Both the position numbers and the translations under genes were made by a program. A stretch of DNA of 32,000 bases. It comes from Patescibacteria group bacterium. GTDB taxonomy: Bacteria; Patescibacteriota; Patescibacteriia; 2-01-FULL-39-33. Where the stretch lies: assembly GCA_041649575.1 (NCBI GenBank), contig JBAZMW010000004.1, forward strand, positions 90,001-122,000. The letters are read 5' to 3'. The notes under the pieces are model-generated. The model saw only the letters and a list, made by a program, of their open reading frames with translations. It was not told where the DNA came from and ran no database searches. Positions 1 through 32,000 of this stretch are shown piece after piece (within the stretch, counting starts at the first letter, position 1; the number at the start of each line of letters is the position of its first letter).

Positions 1-93
1 TGGGTTGGCGCCAATCATTCACCGGATGATTGGCGGCGTTCGCCTTCGGCTCACTGCCAACCCGTTCAAATCCCAGCCTTTCTGTCGAAAGGC

Positions 94-130
94 AAATTTT
101 ACTCCCGCTTCGCGGGGTAAAATTTTCCTT
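94..130. terminator. Bidirectional hairpin between the convergent plus-strand tRNA-like fragment and the minus-strand tRNA-Ser
   Basis: AAATTTTAC / GTAAAATTT outer stem enclosing a CCCGC-TTC-GCGGG hairpin, with A/T runs on both sides. Confidence 0.45.
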
Positions 131-217
131 CGGAGAGGGAGGGATTTGAACCCTCGAGACCCTTTCAGGCCTATCGCTTTTCGAGAGCGACCTATTCAAC
201 CACTCTAGCACCTCTCC
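131..217 (-). tRNA. tRNA-Ser(CGA), type II with long variable arm
   Basis: The reverse complement folds as acceptor GGAGAGG/CCTCTCC, anticodon stem TCGCT/AGCGA with loop CTCGAAA (anticodon CGA), variable arm TAGGCCTGAAAGGGTCTC, T-arm GAGGG-TTCAAAT-CCCTC and discriminator G. No CCA is encoded. Confidence 0.9.
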
Positions 218-230
218 ATGTTTGTTATTT

Positions 231-488
231 TTATTTTTCCAATATAACCGTTTTTATTCTTGTCTTTAAGACTCTTCTCCCTTGACCGGTTTTATAAAAT
301 AACTCTTGATTTCTGGCATCTTTCTCATATTTGAAAGCCTCGTAATATATAATCTCTAATGGCCTTCTATTTCTTGTGCTTTCAACTTTTCCGGAAGCGT
401 GTTCCATAAACCTCCTTCTTAAGTCGCTAGTATACCCAATATACAGTTTTTTATCATACTGACTTTTAAGGATATAAACAAAAAACAT
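231..488 (-). CDS. Small GIY-YIG nuclease superfamily protein (UPF0213-like, about 85 aa)
   Basis: Translation is MFFVYILKSQYDKKLYIGYTSDLRRRFMEH...RRPLEIIYYEAF...ARNQELFYK, which shows the GIY...YIG motif followed by conserved R and E residues. I prefer the ATG at 488 over the track's TTG at 509. The stop lies 13 nt upstream of tRNA-Ser. Confidence 0.8.
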   Translation of the reverse strand: MFFVYILKSQYDKKLYIGYTSDLRRRFMEHASGKVESTRNRRPLEIIYYEAFKYEKDARNQELFYKTGQGRRVLKTRIKTVILEK

Positions 489-508
489 TATTATTTTTAG
501 TTTTATCA

Positions 509-596
509 ACTCCGCTCAGCCTGCCCGCTCAAGAATCTGAGCGGGCTGGTGAGCGGACCCGCTCGCTCCGCCGAGCGGGCACTCTAGCACCTATCC
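509..596 (-). repeat. GC-rich multi-hairpin block (509-579) fused to a 17-nt copy of the tRNA-Ser 5' end (580-596)
   Basis: The reverse complement of 580-596, GGATAGGTGCTAGAGTG, matches the first 17 nt of the intact tRNA-Ser (GGAGAGGTGCTAGAGTG) at 16 of 17 positions. The block 509-579 is built from three CCGCTC and three GAGCGG units, for example GCCCGCTCA-AGAATC-TGAGCGGGC. Confidence 0.7.
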
Positions 597-610
597 ACAA
601 CAATTAACCT

Positions 611-1885
611 TTAGCTTTTGACTTCGCTTAGCTTTCTATTTATCACTGCCACGGCCATAATCAACCAGAACAACACTGATAGGTCATTCTTGAAGTATGG
701 CGCATCCACTAGTCCGTGGACGATTATTTCTAGGCCGACAAGCAGTAGAGTCAAATTTAATATTTTATCACCATGTTTGTCAAGCCAATTTTTGAAATTG
801 ACGGCAAAGTATTTGATAAACAGCCAAATAAAACTGATTAGCCCCAAGAGGCCCAGCTCGCTCCAGAAGTTTAGAATGATATTATGGGGATAAAGATAAA
901 TCTCAAAAGTTTTCAAGTGGTAGGGCGCGATTTTCAGCTGGTAGCCGGCCAGGCCGGCGCCCCAGAGCCAGTTGTCTTTTAGCATTTGCCAGCTTTCCTG
1001 CCAAATCAGCCGTCTGATAAATCCCGAATAGTCCTCCAAGGATAATTTGCTGATTAGATAATGATTAAAGGCCTGATTGAAAAAAAAGACAATAAAAAAC
1101 GCCAAAATTACGCCGCCGGTCAGCAGGCGGGTTTTTCTATTAATCAGCCCAAAGATCAGCAAACTTAGGATCACGGCCAGGACAGCTCCCTCGGATTTGG
1201 CCAAAACGATAGTCAGGAAGCCGGCAGCGATAATCAAAGCTTTCAAAAATTGGCTTAAAAAGATTTTTAAGCTGGAGGCACTTACTTCCGCTCCCTGCCA
1301 GAAAAAGCCGACAAACAAAACAATTATCGGCCCCAGGTACAGGCCTAGGGCGTTGGGATAGGCCAAAAGAGAAACCACGCGGTCGACCGAGCCGTCGGGG
1401 TTTAAAAAAGCTTGAGGCACGCCCCAGCCGCTGAACTTCTGCCAAAAGGAAAAAGCGGAAAGATAAAGAACGGAAAGCCCGAGTGACCAGAAGATGTTTT
1501 TTAATTGTCGTTTGTCTTTAACAGTGTTAATTAAAATAATAAAGATGAGCAGCGGCTCTATAAAATAGGCTTTCCAAATACCGGCCGCCTGTCTCAAGGC
1601 GGGTGAGGTAAAGACAGAAATAGTGGCAAAAATAACGATAGCGATTAGCGGCCAAAAAAAAGGATTGGCTCTAAATCCACCGAGCCACCTAAGCCGGTTT
1701 TTCAACAGAAAGACAATAAAGAGAACCAAAATCAGAACTTCCAAAAGCGTAAACGGCAAACCAAAAATCTCCGAACGGATAATAAAGCTGGGCAAAGCGG
1801 CAACGAGCAAACAGGTGGCCAACTCGAAATTTTTGTAAGCCAGCCAGAGAAACAGCAGGCCGCAGATAAGAATAAATAATAACAT
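611..1885 (-). CDS. O-antigen ligase / polymerase-like polytopic membrane protein (Wzy_C-type)
   Basis: The 424-aa ORF is multi-TM throughout and has a C-terminal segment (YPHNIILNFWSELGLLGLISF) typical of the O-antigen ligase domain. Confidence 0.65.
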   Translation of the reverse strand: MLLFILICGLLFLWLAYKNFELATCLLVAALPSFIIRSEIFGLPFTLLEVLILVLFIVFLLKNRLRWLGGFRANPFFWPLIAIVIFATISVFTSPALRQAAGIWKAYFIEPLLIFIILINTVKDKRQLKNIFWSLGLSVLYLSAFSFWQKFSGWGVPQAFLNPDGSVDRVVSLLAYPNALGLYLGPIIVLFVGFFWQGAEVSASSLKIFLSQFLKALIIAAGFLTIVLAKSEGAVLAVILSLLIFGLINRKTRLLTGGVILAFFIVFFFNQAFNHYLISKLSLEDYSGFIRRLIWQESWQMLKDNWLWGAGLAGYQLKIAPYHLKTFEIYLYPHNIILNFWSELGLLGLISFIWLFIKYFAVNFKNWLDKHGDKILNLTLLLVGLEIIVHGLVDAPYFKNDLSVLFWLIMAVAVINRKLSEVKS

Positions 1886-1888
1886 ATC

Positions 1889-3307
1889 TTAATTCTTAAA
1901 CTTCATAATTTCTAAAATGGTTTTTTTCTCGATTCCTCTTAAGGCGTAAAGCATAAAAAAATAAACCAGCAAGCCAATAATTATCAGAGTTACTAGATTT
2001 TGTGAGATTAGAGCCAGTAGCACCAGCGACATGATTAGTCCGGCCAGGGCGGCTTTGGTAAAAATTTTAAATTTAAATGAAACGTTTAGGTTTTTTCTTA
2101 GGAGGTGAAAGGCAAAGAGAGCCATCAGCGCTTCGCTTAAGACCGTGAGCCAGGCAGCGGCCCAGTAGGAATAAAGAGGAATGAGAATTACATAAAGAAT
2201 CAAAGCCAGGGCGGCATTAAAAAGGTAGAATTTGATCATTTTTTTCTGCAGTTCGGCGGCGACAATAGCATAACCGAACAAGGCGCTAAAATAAATGGCC
2301 GCCGCCGCCAGCGTCAGTAATTTGATAATTTGTCCGGCCGGCAAAAAATCGGCCCCGGCGATAAGCACCATGATTTTTTCGCCCAGGACCAAGCTGGCCA
2401 AAACCATCGGCCAAACAATAATAGCCATGAGATCGAAGGACTTTTGCAAAATATTTTTGAAAGCTTCTTTGCTGGTGACAAAAAATTTGGTCAAGATCGG
2501 CAAGAGCAGGCCCAAAAAAAGATAAGGAAATTGCACTAAGACATCCAAAACCCGGTAGGCGGCTCCATAGAGCCCTACCTCGTTGGCCGGACGGGACAAG
2601 GACAAAATTATCATATCGGCGCGAAAGTAGACCAAGGTCAGGGCAATGGTGATAGACAGTGGCCAGGCTTGGTCAAAGACTTTTTTCCAGATTTTTAAAT
2701 CAAAAGCAAAACCGAAAGCCAGTCGCTTGGCGCCAGAGACCAGAAGGATAACCAGAGACAAAAGATTGCCAACAACCACCGACCAAATCAGATAAATCAG
2801 CCCGGCCTGGAAATAGATTGTCAGTCCGGCTCCGATCAACAAGGCCAAGCGGCCCCAGATTTCCGCCAGTGCAACCCTGGACATTTCCAAGTTTTTTTGG
2901 AAGACGCTGATGAGTACTGTCTGCAGAGAGATGAACAAAAAAGACAAACTGACGATAGTGATTCCCTGCTTGATCAGCAAAGAATAAGGCAGACACCAAG
3001 CAATAATTGTACCCGAGCCCAGGAAAATCAAGGAAGAAAAAAATCTCAAGGCCAGAATGTTTTTAAATATTTTTTCTTGATCGGCAGCTGGCTTGGAGAG
3101 CATCTGAGCCGCCACCATTTGCAGGCCAAAATCGGAGAGAACGGCGAAAAATTGGAGGAAAGAAATGGCGGTTGTAAAATAGCCATAGCCGGTTTGGCCG
3201 AGATAGCGAGTCATCAGTCCGACAGTAAACAGCCCCAACAAAGTGCCAAGAGCTTTACTGACGATTTGGTAAAAGGTGTTTTTAGCGATTTTAGACAATA
3301 GAGACAT
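1889..3307 (-). CDS. Oligosaccharide/polysaccharide flippase (Wzx-like, MOP superfamily)
   Basis: The 472-aa polytopic ORF has the N-terminus KNTFYQIVSKALGTLLGLFTVGLMTRYLGQTGYGYF, characteristic of the polysaccharide biosynthesis protein family. It sits 3 nt from the ligase-like gene. Confidence 0.7.
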   Translation of the reverse strand: MSLLSKIAKNTFYQIVSKALGTLLGLFTVGLMTRYLGQTGYGYFTTAISFLQFFAVLSDFGLQMVAAQMLSKPAADQEKIFKNILALRFFSSLIFLGSGTIIAWCLPYSLLIKQGITIVSLSFLFISLQTVLISVFQKNLEMSRVALAEIWGRLALLIGAGLTIYFQAGLIYLIWSVVVGNLLSLVILLVSGAKRLAFGFAFDLKIWKKVFDQAWPLSITIALTLVYFRADMIILSLSRPANEVGLYGAAYRVLDVLVQFPYLFLGLLLPILTKFFVTSKEAFKNILQKSFDLMAIIVWPMVLASLVLGEKIMVLIAGADFLPAGQIIKLLTLAAAAIYFSALFGYAIVAAELQKKMIKFYLFNAALALILYVILIPLYSYWAAAWLTVLSEALMALFAFHLLRKNLNVSFKFKIFTKAALAGLIMSLVLLALISQNLVTLIIIGLLVYFFMLYALRGIEKKTILEIMKFKN

Positions 3308-3396
3308 AAAGATAGCTAGCAGCTTCTTAAGTTAGATTATCATTTTTTGGACACTCTTTCAAAAGCGGCGAGCTGCTTTTAAGGAATTGACGATTA

Positions 3397-3405
3397 TGGT
3401 ATAAT
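3397..3405 (+). promoter_or_regulatory. Extended -10 promoter (TGgTATAAT) upstream of the lipoprotein gene
   Basis: Sequence match TGGTATAAT, 45 nt upstream of the ATG at 3451. Confidence 0.35.
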
Positions 3406-3450
3406 CTAATCAAATTGAAACAGCCAGGCTAAGAAATAAAATTAAATTTT

Positions 3451-3795
3451 ATGAAAATTTGTAAACAGATCATAGCTCTCTCGGCGATTGGGGTCATGGT
3501 TTTTATTTTGGCCGGCTGCGGCCAGCCAGAAGAGAGCCTGGACATTAATCAGCTAAATGAAATTGAGGGGCAGGTTCAGGAACAGCCCGGTCAGTTAAAC
3601 GCTAGCGAAAACAGGGACGGGGCCAACACTAATGGCGAGATAACCGAAGGAGATCAGCTGGATAGCGGCTCAATGCCGGCCCAAACCAAGATAAATGGTA
3701 GCAGCGACATCGATAAGCTGCTCAAAGATTTGGATAAACCGACGGAGAGTGAGACGGTTAATCAGATTGATGACCGCGATTTGAATCAATTTTAA
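3451..3795 (+). CDS. Acidic lipoprotein, unknown function
   Basis: Signal peptide with lipobox MKICKQIIALSAIGVMVFILAG|C. The mature part is rich in E, D, Q and N. Confidence 0.65.
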   Translation: MKICKQIIALSAIGVMVFILAGCGQPEESLDINQLNEIEGQVQEQPGQLNASENRDGANTNGEITEGDQLDSGSMPAQTKINGSSDIDKLLKDLDKPTESETVNQIDDRDLNQF

Positions 3796-3832
3796 AATTT
3801 AAACGGTTTTAAATAATAAAATTAATAATAAT

Positions 3833-6058
3833 ATGACCAGGCCAAAAATTAAATTAATTTTGTTTTTGTCGATTTTGACGGCCCTAGCGCTGCCAGCAGC
3901 TTTGCCGGCCAGAGCTGCCGGCGATTTGACCACTCTAAAAAACAAGGCGATTCAGGAGTGTTATGCGGCCAAGGTGTCTCTGCAACAATACACAGCCAAT
4001 CTTGGCTCGTCCAGTCTGGTGTATAAAAATTTAGCCAGCGATATCTCGGTGACAGTGGGAAGCAACGCCTTGTTTTTGCCGGCTATAAAAAGCGTTTTAT
4101 TAAACAAAGCCAACAGCGTTTATGCCGATGTTAATAATCTGTGTACGGCCATTAACAGCGCCAGCAATCTGGCGGCGGCTCAAAATGATTATAATAGTTT
4201 TGCGGCCAAAAAATCAGTGGCCTTGACGATTCTAAACAAGGCCAAAGCTTGGGATTCCTTTTATGGCCGCCTTAAGGCCTCGGGAGCCAATTATGCCTAT
4301 CTTAAAACATTAGCCGACGACCCTGATTTCAGGGGCACTTTGCACAATTCTTTATTAAGAGAGGAAAGGGTGGTGGACCAGGCTCTTGGCGTTATGGAAA
4401 CTAATTTGCCAAGGGTTGTCAGTCAGATGCCCGATGTTGCTTTTTATAATAATTTATTTACCTTGAGTTCCAGTGAGGCCAGTCAGGCCATAGGAAATTT
4501 AGATCAAAAAATATCCCAAAGAAACACCTGGCTCAACAGCGTCGACGCTAGCTACAAGAATAGCTATCCTGCCTTGCTCAAGGCCATGGATTTGGCCGCT
4601 CAATACAAAGTGCCTAAGACCGGAGCGGTTTATGAACAGTACAATAAGTTTTATAGCGACTATGTCAAACGCGCCCAGGCCTTGGTTAAGGATTTGAAAG
4701 GAAAGATTGCTAGCGACAAAGCGGCGTTAAATTCCCTGAAGGCGAAGATAGACCCGATTGCGACAATCAAGGCCTTGAAACTTTTGGATCCGTCCGTGGC
4801 CACGACCTTGGTGGACAAAATAGACGCTTTAACCAATACCCTAAACACCATCGACTCCAATCTTAATAATAGTATTAGTTATATTTCGGCCAAGACTTAT
4901 AATGCCAACCGAGACAACTTAAAAATTAGTTCGATTATTATACCAAGCATTAATTACGCCATTAGCTTTAACAAAAACGTTGATAAACTTAATCAGTTAA
5001 CAGCCGTTTATAATCGTTTCAACGCTTCTTATTCGGCTCTGCTGGGCGGTTTGGACTCGGATGACGGGATTGATAATATGAAAGACATCGGCGATTTAAA
5101 CAAAATTAAACAGAATTTTAGCGCTATAAACACCAATTACCTAGTGGCATTAAACGGCGCTGATAAGGTGGCCCTGGAACAGAAAATCAAAAACAATGCC
5201 GGCGCCAGCCCAGACATCAACTCCCTTTTAGCCGCCCATAAAGATTACAGTAAACGATTAACTTACGCCTCCAGCGACGTTTCCAAAAATCGTAGTAATT
5301 GGTGGAAGCTGATAACGCAGGCGGCGATCAACGGACGGATCAAAAATTTTAGCTCCCTGGCCTGGGTTCAAGAAGAAAACAAAGCCAAGGCAACTTTTGA
5401 GAGTTTTGCCAAAAGGCGGGATAGCTATATGGCCCAAGCCAGAAAATTGATCGACAGCCGCAGAGCCACTTTGGAAAAAAATCAATTTATCATTGATGAT
5501 CTGATGTATCTGCCGGATACCGTCAGGACAGCAGTGAATTTTTCCAGCCGCACTCAAGCCCTGATTTCCAATCTGGAAGACTATTATCAAAATAATATAG
5601 CCACGGTTAATAATTATAACGACTTGGTGGCCAATGTGAAAGGCTTAAAGGATTTTAAAATCAGTGAAGTTTTTATTCCTCTAGAGAGTATTTACATCAC
5701 CTTCAACGGCTATTATAAAAAATTGAGCATTTTAAACGCAGTGATGACCGATGACCTAAACGGTTTGACGGTAAGAATCAGTGCTCTGGAAAATAATTCT
5801 AGTCAAAAGCAGCATGACGCCGGCTTGGCTCTTCGCCAAGCTTATGATCAGACTATGATTGGCAGTTTAAGCCCTTTAATTGGCGAGTTTAACACGGCTT
5901 TGACCGTTGATTTGGTGGACGCTCTGGTTGCCAACGACTTGGCTTTAACCAAAAATATGACCTTTAAGAAGAATTTGTTGGCCTCCAATTTATCAATGGC
6001 GGTCAGGAAGGTGAGCGATTTAAATACCGCTGTCAAAAGAGCCGAAGCAATAAAATAA
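3833..6058 (+). CDS. Large secreted protein with internal two-fold repeat, unknown function
   Basis: The 741-aa ORF starts with the signal peptide MTRPKIKLILFLSILTALALPAALPARAAGD. Composition is N/S/A/L/K-rich and helical-looking. Segment ...LKISSIIIPSINYAISFNKNVDKLNQL... is echoed by ...FKISEVFIPLESIYITFNGYYKKLSIL... Confidence 0.7.
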   Translation: MTRPKIKLILFLSILTALALPAALPARAAGDLTTLKNKAIQECYAAKVSLQQYTANLGSSSLVYKNLASDISVTVGSNALFLPAIKSVLLNKANSVYADVNNLCTAINSASNLAAAQNDYNSFAAKKSVALTILNKAKAWDSFYGRLKASGANYAYLKTLADDPDFRGTLHNSLLREERVVDQALGVMETNLPRVVSQMPDVAFYNNLFTLSSSEASQAIGNLDQKISQRNTWLNSVDASYKNSYPALLKAMDLAAQYKVPKTGAVYEQYNKFYSDYVKRAQALVKDLKGKIASDKAALNSLKAKIDPIATIKALKLLDPSVATTLVDKIDALTNTLNTIDSNLNNSISYISAKTYNANRDNLKISSIIIPSINYAISFNKNVDKLNQLTAVYNRFNASYSALLGGLDSDDGIDNMKDIGDLNKIKQNFSAINTNYLVALNGADKVALEQKIKNNAGASPDINSLLAAHKDYSKRLTYASSDVSKNRSNWWKLITQAAINGRIKNFSSLAWVQEENKAKATFESFAKRRDSYMAQARKLIDSRRATLEKNQFIIDDLMYLPDTVRTAVNFSSRTQALISNLEDYYQNNIATVNNYNDLVANVKGLKDFKISEVFIPLESIYITFNGYYKKLSILNAVMTDDLNGLTVRISALENNSSQKQHDAGLALRQAYDQTMIGSLSPLIGEFNTALTVDLVDALVANDLALTKNMTFKKNLLASNLSMAVRKVSDLNTAVKRAEAIK

Positions 6059-6084
6059 ATAGATATTTTTATTAAAACACAGTT

Positions 6085-6113
6085 AAATCCCTCCCGATAA
6101 TCGGGAGGGATTT
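6085..6113. terminator. Bidirectional rho-independent terminator between convergent genes
   Basis: Perfect 13-bp hairpin AAATCCCTCCCGA-TAA-TCGGGAGGGATTT flanked by A/T runs. Confidence 0.7.
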
Positions 6114-6123
6114 AAAAATGATT

Positions 6124-7125
6124 TTACCAGAGTTTTTTGGCTGCTTGCCAGTAGAAATCGTATTGGCGATATTCTTTTAAGAAATACCACCACTCCACAC
6201 CCCAGAGATAGATTTCATCAAAACCGGCTCGCCGGGCGAAACTGATGTTTTTTTGGAATTGTCGGGGAGACATGGAGGCAAAGTGCTCCTCCAAAGACAT
6301 TTTGTCCAGAGTAGTGTTTTGTTTGTGCCAGCTTTCGGCTTGTAATTCGGCGACTATTACCTTACTGGTTGGAGAAAAAGTTTTGACCAGCAGGGCCTTA
6401 AAATAATAGAAAGAAGGCGGCAAAAACCAATGGAAGTAGCCAAAACGCGGATTATAGACAACTCGGTATAAGGTGGTGCCCAGAATTTTTCCGCCGGAGA
6501 AAGCCGCCGGTAGCCAAGTGCTCAATTCTCCGCTATCGGTAATAAGAATTGGCCTCGAGTCAAGGCTCTTGACCAGTCGAATCTCTTTTTTTAGAAAATT
6601 TTTATCTAACGGCGGGCACTCGCCGAAGAATTTTAGGAAGGGCTCGTTTTCAACTTGCCAGTAAGTGATATTAGGGATGCCTCGGTAGCGTTTTATGACG
6701 GTTTCGATAAACTGCAATTGATGTTGTTGTACTTCTTCGGTGGCAAGGTTTTTTATCCAGGCCGGATCATGGCACTCGGGCCAGCGGGGCAGCTTTCGGC
6801 CGACCGCTAGTATAATTTTTGTCCCTCTTTTAGAGGCTTCACTCACCTGCCAATCAAGCCCGGAAAAGTTATAGGTATCAGGTGACGGCTGATTGTAATT
6901 CCAGTAAGCCGACAGGCGCAAATGATCGACTCGCAAATCGTCTAAAATGGCCAGATAAGTTTTTTGCCAATCCAAACCTAGTTCGTTCTGCGCGTATTCC
7001 TGGCTGAAAGTGACGCCCCAGTCGATTTTCTTGGGAGAGAAATCCCAAACAAAAAGCAAGACAACGACAATAAGAACGATTAACAAAACGATAAGCATAT
7101 TTTTAAGATTGAATTTTTTTTTCAT
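6124..7125 (-). CDS. Membrane-anchored glycoside hydrolase, clan GH-A (TIM-barrel, GH5/GH42-like)
   Basis: The 333-aa ORF has an N-terminal TM anchor (MLIVLLIVLIVVVLLFVW) and a WQVENEP motif, the acid/base NEP signature of clan GH-A. Confidence 0.55.
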   Translation of the reverse strand: MKKKFNLKNMLIVLLIVLIVVVLLFVWDFSPKKIDWGVTFSQEYAQNELGLDWQKTYLAILDDLRVDHLRLSAYWNYNQPSPDTYNFSGLDWQVSEASKRGTKIILAVGRKLPRWPECHDPAWIKNLATEEVQQHQLQFIETVIKRYRGIPNITYWQVENEPFLKFFGECPPLDKNFLKKEIRLVKSLDSRPILITDSGELSTWLPAAFSGGKILGTTLYRVVYNPRFGYFHWFLPPSFYYFKALLVKTFSPTSKVIVAELQAESWHKQNTTLDKMSLEEHFASMSPRQFQKNISFARRAGFDEIYLWGVEWWYFLKEYRQYDFYWQAAKKLW

Positions 7126-7128
7126 GCT

Positions 7129-8022
7129 TTAAAGATAAATTAAGACCAAGCCGGTTATTATCAGAACGATGGCAATTATTTTTTGCGTTAAAATTTTCGG
7201 GGTCATTTTTTCCTCCAAGATTTTTGGGAATTTTTTAGATAAAGCCAAAATAATAATTAGAAGAAAAACATATTCCAAACCCCTTAAAGCATTGACTATC
7301 GCCACACTGGAAGAAATAGAGATGACGTAATTGACTAAAATGAAGCTTAGGGCGCCGCAGACTTGGCCGAAAATAAACAGTGAACCCGCTTTTTTTTGCG
7401 GTTGGGTAACTTCTTTTTTGATATCGCGGCGATTGCGACCGGGCAACAGAAAAAGTAGAGCGCCCAGAAAGGTGCCGATTCTGGCCCAGACAAAAACAGT
7501 TATAAAATCTTGGGAAGTAAAAAGATATTTACTTAGAGTGTAGGAAATGGCAAAAAGCAAGGTGGCAATAATGGCCAAGAAATAACCAGCGCGGGTTTTG
7601 GCCGTGGTTTTTTGGCGAGAAATTAGCCAGGTACCCGCAAGAATGACCAGAAAAGCCAACAAACCCAGGATAGAAAGCCGTTCGTCTAGAAATACCGAGG
7701 CCAAAATCAAGACGAAAATTGGCTGCCAGCCGCCCATAAAAGGCGTGATGCGCGAGGCTTCATTTTTGGACAGCGCTTTAAACATGTACAGATAGGCAAA
7801 GGCAAAAATAAGGCCAGAAACCAAGTCTAGAAGCACCAGCCAAAGAGGATAGCCGAGTTTAAAGCCGAAAGGAGCGATAATTACACCTAGAACACTTAAA
7901 GCACCGATGAAAAAAGCATAAATGGCCGGGTTAGAGATTTTTTTGGACAATAAAAACTTATCGGTGGTGGTGGCCACGGCATTTAAGAGGTAGGCAAAAG
8001 CGATGATTATTAACCAGGTCAT
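7129..8022 (-). CDS. EamA/DMT-family transporter
   Basis: The 297-aa ORF has about 10 TM segments in two EamA-like halves. Confidence 0.65.
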   Translation of the reverse strand: MTWLIIIAFAYLLNAVATTTDKFLLSKKISNPAIYAFFIGALSVLGVIIAPFGFKLGYPLWLVLLDLVSGLIFAFAYLYMFKALSKNEASRITPFMGGWQPIFVLILASVFLDERLSILGLLAFLVILAGTWLISRQKTTAKTRAGYFLAIIATLLFAISYTLSKYLFTSQDFITVFVWARIGTFLGALLFLLPGRNRRDIKKEVTQPQKKAGSLFIFGQVCGALSFILVNYVISISSSVAIVNALRGLEYVFLLIIILALSKKFPKILEEKMTPKILTQKIIAIVLIITGLVLIYL

Positions 8023-8037
8023 ACTCTTATTATAGCA

Positions 8038-9159
8038 TTAAATAATTAGCATGGCATCGCCAAAACTAAAAAAACGGTATTTTTTATCTATCGCCTCGCG
8101 GTAGGTCGACTTGACTAATTTCTCGCCGGCGAAGGCGGAGACTAGCATTATTAAGGTTGATTTCGGCAGATGAAAATTAGTGATCAGTTTATCGACAAAT
8201 TTAAATTTATAGCCTGGATAAATAAAAATATTGACCCAGCGGCTTTGAGGTTTAAGCAGTCCTCGCTGGTCGCTGGCAGCTTCCAGGGTTCTGACAGTAG
8301 TGGTGCCCACGGCAATAATTTTTTTGCCGGATCGTTTTATCTGGTTGAGCTCTCTGGCGGTTTTTTCATCAAGGCTGGCAAACTCACTGTGGATTTTATG
8401 ATCGTTGATATATTTGGTTTTGACCGGCTGAAATGTTCCCAGACCGACGTGAAGAGTGAGATAATAAATTTTTATGCCTTTTTGTTTTAATTTTTTAAGC
8501 AAACTCTTGGTGAAGTGCAGACCGGCGGTGGGCGCGGCTACCGAGCCGGCGGCTTTAGCATAAATCGTTTGATAATCGGCCAGTCTGGCTGTTTTTTTGA
8601 TGTAAGGCGGTAGAGGCGTCTGACCAATGGAAAATAATTTTTTGTCTGAAACGTCGAAACGGATCAGATTTTGGCCCGCTGATTTTTTAACGATTTGTCC
8701 AATGATGTTTTTGGCAAAATAAATTTTGTCGCCGACCTTGGCTTTGCCACCAATAAGACATTGCCATAAGGCGGCTTCTCTCTTCCCCCGGTCTAGATTA
8801 AGCTGGGTTTTGAAATTTATTTTATAACCAGTGGCCTTCCCAGTCTCCTCTTGGCCTCCTCTTAGAAAGGAGGACAATTCTTTTTTTAGTAAAAAAATTT
8901 CAATTCGACCACCGGTTTCTCTGTGGCCCAGGAGCCGCGCCGGAATAACCTTTGAATTATTAAGAACCAAAGCATCGCCAGGCTCCAAATAATCAAATAA
9001 ATCAAAAAAATGGCGATGAGCGGTGGTTTTGTTTTTTCGATCAAGAATTAATAACCGCGCAGAATCTCGCGGTTTGATGGGTTGTTGGCTGATTAGGTTT
9101 TTGGGCAAATAGTAATCGAAAAGACTAAGCGGGATTTTGTTCTTTGGGGATTTTTTCAT
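8038..9159 (-). CDS. queA: S-adenosylmethionine:tRNA ribosyltransferase-isomerase
   Basis: QueA signature segments are present: PLPPYI, YQTIYA...GSVAAPTAGLHFT, TLHVGLGTFQPV and the C-terminal FFSFGDAMLI. It carries an extra roughly 30-aa insertion (SSFLRGGQEETGKATGYKINFKTQ...). Confidence 0.9.
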   Translation of the reverse strand: MKKSPKNKIPLSLFDYYLPKNLISQQPIKPRDSARLLILDRKNKTTAHRHFFDLFDYLEPGDALVLNNSKVIPARLLGHRETGGRIEIFLLKKELSSFLRGGQEETGKATGYKINFKTQLNLDRGKREAALWQCLIGGKAKVGDKIYFAKNIIGQIVKKSAGQNLIRFDVSDKKLFSIGQTPLPPYIKKTARLADYQTIYAKAAGSVAAPTAGLHFTKSLLKKLKQKGIKIYYLTLHVGLGTFQPVKTKYINDHKIHSEFASLDEKTARELNQIKRSGKKIIAVGTTTVRTLEAASDQRGLLKPQSRWVNIFIYPGYKFKFVDKLITNFHLPKSTLIMLVSAFAGEKLVKSTYREAIDKKYRFFSFGDAMLII

Positions 9160-9667
9160 TTAGTTTTTGGATGATTTTGGCGATTTTGTAGGGTTGGGGT
9201 ATTTGTTCAAAAGAAAATCTTTCTCTGGTCGCCGCTGATTGGATATAAACGTCGCCGTAATGCAAAATGGTGGCAAAAAAACCTTTTTGTTCGGCGGTGA
9301 CGTCTTGGATTTTTGCCAGATCCAGTTCAGAAACCACTCGGTTAAACAGGCCGTTTTGCTCACGGTTGATGATGCGGCAGGTGGTGACGGTCCAGACGTC
9401 TAAATAGTTTTCGGTCCAGGTGGTAAGAGCAAAGACAATCATAATTAGATAATAAGAAAGAGTCAAAACCAACAAAAAAGGATAGCCAAGCTCGTTGGTT
9501 AACAAACTCGGCGCAGCAAATTTAAGAAAAAGATAAATCAACCAGGGAATCAGGGCCAAAAAGACGAAGAAGAGAAAAATTTTAAAAAAGATAAACCAAT
9601 GACGACGCAAGTGCAGCACGATTTCTTCTCCGGTTTGGCGATTGGGAATGGCGTTTTTGTTGATCAT
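9125..9667 (-). CDS. Membrane protein with bacterial PH (YdbS/DUF304-like) domain
   Basis: GEEIVLHLRRHWFIFFK is followed by two TM segments and then a ...VTTCRIINREQNGLFNRVVSELDLAKIQDV... PH-like segment. It overlaps queA by 35 nt. Confidence 0.55.
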   Translation of the reverse strand: MINKNAIPNRQTGEEIVLHLRRHWFIFFKIFLFFVFLALIPWLIYLFLKFAAPSLLTNELGYPFLLVLTLSYYLIMIVFALTTWTENYLDVWTVTTCRIINREQNGLFNRVVSELDLAKIQDVTAEQKGFFATILHYGDVYIQSAATRERFSFEQIPQPYKIAKIIQKLNEKIPKEQNPA

Positions 9668-9927
9668 GGCAGGGAGAGCTGATTAAAGAGGTTTTTAAGG
9701 CCGTCAATTTGTAGCAGCGGCTGTTGCCAGTCGATGGCGAGCAGCAGCTGAAAAGAAAAAATAATGAAGGCGGCCGATAAAATAATATATAAAATTATCA
9801 TCAAGACATTAACTAAACTCAAAAAACCAAATCTTATCAAATGGTAGATGTTAAACAGGCTATAAACAAGGAAAAACAGCAAAACCAAAAGGTAGAGATA
9901 ATAGAAAAAAGAAATGGTAATAACCAT
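9664..9927 (-). CDS. Small hydrophobic membrane protein
   Basis: The track ORF runs 9664-9999. I prefer the internal ATG at 9927 (MVITISFFYYLYLLVLLFF...), which avoids overlap with the ruvB 3' end. Confidence 0.4.
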   Translation of the reverse strand: MVITISFFYYLYLLVLLFFLVYSLFNIYHLIRFGFLSLVNVLMIILYIILSAAFIIFSFQLLLAIDWQQPLLQIDGLKNLFNQLSLP

Positions 9928-9940
9928 AGTGCGCTCTGAT

Positions 9941-10981
9941 TTATAAAAATTTATTTTGCCAGTCGGCCGGTGGTTTAAATTCCAGATGCTTGTAAGCAAG
10001 CTCGGTGGCTAATCGGCCGCGGGCAGTGCGATTAATGAAACCAAGCTGCAACAGAAAGGGCTCAATCACATCTTCAAGGGTGTCCATTTCTTCGGCCAGG
10101 GCCGAGGCCAGAGTGTTTAGGCCGACTGGGCCGCCGCCAAATTTTTCGATGATTAGCCGGCAATAGCGGCGGTCGATATCATCCAGACCATATTCGTCTA
10201 TTTCCAGCATTTTTAGAGCGGCTTGGGCGGTTTCTTTGTCTATGTCACCGTTTTTTTTGACTTGAGCAAAATCACGCACTCGTTTCAAGAGGCGGTTGGC
10301 CACACGCGGGGTTTGGCGGGATCGTTGAGAAATTTCCTCGGTGGCCGGCTGGTCGATTTCAATGCTTAAAATTTTGGCGGCGCGGTTGATGATCTGACCG
10401 ATTTCCCCGTGGCTGTAAAAATTTAGGCGATAAGTATTGCCAAAACGGTCGCGCAAAGGCGAGGAGAGGCCGCTTAATTTGGTGGTGGCGCCAACCAGAG
10501 TAAATTTTGGCAAGTTCAGCCGTAGTGTTCTGGCCGAAGGTCCTTTACCAATAATAATATCCAAAGCGAAATCTTCCATGGCTGGATAGAGGATCTCTTC
10601 CACGGTTTTGTTGAGGCGATGAATTTCGTCGATAAATAAAACGTCGCCCTCGGTTAAATTAGTCAAGATGGCCGCCAGATCGCCCGCTCGTTCGATGGCC
10701 GGGCCAGAAGTCACTTTAATATTGCCCGACATCTCATTAGCGATAATATGAGCCAGAGTGGTTTTGCCCAGTCCAGGCGGCCCGAAGATCAGGACATGTT
10801 CTAGGGGTTCGCCTCGGCTCTTGGCCGCTTCGATAAAGATTTTTAGATTTTCTTTGATGTTGCTCTGGCCGACGTATTCGTTTAATTTTTTGGGGCGCAG
10901 AGTATTATCCAGAATTTGATCACCTGGCCCTTCCTGGGTCGAAGTCAGGCGGTCGGCTTCTTGATTTTTGGGGTTGATCAT
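9941..10981 (-). CDS. ruvB: Holliday junction branch migration helicase RuvB
   Basis: Walker A motif [17 protein letters not shown], and a RuvB-specific C-terminal winged helix ([24 protein letters not shown]). Confidence 0.95.
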
Positions 10982-11020
10982 AATTTTATCTTAACATCAA
11001 GAAAGTTAAAAAGCAAAGGA

Positions 11021-11049
11021 TTGAAATTCATCGAATTAGCGGTTATAAT
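11021..11049 (+). promoter_or_regulatory. Sigma-70-type promoter: TTGAAA, 17-nt spacer, TATAAT
   Basis: Hexamers at 11021-11026 and 11044-11049, with the ATG 40 nt downstream. Confidence 0.5.
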
Positions 11050-11088
11050 GGTATTTAGTCCCAGTCAATTACTTAATTGTTTTTAGTT

Positions 11089-12126
11089 ATGGCAAAGATA
11101 ATTTACGGCGTGGCCGGACAGGGCTTTGGCCATTCTACCAGAAGCAAAGAAATTCTAAGGCAGCTGGTCAGCCAGGGGCATCAGGTTTTGGTCTTTACTT
11201 ATGGCCAGGCGCTGTTTTTTTTAGACGAGGAATTTAAAGTTTTTGAAATACCGGGCTTGGGCTTGACTTACAAGGATAACAAGCTGGTTTATTGGCAGAC
11301 AATTTTTAGAAATACCAAACAGCTCCTCAAACAGTCGAGAAATTGGAAAAAGATTTTGAAATGTTTTCGTGATTTTAATCCCGACTTAATTTTTACCGAC
11401 TTCGAACCTTTAACCGCCATGCTGGCCAAATTGCAGCGGTTGCCGTTAATTTCTATTGACAATCAGCACCAAATGACCAATACCAGGATCGAAATTGGCG
11501 CTAAATATCGCCGGGATTTGTTGGCCGACAGATTAATTATTAAGTCGATGGTTTGGGGGGCTAAGAGTTATCTGGTGGCGACTTTCTTTGAGACGCCAAT
11601 AACCAAAAAAAATACTTTTTTGTTTCCGCCCATTTTGCGTCAGGAGATTTTGGATTTAAAACCGCAAAAACAAGACTACATTTTGGTTTATCAGACTTCC
11701 GACTTTGATTCTTTAATTAAAGAGTTGAAAAAAATCAAAGAGAAATTCGTGGTTTTTGGTTTTGATGTTGAAAAAGAAGACGGCAATCTGGAATTTAAAA
11801 AATACAGCCACAACGAGTGGTTTGATTACCTGGCTAACTGTAAGGCCATAATCGGCAATGCGGGCCTAAGCCTGATGACCGAGGCTTTATATTTACAGAA
11901 GCCCTATTTGGCCATACCGGTCAAAAAACAAATAGAACAAGTGATCAATGCTTATTATTTGGAGCAGCAGGGCTATGGTCGATTGGCGGAGACCTTTAAT
12001 AAAGAGCAATTTGAAAATTTTATAAGCAACTACCAAAAATTTGAAAATAATTTAAGGGCCTATGGCCACAAGGATAATCAGGCAATTTTTGGAAAAATAA
12101 ATGAATTAATCAAAGAATGGTCGTAA
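11089..12126 (+). CDS. GT-B fold glycosyltransferase (MurG/UDP-glycosyltransferase-like, MJ1255-type)
   Basis: N-terminus MAKIIYGVAGQGFGHSTRSKEI (G-rich loop with His), plus a C-terminal ...AIIGNAGLSLMTEALYLQKPYLAIP... nucleotide-sugar binding region. I prefer the ATG at 11089 over the track's TTG at 11077. Confidence 0.65.
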   Translation: MAKIIYGVAGQGFGHSTRSKEILRQLVSQGHQVLVFTYGQALFFLDEEFKVFEIPGLGLTYKDNKLVYWQTIFRNTKQLLKQSRNWKKILKCFRDFNPDLIFTDFEPLTAMLAKLQRLPLISIDNQHQMTNTRIEIGAKYRRDLLADRLIIKSMVWGAKSYLVATFFETPITKKNTFLFPPILRQEILDLKPQKQDYILVYQTSDFDSLIKELKKIKEKFVVFGFDVEKEDGNLEFKKYSHNEWFDYLANCKAIIGNAGLSLMTEALYLQKPYLAIPVKKQIEQVINAYYLEQQGYGRLAETFNKEQFENFISNYQKFENNLRAYGHKDNQAIFGKINELIKEWS

Positions 12127-12136
12127 TACCAAAGTC

Positions 12137-12165
12137 TTTACGAAATCGAAAATATTTGCTATACT
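12137..12165 (+). promoter_or_regulatory. Promoter: TTTACG, 17-nt spacer, TATACT, driving the tRNA-Gly region
   Basis: Hexamers at 12137-12142 and 12160-12165. The predicted start lies about 15-20 nt before the tRNA-Gly 5' fragment. Confidence 0.4.
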
Positions 12166-12187
12166 GTTTTAGTAATTTGGAGTGTTT

Positions 12188-12252
12188 GCGGCGGTAGTTT
12201 CCGCCTCGGCTCGCTAGGCTTCGCCAAGGCGAGACTGGCGGTTGGTCATAAC
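12188..12252 (+). repeat. tRNA-Gly 5' fragment interrupted by a 42-nt GC-rich hairpin module
   Basis: GCGGCGGTAGTT is identical to nt 1-12 of the intact tRNA-Gly. It is followed by TCCGCCTCGGCTCGCTAGGCTTCGCCAAGGCGAGACTGGCGG (12200-12241) and then TTGGTCATAAC, compared with TTGGCTAGAAC in the intact D-arm. Confidence 0.7.
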
Positions 12253-12298
12253 CTTTGTTTGTTATAATTTTGGTAACGTAAAAAGTGTTTTACAATAT

Positions 12299-12372
12299 GC
12301 GGCGGTAGTTCAGTTGGCTAGAACGTCTCCTTGCCAAGGAGAAGGTCGCCGGTTCGAATCCGGTTCGCCGCT
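12299..12372 (+). tRNA. tRNA-Gly(GCC)
   Basis: Acceptor GCGGCGG/TCGCCGC, D-arm GTTC-AGTTGGCTA-GAAC, anticodon stem TCTCC/GGAGA with loop TTGCCAA, and T-arm GCCGG-TTCGAAT-CCGGT. Confidence 0.9.
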
Positions 12373-12404
12373 CTGGGATAAAAGTAAAAAACAATTTAGT
12401 AATG

Positions 12405-12448
12405 ACGGCTATTCTCGCTTAGGCGACGGCAGAAGCGAGACCAGCCGT
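12405..12448 (+). repeat. GC-rich hairpin module of the same family as the tRNA-fragment inserts
   Basis: ACGGCT...AGCCGT outer stem with CTCGCTT...AAGCGAG inner stem. It shares the GCGAGAC motif with the modules at 12200-12241 and 24473-24504. Confidence 0.55.
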
Positions 12449-12498
12449 AATCGGCGCAGTCGAGCGCAGGCAAATGCGACCTGGGGAGCATTTGACTC

Positions 12499-12535
12499 TG
12501 CCGGGGAACGTCCGGTTCGAATCCGGTTCGCCGCT
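12499..12535 (+). pseudogene. tRNA-Gly 3' fragment (anticodon-loop remnant, variable loop, T-arm and acceptor 3' strand)
   Basis: TGCCGGGGAACGTCCGGTTCGAATCCGGTTCGCCGCT aligns to TGCCAAGGAGAAGGTCGCCGGTTCGAATCCGGTTCGCCGCT of the intact gene. The last 24 nt are identical. No matching 5' half lies adjacent. Confidence 0.65.
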
Positions 12536-12536
12536 C

Positions 12537-12749
12537 ATGGAGTTTCCACCGATACCCACAACTAAATATCTTTTACCAGACGAACAAGATAAAAGAATTT
12601 TTGACAAGTTGGGGAAATTGGTTCAATGCGAGCTAAGCCAGCAAGAAGAAGTGTTGGTTAAGCTTTTATATTCGCAGCTAGAGGATGACTGGAGATCGCC
12701 ATTAGAAAGTTTTGTGGATCAATTATTGGTAAACAAGAAAGTTATTTAG
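12537..12749 (+). CDS. Hypothetical 70-aa protein
   Basis: The ORF reads MEFPPIPTTKYLLPDEQDKRIFDKLGKLVQCELSQQEEVLVKLLYSQLEDDWRSPLESFVDQLLVNKKVI. Its ATG directly abuts the tRNA-Gly 3' fragment. I recognise no family. Confidence 0.3.
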   Translation: MEFPPIPTTKYLLPDEQDKRIFDKLGKLVQCELSQQEEVLVKLLYSQLEDDWRSPLESFVDQLLVNKKVI

Positions 12750-12756
12750 GAAAAAG

Positions 12757-12841
12757 GCCCGGATGGTGAAATTGGTATACACGCAGCACTTAAAATGCTG
12801 TGGCGAAAGCCGTGCCGGTTCGACTCCGGCTCCGGGCACCA
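12757..12841 (+). tRNA. tRNA-Leu(UAA), CCA encoded
   Basis: Acceptor GCCCGGA/TCCGGGC, anticodon stem CAGCA/TGCTG with loop CTTAAAA, long variable arm, T-arm GCCGG-TTCGACT-CCGGC, and 3' end ACCA. Confidence 0.9.
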
Positions 12842-12850
12842 GAATTAAAC

Positions 12851-12878
12851 TTGCGCTAAATTTTTAATGTGCTAAAAT
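12851..12878 (+). promoter_or_regulatory. Putative promoter: TTGCGC, 16-nt spacer, TAAAAT
   Basis: Hexamer match only. The predicted start is about 12885, immediately before the ATG at 12886. Confidence 0.3.
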
Positions 12879-12920
12879 AAGAATAATGAGGAAAAAGCGA
12901 AAAACATTTTTATCAGCCAG

Positions 12921-12944
12921 CAGGCCTTGAGGGCCTGTTTTTTT
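12921..12944 (+). terminator. Rho-independent terminator or attenuator
   Basis: CAGGCC-TTGAG-GGCCTG hairpin followed by TTTTTTT. Confidence 0.6.
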
Positions 12945-12973
12945 GTACCTTAAACCAGAGGAGGATTGTACTT

Positions 12974-13216
12974 ATGAGAGTGTCTCAAGGTAAGCGAGCC
13001 TTTCTTGTTGGCCGGCTGGTTGGCCAGGCAATCGGCGCGGTGGTGGAACTATTCTATCAAGAAAGAACGGCCTTAGGATTTGTGACCGGCCTGCTACAAG
13101 AAGTCGAAAGACTTCAGCAAAAGCGTCAGAAGAGCCACGCTCTAATGCTCAAAAGAGAAAGGATTAGACGCAAGCAAAAAACGCCAGGTAGCCGAAAAGA
13201 CCCCATGGGCTTATGA
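12974..13216 (+). CDS. Hypothetical 80-aa protein, GC-rich, with strong SD
   Basis: AGAGGAGGA lies 8 nt upstream of the ATG. The ORF has a basic C-terminal half (QQKRQKSHALMLKRERIRRKQK) and is followed by the hairpin AGCCCACCA-TTTT-TGGCGGGCT. Confidence 0.5.
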   Translation: MRVSQGKRAFLVGRLVGQAIGAVVELFYQERTALGFVTGLLQEVERLQQKRQKSHALMLKRERIRRKQKTPGSRKDPMGL

Positions 13217-13259
13217 GACAAACAGCCCACCATTTTTGGCGGGCTTTCTGGTTATGATC

Positions 13260-13288
13260 TTGACTTTTAGCCGAAAATGAGCTATTAT
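13260..13288 (+). promoter_or_regulatory. Promoter: TTGACT, 17-nt spacer, TATTAT, upstream of rplS
   Basis: Hexamers at 13260-13265 and 13283-13288. Confidence 0.5.
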
Positions 13289-13325
13289 TTAGAAAGTAAA
13301 ATAATTAAATTTTAAGTTAAAACAC

Positions 13326-13691
13326 ATGTCCGAAGATAAAAAAAATAAGGAGGTTAAAAGCAATTGGCTGGAAACGATTTTGCCAAAAATCAGACCCGGT
13401 GTGACGATTAAAGTCCATCAAAAAATCAAAGAAAAGAATACCAAAGGCGAAGAAAAACAAAGAGTCCAAATTTTTGAAGGTATTGTCTTGGCTCGCCGTG
13501 GTGGCAGTCAAAAAAATGCCACCATCACCGTGCGTAAAGTGGCTGCTGGTGGAATTGGCGTAGAAAGAATTTTTCCCTTGTTTTCGCCCAATATCGCCAG
13601 AATAGAAGTAACCAAATCGGCCCAAGTCAATCGAGCCAAACTCTATTACTTAAGAAGTTACAAAAAGAAGCTCAAAGAAAAACAGGCATAG
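13326..13691 (+). CDS. rplS: 50S ribosomal protein bL19
   Basis: Contains ...IRPGVTIKVHQKIKE...RVQIFEGIVLARRGGSQKNATITVRKVAAGGIGVERIFPLFSPNIARIEVTK...RAKLYYLR, the canonical L19 pattern. Confidence 0.95.
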   Translation: MSEDKKNKEVKSNWLETILPKIRPGVTIKVHQKIKEKNTKGEEKQRVQIFEGIVLARRGGSQKNATITVRKVAAGGIGVERIFPLFSPNIARIEVTKSAQVNRAKLYYLRSYKKKLKEKQA

Positions 13692-13766
13692 ATATTCTTG
13701 GACGGCGGAGTATTGATCCAAAATTTTAGCCGGCTGATTTTTTATAAAATTGAACAACTTAGTCGC

Positions 13767-13851
13767 GCGGACGTGGCGGAATTTGGTATACGCGCAAGCT
13801 TGAGGTGCTTGTGGCCGCAAGGCCTTGGAGGTTCAAGTCCTCTCGTCCGCA
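13767..13851 (+). tRNA. tRNA-Leu(GAG)
   Basis: Acceptor GCGGACG/CGTCCGC, anticodon stem CAAGC/GCTTG with loop TTGAGGT, long variable arm TGGCCGCAAGGCCT, and T-arm GGAGG-TTCAAGT-CCTCT. Confidence 0.9.
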
Positions 13852-13901
13852 TTGATTTTACGGAGTATGCTTGTTCCGGTCTTCTTTCATGCTTTCATAG
13901 A

Positions 13902-14083
13902 GGGCGGTTAGCTCAGTTGGTTAGAGCGCCTCGTTTATTTACCCTGTTGAATAGGCACATTTAGCTCAGTTGGTTAGAGCGCCTCGTTTACACCGAGGAG
14001 GTCAGAGGTTCGAATCCTCTAATGTGCAAATAGTCCAACAGGGCGGGTCGAGGAGGTCAGAGGTTCGAATCCTCTACCACCCA
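13902..14083 (+). other. Split tRNA-Val-like gene: 5' half 13902-13937 and 3' half 14049-14083, separated by a 111-nt insert that contains tRNA-Val(UAC)
   Basis: The 5' half is GGGCGGT TA GCTC AGTTGGTTA GAGC G CCTCG TTTA. The 3' half is CGAGG AGGTC AGAGG TTCGAAT CCTCT ACCACCC A. The acceptor pairs at 6 of 7 positions. All other arms are identical to the inner tRNA. Confidence 0.6.
13955..14028 (+). tRNA. tRNA-Val(UAC)
   Basis: Acceptor GCACATT/AATGTGC at 7 of 7, D-arm GCTC-AGTTGGTTA-GAGC, anticodon stem CCTCG/CGAGG with loop TTTACAC, and T-arm AGAGG-TTCGAAT-CCTCT. Confidence 0.9.
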
Positions 14084-14151
14084 ATAGTTAACAGGGCAGG
14101 TTGAGGGGTTGTGCGTATCAGTGTAAACTTTAAACAAGTAAAATAATAAAA

Positions 14152-14406
14152 ATGCTAGTGAGAATAATCGTTGGCATTATTGGAGCGGTAGTTGGATTTC
14201 TGATGGTTTTTCGGCCAAAATTTTTTTTGGACGCCATCGGCGAGCAGGCTTGGATGGAAAAAGTTTTTGGTTCGGGCGGTGGCATTTCCGGCTACAAGGT
14301 GATGGGAGTGGTGATTGTGATAATTTCTTTTTTGATCATGACTGGGTTAATTGAGGGGGTGCTAATGGCGATTTTTGGGCCGTTGATTTTTGCCGGTCGG
14401 AGTTAG
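14152..14406 (+). CDS. Small membrane protein (84 aa, 2-3 TM)
   Basis: Hydrophobic ORF MLVRIIVGIIGAVVGFLMVF...VVIVIISFLIMTGLIEGVLMAIFGPLIFAG. Confidence 0.45.
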   Translation: MLVRIIVGIIGAVVGFLMVFRPKFFLDAIGEQAWMEKVFGSGGGISGYKVMGVVIVIISFLIMTGLIEGVLMAIFGPLIFAGRS

Positions 14407-14419
14407 GCGATTTTTAAAA

Positions 14420-14495
14420 GGGCTGTTAGCTCAGTTGGTAGAGCATCGCGTTTGCAACGCGGGGGTCGGGAGTTCGAATCTCCCACAGTCCACCA
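14420..14495 (+). tRNA. tRNA-Ala(UGC), CCA encoded
   Basis: Acceptor GGGCTGT/ACAGTCC with the G3:U70 Ala identity pair, anticodon loop TTTGCAA, T-arm GGGAG-TTCGAAT-CTCCC, and 3' end ACCA. Confidence 0.9.
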
Positions 14496-14496
14496 T

Positions 14497-15339
14497 TTAA
14501 TCGACGGCAACATTTTTTGCCGTTTTTTTATTTTTTAAATAGTCTTCCTCTATTAATTCTTTAACAAAAGCATTAAGATCAATTTTGCGTCCAGCCAGTT
14601 TTAACGCCTCGAACATGTTAAAAAGTGCCTCATAAATATTCTCATTTCTGACAACCAATACTAAATTTTTCTCAAAGTTTATCATCATAACTGTCTTCTT
14701 AAAGATTATGATGTCCATATCAAAGTCGACAACAGCATTATTCACCACATAACAAACCACCATCCTGTCGGTATAAATTTCCAGCTGGTCGGCTGGAAGA
14801 TTTTCCAAATAACCTAGGGAATCCTCGCCAATAATGCCTTCAATAATAATTCTATATTTTTTAAATTCACTTTGAATAGAACTCAAATATGACTTTTCTA
14901 GATTGACTGAGGCGGCCACCGATCTATTGCCCTGAATCGCCAAAACTCGACTATTATAACCGGCTGTCAGGACTTTTTCATAAGCGGCCATAATGTTTTT
15001 TTTGCCTTTGATTACTTCTACCCCGATTTCCGACGGTAATTGTATTGTCTCCCGACCATCGTCCGAACCAAGATAAAGATACAAGCCCTTCATTAATTTT
15101 CTAATCTCTTCTTCTTCGCGCATCAGCCACTCATAGTGGCCTCGTACCCTAATCCTTTGCACCAAACCACGCTTTTGTAGTCTTTGCAATAAAAAATTAA
15201 CAGTAGTCCGTTTGACCAAAGATGTCTTTGCCAAATCAATCGGTCTTAGCGGTCCGCACTCTTTAAGCGCCTGGACTATCTCAAACTCTTTTTTATTAAG
15301 ACCCAATATTCTAAGGCCCGTTTTTGAAACACTTGTCAT
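14497..15339 (-). CDS. TrmB/MarR-like winged-helix transcriptional regulator with a C-terminal uncharacterised domain
   Basis: N-terminus LGLNKKEFEIVQALKECGPLRPIDLAKTSLVKRTTVNFLLQRLQKRGLVQRI is a wHTH. 280 aa in total. Confidence 0.6.
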   Translation of the reverse strand: MTSVSKTGLRILGLNKKEFEIVQALKECGPLRPIDLAKTSLVKRTTVNFLLQRLQKRGLVQRIRVRGHYEWLMREEEEIRKLMKGLYLYLGSDDGRETIQLPSEIGVEVIKGKKNIMAAYEKVLTAGYNSRVLAIQGNRSVAASVNLEKSYLSSIQSEFKKYRIIIEGIIGEDSLGYLENLPADQLEIYTDRMVVCYVVNNAVVDFDMDIIIFKKTVMMINFEKNLVLVVRNENIYEALFNMFEALKLAGRKIDLNAFVKELIEEDYLKNKKTAKNVAVD

Positions 15340-15345
15340 TATTTA

Positions 15346-15374
15346 ATTATAAATAATGACAAAATTATTGTCAA
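15346..15374 (-). promoter_or_regulatory. Promoter: TTGACA, 17-nt spacer, TATAAT, only 6 nt upstream of the regulator ATG (leaderless), overlapping the palindrome TGACAAAATTATTGTCA (15357-15373)
   Basis: The -35 is at 15369-15374 and the -10 at 15346-15351 on the minus strand. The ATG is at 15339. The inverted repeat TGACAA/TTGTCA has a 5-bp spacer. Confidence 0.5.
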
Positions 15375-15506
15375 AATATTTATATAATATTATCTAAATT
15401 TAAACAAATAATCATCTCTAATCAAAAAACGTTGATTAACCGCCATTAAAAGATTATCCTAAAGAGTGGCTTAGCTGAAAAACCTAAACGAGAAAGGGAA
15501 ATCGCC

Positions 15507-15701
15507 ATGAGAGAGATAACCCCAGCCAAATCACGTTGTGTTCTCGGCGCCTGTCCCAGGGTATATGTTGATGACGAGGGAAGCGCCTTCGTTGTCGGCA
15601 CCGCCGTGGCCGCAGATCATCGGATGTCGAATTTACACCTGGGAGCCGGCGAAGCGATCGTCAGGCTGCCGGAGGAGATTCTGCGCAATCTGCAACCATA
15701 G
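15507..15701 (+). CDS. Hypothetical 64-aa protein, strikingly GC-rich
   Basis: The ORF reads MREITPAKSRCVLGACPRVYVDDEGSAFVVGTAVAADHRMSNLHLGAGEAIVRLPEEILRNLQP. A weak purine-rich RBS (GAGAAAGGGA) lies upstream. The hairpin ACGGCCAA...TTGGCCGT followed by T-rich sequence lies downstream. Confidence 0.4.
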   Translation: MREITPAKSRCVLGACPRVYVDDEGSAFVVGTAVAADHRMSNLHLGAGEAIVRLPEEILRNLQP

Positions 15702-15803
15702 GCAAGCAGCGACGCCAATTATACGGCCAAGTTCGAGAGAATTTGGCCGTTTACCTTTTCATCGATTTCCTATCGCTAATCAACTCTTGTTAACCACGGC
15801 AAT

Positions 15804-16400
15804 ATGGCTAAAACTTTTCTCAAAAAATTGGTACGACGTTGCCTCCGACAGGAACTTCAAAAAGTGATCAAACAAACAGACTGTGATTTAATTGTGGACA
15901 TTGGTTGCGGCAATGGCGAAATTTGGTCTGGATTGTTAGATAAACGGATTATTAAAATATTCGGGGTCGACGATTCTGCAAGAATCACTAGCCTAACCAA
16001 TGGAACCAATGTCTACGATCATCTGTTTATGGCTGACGCCAGCCAGCTGCCATTTCCTAACAACCATTTTGATATTTCGGTTATAAGCTTATTACTACAC
16101 GCTGTAGACAGGACCAAGAGAGGCTTGATTCTAAAAGAAGCCAGGAGGGTTACCAGGCCTGGCGGTTTTATATTTATTTTTGATTTCGCCTTTCCTGCTA
16201 CTCAAAATTTGATCGGTAAATTGTTTAAGTGTTTTTTTGAATGCGAAGAGCGGCTAATCGGAGAAGTCAATCCGAATCATTATCAAAATTATCTGGATTT
16301 TTTGAGAGATGACGGACTAGCCAAATTTTTAAAAAGTAAAAATTATTATAAAAAGAGTTGTTTTTTTAAAAATTTTGATGTTATAATAATTCAAGTCTAA
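15804..16400 (+). CDS. Class I SAM-dependent methyltransferase (Methyltransf_11-like)
   Basis: Motif I is LIVDIGCGNGE, the acidic loop is GVDDS, and the post-motif is RVTRPGGFIFIFDF. Confidence 0.7.
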   Translation: MAKTFLKKLVRRCLRQELQKVIKQTDCDLIVDIGCGNGEIWSGLLDKRIIKIFGVDDSARITSLTNGTNVYDHLFMADASQLPFPNNHFDISVISLLLHAVDRTKRGLILKEARRVTRPGGFIFIFDFAFPATQNLIGKLFKCFFECEERLIGEVNPNHYQNYLDFLRDDGLAKFLKSKNYYKKSCFFKNFDVIIIQV

Positions 16401-16443
16401 ACCAAAAATTAAAACGCTTTTCATAAGAATAATTAAACTCAAC

Positions 16444-16824
16444 ATGTCCCAAAAAAACAAAGAATTGTGTCATGACTGTGACCATTGCTGCAATTATGCG
16501 GCGGTAGAAATCGATAAGCCCACAACCAAGCGCGATTACCAGAATGTCATTTGGCTACTGCACCATAAAAATGTCCGTGTCTACATCGATGAAGAACGAG
16601 CCTGGATCTTGGAGTTTGTGACGCCATGTGAATTTATAAATAAAGACAAATTATGTTCGATTTACGAGAAGCGTCCGCTAATGTGTCGGGAATACCTGCA
16701 GGAAGACTGCGTCCGTTATAGCAAAAATAGCCCAGAAAAGCATGCCTTTGAAAAGGCAGCCGATTTAATCAGGTATTTGGAGAAAAAAGGAATTGACTAC
16801 CAATTCAGAAAAAGTAAAAAATAG
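16444..16824 (+). CDS. YkgJ-family cysteine-cluster protein (CxxCxxCC putative Zn/Fe-chelating domain)
   Basis: N-terminal CHDCDHCC, plus downstream C residues in ...TPCEFINKDKLCSIYEKRPLMCREY... Confidence 0.65.
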   Translation: MSQKNKELCHDCDHCCNYAAVEIDKPTTKRDYQNVIWLLHHKNVRVYIDEERAWILEFVTPCEFINKDKLCSIYEKRPLMCREYLQEDCVRYSKNSPEKHAFEKAADLIRYLEKKGIDYQFRKSKK

Positions 16825-16846
16825 TTTGACCTGTGGAAAACTATTG

Positions 16847-16872
16847 TTGACACGTTTTTTTTGTGGTATAAT
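16847..16872 (+). promoter_or_regulatory. Extended -10 promoter (TGgTATAAT) with an upstream TTGACA
   Basis: TATAAT is at 16867-16872 and is preceded by TGG. TTGACA is at 16847-16852, giving a short 14-nt spacer. Confidence 0.45.
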
Positions 16873-16947
16873 GAATTTAATTGAAATAACTTTTTTAATT
16901 TTATTTCAAGATGAAAAATCTATTTAATGGAAGGGGGTGATTCTCAA

Positions 16948-16998
16948 ATGGCAAAAAAGAAGGCAAAAAAGAAAGTTGCAAAAAAGAAAAAGAGATAA
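16948..16998 (+). CDS. 16-codon lysine-rich mini-ORF (MAKKKAKKKVAKKKKR)
   Basis: Strong SD GGAAGGGGGTGA ends 7 nt before the ATG. The promoter lies upstream and a long hairpin terminator downstream. Confidence 0.4.
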   Translation: MAKKKAKKKVAKKKKR

Positions 16999-17014
16999 AA
17001 GTTTTCTCAAGCGC

Positions 17015-17100
17015 AAAATCCCCGTCTGCCCGTTTTGGTTCTTAAGGTCAGTTGAAGCGAGGCGAGCAGAGGGGATTTTGTGTTTTTGTTTTTATTTTTT
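17015..17100 (+). terminator. Long-stem terminator
   Basis: AAAATCCCC(G)TCTGC pairs with GCAGAGGGGATTTT over 14 bp, followed by TGTGTTTTTGTTTTTATTTTTTT. It abuts the stop codon of the convergent EndoQ gene. Confidence 0.55.
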
Positions 17101-18344
17101 TAGAGCAACTTTTTTTGAACAGTTTTTACGGCAGCGGTCTTGATGGCTATTTGGCCGTAGATACCGTCGTAGCCGGGAGTGATTTCGACTCGGCCGAGTC
17201 GGACGCTGATAATTCTTTCGGCGATCTCCGGCCGGGCGATTTTTTTTAACTGCTCTTCGGTTAAGTCGATCAGAATTTCGAATTCACAATATTTTTTGAT
17301 CAGATTAAAATATTCGGTTTGGACTTTTTTTGAATTTTTGCCAACCCCGAAGCTGTCGGCGATAATTTCTTGTAACGGTATTAGACTTTTGTAGGGAATA
17401 TTTTTGGGAGAGTCGCTGTTTTTTTGATCGGCCAGCTCGTTAACTCGGTGAAGCACCCCTAAGGTCAGGGGTTTTTTACAAAGAGGACAGAGGTTGTTAT
17501 TTTTTTTGCTTACTGCCGGGCTGGAGAGGTAGCGGCAAGCGGCGTGGCCGTCGAAATGATATTTGCCTTCTTCGGGAAAAAATTCAATAGTGTAGAGGAA
17601 TTTGTTTTTATCTTTCTCTTTGATGAGGCGGCTAATTTCCTGGTAGCTCAATTGGCCGTCAGTTATTTCAAACACATTGGCCTCGCGGCCAAGATTGGCT
17701 GGCGAATGGGCATCGGAATTGGAGAGCAAGGTAATTCTATCCAGGGCCGATAATTGCCAATTCATTTTTGGATCGGAAGACAAGCCGGTTTCAATGGCGT
17801 GGATATAAGGAGTGATTTCTTCGAAGCATTCAGCCAGAGAATCAAAACCAGACTTGGAACCAAAAACAGCAAACCAAGGAGTCCAGGCATGAGCGGGAAC
17901 AACCAAACTCTGTTGGTTGATGTTTAAAATAATTTTAGCCAGCTCTTTGGCCGACAGGCCAATAATCGGCCGGCCGTCGGATTTAATATTAAAGCCCCGT
18001 TTTTCAAAGTCGGCAATAATTTTTTCAACGGTCGTGATATCGGGAACCAAAAGGCAGACATGGATTCTTCTGGTTTTGCCGCCCTGCGAGTAGATACAGC
18101 TGATTTCCGTACCCAAGACAAATCTGACAAGACTGTCGCTGTCTTTTAGACGATAAAGCCCCGGCTCGGCTTCGATCAGTTTGTCTTTTATTTCTTTGAA
18201 CCACTTGGGATGAGTGAAATCTCCGGTGCTGACAATCTTTATGCCCTTATATTGGCACCAAGAGTCAATATTTTCCAAGGTCAAGTCACGCGAGCAACCT
18301 CGGGAATAGGCGGAATGGATATGTAAGTCGGCAATGACGCGCAT
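17100..18344 (-). CDS. Endonuclease Q-like PHP-domain nuclease with a C-terminal Zn finger
   Basis: Matches include N-terminal DLHIHSAYSRGCS, ...PAHAWTPWFAVFG..., LLSNSDAHSPANLGREANVF, GKYHFDGHAACRY...CPLCKKPLTLGVLHRVNELAD and PGYDGIYGQI. These fit my recollection of Pyrococcus/Bacillus EndoQ. Confidence 0.75.
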   Translation of the reverse strand: MRVIADLHIHSAYSRGCSRDLTLENIDSWCQYKGIKIVSTGDFTHPKWFKEIKDKLIEAEPGLYRLKDSDSLVRFVLGTEISCIYSQGGKTRRIHVCLLVPDITTVEKIIADFEKRGFNIKSDGRPIIGLSAKELAKIILNINQQSLVVPAHAWTPWFAVFGSKSGFDSLAECFEEITPYIHAIETGLSSDPKMNWQLSALDRITLLSNSDAHSPANLGREANVFEITDGQLSYQEISRLIKEKDKNKFLYTIEFFPEEGKYHFDGHAACRYLSSPAVSKKNNNLCPLCKKPLTLGVLHRVNELADQKNSDSPKNIPYKSLIPLQEIIADSFGVGKNSKKVQTEYFNLIKKYCEFEILIDLTEEQLKKIARPEIAERIISVRLGRVEITPGYDGIYGQIAIKTAAVKTVQKKLL

Positions 18345-18414
18345 AGGGCTAATAGCTTATTGCTTATGGTTTAATAATGAATGAATTGATTTTAGCATCG
18401 GGAGTTTTTTTTGG

Positions 18415-18810
18415 CAAAAAGAAAGCGCCACATGTTACAAACAGAGGTGACGCGGTTTGGAGAGTGTCAAGAGTATTTAGCCTTATGAGGACTAATCAAG
18501 GGGCGACCCTGGGTTAGTTTCTCACATCTTCAGATGACTAAAGAGCGGTCATCTTACTCGTGAAGCTGCTGCGGGAGCTTTGTCGGGGAGAGGTCCCAAC
18601 TCAATTTGTAACTCCCGTGAAACGGTCGCACTCGTTCCGATTAACAGCCTCCGCGACACCGTTTTTGGTCTATCATGCGCGTATTTCCCAAAAACCGGTT
18701 TGGGCTCTGCCAGCTTCAGAAGAATCGGGCGCTCCTCTCTTGTCCGTGATCCTTCTTATACCATTACGGGGGGCATCGATTTTTCTTTTCTCGTCTCTCG
18801 AAACTCTCCT
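18415..18810 (-). ncRNA. Unclassified structured RNA candidate, about 395 nt
   Basis: The segment is GC-rich and has no ORF longer than 11 codons on this strand. It has its own promoter at 18817-18845 and an intrinsic terminator at 18416-18453. The 5' and 3' ends form a 13/15-bp helix (18795-18809 with 18459-18473), and there are many internal hairpins. Confidence 0.5.
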
Positions 18811-18816
18811 ATCACT

Positions 18817-18845
18817 AGTATAGACTCATTAGGCAGAAAAGTCAA
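18817..18845 (-). promoter_or_regulatory. Promoter: TTGACT, 17-nt spacer, TATACT, for the ncRNA candidate
   Basis: The -35 is at 18840-18845 and the -10 at 18817-18822 on the minus strand. Confidence 0.5.
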
Positions 18846-18955
18846 TGTTATTTTTTTGGCAAAAAAAAGAAGGCGGCTTCACCACAATTGTGATGACTCC
18901 ACCAACTAAGTCGGATCGGCCGACGGACAACTCGGGTTCAGCAGGTCACAGTCGT

Positions 18956-19090
18956 CTACACGACGATACCAGCTCTGCCACCCTGCACCTGGATAACGGT
19001 CAGACCATAGAGGCAGAAGAAATAGAAGCCAGCTTGATCTAGCTGGCAATCCTCTCGGCCGCATTTCTTACACTTACACTTCTGCTCCAT
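18956..19090 (-). CDS. 44-aa Cys-rich mini-protein (MEQKCKCKKCGREDCQLDQAGFYFFCLYGLTVIQVQGGRAGIVV)
   Basis: SD GAAGGAGA ends 7 nt before the ATG. It starts 16 nt after the upstream ORF's stop. It is not in the ORF track because it is shorter than 60 aa. Confidence 0.45.
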   Translation of the reverse strand: MEQKCKCKKCGREDCQLDQAGFYFFCLYGLTVIQVQGGRAGIVV

Positions 19091-19106
19091 ACCCTTTCTC
19101 CTTCAG

Positions 19107-19319
19107 TTAGGCCCGCACATCAAGCAGCCGGCCGGAGTGATTTCCCGTAGAGATCAGTCGTGGCGATCTCGGAGCCGGGCTTCTGTTGATAGACTTCAGG
19201 TAACAAGAATGACACAATAGCCCTCTCCGGTCGAAGATCACCTTGGTTTGTCCGCAGTGACTACAAGGGGCGACTAGCGGCCTTGATTCGGCACATGAAA
19301 TACTGACACGAGAGATCAT
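19107..19319 (-). CDS. 70-aa zinc-ribbon-like mini-protein (CxxC-x13-CxxC)
   Basis: SD AGGAGGG ends 7 nt before the ATG at 19319. The ORF reads MISRVSISCAESRPLVAPCSHCGQTKVIFDRRGLLCHSCYLKSINRSPAPRSPRLISTGNHSGRLLDVRA. The track's longer 101-aa version starts upstream of the SD. Confidence 0.5.
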   Translation of the reverse strand: MISRVSISCAESRPLVAPCSHCGQTKVIFDRRGLLCHSCYLKSINRSPAPRSPRLISTGNHSGRLLDVRA

Positions 19320-19394
19320 GACCCTTCCCTCCTGACGCTCAAAAATGTTCAAGCTAGTATTATAAATAGCACAATTATTTATGGTTGTAAAGAT

Positions 19395-19421
19395 AAATAA
19401 AAATCCCGCCAAAAGGCGGGA
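19395..19421 (-). terminator. rRNA operon terminator
   Basis: TCCCGCC-TTTT-GGCGGGA hairpin followed on the minus strand by TTTTTATTTAT, just downstream of the 5S rRNA. Confidence 0.7.
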
Positions 19422-19439
19422 CTAGTTTTTAAATCCAGG

Positions 19440-19551
19440 GTCCGGGCGCTGACCTACTTTCCCCATTGAAGAGTATCATCGGCTCAGGAGGGCTTAACTA
19501 CTGAGTTCGGGATGGGATCAGGTGTGACCCCTCTGATAGAAGCACCCAGAC
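19440..19551 (-). rRNA. rrf: 5S rRNA
   Basis: Helix I pairs GTCTGGGTGC with GCGCCCGGAC. The conserved core CCCATCCCGAACTCAGTAGTTAAGC is present. Ends are good to about 3 nt. Confidence 0.9.
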
Positions 19552-19602
19552 TCTGGATTCAAAAATTTTTTGATAAGCAATAATCGTAATCACAATTCTT
19601 GC

Positions 19603-22729
<3,127 letters not shown>

Positions 22730-22795
22730 ACAAGAATTTCAATTACGATTGGAATTCTTGCTCGACTAATTGCTTATCTTTCTACTTCTTTTTTG

Positions 22796-22823
22796 AGAAT
22801 AATTGAGAATATTTAATTGTCAA
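22796..22823 (-). promoter_or_regulatory. Proximal rRNA promoter candidate: TTGACA, 16-nt spacer, TATTCT
   Basis: The -35 is at 22818-22823 and the -10 at 22796-22801 on the minus strand, about 65 nt upstream of the mature 23S 5' end. Confidence 0.45.
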
Positions 22824-22902
22824 AGTTCTCTTTTTCATCTTTTTTTCCTTTTAGCGTCCAGAGTGAGGACAACAAATCTTTTTATTGGCCGGCTTTGGGC
22901 GT

Positions 22903-22929
22903 TAAAAAAACCGCCTTGCTCCAAGCGGT
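22903..22929 (-). terminator. Rho-independent terminator downstream of the miaB-like gene and upstream of the 23S rRNA
   Basis: On the minus strand, ACCGCTTGGAGCAAGGCGGT forms a hairpin followed by TTTTTTT. Confidence 0.55.
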
Positions 22930-23092
22930 GTTTCTAGCAGCGCAAAAAATGCCCGTTAGCTTGGAGAATGATTAGTGAAATAGTTGATGACTCTCATAAA
23001 GCGATGTTAACTAGTTTAAACTAATTGTTGTTTTTTGTCCAGGCTTTATTTTTTGAATAAGCTGTGGATAATCTATAATTGTTATTACTTTA

Positions 23093-23121
23093 ATTATATA
23101 GTTTTCTTAATTATTTGTCAA
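23093..23121 (-). promoter_or_regulatory. Perfect consensus promoter: TTGACA, 17-nt spacer, TATAAT, overlapping the miaB-like stop codon
   Basis: The -35 is at 23116-23121 and the -10 at 23093-23098 on the minus strand. Confidence 0.5.
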
Positions 23122-24326
23122 TATTGGGGTGGTTTTTTTTGCTCATTTGCCAGGTGTTTTTTAGTAAAATAGCTAAATTTACCCAATTTTATATAATCAT
23201 CTACTTTTTTGTTAATCAATTTGTCTAAAACGTGAAAACGGCGTTTTTTTTCGATAAATGGCACATTGTCGGTGAACTTTTTGGCAGCCATGGTGCCAAT
23301 TCGAGGTGAATAACAAGCGATATAGGCTAGATTAAAACCCACCTTCTTATATAAGTCGACGGTTCGACCAAATTGTTTCACAGTTTCGCCAGGAAAACCC
23401 ACAATAATATCGGTGGTAAAACTAGCATCGGGCACTTGTTTTTTTATTTTTTTTATTAACTTTAAATATTCTTCCCTAGTATAGAGGCGGTTCATCTTTT
23501 TCAAAATGGTATTGTCACCAGCTTGGACCGGCAAATGGATTTCACGGTTGATTTGAGGATGGCTGGCAATCACTTTAATCAGTTGGTCGGAAAAATCCCA
23601 AGGGTTGGCAGAAATAAAGGATATTTTTTTGAATTTTTTTATTTTGGCGATTTCTTCCAGAAGATAGGGAAACAAGGTCGGAATTCTAGTTTTACCTAAA
23701 CTTTTTACTAAGATCGGCTCAACTTTTTTACCATCGGGCAATTTGAATTTTTTGTTTTTAACGACTAAGTCTGCGCCGTAGGAATTTACATTTTGTCCGA
23801 TGAGCGTGATTTCGCTGTAGCCACGTCGTGCCAGATTCTTGGCTTCTTTAATTATATCAATAAAGGATCGGGAAATTTCTCGGCCGCGCGCCAAGGGTAC
23901 AATGCAATAAGAGCAGGCGTTATTACAACCGTTGCCGATAGAAACAAAAGCATGTCTTTTGTCTGATCTGGTTGGCGACAGTGAGAAAAATTTTTCTATC
24001 GGTACGCATTCACAATCAGCGGAGATTTTTTTTAATTTTCCTCTTCTGACGCCCGATGGCTCGCGGCTAGCTGCGCCGACTAAACAACCAGTAATTATTA
24101 TTTTTAACTGGGGATTTTTTTTCTGAAGCTGTTTTAATTTTTTAATTAAGCCATAGGCGCGATTCTCGGCCGCTTCGCGGACAACACAAGTGTTAATAAT
24201 AGCCACAGTAGCTGTGGCTGGGTTGTTGGTTGGTCGGTAGCCGAGTTTTTGGTAGCGGCTGACAATTTTTTCCGAGTCGGCGACATTGCCTTGGCAACCG
24301 AAAGTTTTGAGGTAGAAAGTTTTCAT
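23118..24326 (-). CDS. miaB: Radical-SAM tRNA methylthiotransferase (MiaB-like)
   Basis: The N-terminal MTTase domain is MKTFYLKTFGCQGNVADSE and the radical-SAM cluster is GCNNACSYCIVPLARGRE. I use the ATG at 24326, because the track's longer N-terminus is read through the tRNA-Leu gene. Confidence 0.8.
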   Translation of the reverse strand: MKTFYLKTFGCQGNVADSEKIVSRYQKLGYRPTNNPATATVAIINTCVVREAAENRAYGLIKKLKQLQKKNPQLKIIITGCLVGAASREPSGVRRGKLKKISADCECVPIEKFFSLSPTRSDKRHAFVSIGNGCNNACSYCIVPLARGREISRSFIDIIKEAKNLARRGYSEITLIGQNVNSYGADLVVKNKKFKLPDGKKVEPILVKSLGKTRIPTLFPYLLEEIAKIKKFKKISFISANPWDFSDQLIKVIASHPQINREIHLPVQAGDNTILKKMNRLYTREEYLKLIKKIKKQVPDASFTTDIIVGFPGETVKQFGRTVDLYKKVGFNLAYIACYSPRIGTMAAKKFTDNVPFIEKKRRFHVLDKLINKKVDDYIKLGKFSYFTKKHLANEQKKPPQY

Positions 24327-24412
24327 GGTGCCTTGGGAGGGACTCGAACCCTCAATCCCTTGCGGGAACATGCTCCTAAGGCATGCGCGTATACCAATTC
24401 CGCCACCAAGGC
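24326..24412 (-). tRNA. tRNA-Leu(UAG), CCA encoded
   Basis: Acceptor GCCTTGG/CCAAGGC, anticodon stem CATGC/GCATG with loop CTTAGGA, long variable arm, T-arm GAGGG-TTCGAGT-CCCTC, and 3' end ACCA. The terminal A at 24326 is the A of the miaB-like ATG. Confidence 0.9.
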
Positions 24413-24460
24413 ATATTGCTAATCAAAATGATTTTGCCGTCTATATTTTTTAACCGTTAA

Positions 24461-24516
24461 GTATACCAATTCTCCGCCTCGGCTTCGCCTTCGGCGAGAC
24501 GAGCGCCACCAAGGCC
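24461..24516 (-). repeat. tRNA-Leu 5' fragment interrupted by a roughly 31-nt GC-rich hairpin module
   Basis: The minus strand reads GCCTTGGTGGC[GCTCGTCTCGCCGAAGGCGAAGCCGAGGCGGA]GAATTGGTATAC, against the intact GCCTTGGTGGCGGAATTGGTATAC. On the plus strand the insert begins TCCGCCTCGGCT, identical to the Gly-fragment insert. Confidence 0.7.
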
Positions 24517-24529
24517 TAAAACTATCTTT

Positions 24530-24558
24530 AAGATAATTAAAAAGCGCTATTTTGTCAA
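24530..24558 (-). promoter_or_regulatory. Promoter: TTGACA, 17-nt spacer, TATCTT, for the tRNA-Leu / miaB-like unit
   Basis: The -35 is at 24553-24558 and the -10 at 24530-24535. The predicted start is a few nt upstream of the tRNA-Leu 5' fragment. A divergent plus-strand candidate (TTGTCA, 15-nt spacer, TATAAT at 24552-24578) faces the LTD gene. Confidence 0.45.
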
Positions 24559-24607
24559 TAAAAAAATAATGATATAATAAATAAAAAATAATTAACAAAA
24601 ATAAAAA

Positions 24608-27178
24608 ATGAACAGGAGGATTTTTTTATTTGTCTCTGTGATTCTGACAGGGATTTTTTTGTCGGGAAATATCTCTGCGGTTCTGGCACAAGACATCATA
24701 CCGGTAAACAGCGGCGATTTATCTGTGTTTACCGATTGGGCTTGTACCAATTGCGGGCAAGGGTCGCCATCGGGAAACAAGTATATAATTATGACAGCCA
24801 GCAGCTCCGTCCTGATTTCGCCGATAGTTGATTTGAGCGCCTATACTAATCAGAAATTGGATTTTAAAGCGCGGACATATGGCGGTGTCAGCACCAGCAG
24901 CCCGGAAGTAACCATAAAAATTTCCACGGACAGCGGGGTTAATTGGAATTTATTGGCCGGCGCTTTGGCGACCACCACTAATTTGACGGCGCAACCGACC
25001 ATTGATTTGTCCGCTTATAACAGTTTCGCGAAGATAAAATTTGAGTCCTTGGGAGCGACCGGTTCCCAAGGAGTCGGCCTGGATGATATTGCCCTCACCG
25101 GGCTGTCAATAAACAATCCGCCCGTGGCGCTAATAAGCATGAGCACAACGACCGCGGAAGTAAATCAAATAATAAATTTCGACGCCAGCGCTTCGGCCGA
25201 CGACGGCACTATCGTTGGCTATGATTGGGACTTGGGCAATGGCGCGACAAGCAGTGGCTCACTAATTGCTTATGCCTATCCGGCGGCGGGAAATTTCACA
25301 GTCAACTTAACCGTGACCGATGACGGCGGACTGGCTAATACTACCAGCACGGTAATTACCATTAATGATTTAACCGCGACCTCCACACCAGCAGAAATAA
25401 AAATTGGTGACGTGGTGATAAACGAATTTTTATCTTATGCGGAAACCGGCGACAAAGAGTGGGTGGAGTTTTACAACAACAGCACCTCGACCATTGATTT
25501 AAACGGCTGGACTCTAAGCGACAATTCTTCGACCACCACGATTTCTGGAATTATCGAGGCTACCGGCACGGCGCGATTTTTGGTTTGGGAATTTAGTAGC
25601 GGCAAGCTAAACAATGCCGGCGATATTATCACCATAAAAGACGGGACGGGAAAAATAATCGATCGGGTGGCCTATGGCGATTTCGATGATGGCGATAAAG
25701 ACGACAACGCTCCGGAGGCGGGAAAAAATTATACTACCGCCAGAAAAGTTGACGGCTTGAACTCTGGCAGTAATAAAAGTGATTTTTTAGAAACTATTAC
25801 CCCGACCAAAGGATTACCAAACATTATTACACCAAAACCCGCTCCCCCCTCTTCGGGTGGCGGTGGCGGAGGCAGCGCCGCACCCAGTCGTCAGCCAAAA
25901 GAGCAGCCCAAAGTAGCCACGACCACGGAAAAGATAGTTGTTAATTTTTCGGGAAAGATTATCATCAATGAGCTACTGCCCAATCCCGACGGCGATGATG
26001 AGGAAGGAGAATTTATTGAACTCAAAAATCTAGACGACAGGGAAATTAATCTGGCTGGTTGGCAACTAGCCGACAACAGTAATAAAAAATACACACTCGC
26101 CTCTTCAACTATAACAGTAGGAGGATTTTTGGTGGTAAAAAGGATTGATTCGCAAATCGCCTTAAATAATTCCGGCGTGGAAGCGGCTAATTTGTATTCA
26201 CCAGACGGCAAGCTGGTCGACCGTGTAGAATATATTGGCCCGGCTAAAGACGATTGTTCTTACAGTCGTAATAAAGATGGCAAGTGGCAGTGGAGCGTTA
26301 AGCTGACTCCGGGAGAAGAAAATATTTCCGAAAGCGAAGAGACGGCTCTAACCGCGACTGGTGCAGAAGAAGAAGCTGACAACGAGCCGACAGCGGCCAA
26401 AAAAACCAGCGCTACAAAAGCGAAAGACTCCAGCGGTGGCGCTAAAACTACAAAAGTAGCAACCAGTTATTATGTCGGCGAAGTGGCTTTGGAAAAAATT
26501 CGGGAGCTGGAATTGGGAGCTAAAATTAAAGTCAAAGGCGTGGTAGCGGTGGAGCCCGGTGTTTTGGGCAGCCAAATTTTTTATCTGGCTGGTTCCGGGA
26601 TACAGGTTTATTGTTATAAAAAAGATTTTCCAAATTTAAAACCCGGAGACTACATCGAGGTTAGCGGTGAATTGTCGGAAAGCGGCGGCGAGAGAAGAAT
26701 AAAAATAACTCAAAAAAGCGATATTAGTATTTTGGCCGGCGGCAAAAATCTAGAGCCGGAGAAAGTAGCCACGGCCGATGTTGGCGAGGATTTGGAGGGG
26801 TCGCTAGTGACGGTGGAGGGAGAAATAATTGAAATAAAAGGTAGCAACCTATATTTGGATGACGGTTCGGGAGAAACCAAGGTTTATATTAAGAGTTCAA
26901 CGGGAATTGTTTTGAAAACTTTGGGTTTGCAGGAAGGAGAAAAGGTTAAAGTTACTGGCATTATTTCCCAAACCAGTGGTGGTTATCGGCTGCTGCCTCG
27001 TTATCAGAAAGATTTGGAAAAAATAGGAGAGGTCAAAGGAGCGACAGAAGCCGCGCCGCCAGTTAGCGTCCAAAAAAGTTCAGTCTGGCTGAAATATCTA
27101 GCGGCAATTATTGGATTTTTACTGGTGGTGATTGGCTGGCTGGTTAAAAAATACGTGTTGCCAAAAAAATCAAGCTGA
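24608..27178 (+). CDS. Surface-anchored multidomain protein: signal peptide, beta-sandwich, PKD, two lamin-tail domains, two OB-fold-like domains and a C-terminal TM anchor
   Basis: The PKD domain is INFDASASADDGTIVGYDWDLGNG...FTVNLTVTDDGG. The two lamin-tail domains are VVINEFLSYAETGDKEWVEFYNNSTSTIDLNGWTLSD and IIINELLPNPDGDDEEGEFIELKNLDDREINLAGWQLAD. OB-like segments include KIKVKGVVAVEP...GDYIEVSGEL and SLVTVEGEIIEIKGSN...KVKVTGIISQ. The C-terminal anchor is WLKYLAAIIGFLLVVIGWLV. Confidence 0.75.
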   Translation: MNRRIFLFVSVILTGIFLSGNISAVLAQDIIPVNSGDLSVFTDWACTNCGQGSPSGNKYIIMTASSSVLISPIVDLSAYTNQKLDFKARTYGGVSTSSPEVTIKISTDSGVNWNLLAGALATTTNLTAQPTIDLSAYNSFAKIKFESLGATGSQGVGLDDIALTGLSINNPPVALISMSTTTAEVNQIINFDASASADDGTIVGYDWDLGNGATSSGSLIAYAYPAAGNFTVNLTVTDDGGLANTTSTVITINDLTATSTPAEIKIGDVVINEFLSYAETGDKEWVEFYNNSTSTIDLNGWTLSDNSSTTTISGIIEATGTARFLVWEFSSGKLNNAGDIITIKDGTGKIIDRVAYGDFDDGDKDDNAPEAGKNYTTARKVDGLNSGSNKSDFLETITPTKGLPNIITPKPAPPSSGGGGGGSAAPSRQPKEQPKVATTTEKIVVNFSGKIIINELLPNPDGDDEEGEFIELKNLDDREINLAGWQLADNSNKKYTLASSTITVGGFLVVKRIDSQIALNNSGVEAANLYSPDGKLVDRVEYIGPAKDDCSYSRNKDGKWQWSVKLTPGEENISESEETALTATGAEEEADNEPTAAKKTSATKAKDSSGGAKTTKVATSYYVGEVALEKIRELELGAKIKVKGVVAVEPGVLGSQIFYLAGSGIQVYCYKKDFPNLKPGDYIEVSGELSESGGERRIKITQKSDISILAGGKNLEPEKVATADVGEDLEGSLVTVEGEIIEIKGSNLYLDDGSGETKVYIKSSTGIVLKTLGLQEGEKVKVTGIISQTSGGYRLLPRYQKDLEKIGEVKGATEAAPPVSVQKSSVWLKYLAAIIGFLLVVIGWLVKKYVLPKKSS

Positions 27179-27207
27179 TTTTTGCCAGCTTTTTATTAAA
27201 AATAATA

Positions 27208-28167
27208 TTAACCGCGCCAAAGGAGAAAAACCAAATAAATTAAGTAGGCGCAGACCAGGCCAATGCCCTCATAGCGTTCAATGTGTCCTTTGCGCTTGCC
27301 GGTCAAGACGAAATAGAAAAGAACAAAGGTGGCAATGATTAAGACGGTGATGTCGATATTGAGCTGGGCGTTGAAAGCCAATGGCCGGATTAAGGCGCTG
27401 ACGCCTAAAATAAAAGAAGTATTAAAAATAATTGAGCCGATAATGTTGCCAACGGCAAAGTCGGCATTCTTTTTAAAAGCGGCAGTGGCTGAAGTGATAA
27501 TTTCTGGCAAGGTGCTGCCTATCGAAATAACAGTCAGGCCAATAAGCGCTTGACTTACGCCCAAGGATTTAGCCAGGCTGGTGGCGCTACCAACCACCCA
27601 ATTGCCGCCTATACACAATCCGACAATGCCGATAACAATGTAGGCCAAAGACAGCGGGAGGCGATGTTCTGTAAAATCGGAGTGCTCGTTTTTTTTGGCT
27701 TTGGCGATGCCAAGAGTGTAATAAATAAAAATCAAAAAAAAGCCTAATAGAATAATTCCGTCCCAACGGCTGATGGCCAGTGAGTCGCCGCTATTTAAGA
27801 GCAGGTTGTTGGCCAAAATAATTAAGATGGCGATGGCCAAAAGTCCCAGCGGAATTTCACGCCAAGTGGTATTGCTTTTGATTTTAATGGGATAGACAAT
27901 CGCTGCGATACCGCCGACCAAGAGGATGTTGGAGATATTGGCGCCAATGGCATTGCCAATAGCCAGGTCGGCTGAATTTTTGAAATTTGACAGGATGTTG
28001 ACGATTAATTCTGGTAGCGAGGTGCCAAAGGCGACAATAGTCAGCCCGATGGCTAAATTGGAGATTTTGAATTTTTTGGCTAGCGAAGAGGCGCCATCAA
28101 CCAAAAAACCGGCGCCTTTAATGAGAAAAATAAAACCTAAGATTAAAAGAGTGAGGTTGGCCAGCAT
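27208..28167 (-). CDS. Ca2+/Na+ antiporter (CaCA family, YrbG-like)
   Basis: Two alpha-repeats are present: GTSLPELIVN...GNAIGANISNILLVGG and GSTLPEIITS...GNIIGSIIFNTSFILG. Confidence 0.8.
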   Translation of the reverse strand: MLANLTLLILGFIFLIKGAGFLVDGASSLAKKFKISNLAIGLTIVAFGTSLPELIVNILSNFKNSADLAIGNAIGANISNILLVGGIAAIVYPIKIKSNTTWREIPLGLLAIAILIILANNLLLNSGDSLAISRWDGIILLGFFLIFIYYTLGIAKAKKNEHSDFTEHRLPLSLAYIVIGIVGLCIGGNWVVGSATSLAKSLGVSQALIGLTVISIGSTLPEIITSATAAFKKNADFAVGNIIGSIIFNTSFILGVSALIRPLAFNAQLNIDITVLIIATFVLFYFVLTGKRKGHIERYEGIGLVCAYLIYLVFLLWRG

Positions 28168-28179
28168 GGGATGACTATT

Positions 28180-30684
28180 TTAGATTAAGGTCACATTAGC
28201 CACAGTGTCCTTTTCTTCCTTGAAGCGCATAACGCGGACACCCTGGGTATCGCGGCCGAGGACATTGACGTCTTTGACGCTCAAACGAATCACCTGTCCC
28301 TGATTGGAAATGACAATCAGGTCATTAGTGTCGCTATAGATGATTTTGCCGCTGACTATTTTTCCTGTTTTAGAATTAATTTTGGCGGTTTTGATGCCGC
28401 TGCCGCCACGTCCCTGCACTTTATAGGCGTTAAGCTTAGTCTGTTTGCCAAAGCCATTTTCCATAATTACCAGCAGGTTGGCGATCTTGTCATCTTTTTG
28501 GTTGAAGATTCCCATGCCGACAATTTTGTCGTTGGTTTTTAGTTTAAGGCCGCGGACACCGGAAGCAGCGCGACCCATTGGCCGCACATTGGCTTCTTTG
28601 AAACGGATCGCTTGGCCGTTGGCGGTGACTAGGATGATATTTTCGTCGCCTTTGGAAGGCATGACCCATTCCAAATTGTCGTTGTTTTTGATTTTGATGG
28701 CGATGAGCCCGGAGCGGCGGACGTTGGTAAAATCTTCGATGGGCGTTTTTTTGATAGTGCCGCCACTAGTAACCATAACTAAAAATTTATCGTTTTCGAC
28801 ATTAGTCAAAGGCAGAATGGCAGAAACTTTTTCGTTGGGCGCGAGCTGTAAAAAGTTGACTAACGCCTGGCCCTTGGCGGTGCGGGAGGCTTGAGGCACA
28901 TCATAGCCCTTGAGCTGGAAAACGCGGCCGCGGTTGGTAAAAAACAACACATCGGCGTGAGTGGAAGTGAGGAAAAAGTGCTCCACGCTGTCTTCTTCTT
29001 TGGTGGTGAGCCCGATAACGCCTTTGCCGCCACGCCCTTGTTTTTTGAAGGTGTCGGGGGGCAGGCGTTTGATATAGCCGTCATTGGTGACCATGACGAT
29101 CATTTCTTCATTGGGCACCAAATCTTCCATGGTGAAACTGTCGACGCCGTGGGCGACAATTTGCGTTCGGCGCGGCTGGGAATATTTATTTTTTAGTTCG
29201 ATAATTTCTTCTTTAATGATACTCAAAATTCTGGCGGGAGATTTGAGGATTGTCTCCAATTCTTTAATCAACTTTTGTTTTTCTTTAAGTTCGGTTTCCA
29301 CCTTGATTCTTTCCAGGTTGGCCAATTGTTGCAGGCGCATCTCTAAGATGGCTACGGCCTGTCGGTCGCTAAGTTTGAATTTTTTGATTAGATTTTCTTT
29401 GGCCTGCTCTTTGTCTTTGGATTTTTTAATGGTGTCTATCACTTGGTCGATTTTGGCCAAAGCCAAAACCAAACCTTCCAAAATATGAGCCCGGTCTTTG
29501 GTTTTTTCCAGATCAAAGCGTGTCCGGCGAGTGATTACTTCTTGGCGGTGTTTGAGGTATTCTTCCAAAATGGTTTTGAGCGTCAGAATGCGGGGCTGGA
29601 TACCGTCAACCAAAGCCAGCATATTGAAATGAAAAGTGGTTTGCAGGGCGGTATGCTTGAAAAGTTGATTGAGAATTTTCTTGGGGTAGGAATCTTTTTT
29701 TAACTCGATAACTATGCGCACGCCGTCCTTATTGGATTCGTCGCGTAAATCTTTAATGCCTTCGATTTTTTTGTCTTTGACCAGCTCGGCGATTTTTTCC
29801 AAAAGCACCGCCTTATTGGTTTGATAGGGTACCTCGGAAACAATAATTTGATTGCCGCCGCCTTTCATTTCTTCGATATTGGTTTTGGCGCGGCAAACAA
29901 TGCCGCCTTTGCCGGAGGCGTAGGCCTGCTTGATGTCTTTGAGGCTGTAAAGAATACCGCCAGTCGGTAAGTCCGGGCCTTTAATAAATTTCAGCAAATC
30001 GTCAAGATCGCAATCAGGATTGTCGATCAGATGCACGGTGGCTTCAATCACTTCGTTGAGGTTGTGCGGGTAAATATTGGTAGCCATGCCGACGGCGATG
30101 CCCTGGGTGCCATTAATCAAGAGGTTGGGCAGCTTGGCTGGCAAAACCAGCGGTTCCTGATGAGCGCCGTCGTAGTTGGCAACAAAATTGACAGTGTTTT
30201 TGTCGATGTCAAAAAGCATCTCCTCGGCAATGCCCGAGAGTTTGGTTTCTGTATAACGCATAGCGGCGGCGCTGTCGCCATCCATTGAGCCGAAGTTGCC
30301 CTGGCCGTTGACCAGCGGATAGCGCAGAGAGAAATTTTGCGCCAGGCGCACCAAAGTATCGTAAATAGCCATATCGCCATGCGGGTGGTATTTGGCCATT
30401 ACTTCGCCGACCACGTTAGCCGATTTTCTGAATTTGGCGTTGGCTTTCAGGCCGATGTCCCACATCGCGTAAAGCACACGGCGGTGAACCGGTTTTAGGC
30501 CGTCCCGGACATCCGGCAGAGCGCGGGAAACAATAACCGACATGGCATAATCCAAATAACTCTGCTGGACCTCCAGGCTGATTGGCTGGGCAAAAACATT
30601 TGGTTCGCTAACGGAATTATTTTCGGTCGTTGAAATATTAGTGGTTTTGTTTTCTTCTTTGGCTGCTGTTTTTTTCTTGGCCAT
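28180..30684 (-). CDS. gyrA: DNA gyrase subunit A
   Basis: [32 protein letters not shown], an AAMRYTE active-site Tyr region, and C-terminal beta-pinwheel repeats. It has a roughly 35-aa N-terminal K/N-rich extension. Confidence 0.95.
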
Positions 30685-30688
30685 AAGT

Positions 30689-31579
30689 TTATTTTATAAA
30701 TTTAAGACTGGATAAAATTTGGCTAAAGACCGGCTCGAATAAGTCCTGGCCGCCTCGCGAATAAACATTAATTTCATAAATATTTTTTTGCTGGCCAGCA
30801 TAGACCAAATAAGAAATATCTTTTTCTTCCATTGTTTGTTTTAGATATTTTAAGGCCGGCTGTCCGTCGATAAAGAGCTTATTCTTGTCTGGCAGGTAAT
30901 CGCTCAAATCCCCTTGATTTAATTTGAGCCATTCTTCCAGTTTCAGTTTATTAGTGCTGGTTTTTTTAGTGATGATTACCTGGCCCAAAATTTTGGGCGT
31001 GCTGGTGGCCGGGCTGTAGCTGGTGAGCATCAGGGTGTCGGCTGCTTCTTTTTTATACCAGTCGGGCGGATAGCGCAAGGAAAGGTTTAGGATTTCCGAA
31101 GAGTGTTGCGGCCAGTTGTCGCTGTTTAGGTTAATTTGCAGTTTTTGAATGATGTCGTTTTTTACTTGTTCCAGCTGGCTTTTTTGTTCTGGGACGGCAG
31201 TTTCTTGGGCCAGATTTTTCTGGGAGTCGTTAATGATGCCGCGCAGATCGGTCAGAGCCTGATCAAGGTTTTGTCCCAGGTCGTAGTCGCTACTGCTTTT
31301 TAACGCCTCTTTAACATTATTTTTCATCGTCCAAAACCAAAAAACCAAGACTATCAAAGCCAAAACTCCAACCACCAGCCAGGTTAGTTTTGATTTTTTT
31401 TCAACCTCACCGTCTGGCTCATTAATGACAATATAGCTGTTTTTTTTCGCTGCCGCTGTTTCAGCTGGTTTGGCCGTGTTGATGCTGGGAGCGGAAATCT
31501 TTTTTCTGCTTCTAATAATTTTCTTGCTGGCACCTTTGGCGCCGCCGGTTTTGGTTTTTTTGCTTTTAGCCGCAGGCAT
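30689..31579 (-). CDS. Hypothetical membrane-anchored protein with a K/A-rich N-terminus and a single TM
   Basis: The 296-aa ORF has a basic tail ([20 protein letters not shown]...) and the TM segment [19 protein letters not shown], followed by an extracytoplasmic domain I do not recognise. Confidence 0.5.
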
Positions 31580-31591
31580 GGGAGAAAATGA

Positions 31592-32000
31592 TTAAGGTTT
31601 AAAAATAATAATTTTGGTTTCTTCTTGAGGCAGATCTTTCTTGTTGATTTTTAGTTTGTCCAAAGTTTCGCTGGGCAGGCCAGACTCCTTTAAAAATTTT
31701 TCCACTCCGTCCACCTGCTCTTTAAAAAGAGGGCTTTTGTAGTGCATTGGTATCACCAGGCGCGGTTCGACTTCGCCAATGATCTCGTTGGCTTTCTTGG
31801 CGTCAATAGTAAAAACACCGCCAACAGGAATCATTAGAATATCAACATCACCCAATTTTTCTATCTGTTCGTCGCTAAGCAGATGCCCCAAATCTCCCAA
31901 GTGCACCAGATTTATCCCTTCCGTATTGATACGGTAGATGATGTTAGCGCCTCTTTCTTGGCCGGCTTGCTCGTCGTGCCAGGCAGGGATGCCGTAGATA
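31592..32000 (-). CDS. MBL-fold metal-dependent hydrolase (UPF0173/YtkL-like), 5'-truncated by the window edge
   Basis: The reading frame stays open upstream of the track's GTG (...GIPAWHDEQAGQERGANIIYRINTEGINLVHLGDLGHLLSDEQIEKLGDVDILMIPVGG...). HLGDLGH and IPMHY are typical of this family. Confidence 0.6.
   Translation of the reverse strand, partial: IYGIPAWHDEQAGQERGANIIYRINTEGINLVHLGDLGHLLSDEQIEKLGDVDILMIPVGGVFTIDAKKANEIIGEVEPRLVIPMHYKSPLFKEQVDGVEKFLKESGLPSETLDKLKINKKDLPQEETKIIIFKP

Follow-up and report, generated by a model that had tools for sequence, protein, structure and literature searches.

At one end of the window, by which is meant the whole 32,000-nucleotide stretch of DNA from a Patescibacteria group bacterium that was analysed, a complete tRNA-Ser(CGA) gene, a small nuclease gene, a pair of hairpins and a partial second copy of the tRNA gene follow one another downstream of a Wzy-type O-antigen ligase gene. 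The features are listed below by increasing coordinate, so that the direction of transcription runs from the bottom of the list to the top.

1 to 130, minus strand: first 130 nt in the window of a second insertion on the 3' side of the tRNA, 162 nt long, GC-rich and structured, which ends at G000:C4:89969 (G000 being the window's genome)
131 to 217, minus strand: working tRNA-Ser(CGA), with no encoded CCA and with a 5' end that is the regenerated copy (ARAGORN, Rfam)
218 to 230, minus strand: AT-rich spacer of 13 nt from the stop codon to the tRNA, unrelated to the ancestral leader
231 to 488, minus strand: intact single-domain GIY-YIG nuclease gene, 85 aa, of the Slx1/UPF0213 type (Pfam PF01541)
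506 to 510, minus strand: GTTGA, nt 18-22 of the tRNA stub, resuming past the hairpins; the tRNA match ends after it
511 to 557, minus strand: hairpin hp2, TCCGCTCACC...CTGAGCGGA, with a further hairpin (547-520) in its loop (predicted fold)
558 to 579, minus strand: hairpin hp1, CCCGCTC-GGCGGAGC-GAGCGGG (predicted fold)
580 to 596, minus strand: stub of the ancestral tRNA-Ser(CGA), nt 1-17, with G4 changed to T; the ancestral leader still adjoins it
611 to 1885, minus strand: Wzy-type O-antigen ligase gene, the upstream neighbour, used as synteny anchor (Pfam PF04932)

All five parts that a first-pass annotation had described here are present on the minus strand. Its tRNA (217-131) is called by ARAGORN and scores 56 bits in Rfam, its 85-aa open reading frame (488-231) is intact and matches PF01541, its 13-nt spacer lies at 230-218, and its stub GGATAGGTGCTAGAGTG (596-580) agrees with tRNA-Ser nt 1-17, GGAGAGGTGCTAGAGTG (217-201), at 16 of 17 positions. 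Two of its boundaries have to be moved. The hairpin block extends over 579-511 (69 nt) instead of the 579-509 (71 nt) originally given, and the match to the tRNA does not stop at 17 nt but resumes past the hairpins with GTTGA (510-506), which continues nt 18-22, so that the hairpins interrupt a 22-nt stub and do not trail a 17-nt one. GTTGA is by itself, with its five bases, weak evidence; the layout is the same in the related loci L036 (GTTGAAA), L037 (GTTGA), L120 (GTC) and L040 (GTGG).

The stub is the sole other near-copy of the tRNA-Ser(CGA) 5' end in the 920-kb genome, and an origin from another tRNA was dropped, since the near-matches in the genome are tRNA-Ser(CGA) itself and the stub. 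It is vanishingly improbable that the 17-nt match is a product of chance or of faulty assembly beside an ordinary small gene. The repeat is short, but nothing else was found to support such an explanation, and the repeat begins at nt 1 of the tRNA, no stub-like match arose in 100 dinucleotide-preserving shuffles of the window, and the same architecture recurs in independent assemblies; the shuffles, the independent assemblies and the comparison with empty sites that follows refute it.

The order of Wzy followed by tRNA-Ser(CGA) is kept in 20 related loci (18 from a search of the family, together with G012 and the metagenome contig L036), and 11 genomes belonging to that family have the tRNA gene uninterrupted behind Wzy, with a gap of 0-34 nt and no nuclease gene. 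The empty-site allele that the first-pass annotation had proposed to look for was thus found, and these uninterrupted alleles support its view that an insertion entered the D loop of the tRNA with duplication or regeneration of the 5' part. In the closest empty-site genome, G009, whose tRNA is 95% identical to that of the window, the leader GTTAATTGTTG of the uninterrupted tRNA matches the window DNA just 5' of the stub, which identifies the stub as the ancestral 5' end still in place and the working 5' end as the regenerated one. Presence and absence are polymorphic at one conserved locus with precise borders (11 empty sites, and a second carrier that is not a sister of the first), and the locus is almost certainly a true insertion.

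The 3' side of the tRNA bears a matching scar which the earlier annotation had missed. The sequence AAATCCCTCCCTCTCCG, which runs from the T loop to the 3' end, recurs 179 nt past the tRNA at G000:C4:89952-89968, just beyond the window and behind the 162-nt structured element, for which Rfam gave no match. This displaced ancestral 3' end retains its CCA (..CTCTCCGCCAATTTTTAC, matching ..CTCTCCGCCAATTTTCAC of G009), and the 3' trailer of G009 matches the DNA that adjoins it. The tRNA between the two scars is the only one with a CGA anticodon in the genome, and its rebuilt nt 1-50 are identical to those of the uninterrupted G009 tRNA, the leader alone being different. The GTCGCATAGTGG D arm was considered as the mark of a travelling foreign tRNA and rejected; it is a normal tRNA-Ser(GGA) D arm, which also occurs in the window's genome.

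The hairpin block has a folding energy of -57 kcal/mol (z = -5.5). Hairpin hp1, including its loop, is also present in the cassettes L036, L120, L035 and L039, with compensatory changes in L039 (CTAGCTC/GAGCTAG), while the outer stem of hp2 is identical in L036, from which the nested hairpin is absent. Hairpins of the form CCGCTCAG...CTGAGCGG are also scattered through the genome away from tRNAs. A search of the hairpin block and the 3' element against Rfam with permissive thresholds returned tRNA matches only, with no non-tRNA match at E <= 1 and a meaningful score, and the downstream tRNA is complete; readings of the insert as an intron, a ribozyme or a known sRNA were dropped on the Rfam result.

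The nuclease gene encodes a protein that scores 56.4 bits against PF01541 (cut-off 22.6; E 3.9e-15) and has relatives in the PDB (phmmer: 1zg2, 5e-7; 1ywl, 3.5e-5). The AF2 model (pLDDT 94.5; elements E2-9, E15-20, H23-31, E44-52, H55-65 and H68-83) predicts the three-stranded sheet and flanking helices of the GIY-YIG superfamily together with its conserved set of Tyr, Tyr, Arg, His and Glu, and across 36 homologues there is no variation at Y5, Y16, G18, R26, H30, Y48 or E50. A Foldseek search with the model retrieved UPF0213, Slx1, I-TevI and UvrC domains, of which UPF0213 and Slx1 are the nearest; the query-normalised TM-score is 0.60-0.66 for Slx1 versus 0.39-0.47 for I-TevI, and the NCBIfam profile of group I intron endonucleases gave 22 bits against a cut-off of 56. 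The protein belongs to the stand-alone Slx1-like/UPF0213 subgroup, which has a single domain of about 85-100 aa and is nearer to BH0048/EF2693 and Slx1 than to the intron endonucleases. Its single domain fills the 85 residues, leaving no separate DNA-binding domain and no additional module of the SegB kind, whereas the known GIY-YIG homing endonucleases have a separate DNA-binding domain; a bare catalytic domain whose nearest folds are not I-TevI counts against a homing endonuclease. Among 5.8 billion proteins no homologue exceeds 73% identity (the highest value among 40 relatives being 53%), and the lack of anything closer means that there is no sign of recent movement. As a predicted nuclease, the protein may cut tRNA-gene DNA.

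The window protein falls in a clade of eight (SH-aLRT 99), all of which lie 5' of tRNA-Ser: seven adjoin a called tRNA-Ser gene (CGA, UGA or GGA), and the eighth, L039, at a contig end, adjoins a tRNA-Ser-like sequence. The nuclease reading frame is intact and conserved in all eight, and at least seven of them have hp1, hp2 or both. The most informative member is L036, in which a flippase gene, Wzy, a stub (17/17), hp1, hp2, GTTGAAA, a GIY-YIG gene (69% amino acid identity) and tRNA-Ser(CGA) follow in that order, so that it shares with the window the site, the break points and near-identical hairpins with identical stems. Phylogeny of Wzy places L036 as sister (100/100) to G017, which has no cassette, and a tree that unites G000 and L036 can be rejected (p-AU 0.0002). 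When G000 is compared with L036 at third codon positions, identity is 0.45 in the nuclease gene (0.29 expected from composition) and 0.29-0.30 in Wzy and flippase (0.25 expected); by this measure, and by its identical hairpin stems, the cassette is younger than its hosts. Each stub matches the tRNA of its own lineage at three D-arm positions at which the lineages differ (CTA against TCT).

These observations bear directly on whether a single ancient insertion has been inherited vertically, lost precisely in most lineages by way of the 17-nt direct repeats, and finally domesticated as a host gene. Such a history is improbable. Direct repeats do permit precise loss, and the intact and conserved reading frame throughout the clade, the closest homologue at just 73% and the site, break points and hairpins common to the window and L036 all suit it, but on the Wzy tree it would take five or more separate losses, all of them precise, and a non-functional 17-nt stub would have had to keep pace with changes in the tRNA at three positions. 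It also conflicts with the silent-site identity of the nuclease gene, which exceeds that of the flanking genes, and leaves unexplained both the presence of this cassette at the isoacceptor genes for UGA and GGA and the unrelated cassettes that G012 and G045 carry in this position. The cassette family probably is or was mobile. The shared break points were dropped as evidence of a cut site, because under break-repair copying they would be inherited from the layout of the donor and are thus not independent within the clade.

The association with tRNA genes, which the first-pass annotation had suggested examining among paralogues, is borne out and extends well beyond this clade. Three of the six paralogues in the genome directly adjoin a tRNA gene on the same strand, as do 84 of 148 distinct homologues with enough flanking DNA (57%), and the tRNAs within 200 nt of homologues number 90 on the same strand and one on the opposite strand. 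At many GIY-YIG loci there is a tRNA fragment that is bounded by a tRNA end: the duplications start within a few nt of the tRNA end in 27 of 33 5' copies and 24 of 28 3' copies. The number of changes of tRNA type on the nuclease tree is 45, compared with at least 69 in 300 shuffles of the labels, and in a tRNA-Trp clade of seven, six members are 5' neighbours of tRNA-Trp and the seventh stands at the end of a contig. A clade of 41 members lies mostly 3' of tRNA-Ser genes and mostly lacks fragments, which counts against reading these genes as homing cassettes.

Other endonuclease cassettes occupy the same tRNA-Ser(CGA) site. In G012 the gene carries a GIY-YIG sequence of a different clade (44% identity) with the break at nt 37, and in G045 it carries a 330-aa LAGLIDADG_3 reading frame behind a 21-nt stub whose sequence agrees with the tRNA in the sister genome G044. 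The stub differs from the new tRNA in L038 and G045, while in five D-loop cassettes the stub and the rebuilt 5' end are both native-looking, which would not be expected if a foreign donor had simply been copied.

Positions 218-596 are almost certainly a 379-bp endonuclease cassette inserted into the D loop of the tRNA-Ser(CGA) gene already present there, which was rebuilt; that the cassette spreads in the manner of a free-standing homing endonuclease gene is the explanation proposed, held with confidence evenly divided for and against, and the intact catalytic residues and confidently predicted fold of the nuclease count in its favour. The resulting order is ancestral leader, old nt 1-17, two hairpins, old nt 18-22, nuclease gene, spacer and complete tRNA; about the first 22 nt of the downstream tRNA are a new copy, the only tRNA-Ser(CGA) is kept and its old 5' end is left as a stub. 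Spread would occur when a broken tRNA gene on a cassette-free chromosome is repaired by copying the cassette-bearing tRNA-Ser gene, with the tRNA halves presumably serving as homology arms and the break perhaps being made by the cassette's own nuclease. That this nuclease drives the mobility is a tentative proposition, at or somewhat short of an even balance. The identity of the rebuilt tRNA with the empty allele speaks against simple homing, because a nuclease that reads only the tRNA body would cut its own host.

A different and rather unlikely account is that the cassette is mobile but that the GIY-YIG gene is cargo, the tRNA breaks and duplications being due to mobile hairpin elements, host recombination or other nucleases. 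The nuclease would then perhaps have a tRNA-related, structure-specific or addictive function and use tRNA transcription for its expression. Most tRNA scars have no nuclease gene (about 14 of the 50 tRNAs in the genome bear fragment scars, and only three have an adjacent GIY-YIG gene), although scars without a reading frame are also what a homing cycle of invasion, decay and loss predicts. The occurrence of the hairpin families away from tRNAs, the single Slx1/UPF0213-type domain, the lack of a protective change in the rebuilt tRNA and the better conservation of the nuclease (69% at the amino acid level) than of its neighbours (46-48%) all favour cargo, as does the linkage of prokaryotic stand-alone Slx1-like GIY-YIG genes with tRNA methylase genes (COG4123 and TrmH-like methylases; PMC1564403). 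The methylase link could mean that tRNA, and not DNA, is what these proteins act on. COG4123 is presumably the tRNA m6A37 methylase TrmN6. Cargo explains poorly why nuclease clades track the type and side of the tRNA, unless homology arms alone guide the hopping, and it is also opposed by the LAGLIDADG gene at the same site in G045, LAGLIDADG proteins being otherwise known as homing endonucleases or maturases.

A bolder form of the proposal that the nuclease itself mobilizes the cassette is structure-guided homing, in which a bare Slx1-like nuclease would find tRNA genes by shape instead of sequence and would turn over tRNA genes in many bacterial phyla; we consider it improbable. The DNA of the tRNA gene, or the palindromes of the cassette, would extrude as a cloverleaf or cruciform, the enzyme would nick one strand at the base of the acceptor stem and its partner within a loop, and the staggered break would be filled in around the incoming cassette. 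Such a mechanism would explain duplications that span from a tRNA end to a loop, the native-looking copies, and the colonization of many tRNA genes by an 85-aa enzyme. As a separate observation, made by eye and without mapping to the loops, the inner ends of the duplications are often near the D, anticodon or T loop.

Several known systems resemble the locus in part. SegB of phages T4 and T6 is a free-standing GIY-YIG homing endonuclease in a tRNA gene cluster (PMC2330249; PMC13096335). Both are intron-free GIY-YIG genes among tRNA genes with a patchy distribution among relatives, and for both the proposed mode of spread is break repair with co-conversion of the adjoining tRNA DNA. The phage protein, which we take to have an additional DNA-binding part, is encoded between genes, whereas the present cassette belongs to a bacterial chromosome, encodes just the 85-aa catalytic domain and lies inside a tRNA gene that has been rebuilt, with a stub left behind and conserved hairpins as part of the unit. 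In the mORFs of fungal mitochondria, such as that of Allomyces atp6, an endonuclease gene enters a host gene and supplies a new functional end, and the displaced original end persists as a pseudo-fragment. The window cassette likewise supplies a functional gene end and leaves the displaced end behind, with the stub beside the ancestral leader and the working tRNA behind a new spacer, but mORFs replace the 3' end of protein genes, in frame, while here the 5' end of a tRNA gene is concerned, and in the window's clade neither of the two copies looks foreign; both look native.

Slx1 cleaves branched DNA and depends on Slx4; for the bacterial stand-alone Slx1-like/UPF0213 proteins we know of no established function and of no described link to tRNA-gene insertions. 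Together with eukaryotic Slx1, these proteins (1zg2, 1ywl; Dunin-Horkawicz 2006, PMC1564403) are the closest in sequence and fold, with a single domain and the same catalytic residues. The rRNA genes of CPR bacteria contain patchily distributed insertions with homing endonuclease genes, mostly LAGLIDADG (PMC11270868). These insertions share with the present one the group of organisms and the placement of endonuclease genes in highly conserved RNA genes, but they split the rRNA gene and are excised from its RNA, whereas here the RNA gene is partly duplicated and uninterrupted, and the Rfam search found no ribozyme or intron signature in the cassette. With integrase islands and phages in tRNA genes it is the 3' part that is restored, and a recombinase of the tyrosine or serine type is encoded by the insert. 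They resemble the locus in the tRNA target, the restoration of a displaced segment by a copy and the flanking direct repeats, but the 379-bp cassette restores the 5' part, the tRNA 5' end being what is duplicated, and its sole reading frame is the nuclease gene. A search of the literature on GIY-YIG proteins and tRNA-associated duplications, including that on CPR/Patescibacteria, found no description of such cassettes, which look like a little-known type of selfish DNA that lives in tRNA genes.

If the cassettes are selfish endonuclease elements, then tRNA genes, which are among the most conserved and essential of genes, would offer mobile DNA a place to live that never costs the host its gene, and this way of life as a parasite would differ from that of introns, inteins and integrase islands. 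The many tRNA copies that are broken or nested in ultra-small bacteria would be explained, the widespread UPF0213/Slx1-like bacterial proteins would acquire a first biological context, and very small nucleases with unusual target recognition would become a possibility. The locus offers a clean test case: a single bacterial family provides a defined allele without the cassette, a further allele that carries it, and two cassettes of unrelated origin in the same position.

The arrangement of the locus also suggests how the nuclease may be expressed. A scan for promoters and terminators gave no match between Wzy and the nuclease reading frame, and the hairpins, which have no T tract, were rejected as an intrinsic terminator; given this result and the position of the genes on the same strand, the reading frame would be co-transcribed with the tRNA by read-through from Wzy. 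The GGAG ahead of the nuclease start codon sits in the 3' strand of hp2, and its enclosure there may hold expression of the nuclease low.

On the minus strand of the window, a cassette (218-596) separates an O-antigen ligase gene (Wzy) from the working tRNA-Ser(CGA) gene, and the features of the locus are arranged in the following order.

1885-611, minus: Wzy-type O-antigen ligase gene, Pfam PF04932
between Wzy and stub, minus: 14-nt spacer AGGTTAATTGTTGT
596-580, minus: tRNA-Ser stub GGATAGGTGCTAGAGTG, 16/17 identical to tRNA nt 1-17
579-511, minus: GC-rich hairpin block, hp1 and hp2
579-558, minus: hp1
557-511, minus: hp2, with a third hairpin (547-520) nested in its loop
510-506, minus: GTTGA, equal to tRNA nt 18-22
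505-489, minus: AT-rich stretch
488-231, minus: 85-codon ORF, GIY-YIG domain, E 3.9e-15
230-218, minus: 13-nt spacer
217-131, minus: tRNA-Ser(CGA), ARAGORN; Rfam tRNA, 56 bits

The ORF, the 13-nt spacer and the complete tRNA gene are confirmed as the first-pass annotation had described them, and so is the 17-nt stub: a stub-like match occurs in 0 of 100 dinucleotide-preserving shuffles of the window, and the only near-copies of the 17-mer in the whole 920-kb genome are the tRNA itself and the stub. The hairpin block reported between stub and ORF is likewise present (folding energy -57 kcal/mol, z = -5.5), with its extent now revised to end at 511, and because the GTTGA that follows equals tRNA nt 18-22, the hairpins split a tRNA stub of 22 nt. 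The GGAG ahead of the nuclease start codon lies within the 3' strand of hp2 in three collected loci (L036, L037 and L120) and stands at a longer spacing in the window. Sequestration of this kind throttles the translation of phage homing endonuclease genes, and by analogy it could throttle that of the nuclease. Hairpins with the hp2 stem, CCGCTCA(G)...(C)TGAGCGG, are also dispersed in the genome of the window (G000), mostly distant from tRNAs (window 20733-20759; C1:343, C1:165666, C2:7210, C2:170780, C3:190450, C4:9640), and the C3:190450 copy shares its nested loop motif (TCAAGAATCTGA) with the window copy.

When the tRNA sequence was queried against 34 genomes of the same family, the order Wzy to tRNA-Ser(CGA) proved to be conserved across the family, and in 11 genomes (G009, G004, G044, G046, G020, G010, G019, G006, G014, G024 and G002) the Wzy stop codon lies 0-34 nt from an uninterrupted tRNA-Ser(CGA), without a nuclease gene. 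The most similar tRNA, that of G009 (95%), is identical to the working tRNA of the window over nt 1-50; its leader is ATGTTAATTGTTGACTGTTAATATT-GGAGAGG, and the leader motif GTTAATTGTTG is found in the window directly 5' of the stub and not 5' of the working tRNA. The 3' side of the tRNA bears a mirror-image scar, in which a copy of the final 17 nt of the tRNA appears 179 nt downstream, beyond a 162-nt structured element and just past the window edge; CCA, which the working tRNA lacks, follows this displaced copy, and the end and trailer of the G009 tRNA (CTCTCCGCCAATTTTCAC) match the displaced fragment (CTCTCCGCCAATTTTTAC). Because the G009 flanks match at these points, the stub and the displaced 3' end mark the start and end of the ancestral gene, and two insertions now separate these ends from the working tRNA, the one carrying the nuclease gene being 379 bp long (218-596, counted from the stub). 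The 11 empty-site alleles and the G009 flank matches thus bear out the proposal, made in the first-pass annotation, of an insertion in the tRNA D loop that duplicated or regenerated the 5' part; at the level of sequence comparison, the target-regenerating nature of the insertion and its patchy presence among relatives are established.

The 162-nt element separates the working tRNA-Ser from the displaced 3' end (window 1-130 and beyond its start, G000:C4:89952-90129), begins with an inverted copy of the T arm of the cognate tRNA (window 64-82, plus strand) and has no match in Rfam. Its core, GGGTTGGCAG-TGAG-hairpin-CGAA-CG-hairpin-CTGCCAACCC-AGGACAG, also occurs in the same genome beside tRNA-Gly(UCC), Asp (both sides), Ser(GCU), Ile(UAU), Gly(GCC) and Arg(UCU).

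In the large collection, the window nuclease is matched most closely by proteins at 64-73% identity; one of them, at 69%, is encoded by L036, a 47-kb metagenome contig. The order in L036 is flippase, Wzy, MITE-like insert, stub, hp1, hp2, GTTGAAA, ORF and tRNA-Ser(CGA), and the break points of the cassette are those in the window. The stub GGAGAGGTGTCTGAGTG is 17/17 identical to the tRNA of L036 itself, hp1 (CCCGCTCAGCAAGCGAGCGGG) differs from that of the window solely in its loop, and hp2 (TCCGCTCACCCGCAGGGCTGAGCGGA) has an identical stem and lacks the nested third hairpin. The extra insert (L036:2270-2450, about 170 nt) lies between Wzy and the stub and is bracketed by GTCATCCCGGAC...GTCCGGGATGAC inverted repeats.

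The hosts are distant, with Wzy and flippase proteins that are 46% and 48% identical. On the Wzy tree L036 is sister to G017 (100/100), a genome that has at that site only a 90-nt gap with unrelated hairpins, and constraining G000 and L036 together, a group named after the tree was seen, lowers the log-likelihood by 86 units (p-AU 0.0002). Between the two genomes, third-codon identity is 0.29-0.30 in Wzy and flippase (0.25 expected from composition) and 0.45 in the nuclease gene (0.29 expected). At three D-arm positions, each stub agrees with the tRNA of its own lineage, the type being GTGCTAGAGTG in G000, G009 and G004 and GTGTCTGAGTG in L036 and many others. A single ancient insertion with later precise losses in relatives would require at least five such losses and also a concerted change of the 17-nt pseudo-fragment; the distant hosts, the Wzy tree, the third-codon identities and the lineage-matched stubs, taken together, favour two acquisitions of related cassettes at the same site.

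Other endonucleases have also entered this site. In G012 (L017:1390-1870, G012:C11), it contains a tRNA stub (nt 1-37), hairpins, CCCGGGGATAAACCCCGGG and CGTCGGGGGTTCATCCCCCGACG, that differ from those of the window, and a GIY-YIG gene that belongs to another clade (44% identical). In G045 the Wzy stop is followed by GGAGAGGTGACTGAGTGGTTG, which equals, with one mismatch, nt 1-21 of the uninterrupted tRNA in the empty site of the sister genome G044; then, after nt 21, by an ORF of 330 aa that has a LAGLIDADG_3 domain (E 3.8e-6, above cut-off; L218:467-1515, G045:C18); and then by a different tRNA-Ser(CGA) with a GGA-type D arm. The LAGLIDADG family is otherwise known as homing endonucleases or maturases. 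Because a single tRNA gene in one family harbours three unrelated endonuclease cassettes, of which one is LAGLIDADG and two lie in the D loop, the Wzy-tRNA-Ser(CGA) niche would be a homing site, and these shared-site cassettes are the strongest comparative argument for that reading.

Target specificity was examined in 198 loci gathered from relatives, species genomes and metagenomes, the bins of which may be wrongly labelled; the protein tree was built on 173 distinct nuclease homologues from these loci, trees being based on 85-90 columns, and the groups evaluated were picked after the data were seen. The clade of the window protein has eight members (SH-aLRT 99), seven of which immediately precede a called tRNA-Ser gene (CGA in two, UGA in one, GGA in four), while the eighth, L039, lies at a contig end and adjoins tRNA-Ser-like sequence. 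At least seven of the eight have hp1 and/or hp2 between tRNA stub and ORF.

Stubs of further clade members
L037: tRNA-Ser UGA; stub 1-17, hairpins, GTTGA
L120: tRNA-Ser GGA; stub 1-18, hairpins, GTC
L040: tRNA-Ser GGA; stub 1-14, hairpins, GTGG
L039 and L038: stub 1-35; break in the anticodon loop

The compensatory changes in hp1 of L039 (CTAGCTC/GAGCTAG) indicate that the structure of hp1 is under selection. The stub of L038 (GGTGAGGTGGCCGAGCGG...) is strongly unlike its working tRNA (GGAAGGTTCGCATAGTGG...); here a different gene took the place of the old one. The informative point, on the evidence of this tree, is that one clade occupies non-orthologous tRNA-Ser genes, and these placements tie the clade to tRNA-Ser genes. 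Other clades show similar behaviour: in one of seven members (98), six lie on the 5' side of tRNA-Trp and the seventh lies at a contig end. A larger clade, of 41 GIY-YIG genes (loci L054-L195), some labelled as phyla other than CPR, lies mostly 3' of tRNA-Ser genes (GGA, GCU, UGA, CGA), usually 75-100 nt downstream and usually with no detectable tRNA fragment after the ORF; it may represent the association in a more settled state. The tree requires 45 changes of tRNA type, compared to at least 69 in 300 label shuffles, and 30 changes of side (5' or 3'), compared to at least 59, a comparison that is a description and not a probability because relatives share labels. Of the 148 distinct homologues for which enough flank was available, 84 have a same-strand tRNA gene within 200 nt, compared to about 3% expected from tRNA density by our estimate; the tRNAs within that distance number 90 on the same strand and 1 on the opposite strand.

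The AF2 model of the 85-aa protein has a pLDDT of 94.5, the nearest solved structures by sequence are the UPF0213 proteins BH0048 and EF2693, and the fold ranking is UPF0213 first, Slx1 second (TM 0.60-0.66) and, after these, the I-TevI catalytic domain (0.39-0.47) together with UvrC. Given this confident fold, these nearest structures and the residues invariant in 36 homologues (Y5, Y16, G18, R26, H30, Y48, E50), the protein is probably an active nuclease of Slx1/UPF0213 type without a DNA-binding module. One lead concerns COG4123, now called the tRNA m6A37 methylase TrmN6. Stand-alone Slx1-like genes of prokaryotes are associated with COG4123 methylase genes, and a fusion of one of them to a TrmH-like (tRNA Gm18) methylase has been noted (Dunin-Horkawicz et al., PMC1564403). 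Because of this association and this fusion, the subgroup may be connected with tRNA in some way, which is compatible with DNA or RNA substrates.

The cassette would spread if a double-strand break in a cassette-free tRNA-Ser gene were repaired from a cassette-bearing gene: its left end would pair with the stub, its right end would pair with the tRNA, and all between would be copied in. In the simplest version, the sequence-specific nuclease of the cassette itself cuts the empty allele, and four facts do not fit this version. The carrier has no obvious immunity, because over nt 1-50 the rebuilt tRNA does not differ from the empty allele. In five D-loop cassettes nt 1-17 look native in both copies, which seems not to fit copying from a foreign donor, predicted to give a donor-type 5' end; foreign tRNAs are seen in L038 and G045. 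A bare-domain enzyme with a predicted Slx1-like fold does not fit either, nor does the finding that 5' and/or 3' scars occur at about 14 of the 50 tRNAs in the genome but a nuclease gene at only three.

The tRNA ends delimit the duplications: identity begins within 0-6 nt of tRNA nt 1 in 27 of 33 5' copies and stops within -3 to +5 of the tRNA 3' end in 24 of 28 3' copies. Many copies seem, by eye and from run-length tallies, to stop within or close to the D, anticodon or T loops, and nine 5' copies stop at nt 11. A structure-specific, staggered cut of cloverleaf-like DNA would produce this pattern, an explanation that we consider improbable.

The cassette family is probably mobile, and the chance that its own nuclease drives the mobility is at best about even. 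Both assessments reflect what the window locus adds: alleles that are explicitly empty within conserved synteny; another occupied allele, with younger silent sites, in a lineage that is not a sister; a single nuclease clade spanning three tRNA-Ser isoacceptor genes; and a LAGLIDADG cassette at the same site. Literature searches found no published description of such tRNA-gene cassettes. The nearest known systems are SegB of T4/T6, the mORFs of fungal mitochondria, rRNA-gene insertions in CPR that carry homing endonucleases, and integrase elements that restore tRNA genes; in none of the four does a bare GIY-YIG domain occur together with conserved hairpins and with regeneration of the 5' end inside a bacterial tRNA gene.

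The association of GIY-YIG genes with tRNA genes envisaged in the first-pass annotation recurs within the genome of the window (0.92 Mb, 5 contigs, 98% complete), where three of the six GIY-YIG paralogues directly adjoin a tRNA gene on the same strand: the window gene, one 5' of tRNA-Glu(UUC), and one between tRNA-Ile(GAU) and tRNA-Phe, which contains an in-frame TAA and precedes a tRNA-Ile 3' fragment. The last of these (C4:46700-47400, outside the window) begins directly after tRNA-Ile(GAU); in the tRNA-Ile-like fragment the anticodon arm is replaced by a 16-nt perfect palindrome, TCCCGATATATCGGGA, and a second copy of the palindrome-bearing fragment lies upstream of tRNA-Ile. Two further, longer paralogues (C2:91560-91930 and C1:11860-12300, outside the window), with no tRNA nearby, are flanked by inverted repeats of type GTCATTGCGAG...GCAATC, or more fully (T)GTCATTGCGAGC...GCGAAGCAATC / GATTGCTTCGC...GCTCGCAATGACA, which resemble terminal inverted repeats or a long stem around the ORF. 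Nested tRNA loci without a nuclease gene are also found in the window: a copy of the last 25 nt of tRNA-Gly(GCC) lies 163 nt downstream of that gene (12299-12536), and tRNA-Val(UAC) is enclosed by two pieces of a second tRNA-Val, one 5' (nt 7-36) and one 3' (nt 40-67) (13902-14110).

Follow-up and report, generated by a model that had tools for sequence, protein, structure and literature searches.

The window analyzed here is a 32,000-nt stretch of a Patescibacteria group bacterium contig (JBAZMW010000004.1, positions 90,001 to 122,000 of the forward strand; assembly GCA_041649575.1). Intact tRNA genes are accompanied by fragments of themselves at three of its loci, Gly, Val and Ser, the last occupying positions 1–597 on the minus strand (Table 1). 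At the Gly locus, an intact tRNA-Gly(GCC) gene with no encoded CCA is flanked by exact same-strand repeats of its own ends, nt 1–12 recurring 111 nt upstream and the last 25 nt recurring 139 nt downstream. Within the window, GCGGCGGTAGTT occurs only at 12188–12199 and 12299–12310, against a chance expectation of 0.13 at up to one mismatch, and two matches were reached in 0 of 100 shuffles. The 24-mer CCGGTTCGAATCCGGTTCGCCGCT, with an expectation of 0, occurs only at 12349–12372 and 12512–12535, and blastn-short aligned nt 51–75 of the gene with 12512–12536 at 25 of 25 positions.

Table 1. Features of the Gly, Val and Ser loci; positions are counted from the first letter of the window, and SE denotes the structured element described in the text.
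Locus	Feature	Position	Strand	Basis or remark
Gly	Sigma-70-like promoter, TTTACG-17-TATACT, TG before the -10	12137..12165	+	tRNA-Gly/tRNA-Leu operon
Gly	Leader motif TTTAGTAAT, copy 1	12168..12176	+	motif kept in relatives' leaders
Gly	Outer 5' fragment, tRNA-Gly nt 1-12, exact	12188..12199	+	at ancestral gene start
Gly	GC-rich hairpin module, 42 nt, between nt 12 and D loop of dead copy	12200..12241	+	-30.3 kcal/mol, z = -2.9
Gly	Degraded D-arm remnant TTGGTCATAAC, end of 5' partial copy	12242..12252	+	8/11 identical to gene nt 16-26
Gly	AT-rich spacer with extended -10-like box TGTTATAAT at 12260-12268	12253..12298	+	direct sequence inspection
Gly	Intact tRNA-Gly(GCC)	12299..12372/3	+	ARAGORN; Rfam tRNA, 67.4 bits
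Gly	Leader motif TTTAGTAAT, copy 2	12395..12403	+	directly 5' of SE
Gly	SE	12404..12510	+	covariance model, 90.5 bits, E = 1.7e-20, filters off
Gly	Outer 3' fragment: T arm, acceptor 3' strand, discriminator	12509..12535	+	12512-12535 exact copy of gene nt 51-74
Gly	70-aa small gene, 1 nt after the 3' fragment	12537..12749	+	ordinary conserved small protein, non-nuclease
Val	Outer 5' half, nt 1-36, acceptor GGGCGGT	13902..13937	+	exact repeat in part
Val	Inner intact tRNA-Val(UAC), acceptor GCACAUU/AAUGUGC	13955..14028	+	ARAGORN, Rfam
Val	Outer 3' half, nt 39-76, acceptor 3' strand ACCACCC	14049..14083	+	exact repeat in part
Ser	Outer 5' fragment, tRNA-Ser nt 1-17	581..597	-	dead fragment
Ser	Double GC hairpin (CCCGCUC..GAGCGGG / UCCGCUCA..UGAGCGGA) in dead fragment at TG^G	511..580	-	conserved
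Ser	GIY-YIG ORF (putative nuclease), 85 aa, between fragment and intact tRNA-Ser	231..488	-	Pfam PF01541, E = 3.9e-15
Ser	Intact tRNA-Ser(CGA), no encoded CCA	130..218	-	ARAGORN
Ser	SE, second copy in the window, cut by its edge	1..86	-	covariance model, 33.6 bits, E = 2.3e-5

The upstream half of the Gly locus agrees with the preliminary description of this DNA, which had been drawn up from the letters alone. The 5' fragment is an exact repeat of nt 1–12 beyond chance, the gene that it copies was called by both ARAGORN and Rfam, the 42-nt GC-rich segment folds as claimed, the proposed D-arm remnant matches the D arm at 8 of its 11 positions, and the AT-rich spacer does hold a TATAAT preceded by TG. 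The promoter of the operon, the sole promoter-like site in a consensus scan of 12050–12900, lies upstream of the 5' fragment and not of the intact gene. Its TTTACA-17-TATAAT architecture and the TTAGTAAT leader are kept upstream of the 5' fragment at five related loci (L091, L002, L005, L010 and L011), and the flank of the fragment, GGAGTGTTT running into GCGG, matches GGTGTGTTT running into GCGG in L091. Judged by sequence, the TGTTATAAT box could possibly be the intact gene's own promoter; no -35 accompanies it, and it was not called by the consensus scan. Inserts related to the 42-nt hairpin module occupy the same position in L011 (15 of the first 17 nt identical), L010, L027 (Val) and L028 (Arg). 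The module also has a paralogue within the locus, at 12414–12448 (27/35 identity, outer stems covarying), and the leader motif TTTAGTAAT has just two sites in the 32 kb, one ahead of each module.

Downstream of the intact gene the picture had to be redrawn. A 3' fragment at 12499–12535 had been described as matching the gene from the anticodon loop to the discriminator; the identity of its last 24 nt holds, but the supposed anticodon-loop match, TGCCGGGGAACG, is the conserved 3' strand CUGCC(C)NGGAAC of the SE, which also stands beside Val, Leu, Ala and Ser genes. Likewise, a hairpin module at 12405–12448 and a long hairpin at 12467–12501, listed as separate items, both belong to the single SE. 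The tRNA-derived part of the 3' fragment begins at about nt 48 (12509), and the outer pieces together span nt 1–12, a degraded 16–26 and about 48–76, leaving nt 27–47 and hence any outer anticodon arm absent. The claim that the outer pieces make up one tRNA with a complete copy of the same tRNA inside it consequently fails at this locus; a nested reading fits Val.

That the Gly locus comprises a live tRNA-Gly(GCC) gene with a dead partial copy on either side of it, all on one strand, is well supported. Equally well supported is the composition of the two copies. The upstream one, located where the ancestral gene began and preceded by the conserved operon promoter, comprises nt 1–12, the 42-nt hairpin and the decayed D arm; the downstream copy comprises a leader remnant, the paralogous hairpin module fused to the SE, and a perfect T arm and acceptor 3' strand. 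Tandem partial copies fit the Gly locus better than nesting, because the unit with the 3' piece carries its own leader motif and hairpin-module paralogue; nesting fits Val. No GIY-YIG ORF is present at 12127–12756, which holds only the 70-aa non-nuclease gene. This gene was ruled out as part of a cassette, since its homologues (59–63% identity) have grpE and dnaK as neighbours on either side and no tRNA in the vicinity. It is absent from the related L19 loci. A further ORF, 12974–13216, has no homologues among the related loci.

The SE is about 105 nt long, and 20 distinct copies of it were found. In the Gly copy, a variable 5' hairpin is followed by P1 (CGGCAG/CUGCCG), the conserved junction GAAGCGAG, a variable hairpin, GAGCG, a 7-bp P3 (CAAAUGC/GCAUUUG) with the loop GACCUGGGGA, and the tail GGGGAAC; its isolated core (12424–12511) folds to the family structure. 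In an alignment fitted to the covariance model, which favours the structure, 97.6% of cells were paired and 18 of 19 pairs showed double changes; none of 500 shuffles reached the score, and slid controls were 29–45% paired. RNAalifold on an independent MAFFT alignment gave compensatory changes at 15 of the 19 pairs. The SE is a structured RNA by these measures, its pairs being kept through compensatory changes well above controls. On the tRNA-sense strand, G-U pairs outnumber A-C pairs by 10 to 3. Within single genomes the copies are divergent; orthologous copies are conserved with compensatory changes, which resembles a long-lived functional RNA more than junk.

Each of the 20 copies is either at a contig end or no more than about 260 nt away from an intact tRNA gene on its own strand, and every one found sits inside a broken tRNA copy next to an intact tRNA, in Buchananbacteria-like relatives. 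With filters off, the covariance model recovered only two copies in the 32-kb window, with a tRNA less than 100 nt upstream of each. For the window and the related loci, a dispersed repeat of the REP or MITE type was rejected, since the copies are tRNA-adjacent rather than many and scattered between genes. The SE does not keep to one position: depending on the locus it is found in the D, variable or T loop and on one or the other side of the live gene, and a large number of orthologous loci have no SE at all. The tRNA parts attached to it are cut off in differing ways, and every SE-bearing tRNA copy examined has truncated or crippled exons (e.g., a T loop reduced to UU(U)) and an intact gene next to it. 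No Rfam 15 family matched over the SE copies in the window (E ≤ 10) or at eight related loci (E ≤ 5), and the same searches of the window (gathering cut-offs and E ≤ 10) and of the eight loci (E ≤ 5) returned tRNAs, rRNAs and chance matches only. Affiliation with tmRNA, two-piece tmRNA or T-box RNA was also rejected: ARAGORN called no tmRNA, Rfam gave no match, and the acceptor lacks G3-U70.

The sequence abutting the core depends on the site. In T-loop copies, a stretch of 8–16 nt is exactly reverse-complementary to the part of the cognate tRNA that runs from G53 through the T-stem 3' strand. This arm was also considered as a forward T-arm remnant, a reading discarded because forward matches reach only 5–6 nt, against 8–16 nt for the reverse complement, which tracks cognate T-loop variants. 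Copies in the variable loop have an arm (CCGGCGACC in Gly, CCGCUGACC in Ala) with complementarity to the sequence on either side of the insertion point; a group I internal guide sequence is laid out in this way.

At the Val locus, the topology reported in the preliminary description was recovered as exact repeats of 30 and 28 nt. The two outer halves complement each other and share an acceptor, GGGCGGT/ACCACCC, unlike the GCACATT/AATGTGC of the inner gene. L003 and L022 have the outer acceptor in their intact tRNA-Val, and L083 has it in an outer 3' fragment; in the window, the outer acceptor stem contains a C-A mismatch. The two arms of an 8-bp inverted repeat (CCCUGUUG/CAACAGGG) stand on either side of the inner gene at the canonical intron position, and the 3' flank of the outer 3' half, AATAGTTAACAGGGC, repeats that of the inner gene. 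The Val locus of the window has no nuclease ORF.

Such an ORF is present at the Ser locus, where it separates a tRNA-Ser 5' fragment and its double hairpin from the intact gene. On the other side of that gene, the SE follows an arm in which the T loop and T stem of tRNA-Ser appear as their reverse complement. The continuation past the window edge, contained in L212, shows what had been predicted beforehand, namely a hairpin, tRNA-Ser nt 58–76 with encoded CCA, and a terminator. Since the outer piece encodes CCA and the inner gene does not, the outer piece would be the old gene end and the inner gene its replacement. L163, syntenic with this locus, has the 5' GIY-YIG cassette and lacks the 3' SE and fragment, which suggests that the 5' and 3' events can be independent.

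The catalytic domain takes up residues 1–67 of the 85-aa protein, with no extra (DNA-binding) domain. Its 74 homologues include proteins from other CPR classes. Of six homologues examined, five abut tRNA-Ser; ahead of each of these lies an exact 5' fragment of tRNA-Ser with the same double hairpin. In L163, L165, L167, L169 and L170, that hairpin likewise occupies this spot upstream of a GIY-YIG ORF. The SE was not found near the GIY-YIG loci of other CPR clades, so SE and nuclease are separable. Besides the Ser locus of the window, seven related tRNA loci carry GIY-YIG ORFs. All eight such ORFs in the first 81 loci adjoin a same-strand tRNA, most of them lying between a fragment of that tRNA and the intact gene. 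At Leu(GAG) loci, the ORF stands between the 5' fragment and the intact gene in L006, L022 and L023, and most of the 121 loci have no ORF; in L006 the fragment and the intact gene retain the native 5' and 3' flanks, which places the ORF and a 5' tRNA copy inside the gene. The ORF is thus patchily present at orthologous sites, with its boundaries in or next to the target. A tblastn search of 50,697 phage records returned 11 weak matches (37–39% identity), in Rhizobium and Listeria phages and one unclassified phage, and none in T-even phages. The NCBIfam model for group I intron endonucleases scored 22 bits against its cut-off of 56.

The preliminary description had proposed a search for fragments around an inner tRNA in the genome and its relatives. 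Among 138 related loci, such fragments were found at 45 of 359 tRNAs, and with three loci in the window the argument for a process rather than random decay of one locus is supported, except for the reading of Gly as one split tRNA. Sixty significant fragments lie within 700 nt of the 359 tRNAs, 58 of them on the same strand, at intervals of 15–640 nt from the intact gene, with a GIY-YIG ORF often in between. Their polarity is pronounced: 5' parts stand upstream in 29 cases and downstream in two, and 3' parts stand downstream in 26 and upstream in one. An assembly artefact is ruled out by the recurrence of the pattern in dozens of loci that were assembled independently. Contigs with identical L19 were 100% identical to the window over the compared stretches and represent the same genome; in genome and metagenome scans, the next-best relatives have 74–79% L19 identity. 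Orthologous Gly loci (L091, L086, L002, L005 and L010) are arranged as promoter, nt 1–47, SE, crippled T arm and intact gene. The co-variation of outer fragments with the inner gene, another point raised at the outset, was seen there: in every one of these genomes the 47 nt match its own variant of the tRNA without a difference, a sign of concerted evolution. In L005 the outer pieces overlap (nt 1–47 and 34–75), which implies at least two events.

On balance, we hypothesize that these loci are probably scars left where nuclease-driven breaks in tRNA genes led to recombination and replacement, in the manner of phage SegB, the GC hairpins having come later. The tRNA genes of this lineage would have been broken repeatedly and repaired through recombination with another copy of the same tRNA, whether from a sister, an allele or a foreign source. 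Only two products would be seen, since an intact copy has to persist: 5' part, insert and intact gene, or intact gene, insert and 3' part. The most likely breaker would be the small putative GIY-YIG nuclease, since its ORF persists between fragment and intact gene at sister loci, including the tRNA-Ser locus of the window; at Gly the ORF may have been lost or may never have been there, and for both Gly and Val, which are ORF-free, we infer a nuclease role by analogy with these loci. Identity of the dead copies with the live gene over long uninterrupted homology may be attributed to gene conversion, and they would decay where inserts cut that homology. They would then gather GC-rich hairpins and SEs, both of which were found only in tRNA-loop positions of dead copies; the SE would be a selfish or structural RNA-level module of the insertions, co-transcribed with the tRNA operon.

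Exact same-strand fragments far beyond chance and their lineage-wide recurrence support this origin, as do the GIY-YIG ORFs beside tRNAs, the tRNA-Ser fragment and double hairpin ahead of the homologues, the outer Ser end predicted past the window edge, the co-duplicated flanks, the concerted evolution of the Gly orthologues, the recent gain of a hairpin and the precedent of SegB. Several points weigh against it. Gly and Val in the window have no nuclease ORF, the putative CPR nucleases consist of an 85-aa catalytic domain that lacks a DNA-binding domain and show no detectable similarity to T-even phage Seg proteins, and the intact copy beside the ORF would have to escape cleavage. The conservation of orthologous SE copies, more like that of a functional RNA, and the lack of SEs at GIY-YIG loci of other CPR clades count against it as well. 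Moreover, the 5' fragment and hairpin keep the same position in lineages down to 68% L19 identity (L011), which would need selection or site-specific re-insertion, and plain duplication by replication slippage gives the same polarity.

That last process is the basis of an explanation we consider unlikely, in which partial tandem duplications through slippage or unequal crossing-over, neutral decay and selection for one intact copy produce the polarity, with ORFs and hairpins as passengers. Any event that spares one intact copy would yield it, and flanking sequence is co-duplicated with part of the tRNA in L001, L005, L011, L036, L038 and L079, as it is at Val in the window, which is expected of recombinational partial tandem duplication; the leader motif and hairpin module repeated at Gly point the same way. 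However, the intervening DNA is usually a nuclease ORF, an SE or hairpins rather than flank, and the GIY-YIG ORF, double hairpin and tRNA-Ser fragment recur as a unit across CPR classes. All of about 15 inserts inspected by eye lie in tRNA loops or at loop/stem boundaries. Inner and outer Val differ in their acceptors and inner and outer Ser in CCA, which argues for replacement by another allele and not for self-duplication.

It is distinctly doubtful that the fragments and the SE are instead functional, selected parts of the tRNA operon transcript, i.e., leader or trailer RNA or a small RNA on a tRNA scaffold, with the tRNA-identical stretches serving mimicry or pairing. The very strong covariation and the excess of G-U over A-C on the tRNA-sense strand are in its favour, as are the exact, cognate-specific complementarity of the T-type arm and the complete identity of fragments with each genome's own tRNA variant; the conserved promoter upstream of the fragment would also have all parts co-transcribed. 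The shifting position of the SE, the many orthologous loci entirely free of it and the variously truncated tRNA parts attached to it speak against such a function.

Those arms could alternatively make the SE a new small (about 100 nt) mobile RNA element, specific for tRNA loops and finding its target by base pairing, as an intron-like, reverse-splicing ribozyme or a guide RNA; dead copies would be survivable landing sites, and the GIY-YIG cassettes a second, independent parasite. We hold this, too, to be quite improbable.

Far less probable are scars of phage or island integration and excision by integrases at tRNA genes, i.e., att duplications whose element body has since been deleted. Tyrosine integrases use tRNA genes as att sites of integrative elements, direct repeats of the tRNA 3' end downstream of an intact tRNA are the classic signature, and the fragments do begin in the T or anticodon loop, the usual crossover zones; same-strand partial tRNAs beside a reconstituted intact gene are a shared feature. 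Membership in this class was nevertheless rejected: Pfam searches of neighbouring ORFs and gene calls revealed no integrase or recombinase near any locus, the inserts measure tens to hundreds of nucleotides instead of kilobases, upstream 5' fragments are as frequent as downstream 3' fragments, and the cargo is a GIY-YIG nuclease. The SE was not found in viral contigs either; two degenerate patterns picked out 34 viral stretches, none of which scored with the covariance model, marking them as chance matches.

Finally, it is highly improbable that a functional tRNA, be it split or intron-containing, arises from the outer pieces, with the SE or inner gene removed by self-splicing or by RNase P/Z and the halves joined or held together: the exactly complementary Val halves, the inverted repeat at the intron position, the tolerant tRNA positions taken by the SE and its guide-like arms would suit it, but Gly lacks an outer anticodon arm, the outer Val acceptor has its C-A mismatch, the SE-bearing copies examined have crippled exons beside an intact gene, and Rfam gave no match at E ≤ 5–10 to self-cleaving ribozymes or to introns of group I or II. 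Inserts in D, anticodon, variable and T loops, with adjoining sequence complementary to the exon junction, are shared with archaeal split tRNAs and non-canonical introns and with bacterial group I tRNA introns; unlike these, the present loci offer no complete exons, bulge-helix-bulge, group I or other ribozyme core, and an intact intron-less gene is always adjacent. For the Nanoarchaeum type of split tRNA, Gly was excluded by the missing nt 27–47, and Val comes near, yet has an intact gene and the acceptor mismatch.

Nuclease-driven breakage and replacement, the origin we prefer, has its closest parallel in SegB of the T4/T6 phages, a free-standing GIY-YIG homing endonuclease whose recognition site in tRNA genes is the T-psi-C stem-loop; cleavage followed by homologous recombination spreads the nuclease gene with neighbouring tRNA genes, and the tandem amplified units it drives contain full tRNAs and truncated copies (PMC2330249; PMC13096335). 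In both systems a GIY-YIG nuclease gene is set among tRNA genes. SegB is phage-borne and has sequence beyond the catalytic domain, whereas the putative CPR nuclease is an 85-aa catalytic domain encoded on a bacterial chromosome. Unlike SegB, its ORF lies inside a tRNA gene, with a compensating tRNA 5' copy and the conserved GC double hairpin, and the Gly locus has no ORF. The search of phage records gave no detectable similarity to SegB or other Seg proteins of T-even phages.

If this origin holds, CPR tRNA genes, mostly single-copy and essential, would be hotspots of attack by selfish elements, survivable only since each insertion brings or leaves a compensating gene copy. A nuclease gene would thereby have an intron-free way to inhabit an essential RNA gene, and the SegB principle would extend from T-even phages to bacterial chromosomes and minimal 85-aa nucleases. 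Full-text literature searches yielded no description of tRNA fragments, the SE or tRNA-linked GIY-YIG cassettes in CPR. The loci explain several oddities of CPR metagenome-assembled genomes, namely strange tRNA 'pseudogenes', tRNA calls that are missing or duplicated, and long tRNA spacers, and the SE adds a strongly covarying RNA-like motif outside Rfam, tied to tRNA loops and a candidate processing signal, guide or ribozyme.

Mobile GIY-YIG and LAGLIDADG ORFs of fungal mitochondria bring a replacement gene end, the resident end becoming a pseudogene, as in Allomyces atp6; 'fractured genes' with homing endonuclease genes have reportedly been described as well. The likeness consists in a selfish nuclease ORF within an essential gene that has no intron, a duplicated segment that keeps the function and a displaced fragment next to it. 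Those ORFs target protein genes in organelles and phages, whereas here the targets are bacterial tRNA genes, with fragments on both sides and a separate structured non-coding element.

GC-rich mobile hairpins are a feature of AT-rich genomes, among them the GC clusters of yeast mitochondria, the double-hairpin elements of Allomyces and the palindromic elements of Rickettsia. The modules described here are similarly short and palindromic, can sit in genes or RNA genes and are gained or lost between close relatives, but they were seen only at loop positions of tRNA-derived dead copies, and the SE differs in its conserved unpaired nucleotides and multi-helix architecture. L086 and the near-identical L002 differ by a clean insertion of 19 nt, which indicates that hairpin gain is recent.

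The window comes from the chromosome of a Patescibacteria (CPR) bacterium and has bacterial 23S and 5S rRNA genes, seven tRNAs and, among its housekeeping genes, RuvB, QueA, L19 and a glycosyltransferase. By L19, the nearest relatives are Candidatus Buchananbacteria-like metagenome-assembled genomes (74-79% identity), to which the gene order glycosyltransferase, tRNA-Gly(GCC), tRNA-Leu(UAA), rplS, tRNA-Leu(GAG), tRNA-Val(UAC), 84-aa membrane protein, tRNA-Ala(UGC) is common. No nearer relative was found in the collections searched.

The tRNA pieces around the intact tRNA-Gly are genuine repeats. The 12-mer GCGGCGGTAGTT of the 5' fragment occurs only at 12188 and 12299 (chance expectation 0.13), and the gene's final 24 nt are confined to 12349 and 12512 (expectation 0); the 42-nt insert forms a stable hairpin, as described, and the D-arm remnant TTGGTCATAAC matches at 8/11 positions. 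The preliminary description had also extended the 3' fragment back to the anticodon loop, but this match, TGCCGGGGAACG, belongs to a conserved structured element of about 105 nt (SE), a single member of which accounts for all of 12404-12510. As in all relatives, the 5' fragment is preceded by a conserved sigma-70-like promoter and the leader TTAGTAAT; the fragment marks the ancestral start of the tRNA-Gly gene. The leader motif TTTAGTAAT occurs only twice in 32 kb, ahead of the 5' fragment and directly ahead of the SE. Two hairpin modules, at 12210-12242 and 12414-12448, are paralogous, with identity at 27/35 positions (1/500 shuffles as good) and covarying outer stems (CCGCC/GGCGG vs ACGGC/GCCGU). 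Given the repeated leader motif and the paralogous modules, the locus is most simply described as three units in tandem, of which two are partial, rather than as the single tRNA gene split by an insertion that had been proposed. A 70-aa ORF begins 1 nt past the 3' fragment; it has homologues (59-63% identity) between grpE and dnaK in other contigs, and is an ordinary conserved small-protein gene relocated to the Gly locus.

The SE came to light by comparing orthologous Gly loci. Five related loci (L002, L005, L010, L086, L091) share the layout promoter, tRNA-Gly nt 1-47, ~105 nt of GC-rich sequence, short hairpin, AT spacer and intact tRNA-Gly; the element also follows nt 1-47 of tRNA-Val (L006, L013, L096) and tRNA-Ala (L084), and is found on the downstream side of intact genes for Val, Leu(GAG) and Ser. 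Its position at the window's Gly locus differs, being downstream of the live gene instead of upstream after nt 1-47, with a perfect T arm and acceptor coming next. RNAalifold revealed compensatory changes in 15/19 pairs among eight copies. Across the 20 distinct copies recovered by a covariance model search, 97.6% of cells are paired and 18/19 pairs show double changes; in the controls, 0/500 shuffles were as good and sliding the partners left 29-45% paired. On the tRNA-sense strand, G-U pairs exceed A-C pairs by 10 vs 3. The unpaired conserved stretches are GAAGCGAG, (C)AG.GAGYG, the P3 loop GA(G/C)C...G(C/G)A and the 3' tail C.NGGAAC, and no Rfam family matches the element. With filters off, the window holds exactly two copies, one shortly downstream of tRNA-Gly and the other of tRNA-Ser.

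In every case the SE sits inside a tRNA copy that is broken, and its site there is the variable, D or T loop (see table). In the T-loop class, the core is abutted by 8-16 nt that exactly reverse-complement the cognate tRNA over the stretch from G53 to the end of the T-stem 3' strand, and these antisense arms follow the cognate T-loop variants (AUUCGAAC, ACUCGAAC, AUUUGAAC). Variable-loop copies (L010, L091, L084) end with the T-stem 5' strand, UU(U) and then an arm, which is the complement of the variable loop together with the T-stem 5' strand and spans both sides of the insertion point. The arms may be a trace of past foldback at the TTCGAA palindrome, or they may serve as a guide; on this ambiguity rests a possible, less likely reading of the SE as a mobile RNA or guide.

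The Val locus is as first reported, with exact repeats of 30 nt and 28 nt, and its acceptor stems differ (outer GGGCGGT/ACCACCC vs inner GCACATT/AATGTGC). Across 20 nt, the outer 5' fragment (13902-13921) and the beginning of tRNA-Ala(UGC) (14420-14439) are also 95% identical, which reflects common acceptor and D-arm sequence, not a separate fragment. The 84-aa predicted membrane protein between tRNA-Val and tRNA-Ala (14152-14406, +) is conserved in ~45 related loci and has no Pfam family.

Such fragments recur across the lineage. A blastn-short scan of each intact tRNA against its masked surroundings (138 non-redundant loci, 359 tRNAs) detected 60 significant fragments no more than 700 nt away; 58 share the strand of the tRNA, and 45/359 tRNAs (12.5%) have fragments. 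Polarity is strong: 5' parts lie upstream in 29 cases vs 2 downstream, and 3' parts downstream in 26 vs 1 upstream. Flanking sequence is often co-duplicated with the tRNA part (20 nt in L005, 24 nt in L011, 25 nt in L001, ~40 nt in L038, ~17 nt at the window's Val locus). In L079 (4785-4992), three tandem 44-45-nt units, each of upstream flank, tRNA-Asp nt 1-17 and ~14 nt, directly precede the intact tRNA-Asp(GUC), with the breakpoint in the D loop (nt 17/18). In L036 (1-1000), a record with masked N runs, tRNA-Ile(GAU) is followed by repeats of a 3' half with a T-loop insert and a spacer of 78 nt whose sequence is that of the gene's own 3' flank. Every insert inspected is located in a loop of the tRNA or where a loop meets a stem (12/13, 17/18, 19/20, 21/22, 25/26, 31/32, 35/36, 47/48, 56-58).

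Features of the Gly, Val and Ser loci (window positions) and host sites of the SE (tRNA positions)
Feature	Position	Strand	Locus or remark
Sigma-70-like promoter	12137-12165		Gly locus
tRNA-Gly 5' fragment	12188-12199	+	Gly locus
Hairpin insert, 42 nt	12200-12241	+	Gly locus
Intact tRNA-Gly(GCC)	12299-12372	+	Gly locus
tRNA-Gly 3' fragment	12509-12535	+	Gly locus
70-aa ORF	12537-12749	+	Gly locus
Outer tRNA-Val 5' half	13902-13937	+	Val locus
Intact tRNA-Val(UAC)	13955-14028	+	Val locus
Outer tRNA-Val 3' half	14049-14083	+	Val locus
tRNA-Ser nt 1-17 fragment	597-581	-	Ser locus
Double GC hairpin, 70 nt	580-511	-	Ser locus
D-loop remnant	between double hairpin and ORF	-	Ser locus
85-aa GIY-YIG ORF	488-231	-	Ser locus; PF01541, E = 3.9e-15
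Intact tRNA-Ser(CGA), then spacer	218-130	-	Ser locus
Antisense arm + SE	86-1	-	Ser locus; truncated by window edge
SE in variable loop	nt 47/48		Gly, Val, Ala
SE in D loop	after G19		L003 Val, L011 Gly, L092 Val
SE in T loop			antisense arm + core, then hairpin, then tRNA nt 58-76

At the Ser locus, the 85-aa ORF is a GIY-YIG catalytic domain. A phmmer search of the first 81 loci identified eight GIY-YIG ORFs, all beside a same-strand tRNA and most between an intact tRNA gene and a fragment of that tRNA. At Leu(GAG) in L006, L022 and L023, where the ORF stop codon abuts tRNA nt +1, the 5' fragment keeps the native upstream flank and the intact gene the native downstream flank; the ORF with its copy of the tRNA 5' part therefore sits within the gene. 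Among database homologues from other CPR classes, 5/6 examined lie immediately upstream of tRNA-Ser, and these five have an exact tRNA-Ser 5' fragment ahead (nt 1-17 or 1-35/36), into which the same double hairpin is inserted at TG^G. L169 (1-630) carries two tandem GIY-YIG ORFs with a tRNA-Ser 5' fragment (nt 1-35) and double hairpin between them and, downstream of the intact tRNA-Ser, a 3' fragment with a GC hairpin in its T loop and CCA at its end. The T-loop pattern predicted a hairpin and tRNA-Ser nt 58-76 beyond the Ser SE, and exactly these are present in L212 (2380-3080), the DNA continuing past the window edge. The outer 3' piece there has an encoded CCA and an intrinsic terminator and the inner intact gene no CCA; the outer piece is therefore what remains of the old resident gene's end, and the inner gene has replaced that gene.

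The 47-nt Gly fragments match their own genome's tRNA variant at 100% (GCTTCC..GGAAG in L002, GTCTCC..GGAGA in L005 and L091, GCGGTGG in L010), while the SE and spacers have diverged among these loci. The fragments undergo concerted evolution, most simply explained by gene conversion. Remnants decay where the homology is interrupted by an insert, as in the window's Gly D arm. Compared with the near-identical L002 (3545), L086 shows a clean 19-nt GC hairpin insertion, CCTGCCCGCCTGGGGTGGG (565-583), in the dead tRNA-Gly fragment, at GGCTA|GAAC and without target duplication; its H1 hairpin is also swapped. The inserted hairpin resembles the UCCGCC..GGCGGA hairpin within the SE of the same locus. 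Hairpin gain is ongoing.

A model in which a nuclease triggers breakage of tRNA genes, and recombinational repair or replacement then follows, has the best support. Such a process would leave partial tRNA copies, and only those products that retain one intact gene would survive. The data show the anatomy of the loci, their recurrence and polarity, the association with the ORF, the structure of the SE and, in the Val acceptor and the Ser CCA, replacement by another allele. We infer that the ORF product cuts tRNA genes and that it caused the Gly arrangement, and likewise gene conversion and the status of the SE.

Among characterised systems, SegB of T4/T6 comes closest. Three features argue against placing the CPR protein in the SegB family: it has just 85 aa, lacks a DNA-binding domain and has no detectable similarity to T-even phage proteins. 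A full-text literature search returned no description of tRNA fragments, the SE or tRNA-linked GIY-YIG cassettes in CPR. We read the finding as probable homing-endonuclease-type turnover at tRNA genes. It includes an RNA-like motif, the SE, which is unmatched in Rfam, is described nowhere in the literature searched and could prove to be more than that.

Elsewhere in the window, a 414-aa ORF (17100-18344, -) has no Pfam match at E <= 0.01. A 5S gene (19441-19549) adjoins the 23S gene, and the window contains no 16S gene. The 23S rRNA match (19602-22728, -) is 3127 nt long vs the 2925-nt model, and the gene therefore probably carries ~200 nt of insertion(s).

What the first reader, a model, noticed from the sequence alone, without database searches (positions are those of the whole stretch)
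13902..14106. A complete tRNA-Val(UAC) nested inside the anticodon loop of a second tRNA-Val-like gene
Reading the plus strand, the locus has five parts:
- 13902-13937, GGGCGGT TA GCTC AGTTGGTTA GAGC G CCTCG TTTA, is a clean tRNA 5' half ending in the anticodon loop.
- 13938-13954 is TTTACCCTGTTGAATAG.
- 13955-14028 is a canonical tRNA-Val(UAC) with its own acceptor stem GCACATT/AATGTGC.
- 14029-14048 is AATAGTCCAACAGGGCGGGT.
- 14049-14083, CGAGG AGGTC AGAGG TTCGAAT CCTCT ACCACCC A, is the matching 3' half.

The D-arm, anticodon stem, variable loop and T-arm are identical in the outer and inner copies. The acceptor stems differ and pair in a nested way, not a tandem way. The outer stem GGGCGGT/ACCACCC pairs at 6 of 7 positions with one C-A mismatch.

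The 111-nt insert is bracketed by an 8-bp inverted repeat (CCCTGTTG at 13942-13949 and CAACAGGG at 14036-14043). In RNA, the inner tRNA would therefore sit on a stalk emerging from the outer anticodon loop. GGGCGGGT at 14041-14048 also resembles the outer 5' acceptor strand, so 14041-14083 could alternatively fold as an acceptor/T-arm minihelix. The spacer motif recurs after the outer 3' end (ATAGTTAACAGGGCAGGTTGAGG, 14084-14106).

I can think of three explanations: a tRNA-carrying insertion or intron-like element in a tRNA gene, a split tRNA whose halves are released when RNase P/Z excise the inner tRNA, or recombination debris between former tandem tRNA-Val genes. I do not know of a described bacterial tRNA-in-tRNA arrangement.
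Basis: partly seen in the sequence, partly recalled or inferred. Interest (0 to 1): 0.85.

Follow-up and report, generated by a model that had tools for sequence, protein, structure and literature searches.

The report
Replacement tRNA gene nested inside its predecessor
A working valine tRNA gene sits on a 111-base cassette lodged in the anticodon loop of the older valine tRNA gene it replaced; the same cassette recurs in at least nine candidate-phyla-radiation (CPR) bacterial genomes, pointing to a selfish tRNA-replacement process, probably linked to small nucleases, that I did not find described.

Summary
Window 13902-14083 holds a complete tRNA-Val(UAC) (13955-14028) flanked by the two halves of a second tRNA-Val, with an 8-bp stalk bracketing the inner gene.

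It is not unique. The same anatomy occurs in nine distinct Patescibacteria (CPR) genomes. They share junction motifs (TTTATTYAC|CCC… and …GGG|CRGGY|CGAG) and a stalk that covaries (5 of 10 pairs changed on both sides, 95.6% paired).

The outer halves are best read as relics:
- their anticodon loop is destroyed and no join restores UAC;
- five of nine carry hairpin insertions or deletions in the D or T loop;
- they changed between two close relatives while the inner gene did not;
- an acceptor type that is outer in one genome is the working gene in another.

In two loci inner and outer are only 68-69% identical, so the inner gene is foreign there. A third, decayed trailer plus 3' half (14084-14125) suggests repeated invasion.

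Small GIY-YIG nuclease genes flanked by relic fragments of the adjoining tRNA occur in relatives (including a nested tRNA-Val, L002) and at this window's tRNA-Ser (130-597).

Best reading: an ORF-less tRNA-replacement cassette spread by homing-like gene conversion. The nuclease role and the RNA role of the stalk are inferred.

The parts
13902..13937 (+). Outer 5' half. Relic of the earlier resident tRNA-Val: acceptor 5' strand GGGCGGT, D arm, anticodon-stem 5' strand, then TTTA.
   Evidence: nhmmer model positions 1-36, E = 1.9e-8. 30 nt are identical to the inner gene. Rejoined with the 3' half plus CAC, it is called tRNA-Val.
13938..13954 (+). Cassette leader TTTACCCTGTTGAATAG. With the preceding TTTA it forms the conserved left-end motif TTTATTYACCC. 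The stalk 5' arm is 13942-13949.
   Evidence: The motif is conserved in nine genomes. The stalk covaries.
13955..14028 (+). Inner, functional tRNA-Val(UAC): acceptor stem GCACATT/AATGTGC, discriminator A73, CCA not encoded.
   Evidence: ARAGORN. Rfam RF00005 at 76 bits.
14029..14048 (+). Cassette trailer AATAGTCCAACAGGGCGGGT. The stalk 3' arm is 14036-14043. The conserved right-end motif GGGCRGGY is 14041-14048.
14049..14083 (+). Outer 3' half. Relic: anticodon-stem 3' strand, variable loop, T arm, acceptor 3' strand ACCACCC, A73.
   Evidence: nhmmer model positions 39-74, E = 3.9e-5. 28 nt are identical to the inner gene. The same 3' end survives as a shorter relic in the closest relative, L090.
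14084..14125 (+). Third, decayed copy of trailer plus the start of a 3' half (ATAGTTAACAGGGCAGGT|TGAGGGGT..TGTGCGTATC). Trace of an older layer.
   Evidence: Local alignment score 33; 0 of 1000 shuffles reach it.
22396..22500 (-). 105-nt insertion in the 23S rRNA gene. It carries the same left-end motif (TTTATTTACCCCGTTAAAT, 22484-22466) and stalk (…ATTTAACCGGGG), capped by a small hairpin instead of a tRNA.
580..597 (-). 18-nt 5' relic of tRNA-Ser (TGGATAGGTGCTAGAGTG), followed at 489-579 by GC-rich hairpins that include GGGCAGGCTGAG.
231..488 (-). GIY-YIG nuclease ORF of 85 aa (catalytic domain only), lying between the tRNA-Ser relic and the intact tRNA-Ser.
   Evidence: tblastn. Pfam PF01541 at 56.4 bits, cut-off 22.6. 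Homologues in six other contexts have the same layout.
130..218 (-). Intact tRNA-Ser(CGA), the replacement gene of the nuclease-bearing cassette.

Best explanation
**What it is.** The locus is the product of a DNA-level gene replacement. A ~111-bp cassette with no ORF (leader, complete tRNA-Val(UAC), trailer) lies in the anticodon loop of the previous resident tRNA-Val gene. That splits the old gene into two non-functional relic halves. The inner gene now supplies tRNA-Val(UAC).

**How the RNA is probably handled (inferred).**
- The whole region is probably co-transcribed from the rplS promoter.
- The leader and trailer pair as an 8-11-bp stalk that stacks on the old anticodon stem.
- This would hold the relic halves against each other and present the inner tRNA as a separate domain for RNase P and 3' processing.

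**How it spreads (inferred).**
- The cassette belongs to a family that recurs in CPR bacteria and always sits in a tRNA-Val gene, whatever the surrounding genes.
- It most likely spreads by homing-like gene conversion or homologous recombination, using the conserved tRNA core of the outer halves as homology arms.
- Because the inner gene is itself an intact target, invasion can repeat and give Russian-doll layers.
- The break that starts the process is probably made by small tRNA-associated GIY-YIG nucleases acting in trans. Versions that carry the nuclease gene exist in relatives (L002, L254) and at tRNA-Ser in this same genome.

**Shown:** the anatomy, its recurrence, stalk covariation, changes accumulating in the outer halves, foreign inner genes, and the association of the nuclease with tRNA relics.

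**Inferred:** the homing mechanism, nuclease specificity, and the RNA role of the stalk.
For: **Anatomy and chance.**

**Recurrence.**
- The nested layout, with breakpoints at model positions 36/39, is found in WIN, L003 and L077.
- It is also found in 8 of 9 metagenome hits, giving nine distinct genomes in different gene neighbourhoods.

**Stalk.** 95.6% paired, 5 of 10 pairs changed on both sides, 0 of 500 shuffles reach the observed values, and all slid registers collapse.

**The outer gene is a relic.**
- No join restores valine.
- ARAGORN in intron mode makes no call.
- Five of nine outer genes carry D- or T-loop insertions or a D-arm deletion.
- Between L077 and L085 the inner gene is identical over 74 nt. 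The outer halves differ by four substitutions and a 40-nt insertion.
- In L090 the same outer 3' end has shrunk to 16 nt.

**Succession of alleles.**
- GCGCGCT is inner in L083 but outer in L081 and L086.
- GGACGCT is outer in L003 but inner in L086.
- The window's outer type is close to the inner type of L003 and L022.

**Foreign inner gene.** Inner and outer are 68-69% identical in L087 and L088, while each is 84-88% identical to tRNA-Val genes elsewhere.

**Older layer.** Window 14084-14125, and doubled 5' half plus leader in L077.

**Nuclease link.**
- The ORFs are GIY-YIG by Pfam, above the curated cut-off.
- All 8 lie within 108 nt of a tRNA gene, joint P of about 1.5e-5.
- Relic fragments of the same tRNA lie beyond the ORF in 6 of 8 cases.
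- In 6 of 6 independently sampled homologue contexts the layout is the same.
- L002 is a nested tRNA-Val whose insert carries tRNA plus GIY-YIG.
- L254 has relic, GIY-YIG and intact Val at the same syntenic locus.
- The hairpins in the relics are shared between nuclease cassettes and outer tRNA-Val genes.
Against: - The window cassette has no nuclease gene. The only GIY-YIG gene in the window belongs to the tRNA-Ser-associated subfamily.
- These nucleases are catalytic-domain-only proteins of about 85 aa with no recognisable DNA-binding domain. Site-specific cleavage is unproven.
- The inner gene keeps an intact anticodon arm, so how the occupied allele would be protected from the nuclease is unexplained.
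- The junction shows an apparent loss of the three loop bases CAC and no target duplication, which matches no known insertion chemistry.
- Seven of nine outer acceptor stems are still perfectly paired, and the three stem substitutions between L077 and L085 all preserve pairing. That could reflect continuing selection on the outer RNA rather than recent origin.
- How a resident-type tRNA becomes cargo between leader and trailer is not explained.
- There are no RNA data.
Confidence: 0.6

Rival explanations
1. Autonomous hairpin transposon. The cassette is a MITE-like or REPIN-like element (ends TTYAC-CCCCGTTAAAT … ATTTAACGGGG-CAGGN). An unidentified transposase or recombinase that recognises the hairpin inserts it into hairpin loops of structured-RNA genes. 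Candidates are an IS200/IS605- or RAYT-type single-strand enzyme, or a Xer- or integron-type tyrosine recombinase. tRNA-Val is simply one possible cargo.
For: - The same ends occur with small-hairpin cargo in the 23S rRNA gene of the window, and in D loops of tRNA relics in L007 and L013. In those two the element is reversed relative to the tRNA, which argues for DNA-level insertion.
- Joined head to tail, the ends would form 11-bp inverted arms around a ~9-bp centre. GTTAAAT/ATTTAAC resembles XerD-arm and attC core sequences (my own reading and knowledge, not tested).
- Stalk covariation fits a structure-recognising enzyme.
Against: - No transposase or recombinase is found in the window or next to any nested locus.
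- There is no target-site duplication.
- Left and right junctions share no core sequence, as a tyrosine recombinase would require.
- Only two or three copies occur in 32 kb.
- All tRNA-cargo copies sit in tRNA-Val, which fits homology-dependent spread better than loop targeting.
Confidence: 0.15
2. Functional nested RNA. The outer halves are kept because they work as RNA. They could be a split or extended-arm tRNA-like molecule released when RNase P/Z excise the inner tRNA. They could be a processing scaffold. Or the cassette could be a true intron removed by an unknown CPR cleavage-and-ligation system.
For: - The nested fold is the minimum-free-energy structure, z = -3.4.
- The stalk covaries.
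- Outer acceptor and T stems are mostly intact, with different sequences in different genomes.
- The insertions in the relics are stable hairpins with UUCG- or GAA-type loops, as in rRNA expansions.
Against: - No join yields a valine anticodon or a normal loop.
- There is no intron call and no ribozyme match.
- The junction is an 8 x 5-6 nt internal loop, not a bulge-helix-bulge motif (read from alignment A1).
- The D arm is deleted in L081, and the halves are mismatched in L087.
- The outer halves changed while the inner gene did not between L077 and L085, and the relic shrinks to 16 nt in L090.
- Diversity in the outer stems is inherited from formerly functional genes, so it is not evidence of present constraint.
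Confidence: 0.12
3. Local recombination debris. Tandem tRNA-Val genes suffered unequal crossing-over, slippage or deletions, which by chance left 5' half, full gene and 3' half.
For: - The 3' half plus trailer repeats with a 55-nt period three times. There is GAGG microhomology at the unit boundaries.
- In the window, the inner and outer cores are identical.
Against: - It cannot explain identical junction motifs and a covarying stalk in nine genomes with different neighbours.
- It cannot explain inner and outer genes only 68-69% identical.
- The 5' side is not a tandem duplicate, because the sequence after TTTA is unrelated in the two copies.
- Non-nested relatives have a single tRNA-Val at this locus, with no stalk.
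Confidence: 0.05
4. Footprint of integrase-mediated integration. Phage- or ICE-type elements integrated into the tRNA-Val gene and duplicated part of it. Their bodies were later deleted, leaving fragments.
For: tRNA genes are classic integration sites, and fragments are common (PMC9897764). An archaeal case left a 5' fragment upstream of a replaced tRNA-Thr (PMC3293823). Some relatives have short direct repeats of the tRNA 3' end downstream: L038, L053, L079.
Against: - Integration gives one complete plus one partial copy that duplicates the same part. Here the two halves are complementary parts of a different gene, whose acceptor stem does not match the inner gene.
- There is no integrase.
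- The insert is 111 bp and its ends pair with each other.
- The viral-contig scans found no carrier.
Confidence: 0.06

Closest known systems
Free-standing GIY-YIG homing endonucleases and 'intronless homing' (phage T4 Seg proteins, especially SegB in the tRNA gene cluster; PMC2988022)
   Same: - A small GIY-YIG gene lies beside tRNA genes.
- Spread is proposed through a double-strand break and gene conversion that co-converts the flanks.
- Defunct or ORF-less partners can be mobilised in trans (PMC2790892).
   Different: - These are cellular CPR genomes, not phage.
- The nucleases are catalytic-domain-only proteins of about 85 aa.
- The cassette lands inside the tRNA gene and brings a whole replacement tRNA, leaving relic halves.
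- The window's Val cassette has no nuclease gene.
- Cleavage activity is untested.
tRNA gene fragments left by integrase-mediated integration of mobile elements (PMC9897764; archaeal tRNA-Thr disruption, PMC3293823)
   Same: A tRNA gene is the target, function is preserved by sequence the element brings, and fragments of the old gene remain.
   Different: - Those elements are 2-23 kb and encode recombinases.
[quoted passage not shown]
- Here a 111-bp insert with no ORF carries an entire, different tRNA-Val allele and sits between complementary halves.
Introns and disrupted tRNA genes (bacterial group I introns in anticodon loops; archaeal bulge-helix-bulge introns, split and permuted tRNAs; PMC3984707, PMC4090602, PMC4390854)
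   Same: The insertion is in the anticodon loop (also in D and T loops in relatives). A helix closes the insert. Related inserts occur in different tRNA and rRNA genes.
   Different: - There is no ribozyme and no bulge-helix-bulge motif.
- No splice product has a valid anticodon.
- Function is restored by a replacement gene inside the insert, not by splicing.
Intervening sequences (IVS) of bacterial 23S rRNA, hairpin insertions excised by RNase III (own knowledge)
   Same: A relative of the cassette, with a small hairpin as cargo, is inserted in a hairpin loop of this genome's 23S rRNA gene. It forms an extended stem.
   Different: IVS are not known to carry genes or to sit in tRNA genes. Excision was not tested here.
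Endonuclease ORFs in fungal mitochondria that bring a replacement gene end and displace the resident one as a pseudogene (for example Allomyces atp6; own knowledge)
   Same: The logic is the same: the selfish insert carries a copy of what it disrupts, and the displaced part decays next to it.
   Different: Those are protein-coding genes in organelles and involve partial replacement, not a whole nested gene.

Membership tests
Canonical bacterial tRNA (Rfam RF00005), inner gene | Cloverleaf scoring above the family threshold, with a 7-nt anticodon loop | tested here: met
   76 bits against a gathering score of 29; anticodon UAC; A73.
Canonical bacterial tRNA, outer gene | Contiguous cloverleaf with an anticodon loop | tested here: not met
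   Only half-length matches. It is not called even with introns allowed. It becomes tRNA-Val only if CAC is supplied artificially.
Group I (or II) intron in a bacterial tRNA gene | Ribozyme core recognisable by covariance models | tested here: not met
   No intron or ribozyme family at E <= 10 in the window locus or at E <= 1 in ten related loci. The insert is 111 nt, of which 74 nt are a tRNA.
Any tRNA intron | Excision restores a 7-nt loop with the cognate anticodon | tested here: not met
   Literal joins give a 4-nt loop, Leu(UAG) or Ile(UAU), never Val. The bases before the 3' stem are GGT or GGC in all nine genomes.
Archaeal-type bulge-helix-bulge intron or split tRNA | Two 3-nt bulges separated by a 4-bp helix at the exon-intron boundaries | tested here: not met
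   The junction is an internal loop, UUUAUUCA opposite (G)CAGGC, between the anticodon stem and the stalk (alignment A1; by inspection).
Archaeal-type bulge-helix-bulge intron or split tRNA | Splicing endonuclease and ligase present in the genome | not tested
   Only 32 kb of the genome was available. Neither enzyme was seen among the window ORFs.
Integrase-mediated integration footprint | [quoted passage not shown] | tested here: not met
   The flanks are complementary halves of a different allele, not duplicates of part of the inner gene.
Integrase-mediated integration footprint | Integrase or recombinase gene in or near the element | tested here: not met
   None among the window ORFs or near the metagenomic nested loci.
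Homing-endonuclease mobile cassette | Endonuclease gene inside or next to the insert | tested here: inconclusive
   - Absent from the window's Val cassette.
- Present in the nested Val of L002 and in L254.
- Present at the window's tRNA-Ser.
Homing-endonuclease mobile cassette | Occupied and empty alleles among related genomes | tested here: met
   Most syntenic loci have a single un-nested tRNA-Val. Outer-type alleles are intact, working genes in other genomes.
Homing-endonuclease mobile cassette | Site-specific cleavage of the empty allele, and immunity of the occupied allele | not testable with these tools
   This needs biochemistry. The nucleases lack a recognisable DNA-binding domain.
Homing-endonuclease mobile cassette | Co-conversion of the flanking target sequence | tested here: inconclusive
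   The four stem pairs next to the junction (CTCG/CGAG) are nearly invariant, while the 27:43 pair is mismatched in three of nine genomes. This is compatible with short co-conversion tracts but is not proof.
MITE or REPIN-type non-autonomous transposon | Terminal inverted repeats | tested here: met
   The 8-11-bp stalk arms.
MITE or REPIN-type non-autonomous transposon | Target-site duplication | tested here: not met
   No direct repeat at the junctions. Instead, two or three loop bases appear to be lost.
23S rRNA intervening sequence (IVS) | Extended hairpin inserted in a helix loop of 23S rRNA | tested here: met
   This applies to the 23S copy only: a 105-nt insertion at model position ~226, folding at -46.8 kcal/mol.
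23S rRNA intervening sequence (IVS) | Excision by RNase III | not testable with these tools
   This needs RNA data.

The most novel reading that the evidence does not exclude
CPR bacteria harbour a previously unrecognised class of selfish element: homing cassettes that target tRNA genes and neutralise their own damage by carrying a complete replacement tRNA rather than by splicing.

- They would exist in nuclease-bearing forms (GIY-YIG subfamilies specific for Ser, Val, Leu, Arg and Tyr genes).
- They would also exist in ORF-less, stalk-bearing forms mobilised in trans.
- Serial re-invasion would build Russian-doll tRNA genes and drive the unusually fast turnover of tRNA-Val acceptor stems seen among close relatives.
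- The covarying stalk, and perhaps the preserved outer stems, would be an RNA-level insulator. It would keep the relic halves from mispairing with the identical core of the working tRNA.
Probability: 0.35. Interest if true: 0.85.

Novelty: new variant of a known kind. Interest (0 to 1): 0.72.

Why it matters
- **Annotation.** Nested halves and relic fragments are invisible to, or misread by, tRNA finders. They inflate 'intergenic' space in CPR genomes.
- **Mobile-element biology.** If the mechanism holds, this is a third way for an element to sit inside an essential RNA gene without killing the host. Splicing (introns) and end-replacement by integrases are the two known ways. It would also include an ORF-less form analogous to MITEs.
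- **tRNA evolution.** It gives a concrete, testable process for rapid allele turnover and acceptor-stem diversification of a tRNA within a clade.
- **Origins of split tRNA genes.** It shows how split or interrupted tRNA genes can arise in bacteria, a question so far argued mainly from archaeal examples.
- **GIY-YIG proteins.** The tight, isotype-specific association with tRNA relics assigns a plausible role to an abundant family of tiny nucleases annotated only as 'GIY-YIG nuclease family protein'.

Tried and rejected
- **Assembly artefact: rejected.** The junctions share only 4 nt, and the same anatomy appears in independent assemblies.
- **Simple tandem duplication of the 5' side: rejected.** The sequence after TTTA is unrelated in the two copies.
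- **Known RNA families in the inserts: none.** Rfam in E-value mode on the window locus and on ten related loci found nothing.
- **ARAGORN intron mode: no outer call**.
- **Bulge-helix-bulge and kink-turn readings of the junction: do not fit.** This was by inspection of A1.
- **Promoter inside the leader: rejected.** The tRNA starts about 4 nt after the stalk, and the scan found a promoter only upstream of rplS.
- **Phage or plasmid carriers: none found.** Three viral-contig scans gave chance matches with no tRNA context, apart from small hairpins sharing the stalk motif in L107/L110 and L112/L116/L129.
- **Recombinase, transposase or homing endonuclease next to the nested loci: none consistent**. 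A possible LAGLIDADG-like ORF start at the cut end of L087 could not be followed.
- **L065 'interrupted tRNA': uninformative.** The gap is a masked run of N.
- **Older layer upstream of 13902: no significant similarity.** 980 of 1000 shuffles score as well.
- **Xer/dif-like or integron attC-like reading of the joined ends: noted as a lead only.** The left and right junctions share no common core, and no recombinase was found.
- **IS200/IS605-type target motif: not supported.** The bases left of the element vary (TTTA, TAAC, TAAA, AAAG).
Full report
**1. The observation**

- ARAGORN and Rfam find one tRNA in the interval, tRNA-Val(UAC) at 13955-14028. It scores 76 bits against a family threshold of 29.
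- The repeat finder shows 13908-13937 identical to 13961-13990 (30 nt) and 14049-14076 identical to 13994-14021 (28 nt). It also shows the exact inverted repeat CCCTGTTG/CAACAGGG.
- A tRNA-Val profile built from relatives detects the flanks as model positions 1-36 (E = 1.9e-8) and 39-74 (E = 3.9e-5).
- The minimum-free-energy fold of 13902-14084 is the nested double cloverleaf, z = -3.4.
- The trailer motif after the outer 3' end is part of a third, decayed copy of trailer plus 3' half. No shuffle out of 1000 aligns as well.

**2. Organism and setting**

- The rplS gene just upstream finds its best relatives (at most 74% identity) among Patescibacteria (CPR) near Candidatus Buchananbacteria.
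- The order rplS, tRNA-Leu(GAG), tRNA-Val(UAC), small membrane protein, tRNA-Ala(UGC) is conserved in most of the 80 fetched loci.
- In most loci the Leu-Val spacer is 10-40 nt and there is a single, un-nested tRNA-Val.
- The only promoter-like site is upstream of rplS, and a clear terminator follows tRNA-Ala. The region is therefore probably one transcript.

**3. It is a family, not a singleton**

- The profile search shows the same three-part layout, broken at the same anticodon-loop position, in L003 and L077. Messier versions occur in L022, L068, L013 and L090.
- A metagenome scan used a pattern joining the two junction motifs across a tRNA-sized gap. It returned nine loci, eight of them genuine nested tRNA-Val genes in varied gene neighbourhoods.
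- After removing duplicates there are nine distinct genomes.
- All share …CG-TTTATTYAC|CCC… on the left and …GGG|CRGGY|CGAG… on the right.
- The stalk differs between genomes but stays complementary:
  - CCCTGTTG/CAACAGGG
  - CCCCATTAAAT/ATTTAATGGGG
  - CCCCGTTAGAT/ATCTAACGGGG
  - CCCGCCAAAAT/ATTTTCGGCGGG
- On a nine-sequence alignment the stalk is 95.6% paired, with five of ten pairs changed on both sides. No shuffle reaches the observed scores, and every slid register collapses.
- Pairing of the stalk has therefore been maintained while its sequence drifted.

**4. The outer gene is a relic**

- Rejoined with CAC supplied, each pair of halves is called tRNA-Val. Literal joins of the window halves give a 4-nt loop, Leu(UAG) or Ile(UAU) on a valine body.
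- ARAGORN allowing introns of up to 160 nt never calls an outer gene.
- No intron or ribozyme family matches.
- The junction is a large internal loop, not a bulge-helix-bulge motif.
- Five of nine outer genes carry a GC-rich hairpin insertion in the D or T loop or have lost the D arm. In L087 the two halves do not even match each other.
- L077 and L085 are close relatives. Their inner genes are identical over 74 nt, while the outer halves differ by four substitutions and a 40-nt insertion.
- In L090, the closest relative found (72% identity on the neighbouring protein), the same outer 3' end survives only as …AATCCTCTACCACCCA, about 110 nt downstream of a different functional allele.

**5. The inner gene replaces, and can itself be replaced**

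Acceptor types that are outer in one genome are the working gene in another:
- GCGCGCT is inner in L083 and outer in L081 and L086.
- GGACGCT is outer in L003 and inner in L086.
- The window's outer GGGCGGT/ACCACCC is one base from the inner GGGTGGT/ACCACCC of L003 and L022. That explains the single C-A mismatch.

Further points:
- The window's 'odd' inner stem GCACATT is a variant of the GCACGCT type common in Buchananbacteria.
- In L087 and L088 inner and outer are only 68-69% identical and have different D-loop types. Each is 84-88% identical to tRNA-Val genes of other genomes, so the inner gene is not a local duplicate there.
- The window's extra trailer plus decayed 3' half and L077's doubled 5' half plus leader are what repeated invasion of the current working gene would leave.

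**6. Relatives of the cassette with other cargo**

- The left-end motif and stalk recur in a 105-nt insertion in this genome's 23S rRNA gene (22396-22500, minus strand). There they cap a small hairpin.
- They also recur in D loops of tRNA relics in L007 and L013. There the element is reversed relative to the tRNA, which argues for insertion at the DNA level.

**7. A nuclease link**

- No recombinase, transposase or homing endonuclease lies beside the nested loci.
- In L002, however, the sequence between the functional tRNA-Val and a displaced 3' relic encodes a GIY-YIG nuclease. L021 has one directly after its tRNA-Val. Both score above the Pfam cut-off.
- L002's two relics are parts of one old GGGCACT/AGTGCCC gene. 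Its last 22 nt are identical to L005's working gene. So L002 is a nested tRNA-Val whose insert carries tRNA plus nuclease.
- Searching all loci with these proteins finds eight GIY-YIG ORFs. All lie within 108 nt of a tRNA gene, joint P of about 1.5e-5.
- In six of the eight, a fragment of that same tRNA lies on the far side of the ORF.
- One of these is in the window itself. On the minus strand it reads: tRNA-Ser relic (597-580), GC-rich hairpins including GGGCAGGCTGAG, GIY-YIG ORF (488-231; 56 bits), intact tRNA-Ser (218-130).
- I sampled six homologues of this protein on long contigs, chosen without regard to tRNAs. All six contexts have the same layout.
- L254 carries a 61%-identical homologue of the L002 nuclease at the same rplS-Leu-Val locus. 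It lies between a 5' tRNA-Val relic and the intact tRNA-Val.
- Other subfamilies accompany Leu, Arg, Val(GAC) and Tyr genes.
- The spacers between relic and ORF are GC-rich hairpins. The Leu-relic hairpin CCTGCCTGCCGGCAGGCAGG is the one found in the D loop of the outer tRNA-Val in L022 and L088.

**8. Interpretation**

- Best supported: the window locus is a replacement cassette with no ORF, inserted in the anticodon loop of the earlier resident tRNA-Val.
- The family most likely spreads by homing-like gene conversion, using the conserved tRNA core as homology.
- The tRNA-associated GIY-YIG nucleases are the probable source of the initiating break.
- The stalk is probably maintained at the RNA level, so that the relic halves pair with each other rather than with the identical core of the working tRNA.
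- The anatomy, recurrence, covariation, changes in the relics, foreign inner genes and the nuclease-relic association are shown.
- The homing mechanism, nuclease specificity, immunity of occupied alleles and the RNA role are inferred.

Points that do not fit neatly:
- No nuclease gene lies in the window cassette.
- The nucleases lack a DNA-binding domain.
- The loop bases CAC appear to be lost at the junction.
- The acceptor stems of most relics are still perfectly paired.
- How new alleles become cargo is unexplained.

**9. Comparison with what is known**

- The literature I could search describes tRNA fragments left by integrases (PMC9897764, PMC3293823).
- It describes intronless homing by T4 SegB in a phage tRNA cluster (PMC2988022).
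- It describes tRNA introns and split genes (PMC4090602, PMC4390854, PMC3984707).
- I found nothing describing a tRNA nested in a tRNA, or GIY-YIG/tRNA-relic cassettes in CPR bacteria.
- The search covers open-access full text only, so absence is not proof.
- I rate this a new variant of known kinds (homing cassettes and tRNA-targeting mobile DNA) rather than categorically new.

Noticed in passing
window 130-597 (minus strand): A second disrupted-and-replaced tRNA locus in this genome. It reads: 18-nt 5' relic of tRNA-Ser, GC-rich hairpins, an 85-aa GIY-YIG nuclease ORF (231-488), then intact tRNA-Ser(CGA). Homologues in six other CPR contexts have exactly this layout.
   Followed up: yes
window 1-129 (minus strand, downstream of tRNA-Ser): - A hairpin, AAAATTTTACCCCGCGAAGCGGGAGTAAAATTT.
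- A structured segment, GGGATTTGAACGGGTTGG…GCCAACCCA. It belongs to the same family as the ~100-nt D-loop insertions in L003 (outer tRNA-Val) and L090 (tRNA-Ala relic). It runs off the window edge, so it may be the 3' relic of the old tRNA-Ser.
   Followed up: partly
window 19602-22728 (minus strand), 23S rRNA gene: - The gene is about 200 nt longer than the Rfam model. Insertions lie at model positions ~226 (105 nt, window 22396-22500, sharing the cassette's end motif and stalk), ~282 (63 nt), ~313 (24 nt) and ~585 (18 nt).
- 5S rRNA follows it.
- No 16S rRNA gene is in the window.
   Followed up: partly
L001-L098, tRNA-Val(UAC) genes: The acceptor stem of tRNA-Val(UAC) is hypervariable among close relatives (GCACATT, GCGCACT, GGGCACT, GCACGCT, GGGTGGT, GGGCAGT, GGACGCT). 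The rest of the molecule is nearly constant. L002 and L005 are reciprocal: each has as a relic the allele that is functional in the other.
   Followed up: partly
L090 2750-3100; L007 1140-1255: tRNA-Ala(UGC) also has upstream 5' relics carrying large D-loop insertions, but with no 3' relic downstream. The phenomenon is therefore not confined to tRNA-Val.
   Followed up: partly
L257/L258 1040-1520: A GIY-YIG ORF lies between repeated 3' relics of tRNA-Tyr. Each relic carries two GC-rich hairpins inserted in its T loop.
   Followed up: no
L013 3458-3980: A heavily expanded relic tRNA-Val, with insertions from several hairpin families at the D loop, the anticodon stem/loop boundary and the T loop. 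The functional tRNA-Val sits inside it, between the variable region and the T arm. Long inserts of the type GGGYAGAAA…CCCRGGAACAG recur in L006, L013 and L090, and match no Rfam family.
   Followed up: partly
L065 1360-1531 (minus strand): A tRNA gene whose anticodon loop is interrupted by a ~110-nt run of N. The run is masked in the collection, so the insert cannot be read.
   Followed up: no
L087, cut end of the contig (about 100 nt downstream of the nested tRNA-Val): An ORF starts there with a LAGLIDADG-like motif (…YAVGLITADGSLSNDRRHL). It is truncated by the contig end.
   Followed up: no
L112, L116, L129 (IMG/VR contigs): Small hairpins, TTCACCCCGTTAGAT-7 nt-ATCTAACGGGGTTCAGG, share the cassette's left end and stalk. 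They sit in contigs labelled viral, and their context was not examined.
   Followed up: no
window 14420-14495 compared with 13955-14028: tRNA-Ala encodes its CCA end. The inner and outer tRNA-Val do not. The start of tRNA-Ala (GGGCTGTTAGCTCAGTTGGT) differs by one base from the outer Val 5' strand region.
   Followed up: no

What the first reader, a model, noticed from the sequence alone, without database searches (positions are those of the whole stretch)
18415..18845. An ORF-free, GC-rich, roughly 395-nt transcription unit: an unclassified structured RNA
Between EndoQ and the small-ORF pair lies a segment that is visibly more GC-rich than the neighbouring protein-coding genes, comparable to the rRNA. 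On the minus strand it has:
- A TTGACT, 17-nt spacer, TATACT promoter (18817-18845).
- No ORF longer than 11 codons.
- An intrinsic terminator, GCGTCAC...GTGGCGC followed by TTTCTTTTT (18416-18453).

Its ends pair at 13 of 15 positions (5' GGAGAGTTTCGAGAG with 3' CTCTTGACACTCTCC). Many internal helices are visible, including GAAGGATC...GATTCTTC, CCCAAA...TTTGGG, GTCGC...GCGAC, CGGGAG...CTCCCG and AGATGAC-CGCTCTTTA-GTCATCT.

I could not match it to RNase P, tmRNA, SRP, 6S or group I/II intron signatures. Both this unit and the adjacent ORF unit end with near-identical terminator tails (CTTTCTTTTTGCCAAAAAAA and CTTCTTTTTTTTGCCAAAAAAA), which suggests the two form one module. It could be a novel large ncRNA, possibly working with the adjacent zinc-ribbon and Cys-rich mini-proteins.
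Basis: partly seen in the sequence, partly recalled or inferred. Interest (0 to 1): 0.75.

Follow-up and report, generated by a model that had tools for sequence, protein, structure and literature searches.

The report
Stand-alone mini-copy of 23S rRNA domain I
The GC-rich, ORF-free unit is a real small RNA gene, but not an unknown fold: it is a fast-evolving, cut-down extra copy of the first domain of the large ribosomal RNA. It keeps that domain's helices and junction motifs and so most likely imitates nascent ribosomal RNA, a kind of bacterial RNA I could not find described.

Summary
On the minus strand there is a sigma-70-type promoter (18817-18845), an approximately 350-nt core whose ends pair (18459-18809), and a hairpin plus U-tract terminator (18416-18453). 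The region has rRNA-like GC content and no credible ORF. No Rfam family matches it, including RNase P.

The RNA is not an unrelated new fold. It is a diverged, internally deleted paralogue of 23S rRNA domain I.
- Two covariance models trained only on genuine 23S rRNAs of other bacteria find the true 23S genes and then this RNA. The window scores are 27.8 and 28.0 bits (E 7e-4 and 3.5e-5), and the two matches are colinear.
- It keeps the junction GAGAAAAGAAA, a small hairpin, the base of the next helix, the long-range AGCC/GGCU pair, UUACAAA, and AGUA-hairpin-GAAnnn-hairpin-AAGGCUAAAUA. It also keeps the closing helix.

The window's own 23S is complete, so this is not a missing piece.

I found three homologues in related Patescibacteria (360-580 nt). 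All helices are preserved through compensatory changes. Two homologues sit directly after 5S with no promoter in between.

The RNA is absent from several sister lineages and shows no obligate link to the mini-ORFs.

The most likely function, which is inferred and not shown, is a protein-binding mimic of nascent domain I. The main rival explanation is a pseudogene relic.

The parts
18817..18845 (-). Sigma-70-type promoter TTGACT-17-TATACT. The inferred transcription start is around 18810-18812.
   Evidence: 10 of 12 matches. The homologue in L010 has TTGACA-17-TAGAAT (11 of 12) at the same place.
18795..18809 (-). P1 5' strand, GGAGAGUUUCGAGAG. It is followed by ACGA, as in the window's true 23S (AUCAAAAG-ACGAUGAAGG).
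   Evidence: It corresponds to the 5'-proximal strand of the 23S helix whose 3' strand follows AAGGCUAAAUAC.
18780..18792 (-). Junction GAGAAAAGAAAAA, matching the 23S junction GGAGGAAAAGAAA. Its last GA pairs with UC at 18778-18779 to form the minimal H12 hairpin.
   Evidence: Exact 11-nt match to the window's own 23S. Aligned by the true-23S model R2.
18772..18775 (-). 5' strand of the base of H13 (UGCC), which pairs with GGCA at 18708-18711.
   Evidence: The homologues have UCCC/GGGA, so the second pair is a compensatory change.
18718..18756 (-). Lineage-specific hairpin inserted in H13: AGAAGGAUC (18748-18756) pairs with GAUUCUUCU (18718-18726).
   Evidence: R2 treats this region as a 45-nt insertion.
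18699..18711 (-). H13 3' strand GGCA (18708-18711), one linker nucleotide G (18707), H14 5' strand AGCC (18703-18706), then CAAA (18699-18702).
   Evidence: AGCC pairs with GGCU at 18478-18481, the [[[[ ]]]] long-range helix of the Rfam LSU consensus.
18659..18698 (-). Hairpin at the H16 position: CCGGUUUUUGG pairs with CCAAAAACGG.
18572..18617 (-). Reduced H18-like arm: CGGGAG, then UUACAAA, then an inner hairpin GUUGGG/CCCGAC, then CUCCCG.
   Evidence: The homologues have GGAAG/CUUCC, a compensatory G-C to A-U change.
18526..18558 (-). AGUA, the H21 hairpin (AGAUGAC/GUCAUCU) and the 6-nt junction GAAGAU.
   Evidence: True-23S model R1, 28.0 bits. Supported by the segment fold and the pair counts.
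18474..18525 (-). H22 (GUGAG/CUCAU, with a 31-nt inserted arm; R1 hides 29 nt of it as an insertion) followed by AAGGCUAAAUA.
   Evidence: (18 of 19 match to own 23S).
18459..18473 (-). P1 3' strand, CUCUUGACACUCUCC.
   Evidence: The window's own 23S has CUUUUGAUGAUC at the same place.
18416..18453 (-). Intrinsic terminator: a 7-bp stem with a 15-nt loop that contains a small inner hairpin, followed by UUUCUUUUU.
   Evidence: The homologues have a hairpin and U-tract at the same position (the L003 sequence).
18389..18417 (-). EndoQ promoter TTGCCA-17-TAAAAT with an upstream TG. It is not part of the RNA and marks the downstream boundary of the unit.
   Evidence: Conserved in L001 and L003.

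Best explanation
**Shown.** Window 18416-18845 (minus strand) is a self-contained gene for a non-coding RNA with a core of about 350 nt. The RNA is a strongly diverged, internally deleted paralogue of the 5' domain (domain I) of 23S rRNA.

It keeps the following elements, in the 23S order:
- the closing helix (P1);
- the GAGGAAAAGAAA junction;
- a minimal H12;
- the base of H13;
- the long-range H14 pair AGCC/GGCU;
- a hairpin at the H16 position;
- a reduced H18 arm carrying UUACAAA;
- the block AGUA-H21-GAAnnn-H22-AAGGCUAAAUA.

The equivalent of H5-H11 and everything 3' of the closing helix are missing. Helix numbers are the standard 23S numbering as I recall it.

The genome's true 23S is complete, so this RNA is an extra copy. 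It evolves far faster than rRNA but keeps its helices by compensatory changes and keeps the single-stranded junction motifs.

**Inferred.** Because exactly the junction core of domain I is conserved, the RNA most likely folds like the nascent 5' domain of 23S rRNA and binds one or more of its ligands. Candidates are early-assembly large-subunit proteins such as uL24, uL4 and others that contact this region, or an assembly factor. It would act as a decoy, buffer or assembly-related RNP that couples to rRNA synthesis. In two relatives it appears to be co-transcribed with 23S-5S.
For: **1. Matches to the window's own 23S.** Three exact or near-exact matches are colinear:
- RNA 26-36 with 23S 218-228 (11 of 11);
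- RNA 110-119 with 23S 369-378 (10 of 10);
- RNA 331-349 with 23S 655-673 (18 of 19, E 0.009).

**2. Motif pattern is a 23S signature.** The pattern AGTTACAAA..AGTA..RTAAGGCTAA was derived from the RNA family. In a scan of GTDB genomes it hit mostly genuine 23S genes, at the domain I position.

**3. Profile HMM of true 23S.** A profile HMM built from 71 true 23S domain I segments was run on the window plus 9 loci. Besides the true 23S genes, it hits only the four RNAs, colinearly (E 5e-5, 0.003, 0.015, 0.067).

**4. Covariance model R1.** R1 was built from 33 true 23S sequences covering H21-H22-AAGGCUAAAUAC.
- In 144 kb it finds 5 true 23S genes (79-85 bits) and then exactly the four RNAs: window 28.0 bits (E 3.5e-5), L001 23.7, L003 16.7, L010 13.9.
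- In 514 kb of other Patescibacteria loci it finds only one true 23S and one chance hit inside a coding sequence.
- Across 86 true 23S genes every score is 72-103 bits, with nothing in between.

**5. Covariance model R2.** R2 was built from 25 true 23S sequences covering the junction, H12, H13 and the 5' strand of H14. The window RNA matches it end to end at 27.8 bits (E 7e-4).

**6. Pairing.** On the alignment of 4 true 23S and 4 RNAs, all 93 cells pair. Eleven of 13 pairs carry changes on both sides, 0 of 500 shuffles reach this, and slid registers pair at only 31-48%. A hand-curated table adds P1, H13 and H18 with compensatory changes.

**7. Not neutral.** Between L001 and L003 the 23S is 98.3% identical and third codon positions of EndoQ are 60% identical. 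The RNA is 78% identical in aligned columns, with stretches of perfect identity (the last ~60 nt, GGGAACAGCCUAAACC, GUGCUGGRAAGUUACAAA) between indel-rich arms.

**8. Transcription signals.**
- Own promoter and terminator in the window and L010.
- No promoter or terminator between 5S and the RNA in L001 and L003.

**9. Not a missing piece.** The window's 23S covers Rfam model positions 1-2925.
Against: - Only four independent members were found, all in one Patescibacteria clade.
- Close sister lineages lack the RNA at this locus (L004, L005, L210, L215, L216, L217). It is therefore dispensable or mobile, which is odd for a core ribosome-biogenesis function.
- There is no expression data and no binding data.
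- The scores of L003 and L010 against the true-23S models are weak on their own (E 0.08-0.6). Their membership rests on position, colinearity and shared motifs.
- The A4 alignment was fitted to the model structure, so its pair counts lean towards that structure.
- The identity of the ligand is inference from general knowledge of domain I binders.
Confidence: 0.55

Rival explanations
1. Decaying relic: a partial duplicate of the 23S gene (an rRNA pseudogene) left downstream of the rRNA operon, with no function of its own.
For: - It is clearly derived from 23S.
- It evolves far faster than rRNA and is full of indels.
- It is absent from several close relatives.
- It lies next to the rRNA operon.
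Against: - A good promoter and terminator sit exactly at its ends in two lineages.
- The terminal helix P1 is formed by unrelated sequences in each lineage.
- H21 and H22 pair at 100%, with double-sided changes in 11 of 13 pairs.
- The single-stranded junction motifs are invariant, while third codon positions of the neighbouring gene are only 60% identical.
- It persists across lineages whose 23S genes differ by 14%, in genomes of roughly 1 Mb.
Confidence: 0.2
2. Accessory or mobile cassette whose product is an rRNA decoy against something that recognises domain I of 23S, such as a toxin, a nuclease or a factor from a phage or host. In this reading it is not a regulator of the cell's own ribosome assembly.
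For: - Distribution among close relatives is patchy.
- The slot between 5S and EndoQ holds different small self-contained units in different genomes: the RNA, mini-ORF1/2, a 131-aa or 123-aa ORF, and a 69-aa ORF.
- The window has duplicated terminator/-35 junctions on both sides of the unit.
Against: - No mobility genes or repeats beyond the terminator tails were found.
- There are no matches in the phage or plasmid collections or in viral contigs.
- To my knowledge, no toxin is known to target this part of domain I.
- The order differs between genomes (5S-RNA in L001 and L003, ORF unit then RNA in the window), which looks like local rearrangement rather than transfer.
Confidence: 0.12
3. A stoichiometric extra ribosomal component, a 'fourth rRNA', that joins the ribosome or a pre-ribosome in trans.
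For: - In L001 and L003 it follows 5S after about 40 nt, with no promoter or terminator in between. It would therefore be made in a 1:1 ratio with rRNA.
- Its GC content equals that of rRNA.
- P1 resembles an rRNA processing stem.
Against: - The true 23S has its own complete domain I, so there is no vacant site.
- The rate of change is unlike rRNA (78% against 98% identity).
- Sister lineages do without it.
Confidence: 0.06
4. An unrelated novel ncRNA or a very divergent RNase P RNA, or a protein-coding region read on the opposite strand.
For: - There is no Rfam hit.
- GAGAAAAG and AAGGCUAA superficially resemble RNase P CR-I and CR-V.
- ORFs of 87 and 109 aa lie on the plus strand.
Against: - The same words, in the same order and with the same helices, belong to 23S domain I.
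- They do not form a P4 helix with each other.
- RNase P models give nothing at E<=10.
- The plus-strand ORFs have no Pfam match, and the homologues share no frame.
Confidence: 0.03

Closest known systems
Bacterial 23S rRNA, domain I (Rfam RF02541 LSU_rRNA_bacteria, model positions about 36-46 and about 215-482)
   Same: - The order of motifs is the same: GAGGAAAAGAAA, GAUUCCC, GGAACAGCC(Y)AAACC, UUACAAA, AGUA, GAAnnn, AAGGCUAAAUA.
- The helices around them are the same: closing helix, H12, base of H13, H14, H21 and H22.
   Different: - It is 360-580 nt, not 2.9 kb.
- It lacks H5-H11 and domains II-VI.
- It carries lineage-specific insertions in H13 and H22.
- It scores 14-28 bits where true 23S scores 72-103 bits on the same models.
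- It evolves about ten times faster.
- It is not detected by the Rfam LSU model.
rRNA-mimicking leaders that autoregulate ribosomal-protein operons (for example the uL1, uL10, bL20, uS8 and uL4 leaders; review PMC10931766)
   Same: The concept is the same: an RNA outside the ribosome that presents an rRNA-like binding surface. A 23S fragment containing the uL4 site outcompetes binding of uL4 to its mRNA leader (PMC10931766, read).
   Different: - Those elements are short cis-acting 5'-UTRs of ribosomal-protein mRNAs and usually mimic a single helix or junction.
- This RNA is a free-standing transcript with its own terminator.
- It is not upstream of any ribosomal-protein gene.
- It is a true multi-helix paralogue of a whole subdomain.
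Separately encoded pieces of fragmented large-subunit rRNA (chloroplast 4.5S, Chlamydomonas chloroplast 7S/3S, scrambled mitochondrial rRNA genes; from my own knowledge)
   Same: It is a small gene with LSU rRNA sequence. In L001 and L003 it lies inside the rRNA operon after 5S.
   Different: In those systems the main rRNA gene lacks the corresponding segment. Here the 23S is complete, and the extra RNA is far more divergent than rRNA.
Molecular-mimic ncRNAs such as 6S RNA (open promoter mimic), tmRNA and bacterial Y RNA (tRNA mimics; PMC4201824 appeared in the results)
   Same: The idea is the same: an ncRNA works by imitating another nucleic acid that a cellular machine binds.
   Different: The object imitated is different. 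There is no sequence or structural relationship, and Rfam gives no hit.

Membership tests
Bacterial LSU (23S) rRNA, RF02541 | Reaches the Rfam gathering score and covers the six-domain model | tested here: not met
   No LSU match to 18300-19450 even at E<=10, nor to the L001 or L010 RNAs. The true 23S at 19602-22728 scores 2567.7 bits over model positions 1-2925.
Bacterial LSU (23S) rRNA, RF02541 | Domain I junction motifs and helices (H12, H13, H14, H21, H22 and the closing helix) in the canonical order | tested here: met
   Models trained only on true 23S match it: R2 at 27.8 bits and R1 at 28.0 bits, colinear. Pairing is 100% with compensatory changes. It is therefore a homologue of part of the family, not a member (not a ribosomal 23S).
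Separately encoded fragment of a split 23S rRNA | The corresponding segment is missing from the main 23S gene | tested here: not met
   The window's 23S has its own GGAGGAAAAGAAA...AAGGCUAAAUAC region with all helices.
Separately encoded fragment of a split 23S rRNA | rRNA-like slow evolution | tested here: not met
   Between L001 and L003 the 23S is 98.3% identical and the 5S 100%. The RNA is 77.8% identical, with 124 gap columns.
rRNA pseudogene | No selection: helices decay and change is uniform and neutral-like | tested here: not met
   All scored pairs are kept, 11 of 13 with double-sided changes. Stretches of perfect identity stand next to variable arms, against 60% identity at third codon positions. 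The sample is small (4 members), so this is not final.
rRNA pseudogene | No dedicated transcription signals | tested here: not met
   Promoter and terminator sit exactly at the ends in the window and L010. These are consensus matches only. Transcription was not measured.
Ribosomal-protein autoregulatory leader (rRNA mimic) | Located in the 5' UTR of, and co-transcribed with, a ribosomal-protein operon | tested here: not met
   The RNA is followed by its own terminator. The next gene is EndoQ, which has its own promoter. No ribosomal-protein gene is adjacent in any of the four loci.
Ribosomal-protein autoregulatory leader (rRNA mimic) | Binds the cognate ribosomal protein | not testable with these tools
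   This needs gel-shift or pull-down experiments with proteins from the same organism.
Bacterial RNase P RNA (RF00010 / RF00011) | Match to the Rfam model, and a P4 helix formed by CR-I (GAGGAAAGUCC) and CR-V (ACAGAA..GGCUUA) | tested here: not met
   No RNase P hit at E<=10. GAGAAAAGA and AAGGCUAA are not complementary. They align to the 23S junction motifs instead.
Known large bacterial ncRNAs in Rfam (OLE, ROOL, GOLLD, HEARO, raiA, tmRNA, 6S, SRP) | Match to the family covariance model | tested here: not met
   Searches give no hit. ARAGORN finds no tmRNA.

The most novel reading that the evidence does not exclude
This is a previously undescribed class of bacterial RNA: a free-standing 'mini-domain-I' RNP. 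It would be an rRNA-derived paralogue, kept under selection and in some lineages transcribed as the last gene of the rRNA operon. It would capture early-assembly large-subunit proteins or an assembly factor, and so tune or chaperone ribosome biogenesis in ultra-small Patescibacteria. This would be rRNA mimicry at the scale of a whole folding domain rather than a single helix.
Probability: 0.3. Interest if true: 0.85.

Novelty: new variant of a known kind. Interest (0 to 1): 0.68.

Why it matters
If the RNA is functional, it shows that a whole folding domain of ribosomal RNA can be duplicated, trimmed and re-used as an independent RNA gene. That route to new structured ncRNAs has, as far as my five literature searches and Rfam go, not been described in bacteria.

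It would give a natural minimal construct of the 23S 5' domain junction, the first part of the large subunit to fold and bind proteins. It would also be a handle on how Patescibacteria, which have reduced ribosomes, control large-subunit assembly.

On the practical side, it warns annotators that GC-rich 'intergenic' units next to rRNA operons can be rRNA paralogues. Rfam's full-length models and nhmmer with single sequences both miss them.

Tried and rejected
1. **Divergent RNase P.** Rejected: no Rfam hit, and the two look-alike motifs do not pair.
2. **Missing piece of a fragmented 23S.** Rejected: the 23S is complete.
3. **Whole-RNA MAFFT alignment of the four members (A1).** It could not be used because of arms of very different length. 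I replaced it with motif-anchored segments and model-based alignment.
4. **Genome-wide pattern scan.** It was meant to find more members. Instead it returned true 23S genes. This was informative about ancestry but used the only genome scan.
5. **The metagenome scan, spent on EndoQ synteny.** It returned only more distant relatives (62% identity or less). None had the RNA by nhmmer or by R1.
6. **All 12 contig look-ups.** They yielded four RNA-bearing lineages and nine EndoQ proteins whose loci lack the RNA.
7. **Homologue search with mini-ORF1.** It found nothing.
8. **Other collections.** Viral contigs, phage records and plasmid records gave no match.
9. **Single-sequence nhmmer between the window RNA and the other members.** It finds nothing. 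The relationship shows up only through motifs, profiles and structure.
10. **A weak R1 hit in L171.** It lies inside a protein-coding gene and was discarded.
11. **A possible link between presence of the RNA and the AGUC/GACU variant of H14 in the true 23S.** I looked at this briefly and did not pursue it. The window is an exception, and L194, which has no RNA detected in the locus held, has at least the AGUC 5' strand; its 3' partner was not retrieved.
Full report
**1. What is at the coordinates.**

Read on the minus strand, the window runs in this order:
- 23S rRNA (19602-22728);
- 5S rRNA (19441-19549);
- a terminator (19402-19423);
- a small unit with two mini-ORFs;
- a terminator (18873-18885);
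- the candidate unit;
- EndoQ (17100-18344), which has its own promoter (18389-18417).

The candidate unit has these features:
- A promoter, TTGACT-17-TATACT, at 18817-18845.
- A body whose ends pair: 18795-18809 with 18459-18473.
- A hairpin plus U-tract at 18416-18453. The simple terminator scan misses it because the loop is 15 nt.
- GC content of 0.497, the same as the 23S (0.495). EndoQ is 0.450 and the whole window 0.439.
- No credible ORF. ATG-initiated ORFs on the sense strand reach at most 11 codons. GTG/TTG ORFs reach 36 aa on the sense strand and 87 and 109 aa on the other strand. The two plus-strand ORFs have no Pfam match.
- An MFE of -125.5 kcal/mol, z = -2.98.
- No Rfam match, at gathering score or at E<=10, and no tmRNA.

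**2. Relatives.**

The neighbouring EndoQ protein places the window in Patescibacteria. The named relatives are Candidatus Buchananbacteria. I fetched contigs that encode EndoQ homologues.

Three further lineages carry a related RNA between the rRNA operon and EndoQ:
- L001 4573-5147 (identical in L002, an independent assembly);
- L003 5363-5891;
- L010 about 5451-5850 (the same contig as L057).

Single-sequence nhmmer does not connect the window RNA to them. All four share the same words in the same order:
- a terminal helix;
- GA(G/A)(G/A)AAAGA;
- UCGAYNCCC;
- GG(A/C)A(C/G)AGCC(Y)AAACC;
- G(G/A)AGUUACAAA;
- AGUA;
- UAAGGCUAA;
- the other strand of the terminal helix;
- a terminator.

**3. 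The key result: the family descends from 23S rRNA domain I.**

The first hint was that TAAGGCTAAATACT(C/T)TTGA occurs both in the candidate and in the window's own 23S. BLAST against that 23S gave three colinear exact or near-exact matches:
- RNA 26-36 with 23S 218-228;
- RNA 110-119 with 23S 369-378;
- RNA 331-349 with 23S 655-673.

A pattern built from three family motifs was scanned over one genome per GTDB species. It returned mostly genuine 23S genes from many phyla, always at the domain I position.

I then trained models only on true 23S rRNAs from those other bacteria and asked what else they find.
- **Profile HMM** (71 domain I segments): it hits the true 23S genes and, as the only other matches in the window plus nine loci, the four RNAs. 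The hits are on the right strand and colinear.
- **Covariance model R1** (33 sequences; AGUA-H21-GAAnnn-H22-AAGGCUAAAUAC):
  - In 144 kb it finds five true 23S genes at 79-85 bits and then exactly the four RNAs: window 28.0 bits, E 3.5e-5; L001 23.7; L003 16.7; L010 13.9.
  - In 514 kb of other Patescibacteria loci it finds one true 23S and one chance hit inside a coding gene.
  - In 627 kb holding 86 true 23S genes every hit is at 72-103 bits, with nothing in between.
- **Covariance model R2** (25 sequences; GGAGGAAAAGAAA-H12-GAUUCC-H13-AGCCYAAACC): it matches the window RNA end to end at 27.8 bits (E 7e-4), with a 45-nt insertion in H13. The three longer homologues, whose H13 insertions exceed 100 nt, score weakly but at the right place.

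The two model matches in the window (18802-18689 and 18569-18467) are colinear and together span the RNA.

**4. Anatomy.** (Helix numbers are the standard 23S numbering from memory. The pairings themselves come from the Rfam consensus line and from my own models.)

*The closing helix P1.*
- P1 corresponds to the 23S helix whose 3' strand follows AAGGCUAAAUAC. The window's true 23S has CUUUUGAUGAUC there, and the RNA has CUCUUGACACUCUCC.
- The 5' strand of P1 is followed by ACGA, as in the true 23S (AUCAAAAG-ACGAUGAAGG against UUCGAGAG-ACGAGAAAAG).
- From there the RNA jumps straight to the GAGGAAAAGAAA junction. The equivalent of H5-H11 is therefore deleted.

*Elements that follow, in order.*
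- a 2-3-bp H12;
- the base of H13, with a lineage-specific insertion;
- the H14 long-range pair AGCC/GGCU;
- a hairpin at the H16 position;
- a reduced H18 arm around UUACAAA;
- AGUA, H21, a 6-nt GAAnnn junction and H22;
- AAGGCUAA(A/G).

*Evidence that the geometry is shared.*
- Separate folds of the 3' segment give the same AGUA-hairpin-GAAnnn-hairpin-AAGGCUAA geometry in all four RNAs, in the window's 23S, and in the E. coli sequence as I recalled it.

**5. Is it under selection?**

*Base pairing.*
- On the model-based alignment of four true 23S and four RNAs, all 93 scored cells are standard pairs.
- Eleven of 13 pairs carry double-sided changes, and 0 of 500 column shuffles reach that.
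- Sliding the partner by 1-3 columns drops pairing to 31-48%.
- That alignment is fitted to the structure, so it leans towards it.

*Compensatory changes in the curated helices.*
- P1 inner helix: GAGAG/CUCUU, GGGGC/GCUCC and CUUCU/AGAAG.
- H13: UGCC/GGCA against UCCC/GGGA.
- H18: GGGAG/CUCCC against GGAAG/CUUCC.
- H22: GUGAG/CUCAU against GCGCG/CGCGU.

*Rate of change between the close pair L001 and L003.*
- The 23S is 98.3% identical and the 5S 100% identical.
- EndoQ DNA is 81% identical, with third codon positions at 60%.
- The RNA is 78% identical in aligned columns, with 124 gap columns.
- It has long perfectly conserved stretches between variable arms.

This is the pattern of a constrained structured RNA with free peripheral arms, not of neutral decay. 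The caveat is that there are only four members.

**6. Transcription context.**
- The window and L010 have strong promoter matches immediately upstream and terminators immediately downstream.
- In L001 and L003 the RNA starts about 40 nt after 5S, with no promoter-like or terminator-like site in between. A terminator-like hairpin and U-tract follow the RNA. There it is probably the last gene of the rRNA operon.
- All of this is inferred from sequence. No expression data were available.

**7. Distribution.**
- The RNA is absent at this locus from L004, L005/L006, L007-L009, L210-L214, L215, L216 and L217. These include sister lineages of RNA-bearing genomes. For example, L005 and L010 have 23S genes that are 94.6% identical.
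- The space between 5S and the EndoQ promoter holds different self-contained small units in different genomes.
- I could not test whether the 'negative' genomes carry the RNA elsewhere.

**8. The mini-ORFs.**
- Mini-ORF1 (19107-19322, 4 Cys) is conserved in L001 with its Shine-Dalgarno sequence and start codon. In the C-terminal stretch that I compared by eye, changes are mostly synonymous. It is probably a real small protein.
- L003 has no mini-ORF and L010 has a different ORF. The RNA and the mini-ORFs are therefore not an obligate module.
- The shared 'terminator tail' contains the -35 box (TTGCCA) of the conserved EndoQ promoter. In the window this junction is duplicated on the other side of the RNA unit, which points to a local insertion or rearrangement.

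**9. Mechanism.**
- **Shown:** the ancestry, the architecture, the conservation of pairing and of the junction motifs, and plausible transcription signals.
- **Inferred:** because the parts kept are precisely the multi-helix junction of the 23S 5' domain, the RNA most likely adopts that fold and binds what the nascent 5' domain binds.
  - General knowledge names uL3, uL4, uL13, bL20, uL22 and uL24 as the proteins essential for the first assembly step (PMC10931766).
  - From memory, uL24 and uL4 bind the H18-H20 region, and bL28 and bL34 contact the H11-H13 and H21-H22 side.
  - Which of these binds, if any, is untested.
- A decoy, buffer or assembly-related role is my best guess (about 0.35-0.4 given function).
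- The rivals are a relic pseudogene (about 0.2), an accessory decoy cassette (about 0.12) and a trans-acting ribosome component (about 0.06).

**10. Comparison with what is known, and novelty.**
- It is a homologue of part of 23S rRNA but not a 23S rRNA. It fails the Rfam model, the length and the evolutionary rate.
- It works conceptually like the rRNA-mimicking leaders of ribosomal-protein operons. It fails their defining feature, which is location in the 5' UTR of a ribosomal-protein operon.
- It resembles the separately encoded pieces of split rRNAs, but the main gene is intact.
- Five full-text literature searches and a reading of the paper on ribosome features in the candidate phyla radiation (CPR, the older name for Patescibacteria; PMC9297842) turned up no description of such an RNA.
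- I therefore file it as a new variant of a known kind (rRNA-derived or rRNA-mimicking RNA). There is a real chance that it is a new class, if function is demonstrated.

Noticed in passing
window 19107-19322 (-) and L001 5305-5517 (+): Mini-ORF1 is a roughly 70-aa protein with four Cys (CxxC...CxxC). It is conserved between two distant lineages, together with its promoter, Shine-Dalgarno sequence and start codon. The C-terminal stretch I compared by eye shows mostly synonymous differences (C-terminal motif HSGRxLDVxA). No gene is called over it in the L001 gene table, and the word-based homologue search found nothing. It is probably a real, unannotated small protein.
   Followed up: partly
window 18389-19440, and the same interval in L001, L003, L005, L010, L210, L216 and L217: The interval between the 5S terminator and the conserved EndoQ promoter is a variable slot. 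Its contents by genome are:
- L005, L210, L217: empty.
- L003: the RNA alone.
- L001: the RNA, then mini-ORF1, then a GC-rich ORF of about 104 aa.
- Window: mini-ORF1 and mini-ORF2, then the RNA.
- L010: a 131-aa ORF, then the RNA.
- L216: a 123-aa ORF and a 69-aa ORF.

In the window and L010, where I scanned, each unit has its own promoter-like and terminator-like sites.
   Followed up: partly
window 18405-18424 and 18854-18875 (-): The junction of U-tract plus TTGCCAAAAAAA occurs twice, once on each side of the RNA unit. The downstream copy is the -35 box of the EndoQ promoter (TTGCCA-17-TAAAAT), which is conserved in L001 and L003. The upstream copy looks like a duplicate left by insertion or rearrangement of the RNA cassette.
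   Followed up: partly
L001 ~1560 and ~1860; L003 ~2355 and ~2653; L010 ~1750 and ~2050 (true 23S genes): In three of the four RNA-bearing genomes the true 23S has the H14 long-range pair changed to AGUC/GACU. The extra RNA in the same genomes keeps AGCC/GGCU.
- L005, the RNA-less sister of L010, has AGCC/GGCU.
- The window keeps AGCC/GGCU in both molecules.
- L194, which has no RNA detected in the locus held, has at least the AGUC 5' strand.

The correlation is weak, but it shows that the RNA is not a recent copy of the host 23S.
   Followed up: partly
window 19602-22728 (-): The 23S gene is 3127 nt long. Relative to the Rfam bacterial consensus it has domain I insertions of about 105 nt (at H12), 63 nt and 24 nt. 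L001, L003, L005 and L010 have a 51-57-nt insertion at the H12 site.
   Followed up: no
window 1-32000: No 16S rRNA gene lies anywhere in the 32-kb window, although 23S and 5S are present. The rRNA genes are therefore unlinked (or 16S is more than 9 kb upstream). A tRNA-Leu gene (24326-24412, -) and a 417-aa ORF lie upstream of the 23S.
   Followed up: no
L004 1623-1818; L210 ~720-1030: Related genomes have interrupted 23S genes. L004 has a group I intron (Rfam, 51.5 bits). L210 has an insertion of about 300 nt that carries a 64-aa ORF.
   Followed up: no
L001 5573-5989: The 138-aa gene called here by the source annotation runs through a terminator and the EndoQ promoter, so it is doubtful. 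A roughly 104-aa GC-rich ORF starting at 5543, in the place of mini-ORF2, is the more plausible reading. Nothing further is known about it.
   Followed up: no
L057 / L010 (contig CAZHYS010000010.1): The record title calls this genome 'uncultured Gammaproteobacteria bacterium'. Its EndoQ, 23S and gene order place it among the Patescibacteria relatives of the window. The label is probably a taxonomic mislabel.
   Followed up: no

Follow-up and report, generated by a model that had tools for sequence, protein, structure and literature searches.

The window, meaning the whole 32,000-nt stretch of DNA analysed here (G000:C4:90001-122000), comes from a Patescibacteria genome (G000) of 920 kb (0.92 Mb) that is 98% complete; relatives in the same family carry Patescibacteria names, one of them Ca. 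Buchananbacteria. The minus strand bears, in order, 23S rRNA, 5S rRNA, the rRNA terminator, two small ORFs (ORF-A and ORF-B), a terminator, a structured RNA and an EndoQ/PHP-like gene. The features are as follows, with the basis of each in brackets:

22728-19602, minus strand: 23S rRNA (rRNA annotation)
19549-19441, minus strand: 5S rRNA (rRNA annotation)
19395-19423, minus strand: intrinsic terminator of the 23S-5S unit, the upstream boundary (terminator scan)
19359-19364, minus strand: TATAAT -10 box within AT-rich sequence (-35 box absent at 16-18 nt)
19339-19350, minus strand: degenerate copy of a boxA-like leader motif (similarity to motifs at homologue loci)
19328-19333, minus strand: Shine-Dalgarno (SD) site of ORF-A (pairs with the genome's own anti-SD, -12.6 kcal/mol)
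19107-19319, minus strand: ORF-A, 70 aa, predicted C4 treble-clef zinc finger with a basic, low-confidence tail (five syntenic homologues, selection, model)
19098-19109, minus strand: junction of the ORF-A stop, 3 nt and the SD of gene 2 (kept in G014, G024 and G033)
18956-19090, minus strand: ORF-B, a 44-aa orphan with five Cys, probably translated (codon score)
18861-18903, minus strand: intrinsic terminator closing the two-gene unit (stem and T-run)
18456-18845, minus strand: structured RNA including its own -35/-10 promoter at 18845-18817 (promoter scan, folding, a homologue in G009)
17100-18344, minus strand: EndoQ/PHP-like gene, the downstream anchor of a variable slot (TIGR00375-like, below the family cut-off)

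These boundaries support a self-contained two-gene unit. Both ORFs lie exactly at the coordinates given in a preliminary description of this DNA, directly after the rRNA terminator on the minus strand, and the hairpin and T-run with which that description ended the unit were recovered (stem 18903-18872, T-run to 18861, z=-3.1). A TATAAT does precede the ORFs, but at 19364-19359 and not at 19362-19357. We infer that the unit promoter lies at this box, which the promoter scan did not pick up and which lacks a -35 element at the usual distance; full -35/-10 promoters stand at the corresponding position in the loci of the ORF-A homologues described below. Two SD-led ORFs of at least 40 aa occurred in 7 of 5000 shuffles of the unit, a region chosen post hoc. 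The unit folds no better than its shuffles (z=-1.08), and the island has nothing at gathering score in Rfam. A leader-trailer closing helix for the unit was rejected, as 60% of shuffles were as good, and so was the idea that the island or the neighbouring RNA is a degenerate RNase P or tmRNA, both of which are present elsewhere in the genome. Searches at the DNA level against 61 and 401 genomes matched only terminator, promoter or other short fragments. Among sequencing runs there was one full match to the region, with no differences, which may be the source sample; none of the runs containing the region is listed as RNA. Two further runs had no reads across the ORFs, which says nothing on whether these are absent there.

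Several features of the surroundings are recorded here in their own right. The 16S rRNA gene is unlinked from 23S-5S and lies elsewhere on contig C4, at about 46-48 kb; it retains the anti-SD, and both rRNA leaders (16S and 23S-5S) bear a boxA-like motif. An 18-nt repeat (T-run, GCC, A-run) links each terminator to the next promoter (18423-18406 and 18868-18851, minus strand), and other genomes of the class contain short stretches that match it. Beyond the 23S gene, a radical SAM gene (24371-23118) carries UPF0004, of the tRNA methylthiotransferase type.

ORF-A carries the motif CxxC-x13-CxxC (C19, C22, C36 and C39) and has a pI of 10.3; its tail is indeed rich in R, S and P, as had been claimed (13 of 28 residues). 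A six-frame search of 401 genomes returned a single match (E=2e-5), in another genus of the family (G018), where 23S and 5S are followed by a different CxxC ORF, the ORF-A homologue, a terminator and the PHP gene. Anchoring on the PHP gene across 16 family loci yielded four further homologues (G014, G024, G031 and G033), and a family-wide profile search found no additional strong member. The resulting alignment has six rows, the window protein and five homologues, three of which are closely related and non-independent. M1, C19, C22, G23, D30, C36 and C39 are invariant in all six sequences, and four of the homologues are already called as proteins in public collections. Homologues within genus g15 give dN/dS values of 0.13, 0.20 and 0.43; core identity by codon position is 0.65/0.63/0.38, and the window sequence compared with its homologues over the core has pN of 0.29-0.44 vs pS of 0.67-0.88. 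The codon usage of ORF-A is not above shuffles under a codon model of SD-led genes, so that its coding status rests on the homologues. Taken together, the sequence comparisons show that ORF-A is a real gene under purifying selection, occupying the same slot before the EndoQ/PHP-like gene. The preliminary description had proposed frame conservation as the test between a coding and a wholly RNA island; frame and cysteines are preserved in the five syntenic homologues, with purifying selection, and the island is thus not all RNA.

Conservation extends beyond the zinc core. The C-terminal pentapeptide of the window protein resembles that of the g15 homologues, and the stop-plus-SD junction together with a similar pentapeptide occurs in G014, G024 and G033, upstream of a lipoprotein gene. 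ORF-A leads its unit in five of six loci and is last in its unit in G018. An ORF-A of 101 aa extended to a TTG was rejected: the start would fall inside the rRNA terminator and lacks an SD, and the homologues begin at the ATG position. In G018, the ORF-A homologue is preceded by a different 71-aa protein (L076:632-844, minus strand), which is led by a strong SD, contains three CxxC motifs and has no PHROG match.

By sequence search, members of the ORF-A family are so far known from a single CPR family in the genomes examined. Word-index protein searches found nothing for it, the ESM Atlas gave no usable match, viral contigs held no relatives, and in an exhaustive phmmer search the only matches were long repeat proteins with multiple CxxC motifs. 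The profile also made weak matches: one in G032 (E=9e-4), others in G241 and G360 that were rejected as repeated CxxC modules of long proteins, and one in G017 that is its rpsN. Long proteins with tandem CxxCG-x11/13-CxxC modules (G241, G360 and P0001-P0005) resemble the ORF-A core, and judging from their sequences such proteins could be a source of single-finger genes such as ORF-A.

The preliminary description had labelled ORF-A a zinc ribbon. Its cysteine pattern stands, but the ribbon fold does not: in the model the second CxxC (C36, C39) opens a helix, the first pair sits in a CxxCG knuckle, and matches to zinc-ribbon Pfam families were all below cut-off. The predicted elements are a strand at 15-18, the knuckle, a strand at 25-30, a short strand at 35-36 and a helix at 37-44, with pLDDT of 81-90 over residues 11-40, a mean of 67 and a low tail (from the six-row alignment). 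[quoted passage not shown] Because the order of elements in ORF-A matches this definition, and the family shares the knuckle, the loop, the strand(s), the helix and the 2+2 ligand arrangement, we predict a treble-clef zinc finger with a uS14-like core. No Pfam, NCBIfam or PHROG family is significant. Foldseek with the model gave nothing at E<=0.001, with uS14 chains among the weak rows; a NinG-like neighbour has an rmsd of 1.0 A at a non-significant E=0.011, and the weak structural neighbours are zinc fingers too. A homodimer prediction for the core with zinc scored 0.02.

Among known proteins the closest in sequence is type-Z uS14 (PF00253, PRK08061), the best PDB match (E=0.002). The two share the CxxCG...CxxC core, similar spacing and basic character, and a profile-profile comparison covers 30 columns (E=3e-4, probability 39%). 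However, the similarity is limited to the cysteine core, where the ORF-A spacer is 13 rather than 12 residues (a one-residue insertion); the N-terminal basic arm and the C-terminal G-x-I-P-G, invariant in the true uS14 of this bacterial family, are missing, and ORF-A lies outside any ribosomal protein operon. The ORF-A family has no match to PF00253, and one homologue reaches 14.4 bits with PRK08061, for which the cut-off is 77. A true rpsN is found in 33 of 34 family genomes, including G000 and all five homologue genomes, and ORF-A as a replacement for rpsN was rejected since the normal gene is kept alongside. On these sequence criteria ORF-A is not uS14.

Other small zinc proteins offer looser likenesses. 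VIA-align places CsfB (Gin) of Bacillus subtilis (PDB 5N7Y, PMC5890618) best against the model (Z=2.6, rmsd 5.1 A over 45 residues), and CsfB is, as ORF-A is predicted to be, a stand-alone microprotein with a single C4 treble clef. CsfB is a homodimeric sporulation regulator that acts on class III sigma factors (PMC5890618). The Z score is too low to establish kinship, there is no sequence, Pfam or NCBIfam match, and on present evidence ORF-A is not assigned to the CsfB family. The haloarchaeal C(P)XCG micro-proteins, such as Brz (PMC2253796, PMC11241148), consist of one domain, are no longer than about 70 aa, carry two motifs of the CxxC type and are often overlooked in annotation; Brz regulates the gene downstream of it. 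ORF-A is similar in size and in its number of CxxC pairs; its second motif differs in having no following Gly and in opening a helix in the model. ORF-A is plausibly a zinc-binding, nucleic-acid-binding protein.

For ORF-B, the codon score under a model trained on the SD-led genes of G000 is 0.243 bits/codon, reached in 1 of 1000 shuffles (p=0.001) and close to the in-frame training mean of 0.238, and an SD-led ORF of at least 40 aa appeared in 21 of 5000 shuffles of its region, again chosen post hoc. From the codon score we consider it likely that ORF-B is translated. No homologue was found in the family genomes, among 5.8 billion proteins or in G000 itself, and the ESM Atlas gave only leads under 0.9; a weak match in G008 was rejected, as it contains six stops. 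The hydrophobic segment noted earlier is present, but a membrane-active reading of it is not upheld, the 19-residue Kyte-Doolittle mean peaking at 1.19 with no transmembrane helix. The stretch is predicted, at low confidence, as beta strands. We propose on this model that ORF-B may be a soluble, possibly metal-binding beta-hairpin orphan without an obligate tie to ORF-A.

What follows ORF-A changes from locus to locus. ORF-B occurs at none of the five homologue loci, where the next feature is a lipoprotein-like gene of 326-369 aa (G014, G024 and G033), a 71-aa ORF (G031) or a terminator (G018), and in G010 and G020 the slot before the PHP gene is empty. Gene 2 is thus shown to be exchangeable: relatives have a lipoprotein there, a different ORF or no gene at all, and ORF-B fills the position at present in this lineage. 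The lipoprotein-like ORF (L065, L066 and L068 in G033, G014 and G024) is His/Tyr-rich with a GC of 0.55-0.57, and a 60-aa two-helix membrane ORF follows it in the same three genomes.

The neighbouring RNA (18810-18456, minus strand, about 355 nt) folds with z=-2.75 against shuffles. Its own -35/-10 promoter points to separate transcription, and it is independent of the ORFs. A homologue with its own promoter and closing helix lies in the corresponding slot of G009 (L061/L104, G009:C10, about 14.9-15.35 kb), preceded by an SD-led, unrelated orphan of 125 aa; that locus has no ORF-A. When 34 family genomes were searched with a two-motif pattern of the RNA, G000 and G009 alone matched, and the five ORF-A homologue loci have no room for an RNA of about 355 nt before the PHP gene. 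The preliminary description had suggested that the ORFs act with this RNA; ORF-A and the RNA are found together only in G000 among 16 loci, which speaks against it. Since gene 2 differs between loci and the RNA and ORF-A occur separately, the slot between 23S-5S and the EndoQ/PHP-like gene is one in which cassettes land independently of each other. Positions 18671-18821 recur, with 4 differences, in a contig from wastewater.

In both RNAs, words from domain I of 23S rRNA (about positions 215-445) follow one another in the correct order, apparently closed by a helix-4-like stem. The colinear-word score of the window RNA is equalled in 2 of 1000 shuffles against Bacillus 23S and in 20 of 1000 against the 23S of G000; that of the G009 RNA is weaker (15-369 of 1000). 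A profile built from 16 domain I sequences of CPR bacteria gave the G009 RNA 14.5 bits vs a shuffle maximum of 0.8, and the window RNA 6.5 bits vs 8.8. The word and profile tests were both chosen after the motifs had been seen. Plain local alignment between the RNA and the 23S of G000 gave nothing significant, and the RNA is not reported by the Rfam LSU model. The word order and the profile are suggestive of a possible stand-alone mimic of 23S rRNA domain I.

The translation signals of the two ORFs belong to a broader pattern. The preliminary description drew attention to matched, strong ribosome-binding sites (19333-19317 for ORF-A and 19103-19088 for ORF-B). These are present, with pairing to the genome's own anti-SD of -12.6 and -9.5 kcal/mol compared with +0.4 kcal/mol for the downstream PHP gene; they are features of a genome-wide class. 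Both ORFs were also correctly described as GC-rich (0.54 and 0.51, genome 0.44). Among the long ORFs of G000, 55 of 636 are SD-led, with a median GC of 0.564 vs 0.44, and a GC of at least 0.52 is found in 47 of these 55 vs 17 of the 581 others (p about 3e-48). A boxA-like leader motif precedes 6 of 55 SD-led and 6 of 581 other long ORFs (p=2e-4). Across all contigs there are about 110 SD-led, GC-rich ORFs, mostly orphans and mostly unrecognisable by eye. Both ORFs are thereby shown to fall within a class of orphan genes, SD-led and GC-rich, that forms a minority in this SD-poor genome. Some Parcubacteria lose the anti-SD (PMC9297842), unlike G000, which keeps it. The literature on SD use, GC content and leaderless initiation in Patescibacteria that we covered, mostly outside the subscription journals, gave no account of two gene classes.

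The leader of the G033 homologue contains a 12-mer identical to the boxA-like motif in the G000 23S leader, and similar motifs occur in the G014, G024 and G031 leaders; the window copy is degenerate. G000 has NusB, and no Rho (PF07497) was found in this 98%-complete genome. The ORF-A homologues have a GC of 0.40-0.45; the gene is therefore not always GC-rich, which argues that in ORF-A it arose or was kept in place and is not a mark of recent import.

We propose that the unit is probably a self-contained accessory operon in a variable slot, in which ORF-A is an inherited, family-restricted gene encoding a non-catalytic binder and gene 2 is exchangeable. Transcription would start after the TATAAT box and run through the boxA-like leader, with NusB available, to the hairpin. 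Ribosomes would load on ORF-A in an SD-dependent manner, and initiation at gene 2 would be translationally coupled to ORF-A. In the model, each ORF-A would bind one zinc ion through C19 and C22 in the knuckle and C36 and C39 in the first helix turn, and the protein may work alone as a small binding protein. Nucleic acid is the likeliest ligand because of the pI of 10.3 and the uS14-like core; judged solely on charge and fold analogy, a nucleic acid, probably RNA, has about an even chance, a protein target bound in the manner of CsfB or YacG is a lesser possibility, and a role mainly in cis or of another kind is less likely still.

The preliminary description listed a toxin/antitoxin-like role among the possibilities. 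An obligate pairing of the two ORFs, whether toxin-antitoxin-like or as a peptide plus partner, would fit their separation by 16 nt, their single terminator and their richness in Cys, as well as a common 6-mer in their SD-to-ATG spacers, a sharing seen in 0.5% of SD-led gene pairs. The SD of ORF-B, however, is part of a junction inherited with the ORF-A 3' end, ORF-B is at 0 of 5 homologue loci and in no database searched, and each of the five has another gene 2 or none; nor is there a transmembrane helix or any toxin-like match for the unit in Pfam, PHROGs or NCBIfam. We therefore regard an obligate pair, and with it the toxin-antitoxin or membrane-peptide reading, as very unlikely. The further suggestion of a precursor peptide fares no better: as the description itself observed, no modifying enzyme is adjacent, and no RiPP-type modifying enzyme or transporter lies next to the unit or at the homologue loci. 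It would be extremely improbable for the whole 18.4-19.4 kb island to be non-coding RNA with ORFs arising by chance. Its GC-richness and the absence of a codon signal of its own in ORF-A would suit that reading, which is already refuted for ORF-A by frame-preserving homologues with a synonymous excess and is at odds with the codon signal of ORF-B, the lack of any Rfam match at gathering score and a folding score unlike that of the neighbouring RNA.

Two readings assign ORF-A a more specific role. A uS14-derived, rRNA-binding factor that partners the ribosome or the neighbouring 23S-like RNA would account for best PDB sequence matches that are nearly all type-Z uS14, for the 30-column profile match, for a homologue adjoining 5S rRNA in G018 as in G000, and for the boxA-like leaders and colinear domain I words. 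Yet the match is to the cysteine core without the basic arm or G-x-I-P-G, normal rpsN is kept in G000 and the five homologue genomes, no relative combines ORF-A with the RNA, and four of the five homologues are away from rRNA within the loci examined. The target of uS14 is 16S rRNA, not 23S domain I, which also counts against this reading, and we consider it unlikely. A mainly cis-acting ORF-A, serving as a short, well-loaded leader cistron that brings ribosomes to the following cargo gene, would explain its position at the head of the unit in five of six loci and a conserved C-terminal pentapeptide and stop-SD junction that lie far from the zinc core and outlast changes of cargo. A purely cis role would have no need of four Cys, a Gly and an Asp held invariant under purifying selection, and the G018 homologue is the last gene of its unit; we judge this reading distinctly unlikely.

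Under the preferred reading, an inherited binder with an exchangeable second gene, the unit is a fairly ordinary accessory cassette, as zinc-finger genes of this small, lineage-restricted sort are common and the two ORFs do not stay paired in relatives. ORF-A is a verified, easily missed microprotein family, new as a small family and known as a kind of protein. It is a gene inherited in place that is GC-rich and SD-led here, whereas its homologues are at genome-average GC, and this contrast argues that the SD/GC class of G000 is not simply a recent import from GC-rich donors. The SD-led, GC-rich class and the 23S-domain-I-like RNA merit more attention than the two ORFs. More speculatively, and in our estimate improbably, ORF-A could be an RNA-binding microprotein of uS14-like type, acting on ribosomes or SD-led mRNAs as a component of a second Patescibacteria gene-expression programme. 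If so, some hundred scattered, GC-rich, SD-led genes, often with boxA leaders, would be switched on apart from the SD-poor housekeeping genome, with host contact as an example of a trigger.

Within the SD-led class, resemblances by eye include thymidylate kinase, thymidylate synthase and DnaA (C3:12097-15364), dUTPase (C4:88817) and MreB (C4:44475). A second two-gene, SD-led unit of CxxC microproteins (53 and 90 aa) lies at G000:C2:74941-75416 on the plus strand, and more SD-led CxxC microproteins are found at C2:169801, C2:185071 and C4:8915.
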